Positions 1-64,000 of a stretch of 64,000 nucleotides of DNA are shown piece after piece (position 1 is the first letter of the stretch; each line of letters starts with the position of its first letter). Both the position numbers and the translations under genes were made by a program. Source of the stretch: Paraphysomonas bandaiensis (taxonomy: Eukaryota; Protista; Chrysophyceae); contig CBFFRP010000146.1 in the NCBI GenBank assembly GCA_965644295.1, positions 62,001 through 126,000 on the forward strand, written 5' to 3'. Below the pieces are notes generated by a model, which searched no databases, was not told where the DNA came from, and was given only the letters and a program-made list of their open reading frames with translations.

Positions 1-339
1 CCCTCCCTCATGAAGAGAAGAAGATATATCGGAATCAGCGCTATTCTGGCGATCAAATGATCTATTCTTGTGAACTCGGTTGTTTGAATGACCGACAGGA
101 GAGGAACTTCCTAATGATTCTGCCTCACTACTTTCATTTCCGCTGTTAAGAGAACTCTGTCGTGATTCTTTCCTTCTAAATAATGATTGTCTTCGAAATA
201 CGGACATAATACTGCTTTTTGTTTTCTTGTTGTTATCATTAGCTGACTTCTGTGTGCCATCACTATCACACTTAGAGTTGCTGCGCTTAGATTTTGTTAA
301 GTAAGAAAGCCATGATTTACGAGGAGGAGATCCACTCAT
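1..339 (-). CDS. 5' part of a hypothetical Ser-rich protein (runs off the window start)
   Basis: ATG at 339 and 113 open codons to the window edge (MSGSPPRKSWLSYLTKSKRSNSK...); translated manually. Divergent from the SCAR gene. Confidence 0.6.
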   Translation of the reverse strand, partial: MSGSPPRKSWLSYLTKSKRSNSKCDSDGTQKSANDNNKKTKSSIMSVFRRQSLFRRKESRQSSLNSGNESSEAESLGSSSPVGHSNNRVHKNRSFDRQNSADSDISSSLHEGG

Positions 340-1249
340 TATCAACTAAGAAAATTTGTAGTGACTTGAGTTGATTGGGTTAATAGAAGACAGTGCAGCT
401 GGTCATATATATGAAAGCTTAAGCTGTATAATACACAATGTGCTATGCTATTGCAACTCCCGACTATGTCCAGCGACAGAAAACATGCAATTTCCGAGGC
501 TGATTAAGATTATTTGCAATAAAGATTCGATATAATCTGCATTAATGAGTATAGAGCGATGTGGTAGTTGAGCGAGAACTGTCATCATATCATTTCAATT
601 AACGGCTGTGTAATTTAACGGTTTCGGGCAGCTGCCCGTGATGTATTTTGTATGTACAGCAGAGTGTATACCCTCCTATATGGATTCTTTCAGCCGTAAA
701 CCAGTACAGAGTATACCATATGGTTTGTGAATCTTAATATACTGTATTTGTGGCATGAAATCCCACATTTATAGTAAAACCCTCTGTCAAAATGTGTTAT
801 AATAACCATGAATTTTGACAACAATACAATGTAGAAACCTTAGAAATTCAATTTTCCGAAACATATTGATGCAAAAAAAACTATAGATAGATCTGCATTG
901 GGGTGAACCTCTTGTACAGCTGTATTCAAGGCGACAACCCTATACATACAGTACCACCATATACCATACACACATACAGCAGCAGAGGTATCCTGAGAGA
1001 GCTGTAGAATATACAGTGAGGTGTGCGTAGTGTAGATATGGGAAATATTCACACTCAACTCACCTCTTGAGTATATATACACACAGCTACAAGAGTTGAT
1101 TAAGCAGATTACCCGATCGGGAATATACCCTCTATTGTATCCATATATTAACAATGCAAGTCGGTGTATCTTCTTCGTAATAAGCTTCTATCCTTCCCTT
1201 AATAAGACTATACATACATACCATACATACAGATACATCATAGCATAAC

Positions 1250-2979
1250 ATGCCTATTGCTATTCGTACAATTTCAAACCCATTTGAATGCACTGATCAT
1301 TCTTCCTATACTAAAGATCGAGATGGAAGTCATGTGTTACAGAGTGCTCATATAGCGAGGTGTGTTATCTCTCCTATTAATACATATGTCTCTTATATAT
1401 ATACGCAGTATGGTGGGCTCTATTCAACAAGTAGCTCTTCTTGCAGATTATGCGACTGAGATATTCAATAACCTTCAACAATATACGGCTAGACTGAATG
1501 ATCGAATCGCCGACATCTCGTCCCGAGCCAATGACGTGTGTCGAAACCTCCCAGATGTACAGCGTATAGTCTCTCAAATAGATACCAGCGCACCTGCTCC
1601 ACACTCCGCATTTAAACAGAGTGAAGTCTCAACTGAAACTCAGATGTTGACTGTACATACACGATCCCAATCTATCAAGGAAAGATATGAGCATGGCATG
1701 GAAAAAATTCCTAATGTCGCAGAGATGGATCACTACCTCACTTCGCTTTCTGAGAAGGAGCTAAGCTCAATGGGATTCCGAGTCAAGGATTCTATGTCCA
1801 AGGTTTCCTGTACTGCTCTCTACTCTGATCCGTCCTTTTTTCTTGATGAGTGGATTCGAGTTGAGGAAGAGCGACAGAAAATACAGAAGGCTGAGAAAGA
1901 TAAGAAGAAGAAAGAGCGCCAAGAGCGGCGTGCAGCCTTGCGATTGGAAAGAGAGAAAAAGCGCAGCGCCCAAAGTAAGCCTGAGAAAAAGAAGGGGCTC
2001 AATTGGAGGGACAGATACCTCGTGTCTAGTGGATCTACGGATATGGGACGTGAGAAAGAGCGGGAAGAGCAACACACACTTGCGGCGGTTACTTCTCGTC
2101 AACAAGCTCTCAGTGGTATATTCGAATCTGTGCCAGATAATGACACTGAAGAACGAGTAGACGAGCAAGACGATAAAACAACTTCAGTGCCTCAAAAAGC
2201 TCCTCCTGTAACTATTCCTTCTGTGGATGACCACTCTTCTCCACCTCCACCTCCCTCAATGCCCCCCCCTATGCCTCCATCGCTACCACAACCTATGCCT
2301 CCGTCGCCACCACAACCTATGCCTCCGTCGCTACCACAGCCTATGCCTCCGTCTGCACCAGAGCCTGTACCACCATCTATACCACAGTCTATGCCGCCAT
2401 CTGCACCTCCTTCTTTGCCATTCCAACCACCAAAATCCCCACCCCCTCCACGTGATCTTTCTCCCTCGAAGCCTCCACCACCTGCCCCTCCTGGTCCCCC
2501 TCCCATGCCTTCTACCGACAAAGAGACGATGCCTCCTCCACCTCCTCGAAGACCTAATCCGACCGGAGAAGAAAGTGAACGCAGTAACTTGTTGGCTAGC
2601 ATCACACAGGGTAAGAAACTGCGAAGTGTTACAACGGATAGTCAGAAGGATGGGAATGGAGACGGTGATGGAATAGGAAATTTACCGAAGTTTTCCAGGC
2701 CTGTTCCAGAGCCCAAGAATGACATACTCAGTGCGATTAGACGAGGGAGTGTTTTACGTAAAGTTAACGTAGAAGAGGTAGCAGCTGCGAAAAAAGAAAA
2801 AGAAAAAGAAACAGTCGGACTATTTGGTATTACCCCGAATATCACTTCTGCTGTGTGTAACGTGCTGTTTTACTTTTGTAATAGGGGGAGATGCTGTTGC
2901 TAGTATTTTGGCTCGTCGGAAAAACATTGAGATGGAAGATTCAGACAGCGAAGAGGATACTGATGATGACGACTGGTAA
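1250..2979 (+). CDS. SCAR: SCAR/WAVE-family Arp2/3 activator (SHD, basic region, poly-Pro, two WH2, C-A region)
   Basis: Exon 1 MPIAIRTI..., intron 1360-1408, SHD-like QQVALLADYATEIFNNL and LYSDPSFFLDEW, K/R-rich coil, poly-Pro, WH2 motifs RSNLLASITQGKKLRSV and KNDILSAIRRGSVLRKV. After an intron at about 2828-2884 the protein ends GDAVASILARRKNIEMEDSDSEEDTDDDDW*, a classic C-A tail with terminal Trp. Confidence 0.9.
2270..2410 (+). repeat. 24-nt coding tandem repeat (PMPPSxPQ) in the SCAR poly-proline region
   Basis: Repeated cctatgcctccgtcgc(c/t)accaca(a/g)-like units, all in frame. Confidence 0.8.
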
Positions 2980-3503
2980 ACTCAATGCTAATTGCCAGTA
3001 ATATGCGTCTATTGTTTTGCTTCCCGTGACAGGGCGTATGAATGCAGCAGTATCACGTAGCTTAGTTTTTATGTCGATGAAATGAACGTGATGAACACAA
3101 CAAGTGTGAACTACTGTAGGGTGTAGGATCGATTAAGTTGGTAAATTTTTTACACTGCGATACTGATAAGTTAAATATGCAACTAGCTACCAAGTAAGTA
3201 GTAAGTAAGATGTTCTTCAATTTCAACATTGTAATCAGTAGTCCAGGCAATTATAATTACTAGTTACCATGATACATACAGTATACAGTAATCATAGTGT
3301 GACGTAGCTGCTAGTGCTACTAAAACTACGCATTAAGTAGTCCTGTTTCTTACACATCAATTTAGAGCAAGAAATATGTATGTATGTAAATACAAACAAA
3401 TAAATTAGAGCTATTACGTCTCGATGTTTCCGTACAACGGCTTTTTAATGTACGATATATATGAATATAAATACTGAAATTTAGTAAAAGAAACGACTGT
3501 AAC

Positions 3504-6500
3504 TCACATTTTAAATGATTTTTTCATTTTTTTCAGCTTTTTGGCACCCTTTTTCATGAGTTTTTGCGCCAAAGACTTCTTCAATCGCCCTCCATTCGTG
3601 GACTCATGTGAACTACTTGCAGTCACGCCAAGGTCTATAGCAATTTCGTGCACATCCCGACTAACCAGAAACTCAATTGTGTTGGATACAAACTCGTTTA
3701 CTAACTCTGATACTTGTTGCTTAACAATGGCTCTTATATTCAATCTCAACTGAGTGCGAGAACGAAATATTGAAACAAGCAAAGCACGTACAATCTCTTT
3801 GACTCCTCTGGATGAAAGAACCTCGTATAGAGCACGTGACTGTAAATCGCCAAGACCAGAGGAATTGGTATTCATTAGTTTCACTGATCTGTACCAGTGT
3901 TGGATTTTGATTGCAGCTTCGGTCCGTTGCTTTTCCACATAGACTTCAACTGGCAGAACAGAACAGGAGTATCCAAAAGCACCCTCCTCAGCAGAAGCGT
4001 TGGAAGGAATAACAGAGTACTGAGCTCGCCGCCTCATTATTTGGTGAGGCATTGAAACAGTAAAGAGACGGCCTCTGTGTTCTGAAGAAAGAAGTTCAAT
4101 CCTAGTCTGGGAAAGGGGGGGAAGTTCATTCATGTGTAAACTCCAATAGTGTAGTAGTCTGTGTAAACAGATTCAGAGTAAGCACGAATTCAAAATTCGT
4201 GCAATATTCCACCTCGCATAAGTTCCAGCAGAGAGAGCGTCACATTCGACCGACGACAGCCCGCCTCTACCACCACCACCAACTCCTGCAAACCGATTCA
4301 TGCTGCGAGGCATCAATCCCTGATTCTCATATATCAAAGTGAAGACAAGGATACGTTCGTAACAGTACCTGCTGCCAAAGGATGAGCTCACTGGGACTAC
4401 ATCTAGGACGAAGGTACTTTACTCGGCGTGTCTCGGGATCAGGAGGACAGTAGTATGGATTTAAAAGTAGATCTCCAAGACAAGAATGCAGAAGAACGTT
4501 TAGATAGGCAAATACCTGTCACAGAATATATTTCAGCTACAAAATTCAGGACAACGTCATATTACCGTTGTATACGGAGCGTCCTGAAAACAGAGCTGTT
4601 ATTACAACCCTCCACAAGCACGACAAAAAATAACATACCTCAGCATCAAAGTCATCAACGAAGCTGGATACAGCTGCCGTGACCTCCTCGTTTCTGCTTT
4701 TATCGCAATTTCCACGAAAGCTACTAAAATATCCAGAAAACGAACACCTGATTACAACTTCAAGGAAACCTACTGAAAACTCAAACTCCGATGGAAATTG
4801 GTTCAGAATCTGATACACGCAGTCCAGGAACTGTAGAAATACTGGTGACGTTTCCTTGTGAGAAAGTCTACCCAGCCTGTGGCCAAACATGTGCCCAAAA
4901 CCCATCCACTCTTTCTCAAGCAATACTATAAACCCCTCAACGGTGCGATAGTATGGGTCCAGTAACAGCTGTGACAGTGCAGATAGCTGCGCCGTTCGGT
5001 CCCAACCATCACTACGTCTTATATCAATGGGATCAATGACACCAAACACGCATACTACCTGCAGTGCACAAGGACAGGGTGACCAATGAGAATGCTTTCA
5101 GCTACAGACAGTGCTCCGCGCAGCACGCTTGAGACATGGGACAGCCACTTTGATGCAGCGTGGTCCGTGCTTTCACCTGCAGTTGCGTCACCAGTACTAC
5201 TACCTTTACCACCGGTCCCAGCCCCTGCAGAAGAAGCCCCATGTCCAGCAGACGAAGAGGAACCACTTGAAGAATAGCTGTCACGTAATTTCTGCAGCGA
5301 CTCACGCATCACATGGATCTACAAGTAAAACGTGAGAATAATAGCGATTCTGGTTTCTACAAACATTTTGAATATCCATGAAAAATAACTGTGCAACTGA
5401 CGGGCCACCAAGAAAATTGCAATTCTCATATCCTTTTCCTTGAATTGCATTTGCTTGGGCATTTATATAGGGACGGGCGTCTGCTATCCGAAGTGGTAGT
5501 TTCGAAGGACAGGCATTATATATTGCTATGCACACTTTTTTGTCTGCCTCAGGCAATTTTGAAAGGCCCGCGAGGGGCTGGGAAGATCGGCACAACGGCG
5601 TACGGGTAGTGGGGTGCATCCAGACGAGGGACGGAAGGCGTCCCCTCGACCTCTCCCGCGCCCCCCTTCGAACATCGTCCTCAGATAGAGAGGTAGGAAA
5701 TACGAGCTCTTTCGGATAAGTGTCGCATATATCATACTTGCTGTTCGCAGTACATATCCACCATTGCGGAGTTTGACATCCACCGCGGCCACCAACAGAA
5801 AGTCGAATATAATCTTTCAGGACAGATGGTGGGGTTATACTCTCCACAAGCCAGTGGGATCTCAGACCAGTGGAACTACTACCACCCCATTTAAGAGTAA
5901 TTGCTTCACGGAATTCACTGGATCGTATGCTGCGATCCTCCTCATCACTGCTTGTGCTTGATGTTTCATGTAATTGACCAGACGGAATATCCGAATCATC
6001 CTCATCCAATAGCTGTGATGGAATCATCGGCTCCAAAGATGCTCGCATACACCGGGCCCAAACTTTCCATACTGCATCCTCCCGCACTCTCCAGCATATC
6101 TCGTCCGAAACACGAGCACACCAAACTAACGGTCGGATATCTTCTGACTGAATTCCATAGCGATAAGAGCGGACATTGAGCTTCATCTGGTGACTAGCTT
6201 CAGCGCCAACATCTTCACTCATGGCCATACTGCTGGAGTGCACAACAACTCGGCGACGACGACTTGACTGCTTCCTCTTCACCACAAACTCAGCCGAAGT
6301 TGAATCTCTGGCAGTAATTTGAATACATGCTGTTTCAGTATCAATAGGGTGGTAACGACAATCCTGGATAGATCCGAGAGGAATCTGGAACATCATACGC
6401 CGTAGAGCCAGAAGCTCAGCTTCATTACGGCAGTCCCCTGCATCCACGGAGGGCATATCAATGAAACTCTGCGGAGTATGGGATATAGACGACGGAACAT

Positions 6501-7243
6501 ATATTACACGCAAATCGGTCAAATAAAGGCTACCCCTGGAAGTTACACCGAAGCGATCTCCAAACGAATTGCTTCCTGCAAAACTCTCCACCTACAACCA
6601 CAAATTAGCCACAGAATAGTCCATAAAAGAATACTATGACCTCAACATTTTCATGTCTATCCAGCAGTATTTCACCAGTAAGTGGTCCAGGAAGCGTATC
6701 CGCCCCCAACAGAGAGAGTGGTGACCATTCCATGTTTAGGAAAAGGGGTGCGTGTTGGATTTTATCAGGGTCAAGCACGTCAGTAAGTGGTAGGAACCCA
6801 ACAATGCGACCCTCCCCGAGCGTATCTTCTGTAAGCTGAAGGGCAATTAATATCGTTCCCGCTGGTCTACTTGGATACAACCCACCAGCACTTGTACTAT
6901 AACCCTCAGGCCGAATGAGTCCATACCATTGGGGTGGACCAATGTTGGATAGAGGAATTCTAGTTTCAGCCACAACTTCAGCAGAATTCTTATCATTCAT
7001 CCACATGACTTCCACATGTAAACTTTCCAAAAACAATGGACGATTATTATCTTTTTCCTTCCCACGTAATTCATTGATGGGTTTCACAGTAGCTTCTTGC
7101 CATACCGGATCTCTAGTTTCATGACTAACAGCAGTACGAAATATTTCAAATCCATTAAAATGAACACTAGCATAGTATGGATATCGATTCACATGATCAT
7201 TACATGGTATATCTAATGCGTTTATTACTTGTATCGCAAGCAT
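3504..7243 (-). CDS. Myotubularin-family PI3P/PI(3,5)P2 phosphatase with N-terminal C2 domain and C-terminal IQ-like motif (multi-exon)
   Basis: C2-like N-terminus (FRTAVSHETRDPVW...WYGL), GRAM-like GSLYLTDLRVIY, myotubularin motifs NSKYDICDTYP, RSRGRLP, RSSQP, DARPYINAQAN. The catalytic HCSDGWDRT is restored by splicing an intron at about 5013-5059. Also LLDPYYRT, EKEWMGFGH and IQ-like AAIKIQHWYRS. Confidence 0.9.
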
Positions 7244-8101
7244 AGTTCTAGTCTCTTAACTAGATGACTAGGGAGGGTATGGAGGGGGAGTTAGAGAGTA
7301 GAGGTGTGTATGGATAGCATCTGTGTGAAGGAAATATATAGAGTGATGTTAGTATATGATTGTGTGTAGTGTGATACTCTGAGGGAGTGTTGCTTGTATG
7401 TATGTGTGTATGAGGAGTGGTGTATACAGTATGAGAGTGATATCAATTAATAGATAGGCTACATACTTACTCAGATCTGCAGGGTATACCTACACGGTAT
7501 AGCTAGTATATACGTACTCTGTATATATGATCGTACCATATGCACAGAGTCGGACTGTATATATATGTGTGTATATCAACAACAGCAATTGATACTGTGT
7601 ATAGTGTATATATACGTATGTACTCTGTCTATATCCTACAGAGCTGATACATAAACTGAAAAATCTACCACTGTACGTAGACTGCTGGATGTGGCTGTTC
7701 GGTGTTCTTATATCCGCGGTTTTCTATCTAAAAGTCATCATTTGTTCAACAACTAGAAAAAAAAACATATACCATCCAGCAATACAGTACACTGGTATAC
7801 ATCCACCATATACCATGTGCATATATAAGTATAGAAGGATTATATAGAAGCAGGACACAAAGCGTGAAGCCGAAATGTTAGTAAGTAAACTGTGTCACTG
7901 GTATTCCAAGAATCCATTATATATATAACACCCATACATTAACAAACGTAGAGATTATTTGAAGTATAGTGTGCTCAGTTGGCTACTTGTATTCCGAGTA
8001 GCCTGTCTATCTATAAACTTGTTCCCATTGAATAATTAATGAGTTGTTCGATGGTATAGAGGCTCTTTATACATAATAATATTTTTTAACAGTGATTTAC
8101 C

Positions 8102-9191
8102 ATGAGTGAAATTGGTGCTATAGGTATGATACTGCATATAATTTGATATGATCTAATCTCCTTGTAGATTGGAGTATAATTAATGAGGCATTGTTTGATG
8201 ATGAACCTGTGGGTGTGACCACAGAAATTAATAGTTCTAGCAGTGCTGCACAGACAGATCAGTCGAAATTACAGCCGCCGGTAAATAAGAGGTACAGTAA
8301 TAATATATATGTCAATGATTTGTATTTACAGTTTTACACAGTTCTGATGAGAAGGAGTCGAAGCTCTCAAGAGCTTCTACGAAGCGTAAGCGGGAGACCC
8401 TCCAAGAACATATTAAGACGTTAGAAGAACAGAATAAATTGATGAGACTATCACTGGCAGAGTATAATATGTCGCCAGCAGATTTGATAAATAAGCAAAA
8501 TGCGAGGCTGGATGTATTCAAAAAGCTCATAGACGTTTTCAATAATGGTGACATTGAGCGACTGACGTCGTATATCATGAGCACATCCAGTGCAGATTGT
8601 CTGTTGCTAACACCTTCTCTCTTTCAAGAATTGCATGGACGCAATGCCGCGGTTCAATTCTGGACCCTGATTCTCGAGTCGTTTCCGGATGGCATATTTC
8701 AGCTTTCTGAGACGACAGTGGAAGACAACGGATTTGTTGCGTCGAGATTTTGCTTCACCGGTACGAAGGTTGCCCCTCTTCCTTCGGACGTCCTTCTGCA
8801 TAGATGGGGGTCATTCAGAGAAACTATACTAAAGAGCGATCCAGGGGCTGCGCCCTCCACTTCGTCATCCACAACGTCAGAGCATTCATCTGGTACCAGT
8901 GAAGCTAAGACGTCCGCAGGGTCCCAACAGGGGAGTGGAACAAATACTGATAGTAGTAATACCGCATCGACATCAGCGGGAGTAATAAATCACTGCCCTA
9001 CCGTCAATCTTACCGGATATATGACTGTTACTTTTAATAGCAGTGAGAAAATAAATCGTTATATATTTGTGTGGAACACTGCATCACTTATTGGACAGAT
9101 TCTTGGACTGTCCAACGGTGATCTAGAAACCATGTCTAGGTTCTTCCATCCAGTATCTGGCCCTGTTCCCAGCCGAAGTGGAAGCAATTGA
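8102..9191 (+). CDS. Hypothetical protein with a basic/coiled-coil (bZIP-like) segment followed by a SnoaL/NTF2-like domain
   Basis: Three exons (introns at about 8124-8168 and 8281-8331) give ...KLSRASTKRKRETLQEHIKTLEEQNKLMRLSL..., then ELHGRNAAVQFWTLILESFPDGIFQL...VASRFCFTGT, which resembles SnoaL-like folds. Confidence 0.65.
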
Positions 9192-10168
9192 GTCACTGTG
9201 TTGTGGTTGTTCGATGTGCTCTTGTTTTGCGGAAGTAGCTGAGTGTATGTCGTCATTATTGTCGGTACATAGTACACAGTGCTTCTGAGCGTTGATATTG
9301 ATCGAAATAAATATATAAAGATATTTGTATCTTGTAGCATAAGTTGTGCCTTTGTATGAAACCATGTAGGACTGGAACTGTACAGTGAGGAAAGAGCACA
9401 GACTCGATTACGTCCCCTTGGTTCAACTGGTAGACGGCCGTAATACATTTAAATCGTAACTTTTACTGTTGTGGTCAGATCATAATACTTAATTAAAACT
9501 ACAATGAAGTTCAATACATTGACGGCTATAATGTAGTATTCATGACCAGTGCGCAGTGTATTGTGTATTGGTAACCAATTCAGTAATGGCAACTTATCTT
9601 TCTCAGTACTCAGTACTAATAACGTACTTAGTGCTTAGAACATCTATTAAGAAGATCTAGTTTGCTCAACTTCAAACTTTGATATATATGTACTGAATTC
9701 ATGAAATGAGAACGATCACATACATGGTTTGAGAATCAAAATTTTCCTCTGCAGTAATAAAGTAATAAAGAGATTTAATTTCAATATTAAACAGAAAGAG
9801 ATATTCAAGCACTGCTGTAAAGTAACACTGCAGATGATTAGGTTGAGGAGAGTAAGAGAATCAGTTATTGTTTCTTACTTTAATTAATGTATCATACTAT
9901 TCTTAATAAAATTACTTTTCGGATATATCAAAAACTAAATAAAAGATATATAACATACACTCTATTATAAATATACAAGATATTTTAACACCATAATATA
10001 TACCCTTTGAAATAAGCTAAGAAAACTCATGTCACTGCAAATCATAGTCGGTTGGTGTCTCAAATACGAATGCGATACGACCTTTACTATTGCGCAAAAT
10101 CATACAGAAAATCGGATAAATAAAGTGGATGCGTAAAAACAAGTAAATTTACACTTAGAGCAGATCAT

Positions 10169-11083
10169 TCAGTCCATAGATTCAAAGTCAAGTTTTTCTG
10201 GTGTGTGAAATGGCTTCTGCCGTTTTCGCACGGAAAACGGAGAATGTGCAGTGCCTTTCTTTCCTTGTGATAATTGAGTCCCGCGACAATGTTCCATATT
10301 GATATTTTCTGACCAATTATTAATCCTCTTTAAAACAATTTTTTCCGAGTTATCCATTATGTAATTAAATTCCTCCCCATCGTCCACTTCGCTATATGGT
10401 CGTTTCACTTGACCCCGTGTATCATCCACAGGAGAAAATACATTACCTATCCGAGATTGGAGTGTTCTCAGTAGTGAGTTCTTTTCATCTTCAAAGTGTA
10501 GTCGTAATGTATGGGCCTTTTCGTAAAGCTCAATGTGATCCTTAAATAATTCGTTGATTGCATCGTTGAGTGTCTTCTTGGTCTTTGCCCACTGTGATTG
10601 TCGAACTTTAGCACGTGTCTCTGCCTCTTTTTCCATTTCAAGGCGCCTTTGTATGAGTGTCTTTTCAAATTCAGTATCAGTGGGAATCGTTTCGATATCA
10701 TCAATAGAATTTATAGAAGCCGTTTTCTGAATATCATCACTGATCGCAGTATGGCCGATTTCAGATAAGTCAACTTTTTCGACGTCACACTCTGCCATGT
10801 AGTCAAACAAATGAGTATATATTCAGTTATGTGACCAAACCATGAGTGTGCTTCCCTACAGATGAATCTCTATAGTCTTGTTTCTTTATATGGTTTGTTT
10901 CTTGCAAGTCATTAGTGGTGGGGTGAGTCTGATATTCTTTCGTTTCTAACTCTGGGTCCAGAGTGAAGAGATCTATATCAAACTCTATATGGGCAAGTAT
11001 TGTTTCCTATAATACCATATTGGTTACATATGACATATAGACATACTCTCAACCTGTGATAGCACGTGACCGTTCCCTTCCAT
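10169..11083 (-). CDS. Hypothetical coiled-coil protein (3 exons)
   Basis: 213-aa ORF extended upstream through GT-AG introns at about 10793-10841 and 11007-11053 to ATG 11083 (MEGNGHVLSQ|ETILAHIEFDIDLF...). Confidence 0.6.
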
Positions 11084-11628
11084 GATGTTAATTCCTGGGC
11101 TCAAGTATAAGACATGATCACTACTGAAGCAAACAAATTACATATATATATATATGTATATATATGCGAACAATCACATATCAAAGTACCCTACGGGAAC
11201 ATAGGAATGACTTCACCGTAAATTACTACTAAAATTTAGCAATACTTCTTATATAAACTTTTTTACAGATAGTTTTATTAAAAAACTGGTATATTATACT
11301 GCTAAAAATATGCGCCGATCAATACTCCTACATTTTATAGACAAGAGAGGAAAAAACATATGTATCTTCAGTGTAAAGTGTGCTATATTCTTTACTGAAA
11401 ACCAGAAAACGACTATTTTCAGGCAAAAATGTCGCTTTTCTATAGTATTATTTTCGTTAGGAAGTGACATTTCTTCTCATTCAAAAACTATGAAGCAAGT
11501 GCTCTACAATACTGTGTACATAACCCTGTAAACACTGACTGATCTTGTCATATATACATATATATAGACAACACTATTAAGAGACTGTGTTTTGGTGAAG
11601 TAATTCGTTTGAATTGATTTGTTTCTCG

Positions 11629-14600
11629 ATGGAAGATTTGATTCCTGTGATTAATAAATTACAGGATGTATTCAGCGCGATTGGTGTGTGATGATATGTA
11701 TATATATGTTAATAGCAGGCTAACTACGAGATACTGTATATACAGGACAACAGTCATTAGATCTACCTCAGATTGTTGTTGTCGGGTACTGTGATTTGAT
11801 GATAGATACTGTTATGACTGTGTTAATGGTTGGATTAGATCACAGTCATCAGGAAAATCGAGTGTACTTGAGAGCTTAGTGGGGAGGTATATATGCATAT
11901 CCTTCCTGCTTACTTATAATCAATAACATGTTATTGGTTATAGAGATTTTTTACCGAGGGGATCGGGTGTTGTAACACGGCGTCCGCTTGTCTTACAGTT
12001 ATACTGTACGAAGAATGGTACTGATGATGTTGAGCAGACCGAAGAAGAGGAATGGGGGGAGTTTTTGCATCTTCCGTCCAAGCGATTTTATGACTTCTCT
12101 GTAATGAGTGATCGTAGTAGTGCTTTGTGAAACTTTAACGTGAGCCTTCAGGAAATAAGGGAAGAGATTCAGCGGGAAACGGAACGCACTACTGGCCGCA
12201 ATAAAGGAATCTCCAATCAAACTATCAATTTGAAAATATATTCACCGTTTGTTCTCAACCTGACGGTTGTGGATTTACCGGGTGTAACTAGAGTTCCATC
12301 TGGTTAGTACATCTAGCTGTAACTAGTTATACTGTTTACTGGTTTGTGAATCCCCAGGCGATCAACCAGAAGACATAGAGGAGCAGATTAGGAACATGTG
12401 TCTGGACTTTATATCGAATCCGAATGCGGTTATTTTGGCAGTCAGTGCTGCTAATCAGGTGTAATACCACTTCGTATTTTTTCTTGCGTTGTGACTCGTT
12501 TGTTTATGACTTGTAGGATATATCCAACAGCGATGGTTTGCAATTAGCATTAACTGCGGATCCTGAGGGCCTTCGAACTATTGGCGTTGTCACTAAGGTG
12601 GACATCATGGACCAGGGCACAGATGCCATAGATATACTCAGCAATAGGGTACACCCGTTAAAGAGGTGTGCTAACATTATTTACTGTGCTACCTCTTTTT
12701 ATTAGCAAGCAGGGGGTATGTTGCCGTTGTGAATCGCTCTCAGAAGGACATACAGGACAACATGACTGTGCGCGATGGCTTGGCTAAGGAAAATGTAAGG
12801 AGAAAAGATTTCTATATATGCCTGATAAACGTCTATTTCTTGTAGGCGTACTTTCGTTCCCATCCCAAATACAGGTCTTATTTATCGAAATGCGGGGCGA
12901 CCACTCTCACTGCCAAGCTGAATCAGATTCTCATGCACCATATCAGGTAGGACTAGGCATGTTTTACGGTACCCGCAGTAAGTGCATTAATACAGAGAAT
13001 GTCTACCGGGTATTAAGAGCAAGATATCTATAATGCTTACCGAAGTCCAGAGTAACTTGGACTCTCTTGGCGAATCTGGAGACGATTTGACAGTTGCGAA
13101 ACAAGGAGAGAAACTCTTGAAGGTGCTATCCAATTTTGCTACAAGTCTGAACGACTTTGTAGATGGTAAAGGTAAATAAATTGGATAGGTAATATGCAGT
13201 GCATATTGAGCTAACGGGTGCTTGTAGGATCTGATGTTGGGGTTGAAATGGAGGAATTATGTGGAGGGGCACGAATCATGTATTTGTTTAACGAGGTATA
13301 CAGCTTTCGTATATTCATCTGTCCCTGTATGTCTCACCTCTGGGTGTTGTTTTTGTAAAGGTGTTTGCTCGTCGTCTCATGGCTGTGAATCCCTTCGATA
13401 CTCTGCGTGACCAGGATATTCAGACAGCTATGGCAAACTCCAATGGGGTGCGGCATCCTCTCTTTATTCCAGGTAAGGGTCTTATATATAGATGAATAAC
13501 TAAAATAAAGTGGGTTCACAGAGTCATCTTTCGATTTGCTTGTGAAAAAACAAATATCAAGATTAGATCAACCAGGTAAACGTAAAAGTGCGGCCTACAT
13601 TTTTTGTACTGACGTATATATCGATATCAGGCCTACAATGTGTCGACTTGGTGTACGACGAAATGATCCGGATGGTGAGTCACATTTAAATCAGTTGTTA
13701 CCTACAGTTCTGTGGAATAATATCACGTTTATACAGTGCCTACAAGTTGATGCTACTGAATTGAATCGCTTTCCTGTTCTCCGTGATAGGTACTAGTAGA
13801 ATTGTCGTATACATGAGGCCAATATGATATTTTACGTATAGAGTATTTGAAGCGGTTCATCAACTTCTGCGTGAGTGTGTCAAGCCAACGCAACAAATGA
13901 TTGTCAATCTGGTTAAGGTAAAAGTCATGAAGGTTATTCTTGGTACCGCTGAAGGCTATTTAGGTGGAGCTAGCACATATCAATACGTCTCATCCGGATT
14001 TTATTGGAGGAAAGCGGGTATGATCGCCTTACTAATATGTATGAGAGTGATGATATTTCCTTGCAGGCGATATTGGCACAGCAACAACAACAACAGCAAC
14101 AGCAGATGCAGCAACAGGTTCACAAACCACAAGCGGTAGGGAGTGATGGTACAACTATGCCTTCTAGTGCAGAGTCATCCGCAGAGTCGAAAGCTACGGG
14201 TACTGTTTCTCCGCCACCTATTACAAGTCAGCAAGGGGCACCGTCCACAGCAGCATCGAATCGGGTATTGTAATGTCCACACCTTTTATATTTTAAATGT
14301 TGTATTTTCACGTAGAGCACGGCTTCAATGAGCGGCACAGGGTCACAAGCCTCATCACAGGACCAGGGAACTGTTGCCGGCGTAGGCGGGTTTTTTAATC
14401 TCTTTAAGGCGGGGCCGTCGGCTTCGTCTTCTCAAGCGGCCCAGGCCCAGAGCCCCATGCAGAGAAACAGGCCAGATGCATCGCAGATGGGAAACACCGG
14501 AATGAATGAAAATCTTATTCGGCTAAAACAGGTAGTATTTTATGATTCTCTTCGGATAGGAAATTATTGAGTTGCAGATACCTGACAAGGTTAAGTCCGT

Positions 14601-15179
14601 AGAGAGACCATCGGGCATTGAACGGTAAATAAGTTGGAAAGTTGTAAAGTCTGTGTGCGTAATCAATGTTTCACAGCGTTGAAGTAAATGTTATCAAGAC
14701 CCTCATAGCATCCTACTTTGATATAGTAAAGGTTCTATTCCAGCATAGATGTAGATTCAACAATAAACTTTTGCCCAGAAAACATTCACAGATATGGTTC
14801 CAAAGGTCATTATGCACTTCCTCGTTAACAATTTCAGAGTAAAGTTTGATATCTTTCTCGTATCACTTGATGACGTTATGCGTAATCGCAGGAAAGTCTT
14901 CAAAATGAGTTGATCTCAAGGTTGTACAGGTAACATAATTGTTGCGTGACGTAAAGGTATTGAGCATTATGGTTAAACCACAGAGAATCGCTTTTTGGGG
15001 ACCTTCTCAAAGAGACAGATGATGTCGAGGCGAAACGAATGGCATGCAAGGAAATGCGTGACTTGTTGATGAGCGCTATGGAAATTGTGAATGAGGTGTA
15101 TTATTGTTTTATGCTTGATTATGTGTGCATTACTGTTGTGTTTGTGCAGGTTCGGGACTACAATGCATTTGACAAGTAA
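11629..15179 (+). CDS. Dynamin-related GTPase (Drp1/Vps1/DRP3-like), about 20 short introns
   Basis: [15 protein letters not shown] start, [19 protein letters not shown] (P-loop), [51 protein letters not shown] and GED segments ([26 protein letters not shown]). Stop TAA at 15177-15179. Confidence 0.93.
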
Positions 15180-15489
15180 AACATATTTGCGGTACATCAT
15201 ATTCCTAATAGTAGTATATGCGTCGATGAACTTATTGCTTTTTTGTGAGCAATACTCTAACATAATTTGCATAGAATAGAGTTATCATGCATTGCTCTCG
15301 ACTCTGGATATTGGTTCTTACGCACTGAGGCGCAGTAATAGAGATGTAGTAGTAATGATAGACAAAGGACTATATCTGTACATTTTACGCACCACTCTTT
15401 ATATATGTGGTTCCCTTCCCGCATAATAAAGCAATCAAATGCAAACTCCTGACTTTGGACATCAGTAAAAGTCATATTTTGAAACTACT

Positions 15490-15762
15490 GACATTGTACT
15501 GATAGTTATAAACAATATGTCCTATCATTCACCAATTTTATGTTTTCTTTACTACTACTCATTTTTCGTATAATCTTATGTTACTAACTTGCATGGTCAC
15601 CACTATATATTCCGTTTCACTACTATATACTATGTACTCATCTTCATGATCATATTTGCTCTCATAATACAGTTAACCGCAAGTGTATACTACTCGTAAG
15701 GTTATTAGTAAAATACCTTACAGCTACAGCTTTCAATTGCTCTCATATAGCAGAACTCAACA
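15490..15762 (-). mobile_element. Degenerate solo LTR (family B)
   Basis: Shares ...tacagctttcaattgctctcatatagcagaactcaaca and internal blocks with 41162-41480 and 18612-18885. Left boundary uncertain. Confidence 0.65.
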
Positions 15763-17045
15763 TTGAACTTCAAATATAGATATACCACAAGTTTTGATAC
15801 TCTCACACATATTACATTGGACACCTCTAAGGGGATATAGAATGTACGATTGTACATAATAAATACTATCTTCACATGTTTCAACACCAGTAGAGTGGCA
15901 TGTAACAAAAGTAATGCTGAGTCACTGCACTCGGAAATAAATATTACTTCTACTCCAACATCATAGGTGGAAAAACATGGTGCTTTATTTATTATCGGTA
16001 GTTAAACTATATTTATCGATTCGATGAAATGTATGATGAGAACAAACGTGAAATCTTGATGTCCTGAGAACTTTCAAGTGGAATTCCCATTCAAATCTAT
16101 CACCGTTTTAGCGGGAGGGTTATAGAAGACGATTTATGCAGTGATGATTCCAACACAAAAAAGAAGACAAAAACAGATAATGCAAAAAAAGTGAACATTT
16201 CCACAATGCCAAAAGCAGTAGTGAGCATATTGCTCAACTCTCATATATGGCTGTCTCTTCAAACCCACATGTGTGTGAAAAACTTGTGTGTATAAGTATA
16301 AGTATACATGTAGATATGAGGCCTGCTTCCAATGAAATTGTTGTGGAGGAGTAGGATGAGCACAACTAGGTGGTGTGGAATACTTTTTTTCTGCTTGGTG
16401 AAAATAGGGGGGAAGCTTAAGAATTGAATGGGGCTTCATGCATCCTATCCTCTGGTCACATGTAAGTTTCTATTTAACCAGCAAGAGGAAGACACTGAAG
16501 GAAGGCCACACTTACCTCACCCTTAACACAGTGCATTGCACTCATTGTGTCATTGTTGTTACGTTATCTTCGAGACAAGAGGGTAGAGTTACATAAACTC
16601 ATACTATTACGATGCTAATTGTGACTATCTCATACAAATCACATCCTCCACAATCACATCCTCTACAATCACATCCTTAACTGACTTGACTTGATGTGAG
16701 TCGTATCTATATAAAGAGACCACGACGAGCTCAACTCCAGAACTCGCATCTTCGTTCTTCTCAAAATATACAGTGTATATAGCTCAATACTTGGATTTCT
16801 ATGTCACAAAAGTGGAGTATTTAACATATAATATCTTCAAAACCCCTGTTTTTACATATTTTTGTTGTACAGCAATGTTGCTGTATAGTGACGTGCAGGC
16901 TGTGCGTGCGGAAGCAGATCCAAAGCCAAAGATGTCAGTAGCATATACATGCATATATATAACCATACCATACCTCTCATAGGACAATATAAACCCCTTC
17001 CCAAACACTCTACTCAATTAATTATATCCTCTAAATATATTTAAA

Positions 17046-17847
17046 ATGTTTTATTTTATATTTGGATTTCTTGTTGGAATTATATGCTGTCTCTATTATA
17101 TAGCGAGAGCTAAGGAGGAGAAGACGAACTCATCAACTGTTGTTCGTGGTCACTCTATATTCTTGAATTTTATTATATTGGAGAAAGATGAAATGCTTCA
17201 AGCTGGAGTGGAGGAGAAAATGCAGGGTAAAATGGGTCGTGGTTTTGTACGAGATAAAATAGCACAGCGAATGGGTATGTGTTCTGTATGATGATATTAT
17301 CACTTCATTGAACCCCATATTAGGAAAGATTGCTGCTGCAAAAGTATCAGATGAGACAATTGGAGGAAAGATTGGGGAGAAAATGTGTGAAGAAATACCA
17401 GGCAAGATGTCAGAGATGGGGATTGTAGCCAATGCATCCAAGGTTTACGGAAAGGGATCATTTTTCGTTATAAGACTGTGAGTGTGGATATAACTGCATT
17501 ATTTATTTTGAATTTTGTGTAGTTCTTTGGTTTCTGCTGACATTCAACAACTGGTAAACAAGGCAGCAGGAAAAGAGAAAGGCGGTAAACTGAATGAGAT
17601 GATGAGTATATTGGGAGGAAAGTGGGCACAGGTTTCACTGACAAGTTTTCAGTAAATTTCATGCTTAATATACTTTTAGGATTCTCTTAGAACTCAAATT
17701 CTTCCCCTTCTGTGTTCCAAGATACAAAAGAAATTACCAGATACAATGCGCGAAAAATTCGCTTCGAAAGGACTAACGATGGACATAACTGTTAAAACTG
17801 AAAGTGAAGAAGCAGAGTACTTTTTCGATGTGCTCGAAGATCAGTGA
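17046..17847 (+). CDS. Hypothetical protein with N-terminal hydrophobic anchor (multi-exon)
   Basis: MFYFIFGFLVGIICCLYYIAR... continues across GT-AG introns (GKIAAAKVSDETIGGKIGEKMCEEIP...; ...KGLTMDITVKTESEEAEYFFDVLEDQ*). Confidence 0.65.
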
Positions 17848-18145
17848 AGAGTCTGAAAGCCTTTTATATTCAGTGCGATGAAGTATACTCTTCTGAAACT
17901 AAATCTTATGATACGTATTACGGTTGTGAAGCTGAATTTGCTTGAGCTCTATGTAATTACCTACTAAGCAGGGATAGGGAACAGTATATTGCAATACTAT
18001 TGTTAGATAGCGTTCCATCAATAGTATTGATGGATTTTTTAAACCGGTCCTACAATACAATTACAATATATTGCAATACATACATACAATACATACACAT
18101 ACATACATACACGTGCATGCGTTTGCATACATACATACCATACAC

Positions 18146-18611
18146 ATGCATGCGTTTGCTGCAAATTAACGACAAATCTTGAGCATATATAAATTTCACC
18201 TAATCTTATAGTTCATTACAGTACCATCTAATTCTCATTATTGCTTGCGCATGTAACAGAAAAGCAATAACTGTACCCCAATGAATGAACTGATTATTAC
18301 TCAACAGCCCAATAGTACTCCAGCTACACACTCTACTACTCTAGTCTCTAGTACCACTACTTATTACCTGACACTAGCCGGGAGTCTCTGGAGCTGAAAG
18401 CCATTTCTGATGCATTTCTCTTTTTACCACGACTGAGAGCATTGCTCAGTAAGTCGAGCATATCCACTACCTTACCTGCATGGTCTTCTTTTTCCATTTC
18501 AAACACGGTTTCATGCTGTAAATCAGCACATAAATCAACAAAGTACTCGGACTGAACTTTCACTGCGAATTTCAAATGCTTTACTTCCCTCCAATACTAA
18601 TAGGCATACTG
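18146..18611 (-). repeat. About 465-bp segment duplicated at about 30520-30993 (3' end of a pseudogenised ORF plus downstream sequence)
   Basis: Near-identical to the second copy from catgcatgcgtttgctgcaaattaacgac... to ...ccaatactaataggcatactg. Homology stops exactly where an LTR starts (18612). Confidence 0.88.
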
Positions 18612-18896
18612 TGTCAAGATATGACACAATTGGATGATTTACTAAGCAAGTTAACTGGACGTTTATTTACTCATGAATCAAGTTAAGATGAGAGAAGATT
18701 ATAATAAATATAATAAGCAATATATCACGTTATCTCTACTACCACTCATTTCTAGTACGATCTTACATCGTCATGATATCATTTCTCATAATACAGTTCA
18801 TCACTACTGTATTCTTCGACTAACGGTCATAATTCCAACGCCTTAGAATTACAGCTTTTAATTGCTCCAACAGCAGAACTCAACACTCCCTCTCAA
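18612..18896 (-). mobile_element. 3' LTR plus polypurine tract of a truncated LTR retrotransposon (family B) nested in the hAT element
   Basis: TGTCAAG...AGCAGAACTCAACA (18612-18885), homologous to the solo LTR at 41162-41480. Adjacent ctccctctcaa reads as PPT TTGAGAGGGAG on the minus strand. Confidence 0.75.
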
Positions 18897-19858
18897 TTCA
18901 AAGCTGTACATTGAATTGTCAAACCACGAGACATAATGACGGATACGCTGTAGATTGAATCCTTACATCACGAGACAAAACTGACGGATACACAACCACC
19001 AAAAAACCTCGTAGGACAAACCCGTGGACGTATGACTCCGACGTTTCAGCTAGCCTCACCATAGACAACACATCTATATGATCTTCTGTCTCTTATAACC
19101 TCCACGTCTGATTTCTGATCCTCGTCGGATCAATCACACCACAACATTCAACACGCTAAGTTACGTGCGCTTTGGCTGTCAGGAAGAATGGAGTGGATTC
19201 GTACAATCGAAGTCCCAGTTCGACCAACACCCCCCGAAGCCACACCAGTTCCTGCATGCCAGCAGACATAGCCTGATACACTTAAGTGAATCAACGTAAT
19301 TAACGAACTTCGCATATATTATGCCTTGGTCTCTCTACAATTAGACATATTATGTTAGTTATTAGATACAGTCACTGTCATCACACAGATTGACAATCTC
19401 CTCATCATAAAGGTTTACCTCACCCAGGGTGGACACACTAGTCAACACCCGTACGCTTACCACACAAGTCTCTCTAGACTCAGCAGGTACAGTCTCACAG
19501 ACACGATTCACACTAATTTCACTAGATATAATACGAACAGTACCAACACAACTCTTACTGGTCTCCCCAGACGCCGTCGATGCAGTACATACACATGTGC
19601 CTCATACACTCTTCTCCACTGATGAACGGCATCTTCCCCACATAGGAAGTTGATCTCACCCAGAGTGGACACATCAGTAAACAACTCTTCGGATGCTTGA
19701 CTTCAGCAGAAGTCGAGGTAATACCAAAACCTGGTAAAGCGATTTCACCAGGTCTCATATCTAAATATTGAGTTATTATTTTACTGTAATTTGTATCTGA
19801 GAGGTTAAAGATAAAGAAAAAGGCGCAATTATAGTTGTTATTAGCAATATTTATTGCG

Positions 19859-20344
19859 TTACAAGTTGGCCCTGCCACGACTTGTGTTTTGTAATATCAT
19901 ATTCTCATATAGCTGCATTTGCCTCTCTTGAGATTGCAAACGCTCCAACCGAATAGCCTGGTTTTGGATACAATGCATACGCATAAAGCTATCTTCACCA
20001 CTACTACTTACACTAGTAGTATTAGCACCTATGCTCGGAAACGACGCGGCAACAGCCGTTGGGGGCACAGTACTAGTAGGTGGAGGATCATAAGCAGGTG
20101 GAGGATCATCATTTTTTCTCATTAAAAGACCACGAAGTTCTGCTAGTCCGGACATCATTTCCTGACGAAGTTCAGCAACAGCGGGAGGTATCAGATCTAC
20201 TTTCTGCTGAGATTCGACGACCCCGTCACCATCTTCATGTACAGTACTACTGTCCCTGCTCGTGCGCTTTCGCGGTACCTCTTCCTCCGAGTCGTCGTTG
20301 GATATGTCGCCACGAATTTCGACGACATTCTTCTTCCCATTGCA
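19859..20344 (-). pseudogene. Captured terminal exon of an unknown gene
   Basis: Open frame CNGKKNVVEIRGDISNDDSEEEVPRKRTSR...MMSGLAELRGLL...RGRANL* starts right after an acceptor-like TGTGTGTAG. It is out of frame with the upstream header copy. Confidence 0.5.
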
Positions 20345-20354
20345 CTACACACAG

Positions 20355-21183
20355 CATCCAACTCAGTCTCATACTTAGCCACTCTAGCCTCCAAGTCAGC
20401 AATTCTTTTGTCCAATTCAACCATTTCCTACGGCTATTGCTGTGATTGATACACAATTTATATACATAATCTAGAGACAAGACGCCTATATATATAATCC
20501 TGCGTGCGTTTATTTATTTTATTACACTAATTTATTCGTATCGGCATCCTGTGTATATTTTTGTTGAAAGATGCCTCTAATATTGAGGCAATAATTATCT
20601 GTATTCCAGCCGTAGTTGTACTGCAGTAATATAGAGGACATTTGCTTCAATTTATTCCCGAAAATGAAGATGCTGAATGCCGATACGTTAAAAACACATT
20701 CAACTCTAAATTAAACCGGTTCCAAAAACTCCTGAAATCAGATAATATTAGACTGTTTTTTCCTAAAATCCTACTATTTTAGAATTCGAAAAGTTTTATG
20801 TGATCGGTGTACTGTTGTAAACACTCGTATCAGCAGTCAGCATCTTATTTTTCGGAAATAAATTGAAATAAATATTTTCTATATTACTGATATATAACTA
20901 CGGCTGGAATTCAGATAATTGCTGTCTCAATATTTGAGGCATCCTTGAACAAAGGATGCCGATACGCTCTCCCGGATTTCTGGGGTTTCTTCAGGTTGGC
21001 TCCTCTATAGAAAACAACGATTGAATAAACGCACGCAGGATTATATATATAGGCGTCTTGTCTCTAGATTATGTATATAAATTGTGTATCAATCACAGCA
21101 ATAGCCGTAGGAAATGGTTGAATTGGACAAAAGAATTGCTGACTTGGAGGCTAGAGTGGCTAAGTATGAGACTGAGTTGGATG
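20355..21183. repeat. Nested palindrome: identical 160-bp outer arms plus imperfect 140-150-bp inner arms
   Basis: 20355-20514 is the reverse complement of 21024-21183. Inner arms 20538-20688 and 20827-20966 are imperfect inverted copies, each bounded by cgtatc(g/a)gca...atgccgatacg. Confidence 0.9.
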
Positions 21184-22223
21184 ATGCCACTTCCCCCCAA
21201 GAGAAGAGCGAAATCCGGTAGTTAATCATCACGGGAAGAGAGACTCTCAACAGACTGCTGGATGAGAAGAAGGCCCAGATCTCTGCTACTGATGGTTAGT
21301 TCTTGTTTTAATTTCGATTGATATTTGTTAGTTTTGTTTTTCCTGTAGGGTCGTCAACACTGTCAGTGACTGAATTAGTGGCTCGGGCTTGCAAATTGAA
21401 TATTGCAGAGGTGAATCCTAATGCGGTTTCTCGTATGGTTAGGAAGTTTGGATGGAGCGTGGACATAGCTATCAGAACTAATGATACAGAACTCCTTGCA
21501 GGTGCCTACGAAGACGCTTTGAAGTTGCCTTCTGTTCAAACCACTGTAGAGCTGGAAAGGAATGGATTTGTTCTTGATGGAGTGTTGATCAATGGCAACG
21601 ATAATTTGCAGATTTGTTTCAAGGGCTCTGTCCCTTATGTTTTGAAGATATGCTCACCTCAGGAGTACGAGCGCGCCAAGAACTTTGAGAATGTTTTGAA
21701 AGGCCAGCCGCCCTGTCAGTGGATCATTTCATTTGAGCTTTATGAACGACATCCCAAATTCTTCATGTTTATGCCTCTGCATCCTGTCACCCTCGAGCAC
21801 CTTCCTTCTTTAGATTTGATCACAACACCCATGATTTGGACTTGTCTTTCTGGTGCACTGGACTTCCTGCATCAGAATGGCTATGCTCACAATGATGTGA
21901 AGCCTCCCAATATCCTCATCAACACATGCGGTGAGTTTATTCTGACGGATTTGGGTAGTTTGGTGCTGTTCAACTCACGCAGTGCTTCTACTCGGGCCTA
22001 TATTCCGAGGGAGTTGTGGGATCGTCGGAATGACAGAGGTCCTGTTGCTTCTATTAATGCAGACTTTTGGATGCTGGCGATGACCATCTTCGAAAAGGTG
22101 TGTGGAGGTATCATCAATGGAGCTGAATCTCCTAAGCAGTCAACAATAATTGAAGCAATTAAAGCCAATTCAAAATGTGATGATTTTTGTCACGTGTTGC
22201 TTGATCGTCTTGGGATAGTGTAA
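21114..22223 (+). pseudogene. Helical header + atypical Ser/Thr protein kinase with an in-frame TAG in exon 1
   Basis: Exon 1 MVELDKRIADLEARVAKYETELDDATSPQEKSEIR*LIITGRETLNRLLDEKKAQISATD (TAG 21219-21221), intron 21295-21348, then an uninterrupted kinase exon: PYVLKI, HNDVKPPNILI, LTDLG, STRAYIP, ADFWMLA. Confidence 0.78.
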
Positions 22224-22706
22224 GTGTAAATAAGTTATGTATATATGCGGTATTCTTGATTGTGAGTGCGAAAACATCTCTTTGTCCGTCTTGTTCCTGT
22301 TTTAATTCACTCTAATTTCCATCAAAATAGTGTAGAAGTGGTAGTTTTTCGAGTGAAAGAAATACTATTATGATAAAATAATCGGTTTTATCCAACTACT
22401 ACTATTTTTACTACAATTTTATTAATATATTTATTTGGAATCTAAAAGGATATAATTTATTCTAAAAAATTGGACAAGGGATGAACTAGCACGTTAGCTG
22501 ATCTATTAGGTTGAGCTATCGGCTATGAAGCGAGTACAACTTCTCCCCCGCCTTTTTTTGCAATACTTGAGTTGAGACTTGCAAGGATGGTTCAGTTCTA
22601 TGGAAATGGAAAGCATATGGTATCGAATCAGCAGGAGTGAATATTTGCTGCATATGTAGTCATTGCCAGATATTGACTATGGAATCTCTTCAAAACATGT
22701 CGCTTG

Positions 22707-23041
22707 TGCCCCATACTGACAGCGTAACTAATTACTGCGTGCGACCCTCTAGTGGTTGCTGCTGAGTGCTGCGATTGCTCGCCTCTACCTATGTACTCAT
22801 TGCATATTCAGCGCTGAATACCCTGAATACCATGTGATAATGATGTAGCTAGTTGGGTTCTGCCCCATACTGACAGCGTAACTAATCACTGCGTGCGCCA
22901 CCCCCAGTGGGTGCTACTGAGTGTTGCGACCGCGCACTTCTATCTATGTACACATTGCTCAGTTCAGCAGTTCCCCACTCGGGGTCTCACTTCATATACA
23001 GCGCTGAATACCGTGTGATAATGATGTAGCTAGTTGGGTTC
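22707..23041. repeat. Diverged tandem duplication (154-bp and about 181-bp units)
   Basis: Both units start tgccccatactgacagcgtaactaat and end gtgataatgatgtagctagttgggttc (22707-22860 and 22861-23041). Confidence 0.85.
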
Positions 23042-23179
23042 AGTAGGTAGCTAGCAAATAACGTATGGGACTTAAATCAAGTATTAGTTAGGTACCCACC
23101 CCGCCCCCACCCGGCTCTACCTAAGTACGCGCTCAGAATGGGGAAAACATCACCATATTCATCCACAGAATTAATCGAA

Positions 23180-23463
23180 ATATGCTAGTATCCGGCCATA
23201 ACTGTCGAATAGCTTTCAGAAACAACAGTATATTAAGTAGGATGGATACTTTTGCGCAACACTGATATAATATATTTAGCTGTGCTGAACAGACGTTCCC
23301 ATGTATTGGCAGTACATACCAGGGCCAGGCAACCGTTAATGACTCGTGGATCTGTACGTTTCTTAATTTTTTGAGCTGACTGAAAATTTTTAGTCGCATA
23401 GTCAACATCAGCTTCATTATCCTTTGTAATGTTGTAATTAATTTCTCGGTTATTTATATCCAT
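23180..23463 (-). pseudogene. hAT transposase C-terminal dimerisation-domain remnant (frameshifted)
   Basis: TANTWERLFSTAKYIISVLRKSIHP continues in another frame as LNILLFLKAIRQLW, matching the ERLFS...R...L.FLK pattern of hAT C-terminal domains. It lies just inside the right TIR. Confidence 0.72.
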
Positions 23464-23995
23464 TTTGCACCCTACAGTTGAGAATCTTCTCTTATATGAC
23501 TATCATAATATTGATTGCAATATATTGCAATAGTATTGTGAGCTCATTTAGCAGAAACACTATTGATGGAATATTTGTTCAGTCCACCAATCAATATACT
23601 GTACAATGTATTGCAATACAATATATTGTTCCCTATCCCTGCTACTAAGTAGCTGAATTGATATTATTGATAATGACCTATTCTACGTTAGTATGCGATC
23701 AATGTGCCATACTGATACCGCATTATAGCTGGGATATGTGCTTATTCTAGCTGCAGACTGCAAACACATGATTGTAATCTCTAAAGTGTTTAATATTCTA
23801 GGCCTACTGTGTTTTGTGCAGTAATATTTTGTAATCTGTAAACCATTCGAGGAGAGATGGCAAGTACATAATCTCTCAACTACTCTTCATAATCTATACA
23901 TCTTTTATATTAGATGCTGACAATATACTGACATTAGCGTAAAACATTGTATCAAACATTATTTTATACGAATTCATAATCGGCTACAGCCACTA

Positions 23996-24705
23996 TTAAG
24001 ATGTTGGGTCAGTTGAGCGAATTTCATCTCCTCTGTCCCAGCAATCTTCACGTCCTATTCTCCACCGAAGATCTAGCTCTTCCATGTTGCAAGGAAATAA
24101 TGGTAGCCCTAATTTCTCGTTGACTTCGTTATGCAATTGACAGGACCACATTGAGAGTGCCACCCTTGAAGAGACACTGACAGACATAATAAAACAATAT
24201 GACAATATTTCTACAATGCTGCTTACTCAGGAGGAGTTCTATCTAACGATTCGCGGAAGTCAGCAGCACAATGCGGGCAGGGATACACATCAGCCAATGA
24301 CTCGAAAAATCGGGAAGTGCTCAGTTGGACATCTTCGCTGGGATTATCAGGATAATTAGCGGCTATTGTATGTATTAAATTCCAAGTGCTAACACCAAGT
24401 TCTCCTCGCGTCACAGGACAGCCTGGTCAAGCTTTAGGACACTATATTGCGCAACATCAAAATCAACCTTCTGTATAAGGATTCTCTGTTCGCTCTCGTT
24501 TGGATGATTTCTTCTTTTTATTCTTTTTCGCAATCGCAAACATTTCCATTACAGAATTACATGCTGGAATTTCACAGTCAGAATCTTTAGCTATACTTCC
24601 TTTCGGTTGACACCACTGCATGTGATGGGGCTGTATGGTTGCATACGCACCAATAGAACCTGTGATTGCCATCGAAACACCTCTTCTTAACCCTATAAAG
24701 CGCAT
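23996..24705 (-). CDS. ERV1: Erv1/ALR FAD-linked sulfhydryl oxidase (3 exons)
   Basis: N-terminal CxxxC (CEIPAC), CPVTRGELGVSTWNLIHTIAANYP, redox YPCPHC, WSCQLHNEVNEKLG...FPC...RW. Confidence 0.9.
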
Positions 24706-25600
24706 TGTTTCACAATGAGTGCTGTTAAAACTTATATAATTGTAGATTGAAAAGTATTCGTGGAAGCTTCATTTGATCTTCCATTGCTTGCTTGTGCAGC
24801 AGTACATTCCCTGTACTGTATACTATGCATACACTACACTATGCCACACTACCTACTGTACATACGTAGTATACCTATACCTATACTATGCTATACGGCT
24901 GTCCACGTACTACAAAAAATCAGCACCACATATCTCAGATGTTCTTTAGAAAATTCCAGGTATTTATATTTTCTTCTCTCAATTGTTCGTCGTCATGCTT
25001 GACATTGATATGATAAAGTATAAACCGCCTATTTATATATCACAGTAACTTAAAAACGGGGATTTTAGACAACTCTTGGAATGATAGGATTCCCCAAATT
25101 CCAAATACGCTGTACTCTGCTGTATATAGAGTAGTACCAGGGGAGTATGTACCGTTGTGGTGAGTGGGATACGATCAAAAAAAAAGAAACGAGCGAAACG
25201 CATCAAGTTAAGTGCATAGATACAACCATGTACACATACATATAGACATAGACGTAGACATACGCTGTACATACATAGAGAGTGAGGTCTGTTTTTTCAT
25301 ACTGTAAAACAGGACTATATCGACATGTATGTATAGTTACTTTAACACTAATTATTAAGCACTAATATCGTTGTTCATCGCAATCTATGCGATGAGTGCG
25401 ATGTGGGATGATGTGATATGGTAAATAATGTACGAATCAAGACTATAAATTCATATATTCATTCATAGTCTGAGTTCCTCTGTGTCTCTGTGTTACTCCT
25501 ATTGGTTGAACTCTAGTTATATCAATAGTATTGCAATCATATCATTGTTTTGTGTGTAAATACGAATAATTTTGTTTTATATTAACATATACGGAATAAA

Positions 25601-28600
25601 ATGATCGCAAAGGCGGCCACTGTGTCTAAAAAGACCACTAAAAAGAATCAGTCAAATGATAAAGCGGCTGCAGATGCGATCGCACAGCAGAAGGAGCGTG
25701 ATATGATGATAGATGAAAAGGATACATACAGAAGTTTCTGGGATGGAGTTAAGGCGGCATCTATTATTCAAAAAGAAAAACTTGTAAAAAATACAAGGAA
25801 GACGAAGTTCAAAAGAGACTTAGGCCCTGCAACTGTCAGCACTGATAAGATATATGCGGAACATTCCAAAGAGGTATATTGTTTATACTTTTTTCATGCA
25901 TGGTGCACTTATCCTTATTTTTATATGCAGCTACTTGAACAAAAGAATCTATTTGATCCAGAAGGTGTCTTTAAAATGCTGTGGGATTGTTTTGTGGGAT
26001 TGTTAATATTGTATTCTATTATCATCATTCCGTTCCGAATCGGGTTTCAAGTATCTCCAAGCAGAGGCGAGTCTATGTTTGATCTAATTGTGGACAGTCT
26101 TTTCGGATTGGATATAATTTTTAATTTCAACACGTCATATGTAGACCCGACCACTGAATTAGTGGTAACTAGTCGTAGGAAAATTGCAGCAAATTATTTG
26201 AAGGCATGGTTCTGGATAGATCTTTTTTCCACAGTACCGTTCGACTCCATCGTTCACAAGTACACTGGGGGAGGGAGCCAACTTGAATCATTACGGCTCA
26301 TTAAAATACTCCGTCTTACCAGAATTGCGTGTATTGAAACTCAGCAAGTTTGGCAAGGTTTTGGACTCATACAACATCAACCCTGCATTGGTTGGAGTTC
26401 AGAAACTAGTTCTAGAGATCTGCTTCGTAGCGCATATTGTATCGTGTTTCTGGCACTTTTTGACTACGGATGATGTTAGGGATGATGTGTCCCCTGATTA
26501 TAGCAATGACCGTCCGAACCCGGACGGAAATACTTGGACAACACGATTCGGGTACGAGACCTCCAGTTTAGGGACACGGTATATTGCATCTTTCTACTGG
26601 ACTATTAGCACTATGCTATCGATAGGATACGGAGATATCAGTGGGGTAAACTCTTCCGAACGCATTTATTGCATATGCACGGAGCTCGTTGGGGCGGTCT
26701 TATTTGGTGCAGTCATCGCTCAGGTGACACGACTTATTGAGAGCCGTAATCCCCAGGCGAGGGCTTTTAAGGAGAAGATGGACGAGCTCAAAGCATATCT
26801 AAACGAGAAACTACTTCCTACGAAGCTCAAGGTAGCTGCCAGGGACGCTTATGGGTACTTTCTTGGTCGCAAATCTTCGTTTGGCGAAACAGGGATATTC
26901 ACAGATCTACCACCGAATCTTCTCAATAAGCTCGTGTTGTCGATATACTCAACAGAGGTTCACCGTATTCATCTATTCAAAGATTGTGATGAAAATTTCA
27001 TTGTGAAGCTTGTTATTCATAGTAAGCCGTTCCAGGCAATGCCTGGTACCCTTATTGTAGAAAAAGGCGATGTGCCAGACGAAATAATGTTCGTAATGAG
27101 AGGGTTAGTTCAATTCACTACTGTTGGATACACAGAATTGGATGGAGTGGTGGACGCAGTGACAGGCTACAGCACAGAAGGGGGTTATTTCGGCGATTTT
27201 GAGTACTATAGACGCACTATTCGAATGGTTTCGCATCGTGCGATGTGTAACTGTAGCGTGATCGCTATTCCTACGGGTGTGTTGGACGAGGCAATAGGCA
27301 CATATCCCTCTACTGGAGACAGGGTGACCACGGAGTTGCAGCAGAGGTATGAGAATTTTGTTGAAGCTAGCCAGAGTAAAGCACACAAACGAGAGGGTCA
27401 TCGTATATATGTAAAGGAGACTCTTGTAGTTGATGGCAGGCTTCAAGCGATGCAGAATGAGGGCGACACGAGTAAGATATACGGCAAGAGAGTAAACTCC
27501 ACTAACCAAGTGCTCGAAGTATATCGAACTGTACGTGAGGTAAAGAAAGGGCAAAAGCTTGTCGAGGAACACGCTGAGGAGCACTATGAAGATCTTATTG
27601 CGCGATATATTATATTGCCTAAGAGTGATAACAAAATAAAGTGGGACATGTTCATCGGAGCTCTTATTCTTTTTAGTGTATTAGTCATCCCAGTCCAGAT
27701 AGGCTTCGCTCGTAAATCCAAGGGTGCTTTGAAAATATTTGATATTGTTGTGGATGTGTTCTTCGGGATCGATATGCTTGTTAGTATGAGGACCTGCTAT
27801 TTTGACGATAATGAAGATGCTTATATTGTGGTTCCAAAGAAAATGTATCGCCACTACTTTGTCACTTGGTTTTGGATAGATTTTTTCTCGGTGATGCCTT
27901 TCGAGAGAATCGTGTCAAGATTTGCCGCTGGCAATACTGATATATTTAGCTCATTTAAACTTCTGAAGGTGGTTCGTTTAATGAGACTGCTGAAGTTGGC
28001 TCGTTTGGCTAAACTTAGGAAATATATTGCCCGCTTAGAAGACCAGCTGGGAATTAATCCGGCAACTTTCGAGTTAGTGAAAATGCTCCTGGAAGTATTA
28101 TTCATCGGACACCTTATATCTTGCTTGTACTGGTACCTGAGTACCACACTGTCACCTTATGCCTGGTATGATAAACTGAATCTGAGGAATGCCTCCCTGC
28201 AGGAACAATATGTGACCACTGTATACTGGACCTTCACAACCCTCGCGACAGTGGGCTATGGCGATATCGTTCCAGTTGATTCTGAGGGAAGAATTGTGAC
28301 GATTATTGTGATGATACTCGGTGCCACAGTGTTTGGTTACATTGTGGCAAATGTTTCGAGTCTTATGGGGAGCCTTGATGTTACCTCGACGCGAATGAAC
28401 GAGAGAATAGCAGAGGTGTCCGAATATCTTATCGAGAAGAATGCATCTGCGCCTCTGGCGGAGAGTATCGTCAAGCACGTTAAATATATGTTCACACAGA
28501 CTTCTGCTTTTGACGAAAGGGCTATTTTATCCCGTTTACCATTGCACCTATCCAGAAAAATGATATTTTTTCAGCATGCTGATACGTTGAGCAAGATTGC

Positions 28601-30128
28601 GATTTTTAAATATATTCAGAGCAAAGGAGTCATATTGTATCTTTTCAGACGAATGACCCCAGTCTTTTACGATGCGCTCCATTATATCGCAGTAGAGGGT
28701 TCACGTGCGCATGAAGTTGTGTTCCTGGTATCTGGAAGGGCTAATGTTTATAAGTCACGCGTCAATAAGGAAGTATTAGTTAGACGACGCCCCTCGAGGA
28801 AAACCATGCGCGCCCTTGAACGTTCCATGAGCGTTGACCCAAGTAACAAAGTAGTTCCCATAGAAATGTGTGACCTGATATATCAGTTGACGGCGGGAGA
28901 TTTTTTTGGTCATGTGGCGATAATGGAGAAAAGACCGTTTAAGGCCTCTGTTCGAACATTCATGCCATGTAGTGTATATTTGTTGAGTGAGCTGGAGATA
29001 ACAAGGCTGCTTCGACATTTCCCAGCTGTGGCAGTAAACCTTCAGGGTGCTCTAGCGATGGCAATCAATGCAACACACTCATTCGGAAGGAGACATTTGC
29101 GTGATAAGAGAGCGGAATTTATATCTAAGATGGGCACGGCTTATGTACAGGCGAGGGCAAGGATGATGGCACAAAAGTCGAAATCGTCCGCTGACCTTCT
29201 TGGAAATTTCGTGAGCCGAATAAACTCGAAGGATATTTTTGACACTGGAGAAACTAAGTCTGGTGAAACGCGACAGAGGCGGCGTGGAAGTTTATCTAGT
29301 CTTCTTGGAGGTACTGGTGATTCCAAGATACGATATGGGCAACTCCTGTCGTTCGAGTCCACTGTTAGTAAAGATGATACTGATACCTCGAACCCTGCGG
29401 CAACCACATCGGCTGCGATATCTCGGGGTCCTTCTCAAATAGTTCCGCTTGAGACTGTTGTCAGCGAAAGTCGTATGAATAGCGATGGAGATTGCGATAG
29501 CCAACCGCCACCAGCGTCACGGAAGCCTTCAACACACCCTCCCCCGTCGCGGAGTGCCTCTGTAGCATCACATATTGCCAAATCAGATTCCCGATGGAAT
29601 ATTGTTCGCGCAGTCGTGCACGACCCCGCGTCAATGGCTATTATTCAATCCAATGTTAGCAGTAGCAAATCAATGGATGAGGACGAAGTTAAATCTGGGC
29701 TACCAAAAATGAAGAGTAATGTAAAACTGAAGCCGATAAGGAAGCAGTTGTCATCGATGGGTAGTGTTGGCATGACGAGGAACTTTAGCAGACTCTCTAG
29801 TACAGGGGATAGGAAACCTGGCGAGGTGGAAACAAATATGTCGATTGCTGCAGTTGTAAAGAAGCAGATGGTGCACAAGCGCAGGGCCAAAGTTATGTTC
29901 TTGACTGATGGGAATGAGTGGTATGATTCAGATGAAGACAAGAAGGTTTACGATGAGTTTTATCTAATCAAATCTCGTGCCCTATTTAAACGACATAGGT
30001 CGTGTCCGAATTTTACAGACAATAAATTTCGCAAGAAAATAGCGAAAAAAAGGACCCGACGAATGTCATACCCAGCCCTAAACTTAGAGGCATGGAAAGA
30101 AGACAAGAAGTCACAGTGTTTGTTGTAA
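25601..30128 (+). CDS. Two-repeat voltage-gated/CNBD (KCNH/CNGK-like) K+ channel with one frameshift near 26324
   Basis: Two 6TM modules (YLKAWFWIDL / YFVTWFWIDF), two S4 segments, pores TMLSIGYGD and TLATVGYGD, two C-linker+CNBD regions (GGYFGD, GDFFGH). In-frame intron 25874-25930. The frame switches at 26321-26325. Confidence 0.88.
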
Positions 30129-30281
30129 GTATCATTCAAAAAAATGACGGGGTGTTGTAGTACACAATATTAAGAATCTATTTATTTTAATTAGTATTGT
30201 GTGTGTATGTCAATCTTTAGGTGTAATAATATAATTATCAGCTATTACTTCATTTATGAACAATTAAAAGCTATATATATA

Positions 30282-30372
30282 TGCGGCTCACGTTTGTTTC
30301 CCGGAGAAATAATGTCTCCGGTACTTATCTCCCAGAATACCACGAAAAGGTACGAGTCCAACTTTGTTGAGG
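30282..30372 (+). repeat. Dispersed repeat fragment, inverted copy at 60067-60155
   Basis: tgcggctcacg...ccggtacttatc...ctttgttgaggg matches the reverse complement of 60067-60155. Confidence 0.8.
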
Positions 30373-30519
30373 GATGAAGTTTAAACAGTAATCAATTAGA
30401 AAATTATAACGATCGTCATTCATTCATTCATATTTGCCAAAATTATATTCTCTCAACTTAACACCTATCATCACTCATTGAATTCACTACAATATTTTCT
30501 CTACTCCACTCAACATACA

Positions 30520-31160
30520 CATGCATGCGTTTGCTGCAAATTAACGACAAATCTTGAGCATATATAAATTTCACCTAATCTTATATAGTTCATTACAGTA
30601 CACCATCTAGTTCTCATTATTGCTTGCGCATGTAACAGAAAAGCAATAACTGTACCCCAATGAATGAACTGATTATTACTCAACAGCCCAATAGTACTCC
30701 AGCTACACACTCTACTACTCTAGTCTCTATAACCACTACTTATTACCTGACACTAGCCGGGAGTCTCTGGAGCTTAAAGCCATTTCTGATGCATTATTTC
30801 TCTTTTTACCACGACTGAGAGCATTGCTCAGTAAGTCGAGCATTTCCACTACCTCACCTGCATGGTCTTCTTTTTCCATTTCAAACACGGTTTCATGCTG
30901 TAAATCAGCACATGAATCAACGACGTACTCGGACTGAACTTTCTCTGCGCATTTTAAATGCTTTACTCCCCTCCAATACTAATAGGCATACTGCTTGGTT
31001 GCGTCGTCTTCAATAACCTCGAGACATACACTCTCCGCTTTTCTACAGGTCACGGGAACCCACTTGTCACGCTCATTTTGACGATAATGAGGCATAAACC
31101 TTTACAATAGCTCTCCCGCATAGTAATGAAGCTTGCTATACGAACTCACAGTTAATAATG
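30520..31160 (-). pseudogene. Degenerate ORF fragment (probably TE-related), longer copy of the segment inside the hAT element
   Basis: RFMPHYRQNERDKWVPVTCRKAESVCLEVIEDDATKQYAY*YWRGVKHLKCAEKVQSEY...LDLLSNALSRGKK, with internal stops. Confidence 0.5.
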
Positions 31161-31202
31161 GCACGATTCACAGTGTGTTCGCTCTCTCAAAATCCGTCCG
31201 AC

Positions 31203-31364
31203 TCTGTGGGAATAAGTCGATCCAGCAGAATAGTCGATCCAGCAAAAAAATCGACCTTTTTTCGTTATTTCTCTGAAATATATTCGTCAAAAAACAACAT
31301 GCATCAAAAAAGCCTGGATTTTTTTGCTGGATCGACATATTCTGCTTGATCTTATTCCCACAGA
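31203..31364. mobile_element. MITE-like palindromic element (about 162 bp)
   Basis: Long inverted ends tctgtgggaataag...cagaata.gtcgatccagcaaaaaaa and tttttttgctggatcgacatattctg...cttattcccacaga. No clear TSD. Confidence 0.7.
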
Positions 31365-31859
31365 CAGAATTGTTGCCTTATTGGAATTCCAAGAAATCAC
31401 TATCTAAGTGCGTGGCATTCGCTACTTCAAAATTGAAGTTGCGGTTTCTGCAACATGACATCAAGATTTCAGCTGGATGATGGTATCTTGCTCCCTCAAA
31501 CCATCCCTAATCTGCTTCTTGGAGTTCCAAAACGCTGTTCATATACCAGTGCCTGCCAATACTTCAATGTTCTGTTCGACGTCACACTTTAGTCAGCCGC
31601 ATAGCATTTGCGATTACTATACAATCACAACTTCACTGCAATCAAGTCAGGGTTATCATCACGACTAAGATTCGTATCCTCACAGTGAGTGTTGTCTGGA
31701 GTGACACTTCTTTATTGGCATGCTCCATTTCTGATTGGCTTCTGCGGAATATTTTTTTAGACAAGACGATGAAAAACGACGCTTTTGTTCTTGTTAGCGC
31801 GAAGGGGATCCCAGTAGACCTCATAGAACTCCCATCCATACACTCGTATCCAGAATAAA

Positions 31860-31921
31860 CTCCAGAGCGCAAGTAAAACTCCCTTGCCTGACAATCCTGG
31901 AGTTTTACTTGCGCTCTGGAG
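31860..31921. repeat. Perfect 23-bp stem, 16-nt loop hairpin
   Basis: ctccagagcgcaagtaaaactcc (31860-31882) and ggagttttacttgcgctctggag (31899-31921). Confidence 0.9.
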
Positions 31922-32320
31922 CTTGAGGAAGATTTTACTCCCTTGCCTTTTACAATCCTGCAGAGTGTTCGATCCTGCAGAGTGTTCGATCATGGAAGAC
32001 CGCAGTCCTGATCCCTTCTATCAGACATTGCATGCTCTTACTTGTCCAGATACACTGGATGAAATGATTCAAATCGTTACTAATATTCGCCGCAAGAGAA
32101 TGGATACTTTAAACGAGCAGCAGCATGTGGCAGCTCGAACAGCCGAACTGGAGACATCACGGTATCATGACCAGCTCACTGAAACCAATTCATTTCCGTC
32201 GGCTGACTTAACACTTCTTCCTGCATCGTTTGTTTCTACTTAGTATATTTTTGCTATCTGTTCCTTAGTCTTAGTTTGTTTCATTTTTACCATTAACTAA
32301 CATTCGATACAACGTAACAC

Positions 32321-32507
32321 TTACATAACCTTTCGACACTTAGTAACACTTACTTCTATTCACACTTAGTAACAACTTAGTAACACTATATTATTCAATA
32401 TTATAATCATATTTACATAACCTTTCGACACTTCTTAGTAACACTTACTTCTATTCACACTTAGTAACAACTTAGTAACACTATATTATTCAATATTATA
32501 ATCATAT
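32321..32507. repeat. Tandem duplication of an about 92-bp AT-rich unit
   Basis: ttacataacctttcgacact...ttagtaacactatattattcaatattataatcatat occurs twice, with an internal cttagtaaca sub-repeat. Confidence 0.85.
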
Positions 32508-32698
32508 TATAGGTGGACAAGAACTAAAACAGTCAAACTATTTCAGTTTCACTCCTCTCATTCCTATGTATAATACTGTTAAGCACAAATGTATTCTTCA
32601 ATTCATAATTCAAATGCTTTAGAAATTACGAACAACGGGAAAACTCAACATTATGAAGAATAGAATTACATGATAATGAACTAATGATATTATGATCG

Positions 32699-33172
32699 GA
32701 ATAAGTGCCACTTGTGTAGGCATCCGGGAATGAGCCCACCTCAAGGACATCCGGGACAGGACCCACCTGAAGGGTAACCGGGGTATTGGGCTGCCTGATG
32801 AAGTCAAGCACCGGGATGTTCACCTTAAGAACTCAGAGCGGAAGTGGTCGCACAAGCAGCTTCCGTAGCGTTAAATAGTAGGATAAAAAAAGTGTGTACT
32901 GATTAGTTTTCAGGTAGAGGTCTAACTAGTTTGTCTAGCATTCGTCTAGCTACTAAGTTGGTGCAGGTTTTTAAGACTTTCAATATACCAACAGTCTGTA
33001 TGCTCACTGCGTTTGCTGTGAGTGATAAAACGAAAGTAGTGCTTGCTGTGACGCACAAGCAGCATTCGTAGTGCTAAATAGTGGGATAACAGAGTTAAGT
33101 ACTATTTAGTTAAGTTGCAATGCTATATTAGTCCTGACTCTTTGAATGCCTATTGCCACTAATACGACATTC
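32699..33172 (+). repeat. Dispersed repeat family C (other copies at about 59578-59735 and 60220-60549)
   Basis: Shared catccgggaatg.gcccacctcaagg.catccgggacagg.cccacctgaagggtaacc...gaactcagagcggaagtggtcgca...cgtagcgttaaatagtaggat and agagttaag...ttagttaagttgcaatgcta blocks. Confidence 0.85.
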
Positions 33173-33871
33173 GACAACATAGTCTATTTGGAGTAAATAT
33201 CACGTCAATAACAAAAATTCAACCTGGACATTTTTAGTAATATGACCTTAGTCATAAATTGTACTCGTGTATAGCTGTACGCATTACAGAACAATGGGGA
33301 TACACAGCAGGCAAAGTAAATCAATGCAGCATAGATCAGGTCAGAGGAAAACAGAAAAATAGAGAGAGATATGAGGACCCTTTCCCACATGTACAAATAT
33401 GACAACCTCTCACATCCAAATAATATACTGAAAGCAGTTGGTTTACAATCCGAAGCTCATATTTAAAGGATTCCTAGTTCGTTTGATACTTCCGAGCTGA
33501 AACATTCTAACTGCTCCACACTACGCAAAATATCAGTGGGTAAGAGTATCTTAACAGTCACTCCAACTTTAATTAATATATATTTTTGGCTTATTGCTCG
33601 ATGATTACCTTCCTTCAATATCGTGAGGAAGAAAAGTTGAACAATGATGTTGTTCCAAGTTTCCTGGAAAATGATGAGGCAGAGTTTATGAATGTAAGAA
33701 TACTCCAGTTTTACTCCGCCAAAGAAAAAAATCATGAAATTATGTCAGAAGCGTGTTTTATTAAGAATTAAGACATTCGACCGCTATATATATAACACTA
33801 TAGACAACATGCGAGTGATGTCCATATAAGATGATGTTATTATCACTACAACTGGATATCAGTTACATCTA

Positions 33872-34072
33872 CTAATCTTCTTGTGTTTTCATAGCCCGAG
33901 ATATATAGATAGCCTCTTCAATGTCTTCAAGTTTGTATGGTTTGAGTCCATAACTTAACATAAAGTTTGAGCAGGAACCCCATCCGTCTTTTATTTCCTT
34001 CCAGGTGAGTAAGGTGGGATCATTTTTGTTGAGAAGATGAGAGGCAGCTAATGCTTCAGTTGCGCCGTCCAT
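33872..34072 (-). CDS. Small 66-aa protein of unknown function
   Basis: Intronless ATG-to-stop ORF with motif IKDGWGSCSNFMLSYGLKP..EDIEEA..I.RAM, which I recall from small uncharacterised eukaryotic proteins (not verified). Confidence 0.6.
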   Translation of the reverse strand: MDGATEALAASHLLNKNDPTLLTWKEIKDGWGSCSNFMLSYGLKPYKLEDIEEAIYISRAMKTQED

Positions 34073-35235
34073 GATTCAGAGGTGTGGTATGGTAAGTTTG
34101 AGGATTTATGTGAAGGTGAGTGTATGAGCATTCCAGACGACAGCATCGTACCTACCTACCTACATACATAAATACCAACTCCTCACTTGCAGTTGCTCCT
34201 GTACAGAGTTGTAAGCAAAATATCTGGGTTTTTAAATCAAAACCTGGTTTTTTAATGGTAACAATCCTGAGAAATGATATACCGGTAGGAATTCCTATAC
34301 GTAGAATACATTCACAGCAGTCCGTGTAGCTTCGTGCTGGGAGCGATCTGATATGAGGATATGAAGCGTAGTCATGATAAAACGAAGTCCTCATTCATGC
34401 CGTCTTCAAAGGCTCTTAAAGCTTGGTTAGGATGTCAGTCCGGTGTCCAGGACGGAGATACCTCCGGTGAACGGTGAACCGTAACACCGCATATATATAC
34501 ATGTATACATACTCCACATGCATACATATACATACATATACATACATACCTAAATATAAGTTCACGCACCATATCCATACATACATATATACATATATAC
34601 ATATATATATATAGTCAGTGGGTGCTTAGGGAATAACAATTGTAGTCGTATATGAGGCATGTTGTCATTGACAATACGCTTAGCCTCTGCCAGTGGAGTC
34701 GATTGGATGATGTGTGTACAGTATGAGGCAACGTCCTGATAAGCACGACATGACCAACCCCTAAAGAGAACTGGATGTCACTGCTCCTATCCACCCATAC
34801 AGCATCCGATGTGGCACTGTAACTGAAGAATTGTGTCGAAGTACTGACTATGAAGACAGCAGTCCACTTGCATAAACCAAAGAATGGAAGATAACTGGAG
34901 TGTATGGTGATCTGATTTTGAAAGTTGACTCATCATTGCGCTTTCTCTATAATTGTTTATTATGATGAAGTCACATACAAATCACTGCAAATATTATAAT
35001 TAAGTTTCTGTTCGAGGCGAATATTGAAGTTGAATGCCTATATTTGCCCGGTTCTAATATGAGCGTCCTGTTGAACAAATTCAGCTGTTCCTTGTAAATA
35101 ACATAGACTGTTACATCATATATGTCATCATCGTACTTAATGAGAAATGTGGAGTTAAAATGTTGTGAAATGTTAGTATCTAGAGTTTACTTTGAATATC
35201 GCATAGCTATAAGCTATAAAGGATTCATATGATTT

Positions 35236-38200
35236 AAATAAGATTTAAGGTTAGTCTTAATATTTAGTAAGAATATACTTGATATTATTAGAGATAAAGA
35301 TTGAACGATAAGGCCTAATAGTATAATAGCAAGACACGTTTGAGCAGAGCGTTAGCACCACACACATGTGCGTATCTTGTACAGTCGCGTATCATGTATA
35401 GTTTGGTAATTATTCAGTCTATTTGGTATTTCATTGTATATGTGTGTTGTATTCACGCGTTAAGAGATATACGTGAATCAATGACTCCTAATACTCCCCC
35501 TCAATGAAATAATCATATGGCGTATACATAGATATATGGATATAGGTGTATATATTTGGAGATAGTTCTACTGAGGGTAAAACCCACGAGTGCAATCACA
35601 GATTGTGGATTACACTGATGTCAACATACAGCATACTCGTGGGAAACTCCGTAGATCTCTAAGTCATCCATCGTGGTCTCTTGGTTGAGTTCTCTGCCGG
35701 TGGGATAGATACTTTTGTTCTTTTATTGCTAGCAGGTATGTTGATACCTCCCCCCCCCATTAGTGAATCCCGCAATCTGTGGAACGTGTTTGATGTGAGG
35801 GGTTTAGTTAGAATGTCGGCCAGCATCTCGTTTGTAGGCATGTAATCAACAATAATAGAGTGCGATGCGACTTGTTCTCTTATGAAGTGATATCTGATGG
35901 CAATATGTTTTGTTCGTCGGTGGTGTACGGGGTTTAGGCATAGTTGAATTGCACCTTTGTTGTCACACCATATGGTTGTTGAGTATGGCATGTGGAAGCC
36001 CAATTCCGAGAGTAGTGACCGTAGCCAAATAGCTTCTTGACATGCTGTTGATAGTGCCATGTACTCCGCTTCTGTAGAGGATAGAGCTACAGTGGTCTGG
36101 AGTCGTGATTGCCAGGAAATGAGACAATTTCCAATAAAGAAGCAAAACGCTGTGGTCGACCTGCGAGTTAAGTTACAGCGTGCCCAATCACTGTCAGCGA
36201 ATCCAGTTAAAGTAACAGACTTCCCGGAGTACTGTAGACCTTGATCGATAGTGCCTTTGAGGTACCTAAGTATGTTTAATGCGGCTTTGCATGTAGTTAG
36301 ATTTGGATTAGTACTGAAACGAGCAAGGGTGTTTACAGCATATGCAATATCAGGTCTAGTGCACACAGCAATATACATAAGTGAACCTATGAGCTCCTTG
36401 TAAGGAAAATTTTGGACAAATTCTTGATTTTCTTGAGATAGTTGTTTCTTTTCGAGAATGTCTATATGAAAATTTGTTGTCATGGGGTGACTACGTGGCT
36501 TGCAATCTTCCATGTTGAATCTGTGGAGTAGGTTCCGTATGTATTGAGATTGATTTAGTGTCGTAGTTCGATTCTGTATATCCTGTTTGACGAATATGCC
36601 GAGGTAGTAATCTAGGAGGCCGAGATCATGAATGTCGAATTTTTCAGCTAACGAATTCTTGATTTGGATGATGTCAGTCCTACTTTTACCGGCGATAATG
36701 ATGTCATCGACGTAAACTGCCAGAATTATGGGTCGACCATTGATTGATTTCGTGAATATGCACGGGTCGGACACTAATCTGGTAAAACCACAGTCTAACA
36801 AATAATTAGTACAACATTTATACCAATTTAACCCGGACTGTTTGAGTCCGTATATACTCTTTAGAAGTCTGAGGACTTTACCGTTTGGAACATTGAGACC
36901 AGCGGGTGGATACATGTAAATTTCCTCTTGGAGGTCTGCATTGATGTAAGCAGTGGAGAAATCTACCTGGTGAAGCTCCAACCCAAGTATAGTTGCTAGT
37001 GCTATGACTGTTCTCATTGATGTGGCCTTTGCGACTGGGCTGTAGGTTTCGTTGTAGTCTTTACCCTCGACCTGGGAGAAACCTTGAGCCACTAACCTCG
37101 CCTTGAAGGTAACCTCATCTCGCTTGACCTTTACCCTAAACACGAATTTTCCCCTTATAATGTTGGAATTTGCTGGTGGTGTCGTTATCCTCCAACAGCC
37201 TTTGCTCTCTAGAGACTTGATTTCTTTGTTGATGGCTTTCAGCCATTGTTCCTTGTACCTGCCTGATAGTGCCTCGCCAACATTGTTAGGTGTGTTAGGT
37301 ACATCATTGCTACATGTGTCATTTGCATGCATAATGATGTCAACATCATTCATGTATAATGTTCTGTAACTATCATGTTTATCAGGTGTTTTGTGGTTGT
37401 ACAAATATCTTTTATCAACATCACAGTGGTATATATTATCACCGAATTTGTGTACATTCATGATTACCCTTTTCCTGGTCTGCCTCTTGCTGTGGAGACT
37501 TTTCTTTACGCAACGGCTCACCTTGTGTCGGTGGGGTGTCCTTACACCCGTAATTGTGCCATCCGGGCTTTGCCGGCTCCTGTCACCCTGGGAATTCACA
37601 GTCTTGATAGCTCGTTTGACCTTACGAGCAGGGTGATCACGCTTGTTGTCACCCCGTGCCTCCTTCGGCACTGTATTCCGCTGAGCTTCTGCTGTGCGGC
37701 GAGGCCTTGCCTCCTTTTCATTTGAGTAGGGTCCTCTCAAATGGCTGTGACTCCCGCCCCGTGTGGCGTCATGACGGCTGTCGGTTGAACTGCTCCTCCC
37801 TGGAGCTGTTCCTTCCACGGGGCATCCTGGTTCCTCTTGCGGGGGTGATACCGCGTTCTGATAACTGAAGTGCTCGGCGGTGTATCTTTCGATGTCCGCA
37901 GCGTGTATTGGGTCATTTAACTCGATGACTCGCCCTTCATTTTCTCGTGGGGCCAATCCTCTGTAAGCAGCCACGTGGCCTTTGATGACTGTGATTCTTG
38001 TCGTGATGTATTGGAGGCCATCCTGTGGATCTGTGTGGGTCATTCCAACGAGGTATTGGAAGCTCTCGGTTGTTCGATTCTCTGAATTTTCTTCTCTCAG
38101 TGATGATTCGATTTCAGCGTAGTAGTTTTCCTTGACGTCGGGGATGCACTCATTGAAAAAGACGTGACTTGAGATTACGAAGTCCTTGAGTGAAGGTACA

Positions 38201-40865
38201 TATATGACGTACCCTGGTCCATCTTCTCGGTATCCCATGAAGTACCCAATATGGCTATGTGGAGACCAATCGTTTCTTCTCTGAGACTTGTCTATGAATG
38301 TATGGCATTTGCAGCCCCAAATCCTGGCGTAAGATAAATCGGGGGCCTCGTCGTGGATGAACTGATACGGTGATATGAATCCCTTTGCAGTGGCGCATGG
38401 CAGGCGATTTTTCATATGCGTGACGGTGGACATAGCCTGTTCCCAGAAGTTGGGTGGTAGGCCCGAGTTGCAAATGGATGCAAGCGTTCTTTCCTTGGTC
38501 GTGCGCCATGGTCGTTCTTGTATGGGGTTGTCTTCTGGCGTGTACGGAGCGTTGAAGGTCCAGGTTGATCCTAATTTTCTCAGCAAGTTCAGTACACGAT
38601 GTGATACTAGCTCACGGCCACCATCAGCATGATAGTGTATTAGCCGTTTGCCTTTCGAATGCAGATAATCCACAATTTTCTGAATGCACTCAATGACAAA
38701 ATCCTCGGTTCTGTGTTTTCCATAGAATGTCCAACTGAATCTTGAAGCTGCATCGGTAGCTCCAAAGACTACGGTGTTTCCTGTGACTATTGCTGGAGGT
38801 GAAAATGGTCCAGTAAAATCAACTGCTATAAGTCCTCCAAGCTCCTGCGATCTTCTGGTTTTTGTCGGTATCATTTGCCTTGTCTCGCGCCTATGTTTCC
38901 TCCTGTGAGCCTTGCCTTGTGCGCAGCCATCACAAAGGCCTTCTGGTAGCTGTGGCGAGCTCAGGTCGGATTTTGAAATAGTGATTCCTTTCACAAGATT
39001 CAACTTTAGTGCTTTTTGAATTAAGCCAATGGATGCGTGGGTCAACCTTCGATGTGCCAGGGAGATCGAGGAACCGCTTGATGTAGATGCCAAGTTGCAC
39101 TGGTCTTGGATGTAACCTAAATCGGATAATTTGATCTCGTATAGACCGTTTTGTTTCCTGGCTGTGGTTAACAAAATTCCATCGTGGTATACGCGTGCCT
39201 CGTTTGGTCCGAATATGATATTGCAGTTGGCGTCTGTTGTCAACTGGCTGATAGAAATTAAAGTCTTTGACGCGTCTGGAACTAGCCTGCACTTGCTAAT
39301 CAGTCCAAGCTTGCCGTATCCCAATGCCTGCATTTCTGATCCTGATTTGGCGGTGTAAATTGTGGTTTGATCGTAAGTGAATTCGGAGAGTAAGCTTCGT
39401 GCTGCTGTAATTGATATTGTGCAGCCAGAGTCTAGAATGCCAAATTCCTGCTTCTCGTGTTCCGTATGTAGGACGTGGTTGTCTGTGATCATCCCAGAGA
39501 ATGCACTGTAGTCATTGTCATCGTTTGGCCCCTCATCGTCATAGTCTTCCAGTCTTAAGTTCGAATCCCGATGACTGTTTCTTGGGTATTTTGATGATGT
39601 GTTCTTGGAGTGATGCCCTTTCCCTCTTTTGTCGTCGTTTCGTTTGTTTGTGGACTTCTGCATCTGTTGTATGTGTTCCCACGAGTGCTTGCACTCTGCT
39701 GCAATGTGGTTGGATCCATTGCATCTGAAGCACTTAACTTCGCGCGAGGCTCTTGTGACTTTGCTGGGCTTGTTGGATTTCTTCTGTTTTCGCTGCCCGT
39801 TGTTGTGCTTCTGCTTCTTCGGTAGACGGGGGTTAAACGGCTGTTTGCCTGTTGAGCTGTAGTTTGCGCTGTCCCGTTTGGTTTCCGTATTTTGTGATAG
39901 TAGGGAGCCTACAGTGGAATGCTCGAATGCTCTCAATCTTCTTATCAGCGTTTTATAATCATCAATTGGGTTCATTTGGAGGTTGATTGCCAGGTCCTTA
40001 TAGGTCTGGTTCTCATTTGAGACCATCCCTTGTCGTATTCTTGAAATAAGGTCTTGTTCAGAGACTTTGTGGCCATGTGTAGCGAGCTTTAATCGCAATT
40101 TTTCGACTTCGTCCAGGAATTGATTGATTGTTTGAGCTTGCTTGATTTTGATTGATTGCAGTTGGCCAATGAGGTCGGTTATCGTATCATTTGAGGTCTT
40201 GTCTTTGAAATGCTTTTCGATCTCTGACCATGCCCTTTTTCCATCTCCTTCAGGGACTGTTTCGATAATACCCTCTGCTTCCTCGTTTTGGCCAATCACC
40301 GCGCTGGATAGAAGTGACCATAGGTAATTGTTGCCCTCCTCGAAATACTGCATATTTTCGTCGTAGGCGTTTTTCCTGTATAGGTAGTCCTCTTCTGTTT
40401 CTTCCTCTTGACGTATAGGCTCCTCTGGCGCATCGTTTCTTAGGATGTATACTATCTTAGGCTTACGAAAGAACCAGGCTCTACTTTTCTTCTGCCATTT
40501 TGAGAAGTTCTTGGCGTCGAAGGGTGGCATGGAATCCTTCCTCTTGTCCGATGAGTCGGAGTCGGAGTTATCGTAACTGTTAGTCTTAGAACTACCATCC
40601 GCTACCAAAATAAGATTTAAGGTTAGTCTTAATATTTAGTAAGAATATACTTGATATTATTAGAGATAAAGATTGAACGATAAGGCCTAATAGTATAATA
40701 GCAAGACACGTTTGAGCAGAGCGTTAGCACCACACACATGTGCGTATCTTGTACAGTCGCGTATCATGTATAGTTTGGTAATTATTCAGTCTATTTGGTA
40801 TTTCATTGTATATGTGTGTTGTATTCACGCGTTAAGAGATATACGTGAATCAATGACTCCTAATA
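35236..40865 (-). mobile_element. Full-length Ty1/Copia LTR retrotransposon (5630 bp)
   Basis: Apparently identical 258-bp LTRs (35236-35493 and 40608-40865), TSD GATTT (35231-35235 and 40866-40870), PBS TGGTAGCGGA abutting the 5' LTR, PPT TTGAGGGGGAG abutting the 3' LTR, single gag-pol ORF. Confidence 0.96.
35659..40530 (-). CDS. Copia Gag-Pol polyprotein (Gag, Zn knuckle, protease, integrase, RT, RNase H)
   Basis: CFRCNGSNHIAAEC, ILDSGCT, HRRLTH...CDGC, integrase D-D-E core, FKARLVAQG, LLKSIYGLKQSG, YVDD, FADSDWA...TEAEY...CDN...ADILTK in Copia order. First ATG at 40530; the frame is open from 40608. Confidence 0.95.
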   Translation of the reverse strand: MPPFDAKNFSKWQKKSRAWFFRKPKIVYILRNDAPEEPIRQEEETEEDYLYRKNAYDENMQYFEEGNNYLWSLLSSAVIGQNEEAEGIIETVPEGDGKRAWSEIEKHFKDKTSNDTITDLIGQLQSIKIKQAQTINQFLDEVEKLRLKLATHGHKVSEQDLISRIRQGMVSNENQTYKDLAINLQMNPIDDYKTLIRRLRAFEHSTVGSLLSQNTETKRDSANYSSTGKQPFNPRLPKKQKHNNGQRKQKKSNKPSKVTRASREVKCFRCNGSNHIAAECKHSWEHIQQMQKSTNKRNDDKRGKGHHSKNTSSKYPRNSHRDSNLRLEDYDDEGPNDDNDYSAFSGMITDNHVLHTEHEKQEFGILDSGCTISITAARSLLSEFTYDQTTIYTAKSGSEMQALGYGKLGLISKCRLVPDASKTLISISQLTTDANCNIIFGPNEARVYHDGILLTTARKQNGLYEIKLSDLGYIQDQCNLASTSSGSSISLAHRRLTHASIGLIQKALKLNLVKGITISKSDLSSPQLPEGLCDGCAQGKAHRRKHRRETRQMIPTKTRRSQELGGLIAVDFTGPFSPPAIVTGNTVVFGATDAASRFSWTFYGKHRTEDFVIECIQKIVDYLHSKGKRLIHYHADGGRELVSHRVLNLLRKLGSTWTFNAPYTPEDNPIQERPWRTTKERTLASICNSGLPPNFWEQAMSTVTHMKNRLPCATAKGFISPYQFIHDEAPDLSYARIWGCKCHTFIDKSQRRNDWSPHSHIGYFMGYREDGPGYVIYVPSLKDFVISSHVFFNECIPDVKENYYAEIESSLREENSENRTTESFQYLVGMTHTDPQDGLQYITTRITVIKGHVAAYRGLAPRENEGRVIELNDPIHAADIERYTAEHFSYQNAVSPPQEEPGCPVEGTAPGRSSSTDSRHDATRGGSHSHLRGPYSNEKEARPRRTAEAQRNTVPKEARGDNKRDHPARKVKRAIKTVNSQGDRSRQSPDGTITGVRTPHRHKVSRCVKKSLHSKRQTRKRVIMNVHKFGDNIYHCDVDKRYLYNHKTPDKHDSYRTLYMNDVDIIMHANDTCSNDVPNTPNNVGEALSGRYKEQWLKAINKEIKSLESKGCWRITTPPANSNIIRGKFVFRVKVKRDEVTFKARLVAQGFSQVEGKDYNETYSPVAKATSMRTVIALATILGLELHQVDFSTAYINADLQEEIYMYPPAGLNVPNGKVLRLLKSIYGLKQSGLNWYKCCTNYLLDCGFTRLVSDPCIFTKSINGRPIILAVYVDDIIIAGKSRTDIIQIKNSLAEKFDIHDLGLLDYYLGIFVKQDIQNRTTTLNQSQYIRNLLHRFNMEDCKPRSHPMTTNFHIDILEKKQLSQENQEFVQNFPYKELIGSLMYIAVCTRPDIAYAVNTLARFSTNPNLTTCKAALNILRYLKGTIDQGLQYSGKSVTLTGFADSDWARCNLTRRSTTAFCFFIGNCLISWQSRLQTTVALSSTEAEYMALSTACQEAIWLRSLLSELGFHMPYSTTIWCDNKGAIQLCLNPVHHRRTKHIAIRYHFIREQVASHSIIVDYMPTNEMLADILTKPLTSNTFHRLRDSLMGGGGINIPASNKRTKVSIPPAENSTKRPRWMT

Positions 40866-41161
40866 GATTTAATTTACTTATTATTCTAGTAAAGTATGGT
40901 ATTTTCAAGTAGAGATCGGATAGTTATATTTAACCAACATTAAGAAAACTCATATTTTTCAAAAGAATGGTATGTATACTGTATGCTTGGGAAATTACAA
41001 TTGTTCTAGATTTATACATTGAACATTTTTCTGACGCAAAATGAGGATATATATATATATTTAAGGGAGCACCTATAGACTATAGGTGTAACCAATGTTC
41101 ATAGTGAACAGTGAAGTGGCTGTTGTAGTCATACTAGTGATAAAGAAATACAAAATACAAC

Positions 41162-41480
41162 TGTCAAGGTTTGACATTATATGAGAAGTATTAACTTAAC
41201 AACAGAAGGGAACTTATACTCAAAGCTGAGAATTATAAATTATAATCAATGTCTCTTATCATTCATCAATATCATGTTGTCTCCACTACCACTCATTTCT
41301 CGTACGACGATCTTACATCGTCACTACAACTTGCATCGTCACAATATTCCGTTTTACCGCTATGTGCTTATCGTCATTCATTCTCACAATACGATTAACA
41401 AGACTACAACTGTATAATACAGTAATTTAAATACCTTATAACTACAGCTTTCAATTGCTCTCATATAGCAGAACTCAACA
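41162..41480 (-). mobile_element. Solo LTR (family B, 319 bp)
   Basis: TG...CA ends (TGTCAAG...AACTCAACA) with 5-bp TSD ACAAC at 41157-41161 and 41481-41485. Homologous to 18612-18885. Confidence 0.88.
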
Positions 41481-41690
41481 ACAACCACCACAGAGTTTCC
41501 TCTCACGAAATATAAAGCATAGTCTACTTCGCCAGATTCGCCAGCTAAAAATATCAGACACACATAAACTCGATACATTATTTAAAACACAATATCCTAA
41601 GCTAGGTATTCCTATACAACCAAGAATAATAGAAATTAATATTATCTAGGCACCATCGTGACTACAATGAAATTATTGACACGGTAGCTG

Positions 41691-44600
41691 TCAATCGGCC
41701 ACGATACGCGAAGTACCAGATGCACGAGAAGACGGTCGACTATTTTTCGCCGCCATAGGACCAACACGCTCAGTCAACTTCGCGAACAGCGAGGACTCGC
41801 CAACTACATCAGGGTTTGATTTCGCTCGTTTAATTGAAGGAGCTTTCATTGGGCGCCTTGAAATATTATCAGCGGGTCTGTATCTTTTCTTTCCATTTTG
41901 TGCAAACCCACTTCGGCTTGAGCCGTCCATAGTAGATCCGTATCCAATAGTAGACTCCCGCCCATCGGCTGTGGATGTGCGTTCATCTACTATATACTTA
42001 CCATACAACATATTAAACCATCAATATTTTCTTACCTAGTCCCCCCCCCACAGTGCTGCGGGAGTGTCCGTCATCAACGAACACATACTGCTGCGAGGAT
42101 ACTGTCACCGCAGTTCCTCCCAATGCGGAAGTATGTTTATTCTTGGACAGCCCTCCAAAGAAAGATCTCTTGTGACTGGGCCGAGTTCCTGTGCTGCCTG
42201 ACCTTTTCCCTACTACAGCTGCAAAGAGACTTGTCTCACCCGGTGGTGCGGTAGAACCACTACCACCCGCGTCTTGTGACGATGAATCGTGCAAAGCCTA
42301 CACCACACAATATATCAGCATGAAACAGTCAAAATACAGATCATCTCACCTGCCGCCTGCGGGAAATGGACACGCCCATAAACATACCATGTCCGGCCTC
42401 CAATTCGCTCCGATCAAGAACACCACTCATACTAGAGGCTCGCGGCCCCAACCCTCCCACTGAACTTACCCGGCGGAGCTTGCTTCCACCAGGCATACTG
42501 TCGGGAGTTATCTTTCGTGGTACAATTGAAGTGCGACGCTTCACACCGACGCCCCCTGTATCAGGCTTGTGCATTCCAGCATCCCCCGCATTACCATAAG
42601 TGGATGATCGAGAGGATGAGTCCTGACACAATACAATTACGAAACAGAGTACGCAACACGTTGGCACACTCACGATAAGACCCATTTTGGTATCAGGTCT
42701 CGTAGCAGTAAGGGTATTGCTGACAGTAGCGGAACGGGTGAGGCCTCTAGGTGTGCCAAGCAAAGATGATGACGATGGTGTTCGTATCATCGGTGTCAGG
42801 CCAGGGGCAGCGTCCGCGTCACCGGTTAAGGAGAGCGACAGCTTTGGTACAGAACCAACTTCCTTATCAGATTGGGCGCGCTCCATGCGTAGCGCTCTGT
42901 TCATACAAGCAATCTCGAAGAAGCGTCGATAGTTCTTCTTCTCCTCCGCTCGCAGTTCTGCCCGCCTTCGCCGTTCGTCCTCTGTAAGCTTAGATCCTGT
43001 CGAGTGCATTAGAACGGCGTAAATTATACAACGTGACAGTAACCTGAGCCATCATCGTCGCTTAAGTCATCATCATCGTCATCAGTGAGCTCATCAATGG
43101 CATATGACTCCTCCTTCTGGCCTCGCACACGAGAAGTCATCTGTTTCAAATACATTGCCTGAAACTCTTCGTCGTCATCAAAGTCCACCTTATCCTCGTC
43201 CTCTACCCTCTCATCGCTGTTGGTAATACCGTCAGCAGCAAGCTCATCGAGACCATAGTGACCGCGTGTCCCTCCCTCGGCGTTCCTCTGTCTATTGCTC
43301 TTGTGTCCAGATGCAAGGCTCTTGAGAATCTCTTTGGTATTGAGTCGGTCTTGACGAGCCTCGTCCTCAAGACGTTGCCGTTGTCCTTCCTGTTCATCGC
43401 CTTCACCGTCCGACACATCATCGACTATGTTCTCCAGGTCACTGGCCCGAACGCGCAGGTCATCCTGTTAAAATATGCGTGAGATGAAACGCATTTCACA
43501 CGATCGACTCACCTTGTCCTCATCGTCCGGGTTGGTTGGGACACCGAATCCGAAGTCCCCTAGACCAGCTTGTCGTCCTATATCTTCCTCCTCCTCGGCT
43601 TCTTCCTCCAAATACTTACTATTATCCTGTACCAGCGCAGCGTAAAAGCGAGTCAATATTATCACTAAGATACACGTACCTTTTTTTTCCTAGCTGCACG
43701 TTCTTCTTCTTTGAGCATAGCGTAGTACGCACTTGCTCGTCTCTCGCTCTTGTCCTTCTTTGTCGTGATACCACTACTTTCCTTCTCTTTGTCATCATTA
43801 TCTGCTGGACTAATCTCAGAGGTACCGTTGGCAGTGATCTCCACTTCCCCACCCTCCCCTGCTAATTCTACCGCAACAGCTGTGGTGGTCTCGTCTTCTT
43901 GCGTATCCTCATTATTTTTCTCTTCCTCTGCCCCTTCCGTCTCCTCTTCGTTGTTTAACGCTTCAATGAGCGCTTCCTCCTCGTCTCCATCATCATCCTC
44001 GTCTTCTTCCTCATCATCGTCTCCAATATCATCCCACGTTACCATATCCTTTTTTGCATCTAAACCCACCAAAAATTGCTCGTCAGAGGAATCAAATTCT
44101 CCTTCACTGTCATCCTGCTTGAGTAGAAGCTGCACATAAACATTTAAACAGGTTATCACACGAATCAACAGTATATGGGCAACATACCTCTTCATGATAG
44201 CGCCGAGCACGCTCTTTTCTTTCTGCCTCTAGCCTTTCCTCCCGCTCTCGTTGTGCTGCCTCTTTAGCCGCCCTCTCGGCTGCAACTCGACGCCTCTCAA
44301 GTTCAATTCCACTCAGAACCTTTACTAGGTCTTGGGAGCTAGAGAGGCGGAGCTTCTTTGCCACAGTTGTAGAAGATTGCAGCATAGCGTTCTGCTGGAG
44401 CTGGGTTTTGAGCTTTGTACGAACATTGTTGCCACGGATGCACACGACACCCTTGCAGTATCCACCGCGAACAACGTCGTCTTCCTTCTCTACTGCCTTA
44501 TCGTCATCCATACCGGAGTTACTATCCTCATCACTATCACACTCATCGGATGAGTCATCAGACAATTCAATAACTTTCGTTTCAGGCGCTTTAGACTCCT

Positions 44601-45968
44601 CCTCATCTGCCACCTTAAGACCCTTTTCGCCGGCAATAACCACAAATGCATCCATGAGTCCCTTTTCTTTAAGCGAAGACTTCACCTGCCGTAGAGCGCC
44701 CACCTGCCATACAACGCAACTGACGAATACTGTAAAAGGTACATTGATATTTCTCACCTCCGATTGGAAGGCTTCTGTCTTGGGCTGTGTCTTTTGCTTC
44801 ACGCGTTGCAAGAGGGCATTTCTCATAATATCTGCTTTCGACTCAAGTTCCTCTGTGTCTCTCTTGAGAAGCTCCATCACAGCCAATGTGCGTGCTGACA
44901 ACTCCGCTTTTTCTATCGCCTTTACAGCCTGCACAACAAGTCAGCGATAAGTATACACGCAGATAGTTTAAGACCTTCAGCTCCTCGTTTTCCACTTCAT
45001 CACCATCCTTCCTAAATTTAGAGGCCCTTTTCTCAGAAAGAATGGCCCCTTCTCCATTTTCTATGACTGCCTCGTCCCCACTACCAAAGTCATCGTCATC
45101 ACTACTTGAGTATCCCTCCTCTTTCTCTATTACTTCACTCTTTTCCACATCTTCAACAATTTGTTGAGACTGAGTTTGAGAGAAAGAGACCTAAAGGAAA
45201 CGTTAAAAGGTTTTCACATGAAACGAAGGCTACCTCGCCCTCTTCCATCAGCACCGTCTTGATGAAGGCAGTCCACTCTGTTGGCAGAGCGGACACCATT
45301 AAATGGCTGGATATCATTTGCATCCACTTTTTCACGGAGTATTGCAACGTATCATCGTTCAGCAATTCCCTGATGCACGACCGTATCTCTCGCTCTTTTA
45401 AAGTAGAAACATCTCGGGTGGTACTATGCGTTTGTGTCTGATCGCAGTCTTGTTCAGTTATATCGTCCTGTGTCTGTTCAGAGTCTAGTTCAGTGCTATC
45501 GCTCTTCGTCTGTTCAGTGTCTTGTGCAGTGTTATCGTCCTGTGTCTGTTCAGAGTCTTGTGCAGTGTCATCTTCGACAGCAGCATCGTCGTCGATTTCA
45601 CACAAATAATCATCATGTCGATTCTCTTCATCAGGATGAGCTTTCACAGGAGATGATTGTACCTCTTCTGCAATCCGGGCATTCATTGAGTCCTCACTTT
45701 CCTCTACTTCATCACTAGTTTTATCATTCTTCATACGAAACATACGAGAGATCTCTGCCTCTGTTGTCTTATCATACGGTGATAATGCCTTCGTCTCATC
45801 AGTACCTTCATCACTATCACATTCCTCTACTGGTGATGAAGGACAATCAATCGTTTTCTCATTGTATGCATAGAATGATGCGGGTAATGCACTTGATCGA
45901 AATTTATGTTTACTAAAGCTCTTTGGGAGTGTTTCTTGTAGATTGACTGTATCATCTATCACTTCCAT
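41691..45968 (-). CDS. Large acidic protein, Mrc1/Claspin-like, with a possible DEK-C-like helical domain (multi-exon)
   Basis: Chain of spliced ORFs. YLEEEAEEEEDIGRQAGLGDFGFG...DLENIVDDVSDGEGDE...QDRLNTKEILKSLASG resembles the MRC1-like domain, and IRSCIRELL...SVKKWMQMISSHL...FIKTVLME resembles DEK-C. Confidence 0.65.
45436..45575 (-). repeat. 36-nt coding tandem repeat (DDxTAQDSEQTQ-like)
   Basis: About 4 copies of tcgtcctgtgtctgttcagagtct-like units in frame. Confidence 0.75.
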
Positions 45969-46455
45969 GGTGTACTGGAATATAGAGTGGAGTTATTTAC
46001 TTAAGTTTCTTATAAATGTCCTCTACTCTTCCAGTCTCATTAAGTATGTATATATATATATATAGATGGTGATGCGACTATAAGAACAAACGTACATTTC
46101 AATATGCAACACACCCATATATATACATACATACCTCTGTATCATACATACATATATGCCTGTATATCTCCATTCAGTTTTGAAAATCAAATAAAAAAAA
46201 TACACTTCTGTATAACTTTTAAATTTTGAAGAAAAGTACAAATGATACAGATATACGGATTGACGCCCGTGTACGGATAGGTTTTACTTTATTTTGATGG
46301 AAAACCAAACGTGAAACTGTCAATGAAGAGTGTTCGTTGGTATGTATGTATGTTTTTTTCGTATGGACTTAACATACACATACATCTATTACATAGTGAT
46401 ATGAATTATAGTACACCGTTCGACGATTAGTATCGAACGGAATTCATTGTAAACA

Positions 46456-47810
46456 ATGGCAACAAATAGTTCGAGCACTATGAAAAGCGCTGGTCCATCA
46501 ATGTCCCTCATTGACAACAATAAAGGACAGTCTAATGTTGGAGTGGGTAACTACAAAGGCGTTATGCTTTGTAATCGTCCATTTGCCGGTTCTGTTGGTA
46601 TGAATGGTCAAAAAAACTTATTTATCTTTTTAAAATGAATATTTTAAGGCTCTAATGTGAAGAATGGTGGAGGAACAGAGAAGAATTCTTTTTCCACTGG
46701 AGTTGTGCCGGAGTCTATTGGCATGAACGTTAGCATCAGCAATTTAGAAAGGGTATGCTGACAAGTATAATTTAGTAATGCTGATATATTATTGTTTACA
46801 GAAATATCCTAAACGCAAGAAGAAAGAGACTGCCTTAACTAAGCACAGGAAGTGGCTAGCAGAATTACAAAGGACGAAAGACCGGTTGGAGAGTCAATAT
46901 GAAGAAGAAGTCATGAAGACACAGCAAACTAAGCAAAAGGTAAGTACTTGTTCAGTATATGTTTACAAGTTTCAACGAATATGGTGTAGTTTGCTGAGAA
47001 AGAGGCTCAAATGCGTCAGATAGCTAAAAATGCGCATGCATCAGATGCAAAGGCGTCGTCATCTGCTTCTGTTCGAGCGGAAGACAAGTCAGAATCAAAG
47101 ACTACAAGTGCCCCCCCTTCTGTTGCTGAGCATAAAGTCTCCAAGCCTAAAACGAAAATACCTCGTCCTGCGTGGGCTCTGACAGAGGATGCTGCGGAAT
47201 CTGCTCTTGATGAGAAGGAGATGGAAGACGAGGACGAGCTGATATCTTTCGCTAAGGGACTCGACTTCGATAAATACATCGACGATCTTGAAGTTCACAC
47301 TATGATGGAACGCGTGAAAAATCGCATTGCACAACTGGAACGTGAAGCGGAGTCAGAGAAGCAGAGAGAAGATGAGGCAGAGGAAAGAGCTGCGCTCAGG
47401 ATGATGCTTGAGGCCAAGGGTGAAGGAAACGGATCAATGTTGGATGCAGAGGAAAAGGGCGACGAGACCGACGCAGCTTATCTTGCAGCGAAAGAAATAT
47501 TATCAGAAGCTGGTGACCTTAAGGGTGTTCACTCAACGAAATCTGTTGCTGCAATGTGAGAAGTTAATGGGTTATATTAATTGTGACTAAATGCCGTTCA
47601 ACAGGTATCGTCAGTCGAAGGATAAAGATGCCAAAGACGGTGAGAATGGCAAGGTCGTTAATCAGGTTTGTGATGTTTACTACTTATTGGACCAGTCTAA
47701 TGTTATGGTAGCCTATAATCGTAAAACACGAGGAAACAGATGGAGCGCGACTGGAAAATAAGAAGAATCCCAGTAATCTACCATATATTCACAGAAACCC
47801 CGCCGTTTAG
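46456..47810 (+). CDS. Hypothetical coiled-coil protein, probably conserved (multi-exon)
   Basis: Spliced ORF with motif-like blocks NYKGVMLCNRP, KHRKWLAELQ, PAWALTE, FAKGLDFDKYIDDLEV and C-terminal NLPYIHRNPAV*. Confidence 0.75.
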
Positions 47811-48488
47811 CTAGGTCCTTATGTGGGCATAATTATATCGTGCCGTACAGATAAGCGTGTAGTGTAGCATCTCGTGTATGTGGTTGGTGCAATAAAGAGG
47901 TGAAAGTATATATTTACCATAAGTGCATGCCGCAGTTAGTTATGTATCAGAGTTATAATTTTAAACGATACGTTGCATGTGTCCTGAAAGAACTTTAAGA
48001 TTCAGTAGTTTAACATGATATGTTTTTTCGAATTTCGTTTAGTTGATATAGAAGATCATTATTACTTCTGCTTAGACAACGCAAAAGGAAAACTATATTG
48101 CAATATGCAATAGCGGTTTTTTAATGCGCCTTAAATCCTGCAGTCTCTGTTTCTTGGCTGTGTGGTAGAATACATTCTGACGGGAGAAAACGTTTTAACC
48201 CTGACGACTTTAAATCAAACCTCAGAAAGTACTTAAATATACGCTGTAGGAAAGTGCTCCACATCTTACTATACACCCATAGAGCATAGAGATCACTATT
48301 AAATTTTTTGTGCACTGTATGTTGCATGGTACATATATATATGCTTTTGTCTGCCCATATTTACAGAATATATAAGCTGCTAAATTAAAAATCAATCTAA
48401 AAATTTAAGCAATTACGAAATCATTCCTTATTCTTATGCACGACGTATACAACAAGTCGGAACTTCTATTCAGAAATTCGCACAACCA

Positions 48489-49422
48489 TTATAAAGGCTT
48501 TCGCAACAATATCTTAACTCCGCCTAGTCGCCCACATTGGAAAAGTTCAACAATAGCAGAGTAAAATCTATCAAGCGCCTCCCACGTCTCAAGGTTGTGT
48601 ACTCGAACATGTCTCGCCTCATCTCGTCTCCATTCACAGAGTCGCTCGGCAGTGAATGCCCGCCACTCCTCGGTGACGTCTTGAAAGTCTACTTCAAAAC
48701 CAGCAGACTGCAAAGTTTCTATATACTCAGTCCGAGAGGGCAGCTGTGAGTCTGGTACAAAAACTTCTTCCCGCAGTAACTTCTGTTCTATGTCCGTAAA
48801 TGGCCCTTTCTCATTTATGAAGTAAAAGTCCTCGATATACACCTTCCCCCCCGGTCGAAGAAGGTCAAAAGCCCGTGAAAAAACTTCAGATCTTTTGTTC
48901 AATGGTATATGTAAAATAACTAGCCATGACACTACAGCATCGAATGTTCCATCATCACCAATTTCCAGTCTTTTATCTGTAAAATCACCCGGAATTACTT
49001 TCACACGATCTGCAATAGAGCATCTCCGAGACAACTCATTAGCCAATTCTGCCAGATCGCTCTGCATTTCAATTCCAATGACAGTTGCCCCACTTGTATT
49101 GCTAATACATCGTCCAGGACCTCCGAGTCCTGATCCTATCAAGAAATCGTTACACATGATAGTATATACAAAGAGGTGTGTGTGTACCTATGTCAACCAC
49201 TCTACTATTAGATGATAACTCCAATATCTCAGCAGCACGCTTCGCTCCATCCATTCCACTGTAGTTATAACAGTCAAACATGTTCATGATTGGCACTGGA
49301 ATAAATTCATCGCTGTTTCTGTCATAATTCATTTCAGATAATTCGTTCCATATTCTATCAATATGTGAGTACAGTTGCATTGTTTTAATGCTGGATTCAC
49401 AGTCTTCTTTTGCATCACTCAT
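48489..49422 (-). CDS. Class I SAM-dependent methyltransferase (sarcosine/dimethylglycine N-methyltransferase-like)
   Basis: Splicing (about 49139-49188) gives motif I VVDIGSGLGGPGR. Also VIGIEMQ, GDF, FDAVVSWLVILHIP and LLRPGGKVYIEDF. Confidence 0.85.
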
Positions 49423-50115
49423 TGCTGTTAGATTCGATTTAGTAATAAAGAAATTAGACGATGATCTTTGTTACGTATGGTTGTAATGTGATGCATTGAA
49501 AACATGCATATGATACTATAGCATACAATTACTTACTTGTACCCATGTATCGTAGTTCACGCATATACCTCTGTTTCCATTGTTTCATCATCAAAAAACA
49601 GTATACAGCTAAAAACCTGGGAGTTTTGCCTGGTCCCACCAAGCTGCAAAGTGAAAACCCATTGTAATTGTGCTATTTATCACAGAAATTGACAAAAATA
49701 GGCTTTTTAGAGGATTTCTCCAGGAATATACTGAAAATTTTCTTCCGAAAACTCATACTCAAATCTGTGTAACGCAAACCTCATTTCAAAAAAATCAGTT
49801 AAAAAAAAAATAATTAAAAATTGAAATTAATGTATAGAAAAACACGTAGAAACAAGAGCACTAGAGTTTAATACCGCATCAATAGCTCTGCTGTCTCTTC
49901 TAGTCGTATGTGTTCATAAGATCTAGCTACAACAACTAATGCATAGTATATATGGATTGATAAGATAAGTCATTATCATCTTATCATTTCTATCCATTCA
50001 ATTTTATTTCATTGTTGTTTTCATATCTTTTAATCTTTTAAATGTATTTCTGTTAATATATTCATATCTATCACTTGTGTTACTTGTGTCTCAGTAAGGC
50101 AGCTATATAATCAAG

Positions 50116-53100
50116 ATGACTGCAGAAAATCCGAATTATCTTTTTGCTAAAATGTCAACTGTGTTGTCGTTTCCAATTGATGGTATATATTGCTATGTTT
50201 TAGTAAATGTAACTTGCGGCTTATGTATACAAACACAGGAATAAAGCGTTCAGAACTTATTCGGCGACCAAATAAAAGTATTAACTTAGATAGTGCATCT
50301 GTTGGGACGGCAGATAGCAAGAGTAAACCAAGAACTAAAATTGAAGAGATAGATAGGCAAGTGGAAATGAAAGTTAGAGAAATAATACAGGAATTGAAAG
50401 CGAGCCACGGGAAGTTCGAAGACCCCGATTTTGGTCCGACGGAGACAGATACTTATGCAGAGAAGTCTTTGTATGGGTCAGGCGGATCTCCTTCCCCTGC
50501 GGGCACGAATAAATATCCGAGTCCAGACTCTATTCGTTGGGATCGTCCTCGATATTCGGACAATAAGTTCCAGGATGAAGAGGTGGCGGAGGATGACGAG
50601 GAGGAGGGTGATGAATTTGATGAAATGGACGAGTTCGCGACAATTGGAGGTGCTTCAGATGAGGTAAACATTGACGTCTTGCTGTCAACATACGGTAATC
50701 ATGTACAGGTGTGGTGCATGGATGGAAGCCTGTTCATTGACGGATCCTCTTCGGGGGATGTTGTCCAAGGCAAGCTGGGTGACTGTTGGTTTCTAGGAGC
50801 TCTTTCTGTTCTTGGTACGCAGCAGCACTTACTCGATAATTGTTTTTGGCATCTAGACTCATTCAGAGAGTATGGTTTGTACGTATGTGTATTTTATAAG
50901 GACTGTGCACTGAGATTCGTTATTATTGATGACCGCATACCGGTATTTGCCACCTCCGGTCGAGTCGTTTTTGGCCAATGTAAGGACCCCAACGAGCTTT
51001 GGGTTCCGCTAATAGAGAAGGCTTATGCAAAACTTCATGGTAGCTACAAAGCACTAATAGGTATGCATATATTATTACAGTTTTGCAATACTCATCCATA
51101 TTTAGGTGGATATGTGCATTTGGGTCTCGCGGATCTCACGGGGTACGTGCCCCGTCTAGTGGGCCTGAAACCTGGGTATATGGGGTACTCAGACCCTTTT
51201 GATGATCCTGGCCACCGAGACCAGCTTTGGACGCTTCTTGAGACGTATGTACTCTGCTGCATGCTTGTAGTAGGTAACGTTTCTTCCACAGGTATCAGAA
51301 ATGGGGGTGTCTGATGGGTACATCCATACAATCGAAGCCGGGGGAAGGTGGAAAGGTATCAACATATTTTGTATTGTGCTTGCTTTATTTCTCCGTTTTC
51401 CGTTGAATCAGGTGGAGGCCAACGCTGGAAATGGACTGAAGATGGGACATGCATATAGCTTCTTGGCTTGCGGAGTAATTAATGTCAGTGCAAGCGATGG
51501 CAAAGGGAGCACAAATGTCCGTCTAGTTCGTCTTCGCAATCCGTGGGGATTTGGTGTGTATTATCTATACTGCTAATAATAATATTTTATACGTTGTTTT
51601 CGTTGTGTGGCGCAGGTGAGTGGACTGGTCCCTGGTCAGATAACACACCTGAGCGCGAGAAGTACTCTGCTGAGATAAAACGGGTATTTGCTACTGAGAA
51701 TGAGGCCGAAGATGTGGATGCCATCGGAAATGACGGGACATTTTATATGACATTTGAGGTTTTATTGACAGTTGACTAGATATATGACACTGACACGATA
51801 ACAGGATTGGATGAAACATTTCACGTCTCTCTTTGTTGCAATTAACTTTCCTGAAGAAGAGTACAGCGTAAGTTGCATCAAGGGCTTGTTGATTGAATTG
51901 ACGTGAATACAGGGCCAAATGGTGAAAGGCAGCTGGAGTGGCGATGTTGGTGGCCCAAGGGAGATGTCAACTTGGATTGCGAACCCCAAAGTAAAACTTT
52001 CTTTACTCACAGATGACAATAGTAACCGGTAAGTGTGTACCATATCTACAATTCTGGCATCAATATCTTGTAGAAGGAGGAATGTCTTCGTTGGGCTCTA
52101 TATAAATGACACAAGACTCACATTGGGGAAGGAGTACTACACTGATCCACTATATAAGGTTATATAAGATGTTTGAGTGGTCGCGATAAGATTCATGGTA
52201 TTCACAGGTTGGTGTTGGCTTCGATTTGGTAACTCTTGAGGAGTTTGAGAAGCGTCTGAAGAAGTCGGATGACGTTGACCTTAAAATAAACAACGGAGTA
52301 ATGTATGAAGTTTCTAATGAGCAAGTCAATCAACCGCCTTATATGTTTGGCACCACCCAAGTGGATGTGTGGCTTGACGTCAGCGAAGCCTCTGAGTACT
52401 ATATTGTTCCTTCACTAAGGAACAGAAAGCTACCAGGAGTGTATTTTCTGCAGGTAACTACAACTTGAGTCGATATCACCGGAGTTGACTTATTGTGGCA
52501 GGTCTACTCTAATGGTCCGTTCGAGGTGGAGGGAGGCGTGTCGATCGGCTTCGAGAGAGCGCCGAAGCCCTGTGCTGTAGGCAATAAGCAACTTCATTTA
52601 ACCACCGCACAGTTTTATGAAAAGACTGAAGAAGTTCGAGAAAAACTCTTGGTGGAAGCGAAAAGGCTTGGAATTACACTTTCAGATATGAAACGTATGT
52701 TTCGAAACGAAAGTATTCCCAGAACGGCTTTTAAAAGACGACTGATGGAGTTAGGATATAGTTTAGCAGATTTCCCTGATGAAGATTTCGTAGTGCTTGA
52801 CGAAAACAACGATGGGTCGATTTCTTCGGAGGAGTTCATCCGTTTTTTCGAGAAAGGTCTCGATATGAACGACCCGACTAAGGAGCCACCACCTCCTGAT
52901 GCGCCTCCTGATGATCTAGTTTTTCAGCCTATTGACCTAGAGGGTGTACTCACAGTTGTTGTCAATGGCGCTAAAGATTTGCGCAAAGCATCTACTTGGT
53001 TCACCTCAGATGACAAGCCTAACACTTCAGCTGGTGCAGGGGATGGAAGTAAAGCTCAAAAGCCTACTGTTCAGGGCAGGAAGAAGTTTCATTACGACGT

Positions 53101-56100
53101 TGAGGAAGCTGCTCGGTCACATACTGAAATTATTAGCGACATAATGTCAGCACCAAAGACATCTATGAAGGCTAAAACTGATAAGAAAGATAAAAACCCT
53201 CGAGCTGATGGCGAAACAGCACATTTTCCATCTGAACTAAGCGTTTTAACGAAGCCAGGAACTACTGACTTTGGTCCCTTGTCTGTTAGCTCAAGAATAT
53301 CGGGGGGGCATAATATTCTCAGTATGGATGACCAAGTGGGTAAGGAGGCCGGACTTCAGCTTCATAGTGATGCGGTACTTCAGCGAGAAGAGATACATAG
53401 AACCCAGTTTCTCAGCAAATTTCGTGCTAAGCAAAAACTGGAGAGTGGCGTGGAGGAGGGACCCAAAGCCGAGACTGGGCTACTCATCAGTAAACACGGT
53501 ATGAAAAAAATAACTCATGAGAAACGCGAATGTACTGAAGAAATTCTTCGATATCTGGGCATGTCGCCTGAAGCAATTATACGATTTCTGCGCCCTGGGG
53601 AGTCCAATACATCGCATACAAGTAAACAGCAGTCATCGTCCAAATATGATGACGAAGCAATAGCTGTATCGTCAATGTCGGACACTACCGTCGCAGCCGC
53701 TGCTGTAAAGAAAAAAACAACCGCGGCTTCTCGCCCAAGCACCAGTACAGAGAATTCAAGGGGTGGTCGCTACAATGGGCTCGAGGATGATATTTGGGAC
53801 GTGTTGGTGGATAGGGTTGTTGTTATTTCCGCATGTAGAAGCCCAGACGCTAAGGTTTTAACGAAAATTTTGAACACTCGCGAGTTGAGGCCTGATAGCT
53901 TGAAATCGTTGGAGAAACCAAAATCTAATTTACCGACACCAAGCAAGGTGGCAACGCCGGTGTCAGCAACATTGAAGGGAACAAGGAGCGCAACAAAGGG
54001 AATGAGAAAGACTCCAGGCTATGCAACAGCTGCGATAGCGAAGTCACAGTCGAAGTCAGCATCGTCGCATACAGTATCAGGAGCTTATAATGTTTTGGAA
54101 AAGCTCTCCGAAGAAGTATCTTATGTCGAGGTTTATCGTCGTCTAGTAGCGATACCATTAATAAATTTCAACAAGGTCAGTGCATTATATTATAGCATTA
54201 AATTGTTAACAGTTTTACGGGCAGATTGACCCCACACTTGGTGCTGAAATTGTTGGTATGACTAAGTTTAATTTTGGATCTACTGTAAAATCATGGTTTG
54301 AGTTCTTTGATAAAAACCGTGATGGTAACATTTCTTTTGATGAATTTGCTCTTGCTATGAAAGAGCTCAGTGCAAATATGTCGAATGACGACATGAAAAC
54401 CCTATTTCTCCGCTTTCAAACTCGTAAGATGGATGGCCTCATTGACTGGATCGAGTTCATGGATTTTTTCGATAATAATATACAGCGGAAAACTGTAGGA
54501 GAAACAGATAAAGTAAATGAGGAGGTCTCTCTAGTTGAAGTATTAGGCGACCTACATGACGTGTGTCGACTGCATCGAAAAAAACCACAAACACATTCTG
54601 GCGCCGCAACTACTTCTAAGTTATCTGCCGATGACGACTCTTATTCAATCCTCAATGAGTTTCTGACTTTGAAAGAAGCGGATGTCCGATGCAATGCGGC
54701 CCATTTGAACGATGTCCAAATTCCGATTTCTCTCTCCACAATGGGCAGAATATCTCGTATATTTTCCAACGACCTCGAGAAATTGAAACATTTTGTGTCT
54801 GTGTCTGGCGTGAAAAATTTGACATATATAGTCACGGCAATTAAAGAAAATATTTTGGGTGCATTAGCTGCTCGATGCCAAGCTCATAAACAATTTGAAC
54901 TTACATCGGACGAGGAGTTGAGTAAGCTATGGTGTGCCATGGCACCTGATTGTGAAACCGCCATTTCGTATGCGGCATTTGGTGATTATTTGTATGAGAT
55001 AGTGTGCGATCATTTGGATGGCACCAGCTCCAACAGTAGTGAGCCAACCGGTACAGTAACAGAATCAGGGAAAGCAATAGATGGAAAAAGTCAGAGTGAT
55101 TCTGCACCCATGCAAGATACTCGAAGATTTATGGGGTTGGACATTAGGGTGCTGTGTAATATTGTAGCAGAGGAGATCCTCTATTCCTCCTGGAACCGAC
55201 TTTATCATAAAGAAAATAAATCTTCTGTGTCGTGGTCTTTAATATCTATGGTCTCGTATTCTGCCTTTAAAGCTTTCATAAAGCATTCCCACGTTGGTGC
55301 AATTGAGCAAAAGCTGGAGTATTTGGTTCACTTGCAGAACTGCTCCGAGACTGGGTTCGTCAATTATCTTTTACACGCCTATGTCCCATCATCGAACGAC
55401 ATAACCAAGAAGCAGTCGACGAATCCGGATCATATTCTTTTGATTGCATATGATCCACTCTCGTCGTGTATATTTAGAATGAAGGTAAGCATTGACTTCT
55501 ACCCGTCATTGATACCCGTCTTTGCCACTCACGTCTTATGCAGGTTGATTGCGACGCCTCTAGAATTCCACGTGGTGATCAACTGGTGGATATTATACTA
55601 AATCGCTACACTCATAAGGGACCAATATTCAATAATTTCCTTGATGTTTATTTTAATAGAAGCGTTGATGTAAAAGGGATCTCAGGTCGCGCCATGGTGA
55701 GCGCGTCGAACGGGAAATTGAAACAGAATAGTAACGCTGCTGGTATTGAGGCCTGTCATGACAGTGCGGAACACAGGCGGAAGTGTACATCATGCGCGTT
55801 TCACAGTGTGTTGTACGCATGTCGTGTGTTTAATCCATGGGAAACTCCAGTGGAAGACCGCGCTATGTCAGATCTCTGTGGTCGTTTGAGATTGGTCAAT
55901 TCAGGGCAATCTACTATACTTGTATTGTCAGAAGATGCGAAATTCGTACAAAAGTTGCAAGAACTACTGGATAAAGCGTCGCTTCCCTTCTTTTCAATCG
56001 TTAACGAAGTGTCGTTATTATTTGAGGTAAGTCAAGAGGCCACACGAAAGGCTGGATCCGTGCAGAAGTTAGTTTTTGGAAACATACGACAGAGTCCACC

Positions 56101-58488
56101 ACTGAAGAATTTTTTAGTAAATGTAGTTTCCGATATTCGAGTTGTGATATGCACATACGATGGCGACACTGAGGAGTCCATGGATTGGAGAGAAATGCTT
56201 GCTTACTTGACCGATAATCGAAACCCTTTTGTTACTGTGCAGTTGCTACCGAAGTATGTCGAACCGAAACGTGGAATGATTGAGCATGTCCCAGATGATA
56301 TGATGGAGCGCTATGGCGTAGATTCGGAAAATAATAGCGCCGAGTTATCCTTTGATGATGATGTGACGGAGGAACCAGGGGAGTCTCGTGTACAGAAAGG
56401 ACCACCAGATATTGATGGTGGATTGCATCCATCCTGGGAGCACGTATTTCACATAAAGTTTAAACCACCCAAGCTTACTAATTGTCCCGTTTTATTTTCG
56501 GATATTTTACAGCTGAATATAGAACATAGCCGTAAATATATTATCATCATGGTGCGTGTCGCGACGGATAGATCCCTCTTCATGACAGCCTATGATCCGA
56601 GAACTGCGACTGAGTACATGCTGTTTGGTGGCCCCACGAAGTGGTGTGTACCGGACATTTCTAATGATGATATGGTTGTTCTAAAAAAAGAGTATCCACA
56701 TTTCGACCCTCAAAAATGTAGCCGCTTAGATTTTTTCCAGAAACAACTGGAGGACGCCATATCCGCCCATGATAATCCTCGAGCGAAACCGATGGATAAG
56801 TTCAGACTCGGGTTCGCAATAACTCCGAGACTTCTAGTATCTGTGTATAACAAGAAAGGTGGTGGTGGTGAGGAGCTTCTAGGATCATGTCAAGTTTCTG
56901 TATCATCGGTTTTGTCTGGTACTGGAAATAACACGACAATGTTGACAACACTGATGTATGAGGTCCTTGGTGACTCAGGACAACCTTCTTTCTTTAAGGC
57001 CGGCTCCCTCAGCATACAGCTTGGCTACCTCAAGCAGTCAGAAATCGACGCACTAGTGGAATCCAAGAAGTCGTCTAAGGTCAGAAATGCTGAATCTTTG
57101 CAGGCGAGTGGTAGTAGGAAACTATCTGGTACTCTTTCTGTGGCGCAATCAAGAAAATTATCTGCAGAAAACGTGCCATCTCTTCGAGTTGAGGACACGA
57201 AGTTTCACGATAATGGGACTGAAAGCATTGTATCCGCCCGCATGCGAATTGAAAAGTATCAGGCAGAGAAATTGAAACTTCAAGAGGAGTTATCGAAATT
57301 AAAGGAAGAGAAAAAGATGATGGTTGCCGAGGAAGAAAAGACTAAATTATCACAAAATTCACGACAGGGCAGAGTCTCAGCTGATGAATATGAAACACTC
57401 AAGGCTAAGCATGACGCTCTCTTGAAGGAGGCTGAGAAGCTGCGAAAGCAGGCAGAGGGTCGTAGTGCTGAAGAGGTTCGTAACCAGACCGAAAAGCGAG
57501 TTACTGAATCAAGCAGGGCGATCGGTGAAGGCGAAGTGGAGGCAGTTAACGTGACTGATGCAAGTAACAATATTAAGACTATAATCCAAAATATTGTTTC
57601 TGTGTTTGCTACTCGTCATGTGAAGCGTGGTGGTGCGAAGGATGATCCAGAAGCAGCTATGAGGCCGCTTGCTAGAGCAATAAAGGGTTACCAAGATGAT
57701 AATGATTGTGTGTCGGCTGTGGATGTGGAACTGATGTTTGCAGATCTCTTGGTGGTTGTTACTGACTCAGATGTCGAGGTACCTTCTTATGTGTTGTCTA
57801 CGTTGTATTAATACCATTTATAAAAGGTAATATTGGATGAAATCGGCCGCCTTTCCAATGGAAATGTAGCTGTCGTTGCATTTGTCGACTTCTTCAAGTC
57901 TGAATACGCCAAGGCATATGGTGGATCGTTTCAACGGTGTGCGGAAGAACCAGTCATTCAGAAGAAGAACGATAGTAGTAATTCTCATTCGGCAGTAAAG
58001 GAAGTTACCGTTCCAGTGGTTAGAGAAGAACGGATGGACGAGCCTAGCGTATCGACTAGCGGTAAGGAAGAAGTCGCCAATCGCCCCCTGTCTGCAGGAT
58101 CATCTTCCACAATTGACTGGGACACCTATCCTCTACCGGGAGATCATTGGGAGAGGCGAGTGGACAAGAAAAGAAATAGAGTACGAAATTTGCTTTATGT
58201 GTATCGCATATTTACGTTTATGTTTAGGTTTATTATGTGAATCATAAAACGAGAAGTACTCAGTGGGAGCATCCTTTATATCAACCTTCACGCGACAATA
58301 GGCGCGGACACCGATTGAATAAGAGTCAGCGCTCGAGTGATACGTCTGATGTGCAGCAATCTGGAAGTGATTCCAACACTTCGAAGTTAAATAAAACTGC
58401 GCCTATGCAGCCGTTAGCCCCATCGAAAGGAAAGAGCTCTAAGCCTAGCCATAAAACCACTGGACGTGACGTGAGAAGGGGAGCGTGA
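50116..58488 (+). CDS. Giant calpain-family cysteine protease with EF-hands, C2-like domains, coiled coil and C-terminal WW domain
   Basis: FEDPDF, QGKLGDCWFL (Cys), IEKAYAKLHGSY, GHAYS (His), LRNPWG (Asn). EF-hands DENNDGSISSEEF, DKNRDGNISFDEF and MDGLIDWIEF. C2-like GVLTVVVNGAKDL and NPFVTV...PSW...LLGSCQV. WW domain LPGDHWERRVD...YYVNHKTRSTQWEHP. Exons are joined by short GT-AG introns. Confidence 0.85.
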
Positions 58489-60066
58489 GTTATTGACATT
58501 TGTTAAGCAGTATTTCCTGATCCAGTAGATTGAAGTCGCAGTATTCGTATGACGCACACGCGGGAGACAGAAATCCTTCGGATTCCGGTTAGTTGTCACT
58601 AATAGGAGTGTAATATATATTTTTTAATAAAAAAAGGAAGTTATAACCCTAAATGCACATACGTATTCCAACATATAATGAACAATAGAAATGATATAAT
58701 ATCTGGTAATGAATACAATATAATATATTCTGTAGAAAATATATTCAGACAGTCTTTAGTTGTACGAGGAGGACAGCACTTTTAACAGTTTGCAGTTTAC
58801 TATCTGGTGACAGCACAAATTATAATATCGAACATGATAAGCGTTCTTCGTTGCAGATAATTATCAGAATTGCTCGATATTATATATAGATGAGCTACGT
58901 GGTTATGAAAAGTAATTTATGATTATTATAATATTTTCAAAGACACAAGCATGTGCAATAAATATCAATATTGCAACCCAATATACTTTTACCAGGCTTT
59001 GTTGAAGCCTATTGGAATTTTGTTAAATCCAATATTTTTGATGTTTTGCGCATGATTTAAAATTGCATTTTAATTATGTAAATGATGCATCTATAATTGA
59101 GAAGACGGCAACTTTCATTATTATTAAATTGACTAGGTTGAATAATATGTATCTCACCTTGAAACTTGATTACTACCTAGATGTTCTCATCGTCATTATT
59201 TTTCATTGACATCGAACCTTGACATCGTATTAATTTAAGCTTTTAGTTAGTGCAATATTGACTGATTGATACTATATGAGATATAGTAAGTTTATGATGT
59301 TGTAGCACTGTGAGTTAGGAACCACGTCATTCACCAACATCAACATTCTGTTCTACAAATCATATCTTTAACAGCTACTATATTCTCAGTTTCTTTGTAT
59401 ACTTGTAATAGCTACTCCTATACTGTAGTCATGTATATTCTGTATTTCATTGCTACATAGAATACAGGATAACTACTAGCGATTGGCTTTACCAAACTTC
59501 AAGTACGCACGTAGGAGTTGGTTGTAGTTCAATACATCGAAGGGCTATACGTCAATCATGGGAAAGTCTCCCACACATACTCAAGAGCGAAAGTGGTTTC
59601 ACCTTGGTGCTGGTGGTGACTTACAATTCGTAGCGTTAAATGGTAGGATATCAGAGTTAAGCACTAGTTAGTTAAGTTGCAATGCTAAATTAGTTCTGAC
59701 ACTTAATCGCCTATTGCGAATAATAAGGCATTCTCTACACAATAAAGTGAACAAGTGAAAGTGATCTCAGTATTATCATAAGAGGGAGGATTACCTACAT
59801 AATATATGGCCATTATGTTTGGCATCAATAATATATGAAACAATTCACGGAGCAAGCCATTAGAAAAGCGTTGTAATAGCTATATATTATAAGTACTGGA
59901 ACATAAGTCTTTTCAATTTTTAATTTCGAACAATATTGTAACTAATAATACAATGTCATGTATAAAATAACAATGAACAATAAGATGCACATATCTGATA
60001 TAGATTTTTTATCGTACTATCTATCTCGGAGGTGGTTATGATATAAATATTATTAGGTGAAGGCTG

Positions 60067-60549
60067 CCCTCAACAAAGTCGGACTCGCACCTTTTCGTGT
60101 TGTTCTGGGGGATAAGTACCGGAGTTATTTCTCTGGGAAACTAACGTGAGCCGCAAACATAGTCAGCAGATATTCTTCTGCCCACTCATAGCCGAATGCT
60201 TGTGTGGTACAAGGGACACCAATAAGTGTCACTTGTGTAGACGACTTTGGGCCCTGACGAATAAACAGACATCCGGGAATGGGCCCACCTCAAGGGCATC
60301 CGGGACAGGGCCCACCTGAAGGGTAACCAGGGTATTGGGCTGCCTGCTGAAGTCAAGCATCCGGGATGTTCACCTTAAGAACTCAGAGCGGAAGTGGTCG
60401 CACCTTGGTGATTTCGGCGACGCACAAGCAGCTTCCGTAGCGTTAAATAGTAGGATTAAAAAAAGTGTGTACTGATTAGTTACAGGTAGAGGTCTAAAAA
60501 AGTTAGTGCAGTTTTTTAACGCCTATTGCTAATAATAAGACTTTCAATA
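60067..60549. mobile_element. 483-bp insertion of repeat-family sequence flanked by 13-bp direct repeats
   Basis: TAGGTGAAGGCTG at 60054-60066 and 60550-60562. The insert is homologous to 30282-30372 (inverted) and 32699-32987 (direct). Confidence 0.65.
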
Positions 60550-61406
60550 TAGGTGAAGGCTGTAGACAGGTGGCGAATTGCGTTTATAAAAAAGTAATTG
60601 CAGACTGGAATACGAGAAACAAAAGGAGCTATTGAATTGCCAGATTCTACTGAACAAGCAACTGCATTTAGATCTGACTACTGACTATAGCTTCATTGTT
60701 AAAGATTTGACGTTTTCAAGTAATATGTTATTAAAGGCTGATGGAGGTGGGATAGATGATTTATTCTGACGTTATTATTTAGAGTACACCGTTCATATTA
60801 TCGTCAGATAGAACAAGTATAGATGATTATATTACCAGTGCAACATATTATCCAGTCCTCCACCTGCATATAATTTTATAAATCTTCAACTGTTGAGTAT
60901 TGCTCAGGTAATCTTTCAAATTCCAATAATGCTGAGACTAAAAGTTCTAATTCTATCATATTGTCTACAGGGACAAGTGCATATTTATATATTATCAAAA
61001 TATAGTAGGAGCAGATGTATTCTCCCATCTACCTACTAATATTTTGATGTATTCCAGACGGGTCGAATAGCAGTCAAAATATATTTATCTTTTAAAATTT
61101 TTGTCTCATTTCTGTCATGAAGCACACTGGCATCTAAATACACGATGCAATAAACAGCGTATATGTCAGGGCTGCGTACCAATTACTTGTCAATGACAAC
61201 TTATAACTAATCCTGCAGCTACTGTACAATCATGAGTGCAGCAGGAGGAAGACAGTGTAAATAAATATCTCTTAGTTATTGCACCATTGGCGTTACACAT
61301 TCGGTATACTGCATTTACCAACGTTCAATAGTGCAGCATAATCTAATTCCAAAAGCACGTAAAGTCCAGAAAATGTGCATCATACTTCAAGTCGCAGGCA
61401 TGATAT

Positions 61407-62118
61407 TCATTCTGTCGTACTCATTATTCTGTCTACTTCTTTCACAGCATCACGAACCTACAAGTACATCAGAAATAAAAATATGCACTGCAGTGACAAA
61501 ACTTACACTCGCTAGCAAATCCTGCATTTCTTCAAGACTCGCCATCATATCGACATTTCGCAGAAGTCCTCTATCCTTTACTTTCAGCGTAACAAAATAC
61601 ATGGGAGTGTTATTTCTTCCTCCATGTTTAGAGCGCACAGAATAATCCAGTCTCCAATCAATGTCAACAATAGCTGGTGCACTGATTCCTAATTAGAAGT
61701 TATCTTAATGGAAATCACAAGAGCAAATGTAAAACCTGTCGACTCTAAGTGCGATATTATGCTATCACCATGTTGCGTATACAAATCGACCACAAGTCCA
61801 GCAATATCGCTTGATAATGAATGTTCCACAAACAGATCCCTATCACACCACTATCATTAGCTTTCCCTCATATATATACGTATATATAATAACTAACTTG
61901 ATTTGTTGAGGATCTGCACGTACTTTAGCTGCCTCAAGTAACAATGTTGATAATCCACTGAGAGATATCTCTAATGATTCATCAATTTCAATTGTAGAAT
62001 GCCCTCTTATAACAGTTTGTAAAAAATATTTACAGAGATTTGAAAAGTTTTCAGTGTTGAGAGTTTGGAGACTCTGTATTTCCGTTAAAGTCTTCTGGGA
62101 TACACTTAAAATATCCAT
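61407..62118 (-). CDS. COMMD3: COMM domain-containing protein, COMMD3-like (multi-exon)
   Basis: LSTLLLEAAK in the N-terminal helical domain; COMM domain PAIVDIDWRLDYSVRS...YFVTL...SLEEMQDLLA; last exon VRDAVKEVDRIMSTTE*. Confidence 0.8.
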
Positions 62119-62830
62119 TTATTTATATGTTAATACAGGGGTTGATATGAGATGGTGTTATTATGAGGTAAGGTGATATGTATGTATATATAGAGGGGAT
62201 AGATGTGTAGTTAAGGAGTTTAGTGTTTAATAGCAATGAAATATGCATGTAGATATACATGTATGTACTCCACACTGCTCATACTCATACTGCTGTATAT
62301 CATACCACAGCTATCATATATAGTATACGGTATACCGACTGCTGTATACTACTCGTGCTCGTATCTATGTATACTACTGTAAAATATCCTTGCTGCGATA
62401 CATAGAAAATGGGGATTTTATTGATAATTATCTCTGATTTTCCAGTATTTCAAGATGTTCTGTTCCACAGAGTGAATATCAATTATACGGGTTACATATA
62501 ATGCAAATACATCACATGCGTTCCATATATAGAGAGAGACTACACGGGTTACATGATCTCCACATGGCCCGTATGAATGGTTAAGAAATCTATGGTACTT
62601 TCACAACAAAACTTGTCCCAAAATCAGCCAGTGAACGAAAATTGGTTCTATCTTGGATACAATGCATTGCTTTTGTATGGAGCATGTACCTCATGTGTAT
62701 GGTCCTTATATACAGATGTCTCATCTATATAGACCGAGTGTCTGTAGTAGTACATATGATATATATCTCTTAGCATCTTAAGGGGGGTGTATATATCATG
62801 AACCTGCTTTGATTATTACCCTTCATTCAT

Positions 62831-64000
62831 ATGATGCCTAAAGGGAAAAATAAAAAAAGTGAGAGTGCATTACCTCAAATACGAGTAGAGATCAAGCATC
62901 GTAAGGATGCAGAGAGCTCTGATGTCGTTACTAGAGTTTCCGAACAATCGACTGCAAGCAATTCGTATGACAGCCAAGATCTCCACGATATTTCTTACTC
63001 AGAACATAAATCGAAGGATTCATGCACTCGAGGTGACTGCTTGTATCATGTCAGTGCGAAGCCATTGACATCGTCTATGTATGTCAAAGCAACTGCGGCG
63101 TCACATTTCAACCACCACGGAAAGCTATCTAAACAGAATAAGTGTGCTGTCGATGAATCCAATGATAAAACTCTCGACGTTCCTAGAAAGCGTGCCGTAA
63201 GTGCTGAGGAACTATCGCACAAGTGGCACTACTCAAGTGCCGATCAAGAAAACTTATCATTTGAGTCTGTACAACTCGTTGAGAGCTACTTGGAATGTCA
63301 TCACAGTTTTGCAGACCCATCCGTACCGAAACTGGAGTGTGGAAGTAATTCAAAGAGTGAAGTAAATGTTACTCGTAGGTCAAAGCAACGGGTACCTGCT
63401 GTAAAGCAGAGAGGAGGTCAGGGAGTGTATCTGGACAGTAAACTGCCCGCTCCAATGAAGTATCAACTGCCCCCTCAGTTAGTGCCTAGTAGTGATAAAG
63501 GTAATGAGCTAACCAGCTCACCAGAGCGATTTCCTGCGGCTGAATCTAACGTCTTAGGATTAAACTTCTACCGTCCTTGTACACCTTTTAATAAGGAAGT
63601 GAATCAGGATTCTGAATTTCTTCTACATGTTGTCGGAAGTGCTGTATGGAAATCTCCTCGAGTAGGCTCTAACTCTGTAGTGACTGGGAGTAGTAAAGAT
63701 TCCAATGACAAGGACTACGAATTAGCGTCGCAATCCTCAATTTCGCCTGCTTGTCGCCATCTCAGTATTCATATTCCGACATCAGCAAGGTATAACGCGA
63801 ATGACTCAAATCTTCCTGTTATCAATACTGCCCATGAAAAGAAGCGCAATTTGTCAGTGACTAGGGTAAAAAGCCCAAGTGTTCAAACGACGGAGTCACA
63901 CACTGATGGTTGTGAGAGTACTACGGAATCATCTGTGAATCATTTTCCGGAAGGCTACAAGAATCAGGATCCCCGAAAATTACGTGTGGGTGTTGTCGTC
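62831..64000 (+). CDS. 5' part of a hypothetical low-complexity protein (runs off the window end)
   Basis: ATG at 62831 and 390 open codons to the edge (MMPKGKNKKSESALPQIRVEIKH...); translated manually. Confidence 0.7.
   Translation, partial: MMPKGKNKKSESALPQIRVEIKHRKDAESSDVVTRVSEQSTASNSYDSQDLHDISYSEHKSKDSCTRGDCLYHVSAKPLTSSMYVKATAASHFNHHGKLSKQNKCAVDESNDKTLDVPRKRAVSAEELSHKWHYSSADQENLSFESVQLVESYLECHHSFADPSVPKLECGSNSKSEVNVTRRSKQRVPAVKQRGGQGVYLDSKLPAPMKYQLPPQLVPSSDKGNELTSSPERFPAAESNVLGLNFYRPCTPFNKEVNQDSEFLLHVVGSAVWKSPRVGSNSVVTGSSKDSNDKDYELASQSSISPACRHLSIHIPTSARYNANDSNLPVINTAHEKKRNLSVTRVKSPSVQTTESHTDGCESTTESSVNHFPEGYKNQDPRKLRVGVVV

Follow-up and report, generated by a model that had tools for sequence, protein, structure and literature searches.

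A single old hAT element enclosing a kinase-family gene and a stack of truncated repeats in Paraphysomonas bandaiensis

Introduction

Transposons that hold host sequence between their ends have been described as Pack-TYPE elements, including the maize Pack-hATs (Gisby and Catoni 2022, PMC8903248), and as a histone H3-capturing hAT of Pseudocercospora that is present in hundreds of copies (Dhillon et al. 2019, PMC6710886). Both were recognised as families of copies carrying the captured DNA (PMC8903248, PMC6710886). The element described here lies in a 64-kb window, that is, the whole stretch of DNA that was analysed. It resembles the Pack-TYPE elements and the Pseudocercospora hAT in having the TIRs of its superfamily and a TSD, in having no functional transposase, and in having host coding DNA between its ends. 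Unlike the Pack-TYPE elements, it is a singleton for which movement of the cargo, whether as copies sharing that cargo or as a filled/empty polymorphism, was not seen. Its interior is mostly debris of other transposable elements, and its cargo is an entire gene, promoter and intron included, and not a set of exon fragments.

The element also resembles the non-autonomous members of hAT systems (Ac/Ds-type deletion derivatives and hAT MITEs) in its 8-bp TSDs, short TIRs starting with CAGGG and subterminal repeats. In contrast to hAT deletion derivatives, its interior is not derived from transposase and consists of 5 kb of unrelated repeats and a host gene.

Element Ends and the Parent hAT Family

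The element occupies positions 17969-23641 of the window and is delimited by these features, with both copies of the TSD read directly:

17961-17968, no strand: left TSD CTACTAAG, identical to 23642-23649
17969-18081, plus strand: left hAT arm, MITE consensus positions 1-113, with a 23-bp TIR and two copies of ATTGCAATA
23146-23641, plus strand: right hAT arm, MITE consensus positions 282-799, with a 23-bp TIR and three copies of ATTGCAATA
23166-23433, minus strand: frameshifted remnant of the C-terminal (dimerisation) region of a hAT transposase, approximately residues 184-275 of the 297-aa ORF2
23642-23649, no strand: right TSD CTACTAAG

The terminal features given in the original prediction were all confirmed. 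The left 23-bp TIR, CAGGGATAGGGAACAGTATATTG (17969-17991), matches the reverse complement of 23619-23641 at 22 of 23 positions, with the mismatch at position 16, and a perfect 8-bp TSD is present on the two outer sides. The subterminal motif ATTGCAATA occurs 12 times in the window versus 1.16 times expected, and nine of these matches are within ~130 bp of the two element ends. The assignment as a hAT-type, non-autonomous element was upheld by these ends, which are true termini of a genomic family, and by the TSD around them.

That family is large and recently active or still active. Its TIR, CAGGGATAGGGAACA[G/A]TATATTG (YARNG type), has 380 exact matches in the assembly (0 for a reversed control), corresponding to ~190 elements, and perfect 8-bp TSDs were found in all 28 of the other paired copies checked. 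A putative autonomous partner with the same TIRs was sought and found as a transposase-bearing element of 2.4 kb that is present in at least 11 copies and has an intact ORF1. The commonest form of the family, a 799-bp MITE, is an internal-deletion derivative of this element. The other size classes examined track partial transposase ORFs and are therefore also deletion derivatives, so that the family has the graded series of such derivatives that is typical of hAT systems. When the termini among the first 100 matches listed were paired, the sole other element longer than 2.5 kb was a MITE with a full copia element nested in it (G000:C75:71052-77009).

The whole copy can be written as MITE positions 1-113, 5064 bp of foreign DNA, and MITE positions 282-799, with backbone positions 114-281 (168 bp) gone. 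The left arm is 98.2% identical both to the consensus of the MITE and to 29 of its copies in the genome. The right arm has 15 substitutions over 483 aligned bases and a 22-bp subterminal deletion that is shared with L003 and L019. In agreement with the prediction that only a broken transposase C-terminus is left, the right arm holds ~90 frameshifted residues, broken off at 23146. In BLASTP searches, 23233-23463 (minus strand) matched residues 184-250 of ORF2, the C-terminal ORF of the 2.4-kb family member L035 (60% identity, E 2e-21), and the overlapping frame 23133-23417 (minus strand) aligned to residues 252-275 (E 9e-11); the remnant is therefore frameshifted.

Composition of the Interior

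In genome-wide searches the interior proved to consist of four repeats (A, B, C and D), a kinase gene, and 430 bp of unique DNA, which are arranged as follows:

18078-18159, no strand: (CATA)n-type microsatellite and 33-bp tandem duplication at the start of repeat A (Tandem Repeats Finder)
18127-18611, no strand: dispersed repeat A, with its left edge at the natural end of the family and ~160 bp lost on the right
18612-19696, no strand: repeat B, an LTR-like unit and internal sequence from a non-coding element of LTR type, with its right end truncated
19710-20346, no strand: repeat C, multi-copy (94-97% identity), with its left edge at the natural end of the family and its right truncated
20352-21186, no strand: palindrome of 835 bp with 163-nt arms (20352-20514 and 21024-21186) that are 99% complementary
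21114-22223, plus strand: gene for a coiled-coil header and kinase, with exon 1 at 21114-21294, an intron at 21295-21348, and exon 2 at 21349-22223
22275-22705, no strand: unique DNA 3' of the kinase gene, with only a self-match in the genome search
22706-22860, plus strand: D-prime, a truncated piece of an LTR with 74% similarity to the initial 180 bp of LTR D
22861-23145, plus strand: LTR D, ~285 bp, starting with TG and with its terminal CA reading AA, adjoining MITE position 282

Truncated dispersed repeats are piled up over the left 2.3 kb of the interior. Repeats A, B and C, and likewise D-prime, each open at a natural family boundary and are truncated at the right end. Repeat A has many genomic copies of 96-97% identity, and other copies run on beyond the equivalent of 18611. 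The segment previously thought to be duplicated 12 kb away is real as a match (18139-18611 versus 30514-30993, 95.8%), but it represents one more copy of this dispersed family and not a local segmental duplication. The predicted tandem repeats are present at 18078-18159, where the (CATA)n-type motif is the same one that opens other copies of repeat A, and at 18903-18991. The LTR-like unit of repeat B (18612-18888, 277 bp) starts with TG and recurs ~1.8 kb apart in L056 and L057; coverage of repeat B was very deep in run X8, a probable RNA run. The stretch noted earlier as a foreign terminal exon corresponds to repeat C, whose 99-aa minus-strand ORF had no Pfam match.

At the right side, the predicted LTR remnant corresponds to LTR D, which has more than 230 candidate copies in the genome, with copies elsewhere preceded by a polypurine tract. 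No 5-bp TSD was found around 22861-23145, and the sequence of the junction between LTR D and MITE position 282 occurs once in the genome. Between the arms of the palindrome is a fold-back repeat (~20533-20688 and ~20826-20953) that recurs in L051, L052 and L054, and the right arm of the palindrome is the promoter and first 24 codons of the kinase gene.

The Kinase-Family Gene

The presence of a spliced and nearly complete kinase gene between the element ends was borne out, with a GT..AG intron and an above-cut-off Pfam match to Pkinase (E 1.6e-11). This copy has the catalytic loop HNDVKPPN and the DFG-type motif DLG, and the kinase is considered atypical because a glycine-rich loop was not evident by eye. 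The data do not support an intact effector module. Exon 1 has a premature in-frame TAG at codon 36 (21219-21221), where the paralog on C210 has CAG, and the copy is probably a pseudogene. Kinase contigs in run X8 carry the letters of the paralogs, and the unique 3' flank was covered by no X8 contig.

Three paralogs, on contigs C304, C370 and C210, are 92-95% identical over shared stretches and have different flanks. All are outside hAT ends, with no TIRs within ~9 kb. In the C210 copy, which is itself degenerate, the 92% identity takes in the header, exon 2 and 37 bp upstream, and the flanks differ. Homology to the paralogs stops at 22241-22274, and 22275-22705 is shared with none of them. No near-identical parent of the kinase copy was found in the assembly. 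More widely, homologs of up to 89% identity were found, including a full-length 350-aa relative (P0003), many of them in other protists; the closest named homolog is from the chrysophyte Chlorochromonas danica, and the source appears to be a free-living marine protist of stramenopile type.

An alignment of the four copies revealed differing first exons that are joined near the intron boundary to one conserved C-terminal module. In this the family is like the Crinkler (CRN, or CR-type) effectors, as both consist of modular two-part proteins. The label "Crinkler-like" itself was not supported, since Pfam finds Pkinase alone in the body and detected no Crinkler header domain. Pfam searches for a Crinkler header among the headers of the C210 type (intact), the C370 type and P0003 gave sub-threshold coiled-coil matches or nothing. 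Unlike in Crinklers, the headers of the family described here are short, variable coiled coils and the kinase is constant. Crinklers are arranged the opposite way.

Age and Copy Number of the Element

The element had been predicted to spread and shuffle kinase modules and, given its intact TSD, to have moved recently. Neither view is supported by the data. No other copy has the kinase cassette between these TIRs, the genome searches returned no further composite copies, and neither backbone/interior junction occurs elsewhere in the 62.5-Mb assembly at up to three mismatches. The arms differ from the MITE consensus by 2.9%, compared with 0.4-0.6% for most copies, and the copy is therefore old. 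The inner repeats are equally diverged from their own family consensuses (A 2.3%, C 2.8%, D 2.8%). With a single old copy, nothing shows that the element has spread the kinase gene. An empty-site allele was also sought, and no empty-site joint was listed in four runs of Logan contigs, in which, as they are not raw reads, rare empty or MITE-only alleles could be lost. The flank sequence had no match in metagenome contigs.

Origin of the Composite Element

We consider the best explanation, at a probability of roughly 0.5, to be that one old non-autonomous member of the hAT family inserted once at CTACTAAG and that its interior was mostly built in place. Retroelements and other repeats would have inserted one inside another in the backbone. 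Such nested insertion would explain why A, B and C, which make up the left 2.3 kb, have natural starts and cut right ends; this part fits the original suggestion that some cargo could have inserted later, as the repeats look like ordinary nested insertions. The arrangement is also like that of transposable-element nests, such as the copia in the sister MITE, in that repeats are stacked in a hAT backbone and the inner elements start at their natural ends. Unlike in such nests, the inner elements lack their right halves, the backbone lacks 168 bp, and the inner pieces have no TSDs around them. These missing halves and TSDs, together with a gene segment that is not mobile, mean that insertion alone does not explain the structure. 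In at least one double-strand-break repair event, the stack may have lost its right halves and the backbone a part of its length, and the same events may have joined in a 2.35-kb non-repeat segment with the kinase-family gene. The inverted, 99%-identical kinase promoter and start of exon 1 around the fold-back repeat would then be the scar of fold-back priming at a broken end. From this structure we infer in what order the events took place, by which mechanism repair occurred, and that there has been no transposition since the kinase segment was acquired.

Some features count against this build-up in place. It requires a number of independent steps, namely three or more nested insertions, a deletion, and fold-back repair, and a perfect TSD around a 5.7-kb unit is equally compatible with insertion as a unit. 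In addition, no donor for the 2.35-kb non-repeat segment is present in the assembly (62.5 Mb in 669 contigs, from which the donor locus may be missing). Repair by copying would normally spare its template and cut-and-paste would not, which therefore favors the next explanation.

In that explanation, which we regard as possible but clearly the less likely of the two, the locus is a true Pack-hAT or macrotransposon, in which the whole composite, including a resident kinase gene together with promoter and 3' flank, was cut out of its original locus and pasted at CTACTAAG once and not amplified. The ends, from two neighboring copies in the same orientation or from a single copy that foreign DNA had already filled, would have been used together by the family transposase. 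Consistent with this are the perfect 8-bp TSD bounding the whole unit, the autonomous partner (identical TIRs, at least 11 copies, intact ORF1), and the similar ages of the pieces, all 2.3-2.9% from consensus. Cut-and-paste also predicts what is seen for the kinase segment and its flank of 430 bp, which occur once and have no remaining donor. Pack-TYPE elements, maize Pack-hATs among them, have been proposed to arise by mobilization of neighboring insertions (PMC8903248), and there is a fungal precedent in the hAT with captured histone H3 (PMC6710886). However, the element is a singleton, and the Pack-TYPE annotation pipeline drops singletons because they may be false positives (PMC8903248). 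Internal TIRs or inner MITE remnants would also be expected from two whole flanking copies, and there are none. The pattern of natural and truncated ends in A, B and C points instead to nested insertion of the ordinary kind, at position 113 of the backbone. Moreover, no non-TE cargo was found in any family member examined, and the copy is old and has a nonsense codon. The stronger claim, that a complete kinase gene with its promoter was excised from its native locus by a hAT macrotransposon and placed here by cut-and-paste, is somewhat more doubtful again. If true, it would represent Pack-type gene relocation in a stramenopile protist, beyond the plant and fungal lineages of the cited examples, and the same hAT family may then help to reshuffle a kinase family that has undergone first-exon swaps.

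It is rather improbable that the interior is filler from abortive gap repair, in which a transposase-induced break or excision attempt was followed by synthesis inward to positions 113 and 282 and by ectopic template switches, without transposition, patching in repeat fragments and a kinase paralog. This would fit a backbone that was replaced (168 bp out, 5064 bp in) and not simply inserted into, an interior that is a patchwork of adjoining truncated fragments, and the inverted duplication at 20352-21186, which is a repair-type scar; the graded internal deletions in the family are the usual product of interrupted gap repair. However, random switching would not keep starting where A, B, C, D-prime and D have their natural ends, and the assembly has no template for 22275-22705 or for the exact kinase copy, the nearest paralogs being 92-95% identical over shared stretches, with other flanks. 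A stretch of 5 kb is also long for filler DNA.

An assembly artefact, with ends from different MITE insertions and an interior misjoined via repeats, would suit the repeat-rich interior and the fact that no single record among the Logan contigs spans the whole element, but it is highly improbable given that identical outer 8-bp TSDs would arise by chance about once in 65,000 cases, that the flanks are single-copy, and that the junctions of both flanks with the TIRs, as well as the unique pieces of the interior, were recovered at 0 mismatches in Logan contigs of runs X3 and X1, two runs under two organism labels. Among these pieces, 22206-22736, which runs from the 3' region of the kinase gene into D-prime, was matched at 0 mismatches in X3 and also in X1.

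The Family Transposase

As in other hAT systems, the autonomous partner matches the Hermes/hAT dimerisation region in its C-terminal part. The Pfam match to Dimer_Tnp_hAT (E 9.5e-4, 19.3 bits) was under the 21.4-bit cut-off, and a profile of ORF2 and nine homologs searched against the PDB matched only Hermes transposase chains, at the C-terminus (E 1.2e-4). This modest but specific sequence similarity suggests that the family transposase has the hAT C-terminal dimerisation region. ORF1 (259 aa) had no Pfam match at E ≤0.01 and only spurious ankyrin-repeat matches in the PDB. By eye, a C..C..H..H stretch and a DGWT motif were observed in ORF1.

Structure of the composite

The composite at window positions 17969–23641 was found to have the ends of a hAT transposon, and in this respect the original prediction was borne out: TIRs, a perfect TSD, subterminal ATTGCAATA repeats and a broken transposase remnant are all present. 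The left TSD, CTACTAAG (17961–17968), is followed by the left TIR, the directly read 23-mer CAGGGATAGGGAACAGTATATTG. The right TIR is the reverse complement of CAGGGATAGGGAACAGTATATTG with one mismatch (position 16) and ends at 23641, directly after which CTACTAAG is repeated, so that the 8-bp TSD is perfect. There are 12 matches to ATTGCAATA in the 64-kb window versus 1.16 expected, nine of the 12 lying within ~130 bp of the two composite ends. Near the right end, two overlapping minus-strand ORFs resemble residues 184–250 (E 2e-21) and 252–275 (E 9e-11) of the transposase ORF in a larger member of the family. That these overlapping ORFs align to consecutive transposase residues indicates that the remnant is real, frameshifted and truncated.

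Relative to the short form of the family, a 799-bp MITE, the composite consists of MITE positions 1–113 (98.2% identity), 5064 bp of unrelated DNA and MITE positions 282–799. Over 483 aligned bases the right arm carries 15 substitutions, and it also has a 22-bp subterminal deletion that is common to two other copies. Because backbone positions 114–281 (168 bases, comprising the last transposase codons and the 3' region) are missing, the event was a replacement rather than a clean insertion. Searching the whole genome and comparing 20 fetched loci resolved the interior as follows.

Features of the composite interior (window positions)
18078–18159: (CATA)n-type microsatellite and tandem duplication
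18127–18611: repeat A, natural left boundary, ~160 bp missing at right
18612–19696: repeat B, whose first 277 bp are an LTR-like unit beginning TG; truncated at right
19710–20346: repeat C, natural left boundary, truncated at right
20352–21186: palindrome of 835 bp, with 163-nt arms that are 99% complementary, around a fold-back repeat present at other loci
21114–22223: kinase gene
22275–22705: unique DNA, 430 bp, with no second match in the genome
22706–22860: D-prime, a truncated, diverged LTR fragment
22861–23145: LTR D, with more than 230 candidate copies, preceded elsewhere by a polypurine tract

Copy D in the composite is without a 5-bp TSD and adjoins MITE position 282. The palindrome arms contain the kinase promoter and 24 initial codons as an inverted duplicate. 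Loci L051, L052 and L054 also contain the fold-back repeat, in each case near a D-family LTR. A D-family LTR retroelement was considered as the carrier of the kinase and rejected: at three other loci the sequence enclosed by the fold-back repeat and LTR D bears no relation to the kinase gene, which moreover has kept its intron. What had been read as a segment duplicated 12 kb away (30514–30993) belongs to dispersed repeat A, as a further copy, and is not a segmental duplication. A search for tRNA-like genes was empty and so gave no support to repeat A as a tRNA-derived SINE. Repeat B, which is non-coding and LTR-type, had by far the deepest contig coverage (over 18820–19619) in X8, a probable RNA sequencing run, pointing to abundant transcription of a non-autonomous retroelement family.

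The hAT family in the genome

Genome-wide searches covered the 62.5-Mb eukaryotic assembly (669 contigs), in which the 23-mer TIR had 195 exact forward and 185 exact reverse matches and a reversed control had none; the family thus has roughly 190 elements. Perfect 8-bp TSDs were present in all 28 of the copies that could be paired within fetched loci. The 799-bp MITE is the dominant form, and most of its copies are 99.4–99.6% identical to the consensus. Elements of 2.39–2.41 kb with the same TIRs (e.g., G000:C47:4904-7315, at 905–3316 of locus L035; also C75:147402-149786 and C77:116431-118820) carry two ORFs of 259 aa (ORF1) and 297 aa (ORF2). At least 11 copies in the genome have an intact ORF1 with 99–100% identity, and progressively shorter pieces of it occur in many others. 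These pieces match intermediate element sizes, and the mid-size members (1.2–1.7 kb) would therefore represent a deletion series, as judged from their partial transposase ORFs.

ORF2 gave a sub-threshold Pfam match to Dimer_Tnp_hAT, and when it was used with nine homologs as a profile, the only PDB matches were Hermes transposase chains, at the C-terminus (E 1.2e-4). Membership of the hAT superfamily is well supported by the TSD, TIR and C-terminal region. Its sequences indicate a family with a deletion series, a young burst of MITEs and copies that appear autonomous. With 11 or more seemingly intact copies of 2.4 kb, MITEs ~0.5% from their consensus and perfect TSDs, the family is a candidate active DNA transposon in this lineage.

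Only one further element longer than 2.5 kb could be paired within the first 100 termini of the listing; it measures 5958 bp (G000:C75:71052-77009, at 1053–7010 of locus L034). It is a MITE with a perfect outer TSD, in which an apparently full-length copia is nested at approximately MITE position 741; the copia has an uninterrupted 1505-aa Gag-Pol with an RVT_2 match (E 4e-58). Two 807-bp MITE copies on small contigs (L002 on C657 and L016 on C226) were observed to have an identical TSD, AGTATGTC, and identical length, and are probably one locus assembled twice (haplotigs or a duplicate).

Age of the composite

The composite is older than was first proposed. Its arms depart from the MITE consensus at 2.9% of aligned positions (17 of 596), versus 0.4–0.6% for most MITE copies, and at this divergence the perfect TSD is uninformative, so that the suggestion of a recent move is unsupported. 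Divergence of the interior fragments from their own family consensus is 2.3% for A, 2.8% for C and 2.8% for D. All parts of the composite are thus of similar, moderate age, and dating cannot order capture relative to insertion.

The kinase gene and its paralogs

The kinase was modeled as exon 1 (21114–21294), a 54-bp GT..AG intron and exon 2 (21349–22223), with a predicted product of ~351 aa, comparable to the 350-aa homolog P0003. Exon 2 has a Pkinase match (E 1.6e-11) and retains HNDVKPPN and DLG. Codon 36 is TAG versus CAG in the closest paralog, and the composite's copy is probably a pseudogene. No protein recorded for public assemblies is identical to the ATG-started ORF of the kinase. 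Among named homologs, the closest (87%) belongs to Chlorochromonas danica, a chrysophyte (EukProt), and the runs that contain the composite locus are marine. Logan contigs, in which kinase paralogs are collapsed, were found over the kinase in X8 with paralog letters at five diagnostic sites (21728, 21731, 21754, 21825 and 21834), and none lay over the unique 3' flank; nothing therefore shows that the composite's copy is expressed.

Three further copies of the kinase are present in the genome, on contigs C304 (94.7% over 960 bp), C370 (94.0% over 982 bp) and C210 (92.2% over the full 1196-bp shared stretch). The stretches compared were the following.

Compared kinase stretches
Composite copy: window 21114–22274
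C210 copy: locus L033 from ~9433–10000 into L039
C304 copy: loci L031/L037
C370 copy: loci L032/L038

The intron and exon 2 are common to all four (93–95%), and homology between copies starts ~15 bp upstream of the exon-1 splice donor. The composite and C210 copies share one coiled-coil type of first exon; those on C304 and C370 carry an unrelated coiled-coil type. This clean swap beside the intron boundary supports a modular kinase family in which first exons would be exchangeable. The C210 copy is degenerate (donor GT changed to CT, 18-bp deletion in the catalytic loop), and the C304 copy has a 9-bp deletion. Pfam found no Crinkler header in any header type, only sub-threshold coiled-coil noise, and the label of "Crinkler-like effector" is therefore unsupported.

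A single copy at one locus

The proposal that the composite is a vehicle spreading kinase modules is not supported. Neither backbone/interior junction (window 18063–18096 and 23131–23160) had a second occurrence in the assembly with up to 3 mismatches allowed, genome searches with interior segments found no second composite, and no TIR was present within ~9 kb on either side of the C304, C370 and C210 paralogs. Both 600-bp flanks are single-copy, so that the assembly is without an alternative allele or empty site. In JGI metagenome contigs the flank patterns (25 and 28 nt) had no exact match, which is a weak negative for empty or alternative alleles. No flank-to-flank joint was listed in Logan contigs, which drop rare variants and none of which spans the composite. 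Three contigs of the X3 sequencing run join a right hAT end straight to a left one (equivalent to 23641 and 17969). As the family has ~190 copies, this joint most likely comes from adjacent MITEs elsewhere in the genome; it could alternatively be an end-to-end junction product.

Overall, the composite fits the structural definition of a Pack-TYPE candidate, but the searches gave no evidence that it moved or multiplied with its cargo, on which the original claim turns. What the locus contains is a single, old hAT copy turned repeat nest with a probable kinase pseudogene.

Possible histories of the interior

We favor a build-up of the interior in place, to which we give a probability of about one half. 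Repeats would have nested within the hAT copy, with A, B and C forming the left half of an insertion stack, as their natural left ends and right truncation have that look. A deletion or repair event may next have taken out the right halves together with backbone 114–281, and fold-back priming at a broken end could have left the 99% inverted duplicate of the kinase promoter and exon-1 start. That a sister MITE (L034) does take a nested insertion supports this history; its weak point is a 2.35-kb non-repeat segment without a donor in the assembly.

Transposition of the composite as a unit, as a Pack-hAT or macrotransposon, is a less probable history that we hold tentatively. Cut-and-paste movement would account for both the absent donor and the TSD, and fits the route proposed for Pack-TYPE elements (PMC8903248). 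However, inner TIR remnants are absent, and there is neither a second copy nor, among the members examined, another that bears a gene; singletons are dropped by packFinder, which treats them as potential false positives (PMC8903248). Abortive gap repair, with filler DNA introduced by template switching, would fit the backbone replacement and patchwork interior but is at odds with the repeated natural ends and missing templates, and we consider it improbable. Misassembly is very improbable, since Logan contigs of X1 and X3, runs with different organism labels, contain both flank–TIR junctions and unique interior pieces with 0 mismatches, including a 531-bp contig that runs from the kinase 3' end into D-prime.

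Relation to known systems

Pack-hAT elements are already known in maize (PMC8903248), as is the amplification of histone H3 by a fungal hAT (PMC6710886), and hence even the favorable reading would be of a known type in which only the lineage is new. If population data showed the composite to have moved, Pack-hAT-type gene relocation would extend to stramenopiles. As found, it is an ordinary, well-documented locus that belongs to an abundant and apparently recently active family of a marine protist. Its main relevance is to annotation: automated calling of Pack-TYPE elements would pick it up by its TIRs, TSD and gene, and our checks on it indicate that such singletons should not be counted as gene-shuffling vehicles. 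Of wider use are two by-products of the analysis, an apparently active hAT family and a putative exon-swapping kinase family.

In the right flank, ~350 bp from the composite, we noted a minus-strand ORF (23996–24205) containing ...HNEVNEKLG..., which by eye resembles Erv1/ALR-type sulfhydryl oxidases.
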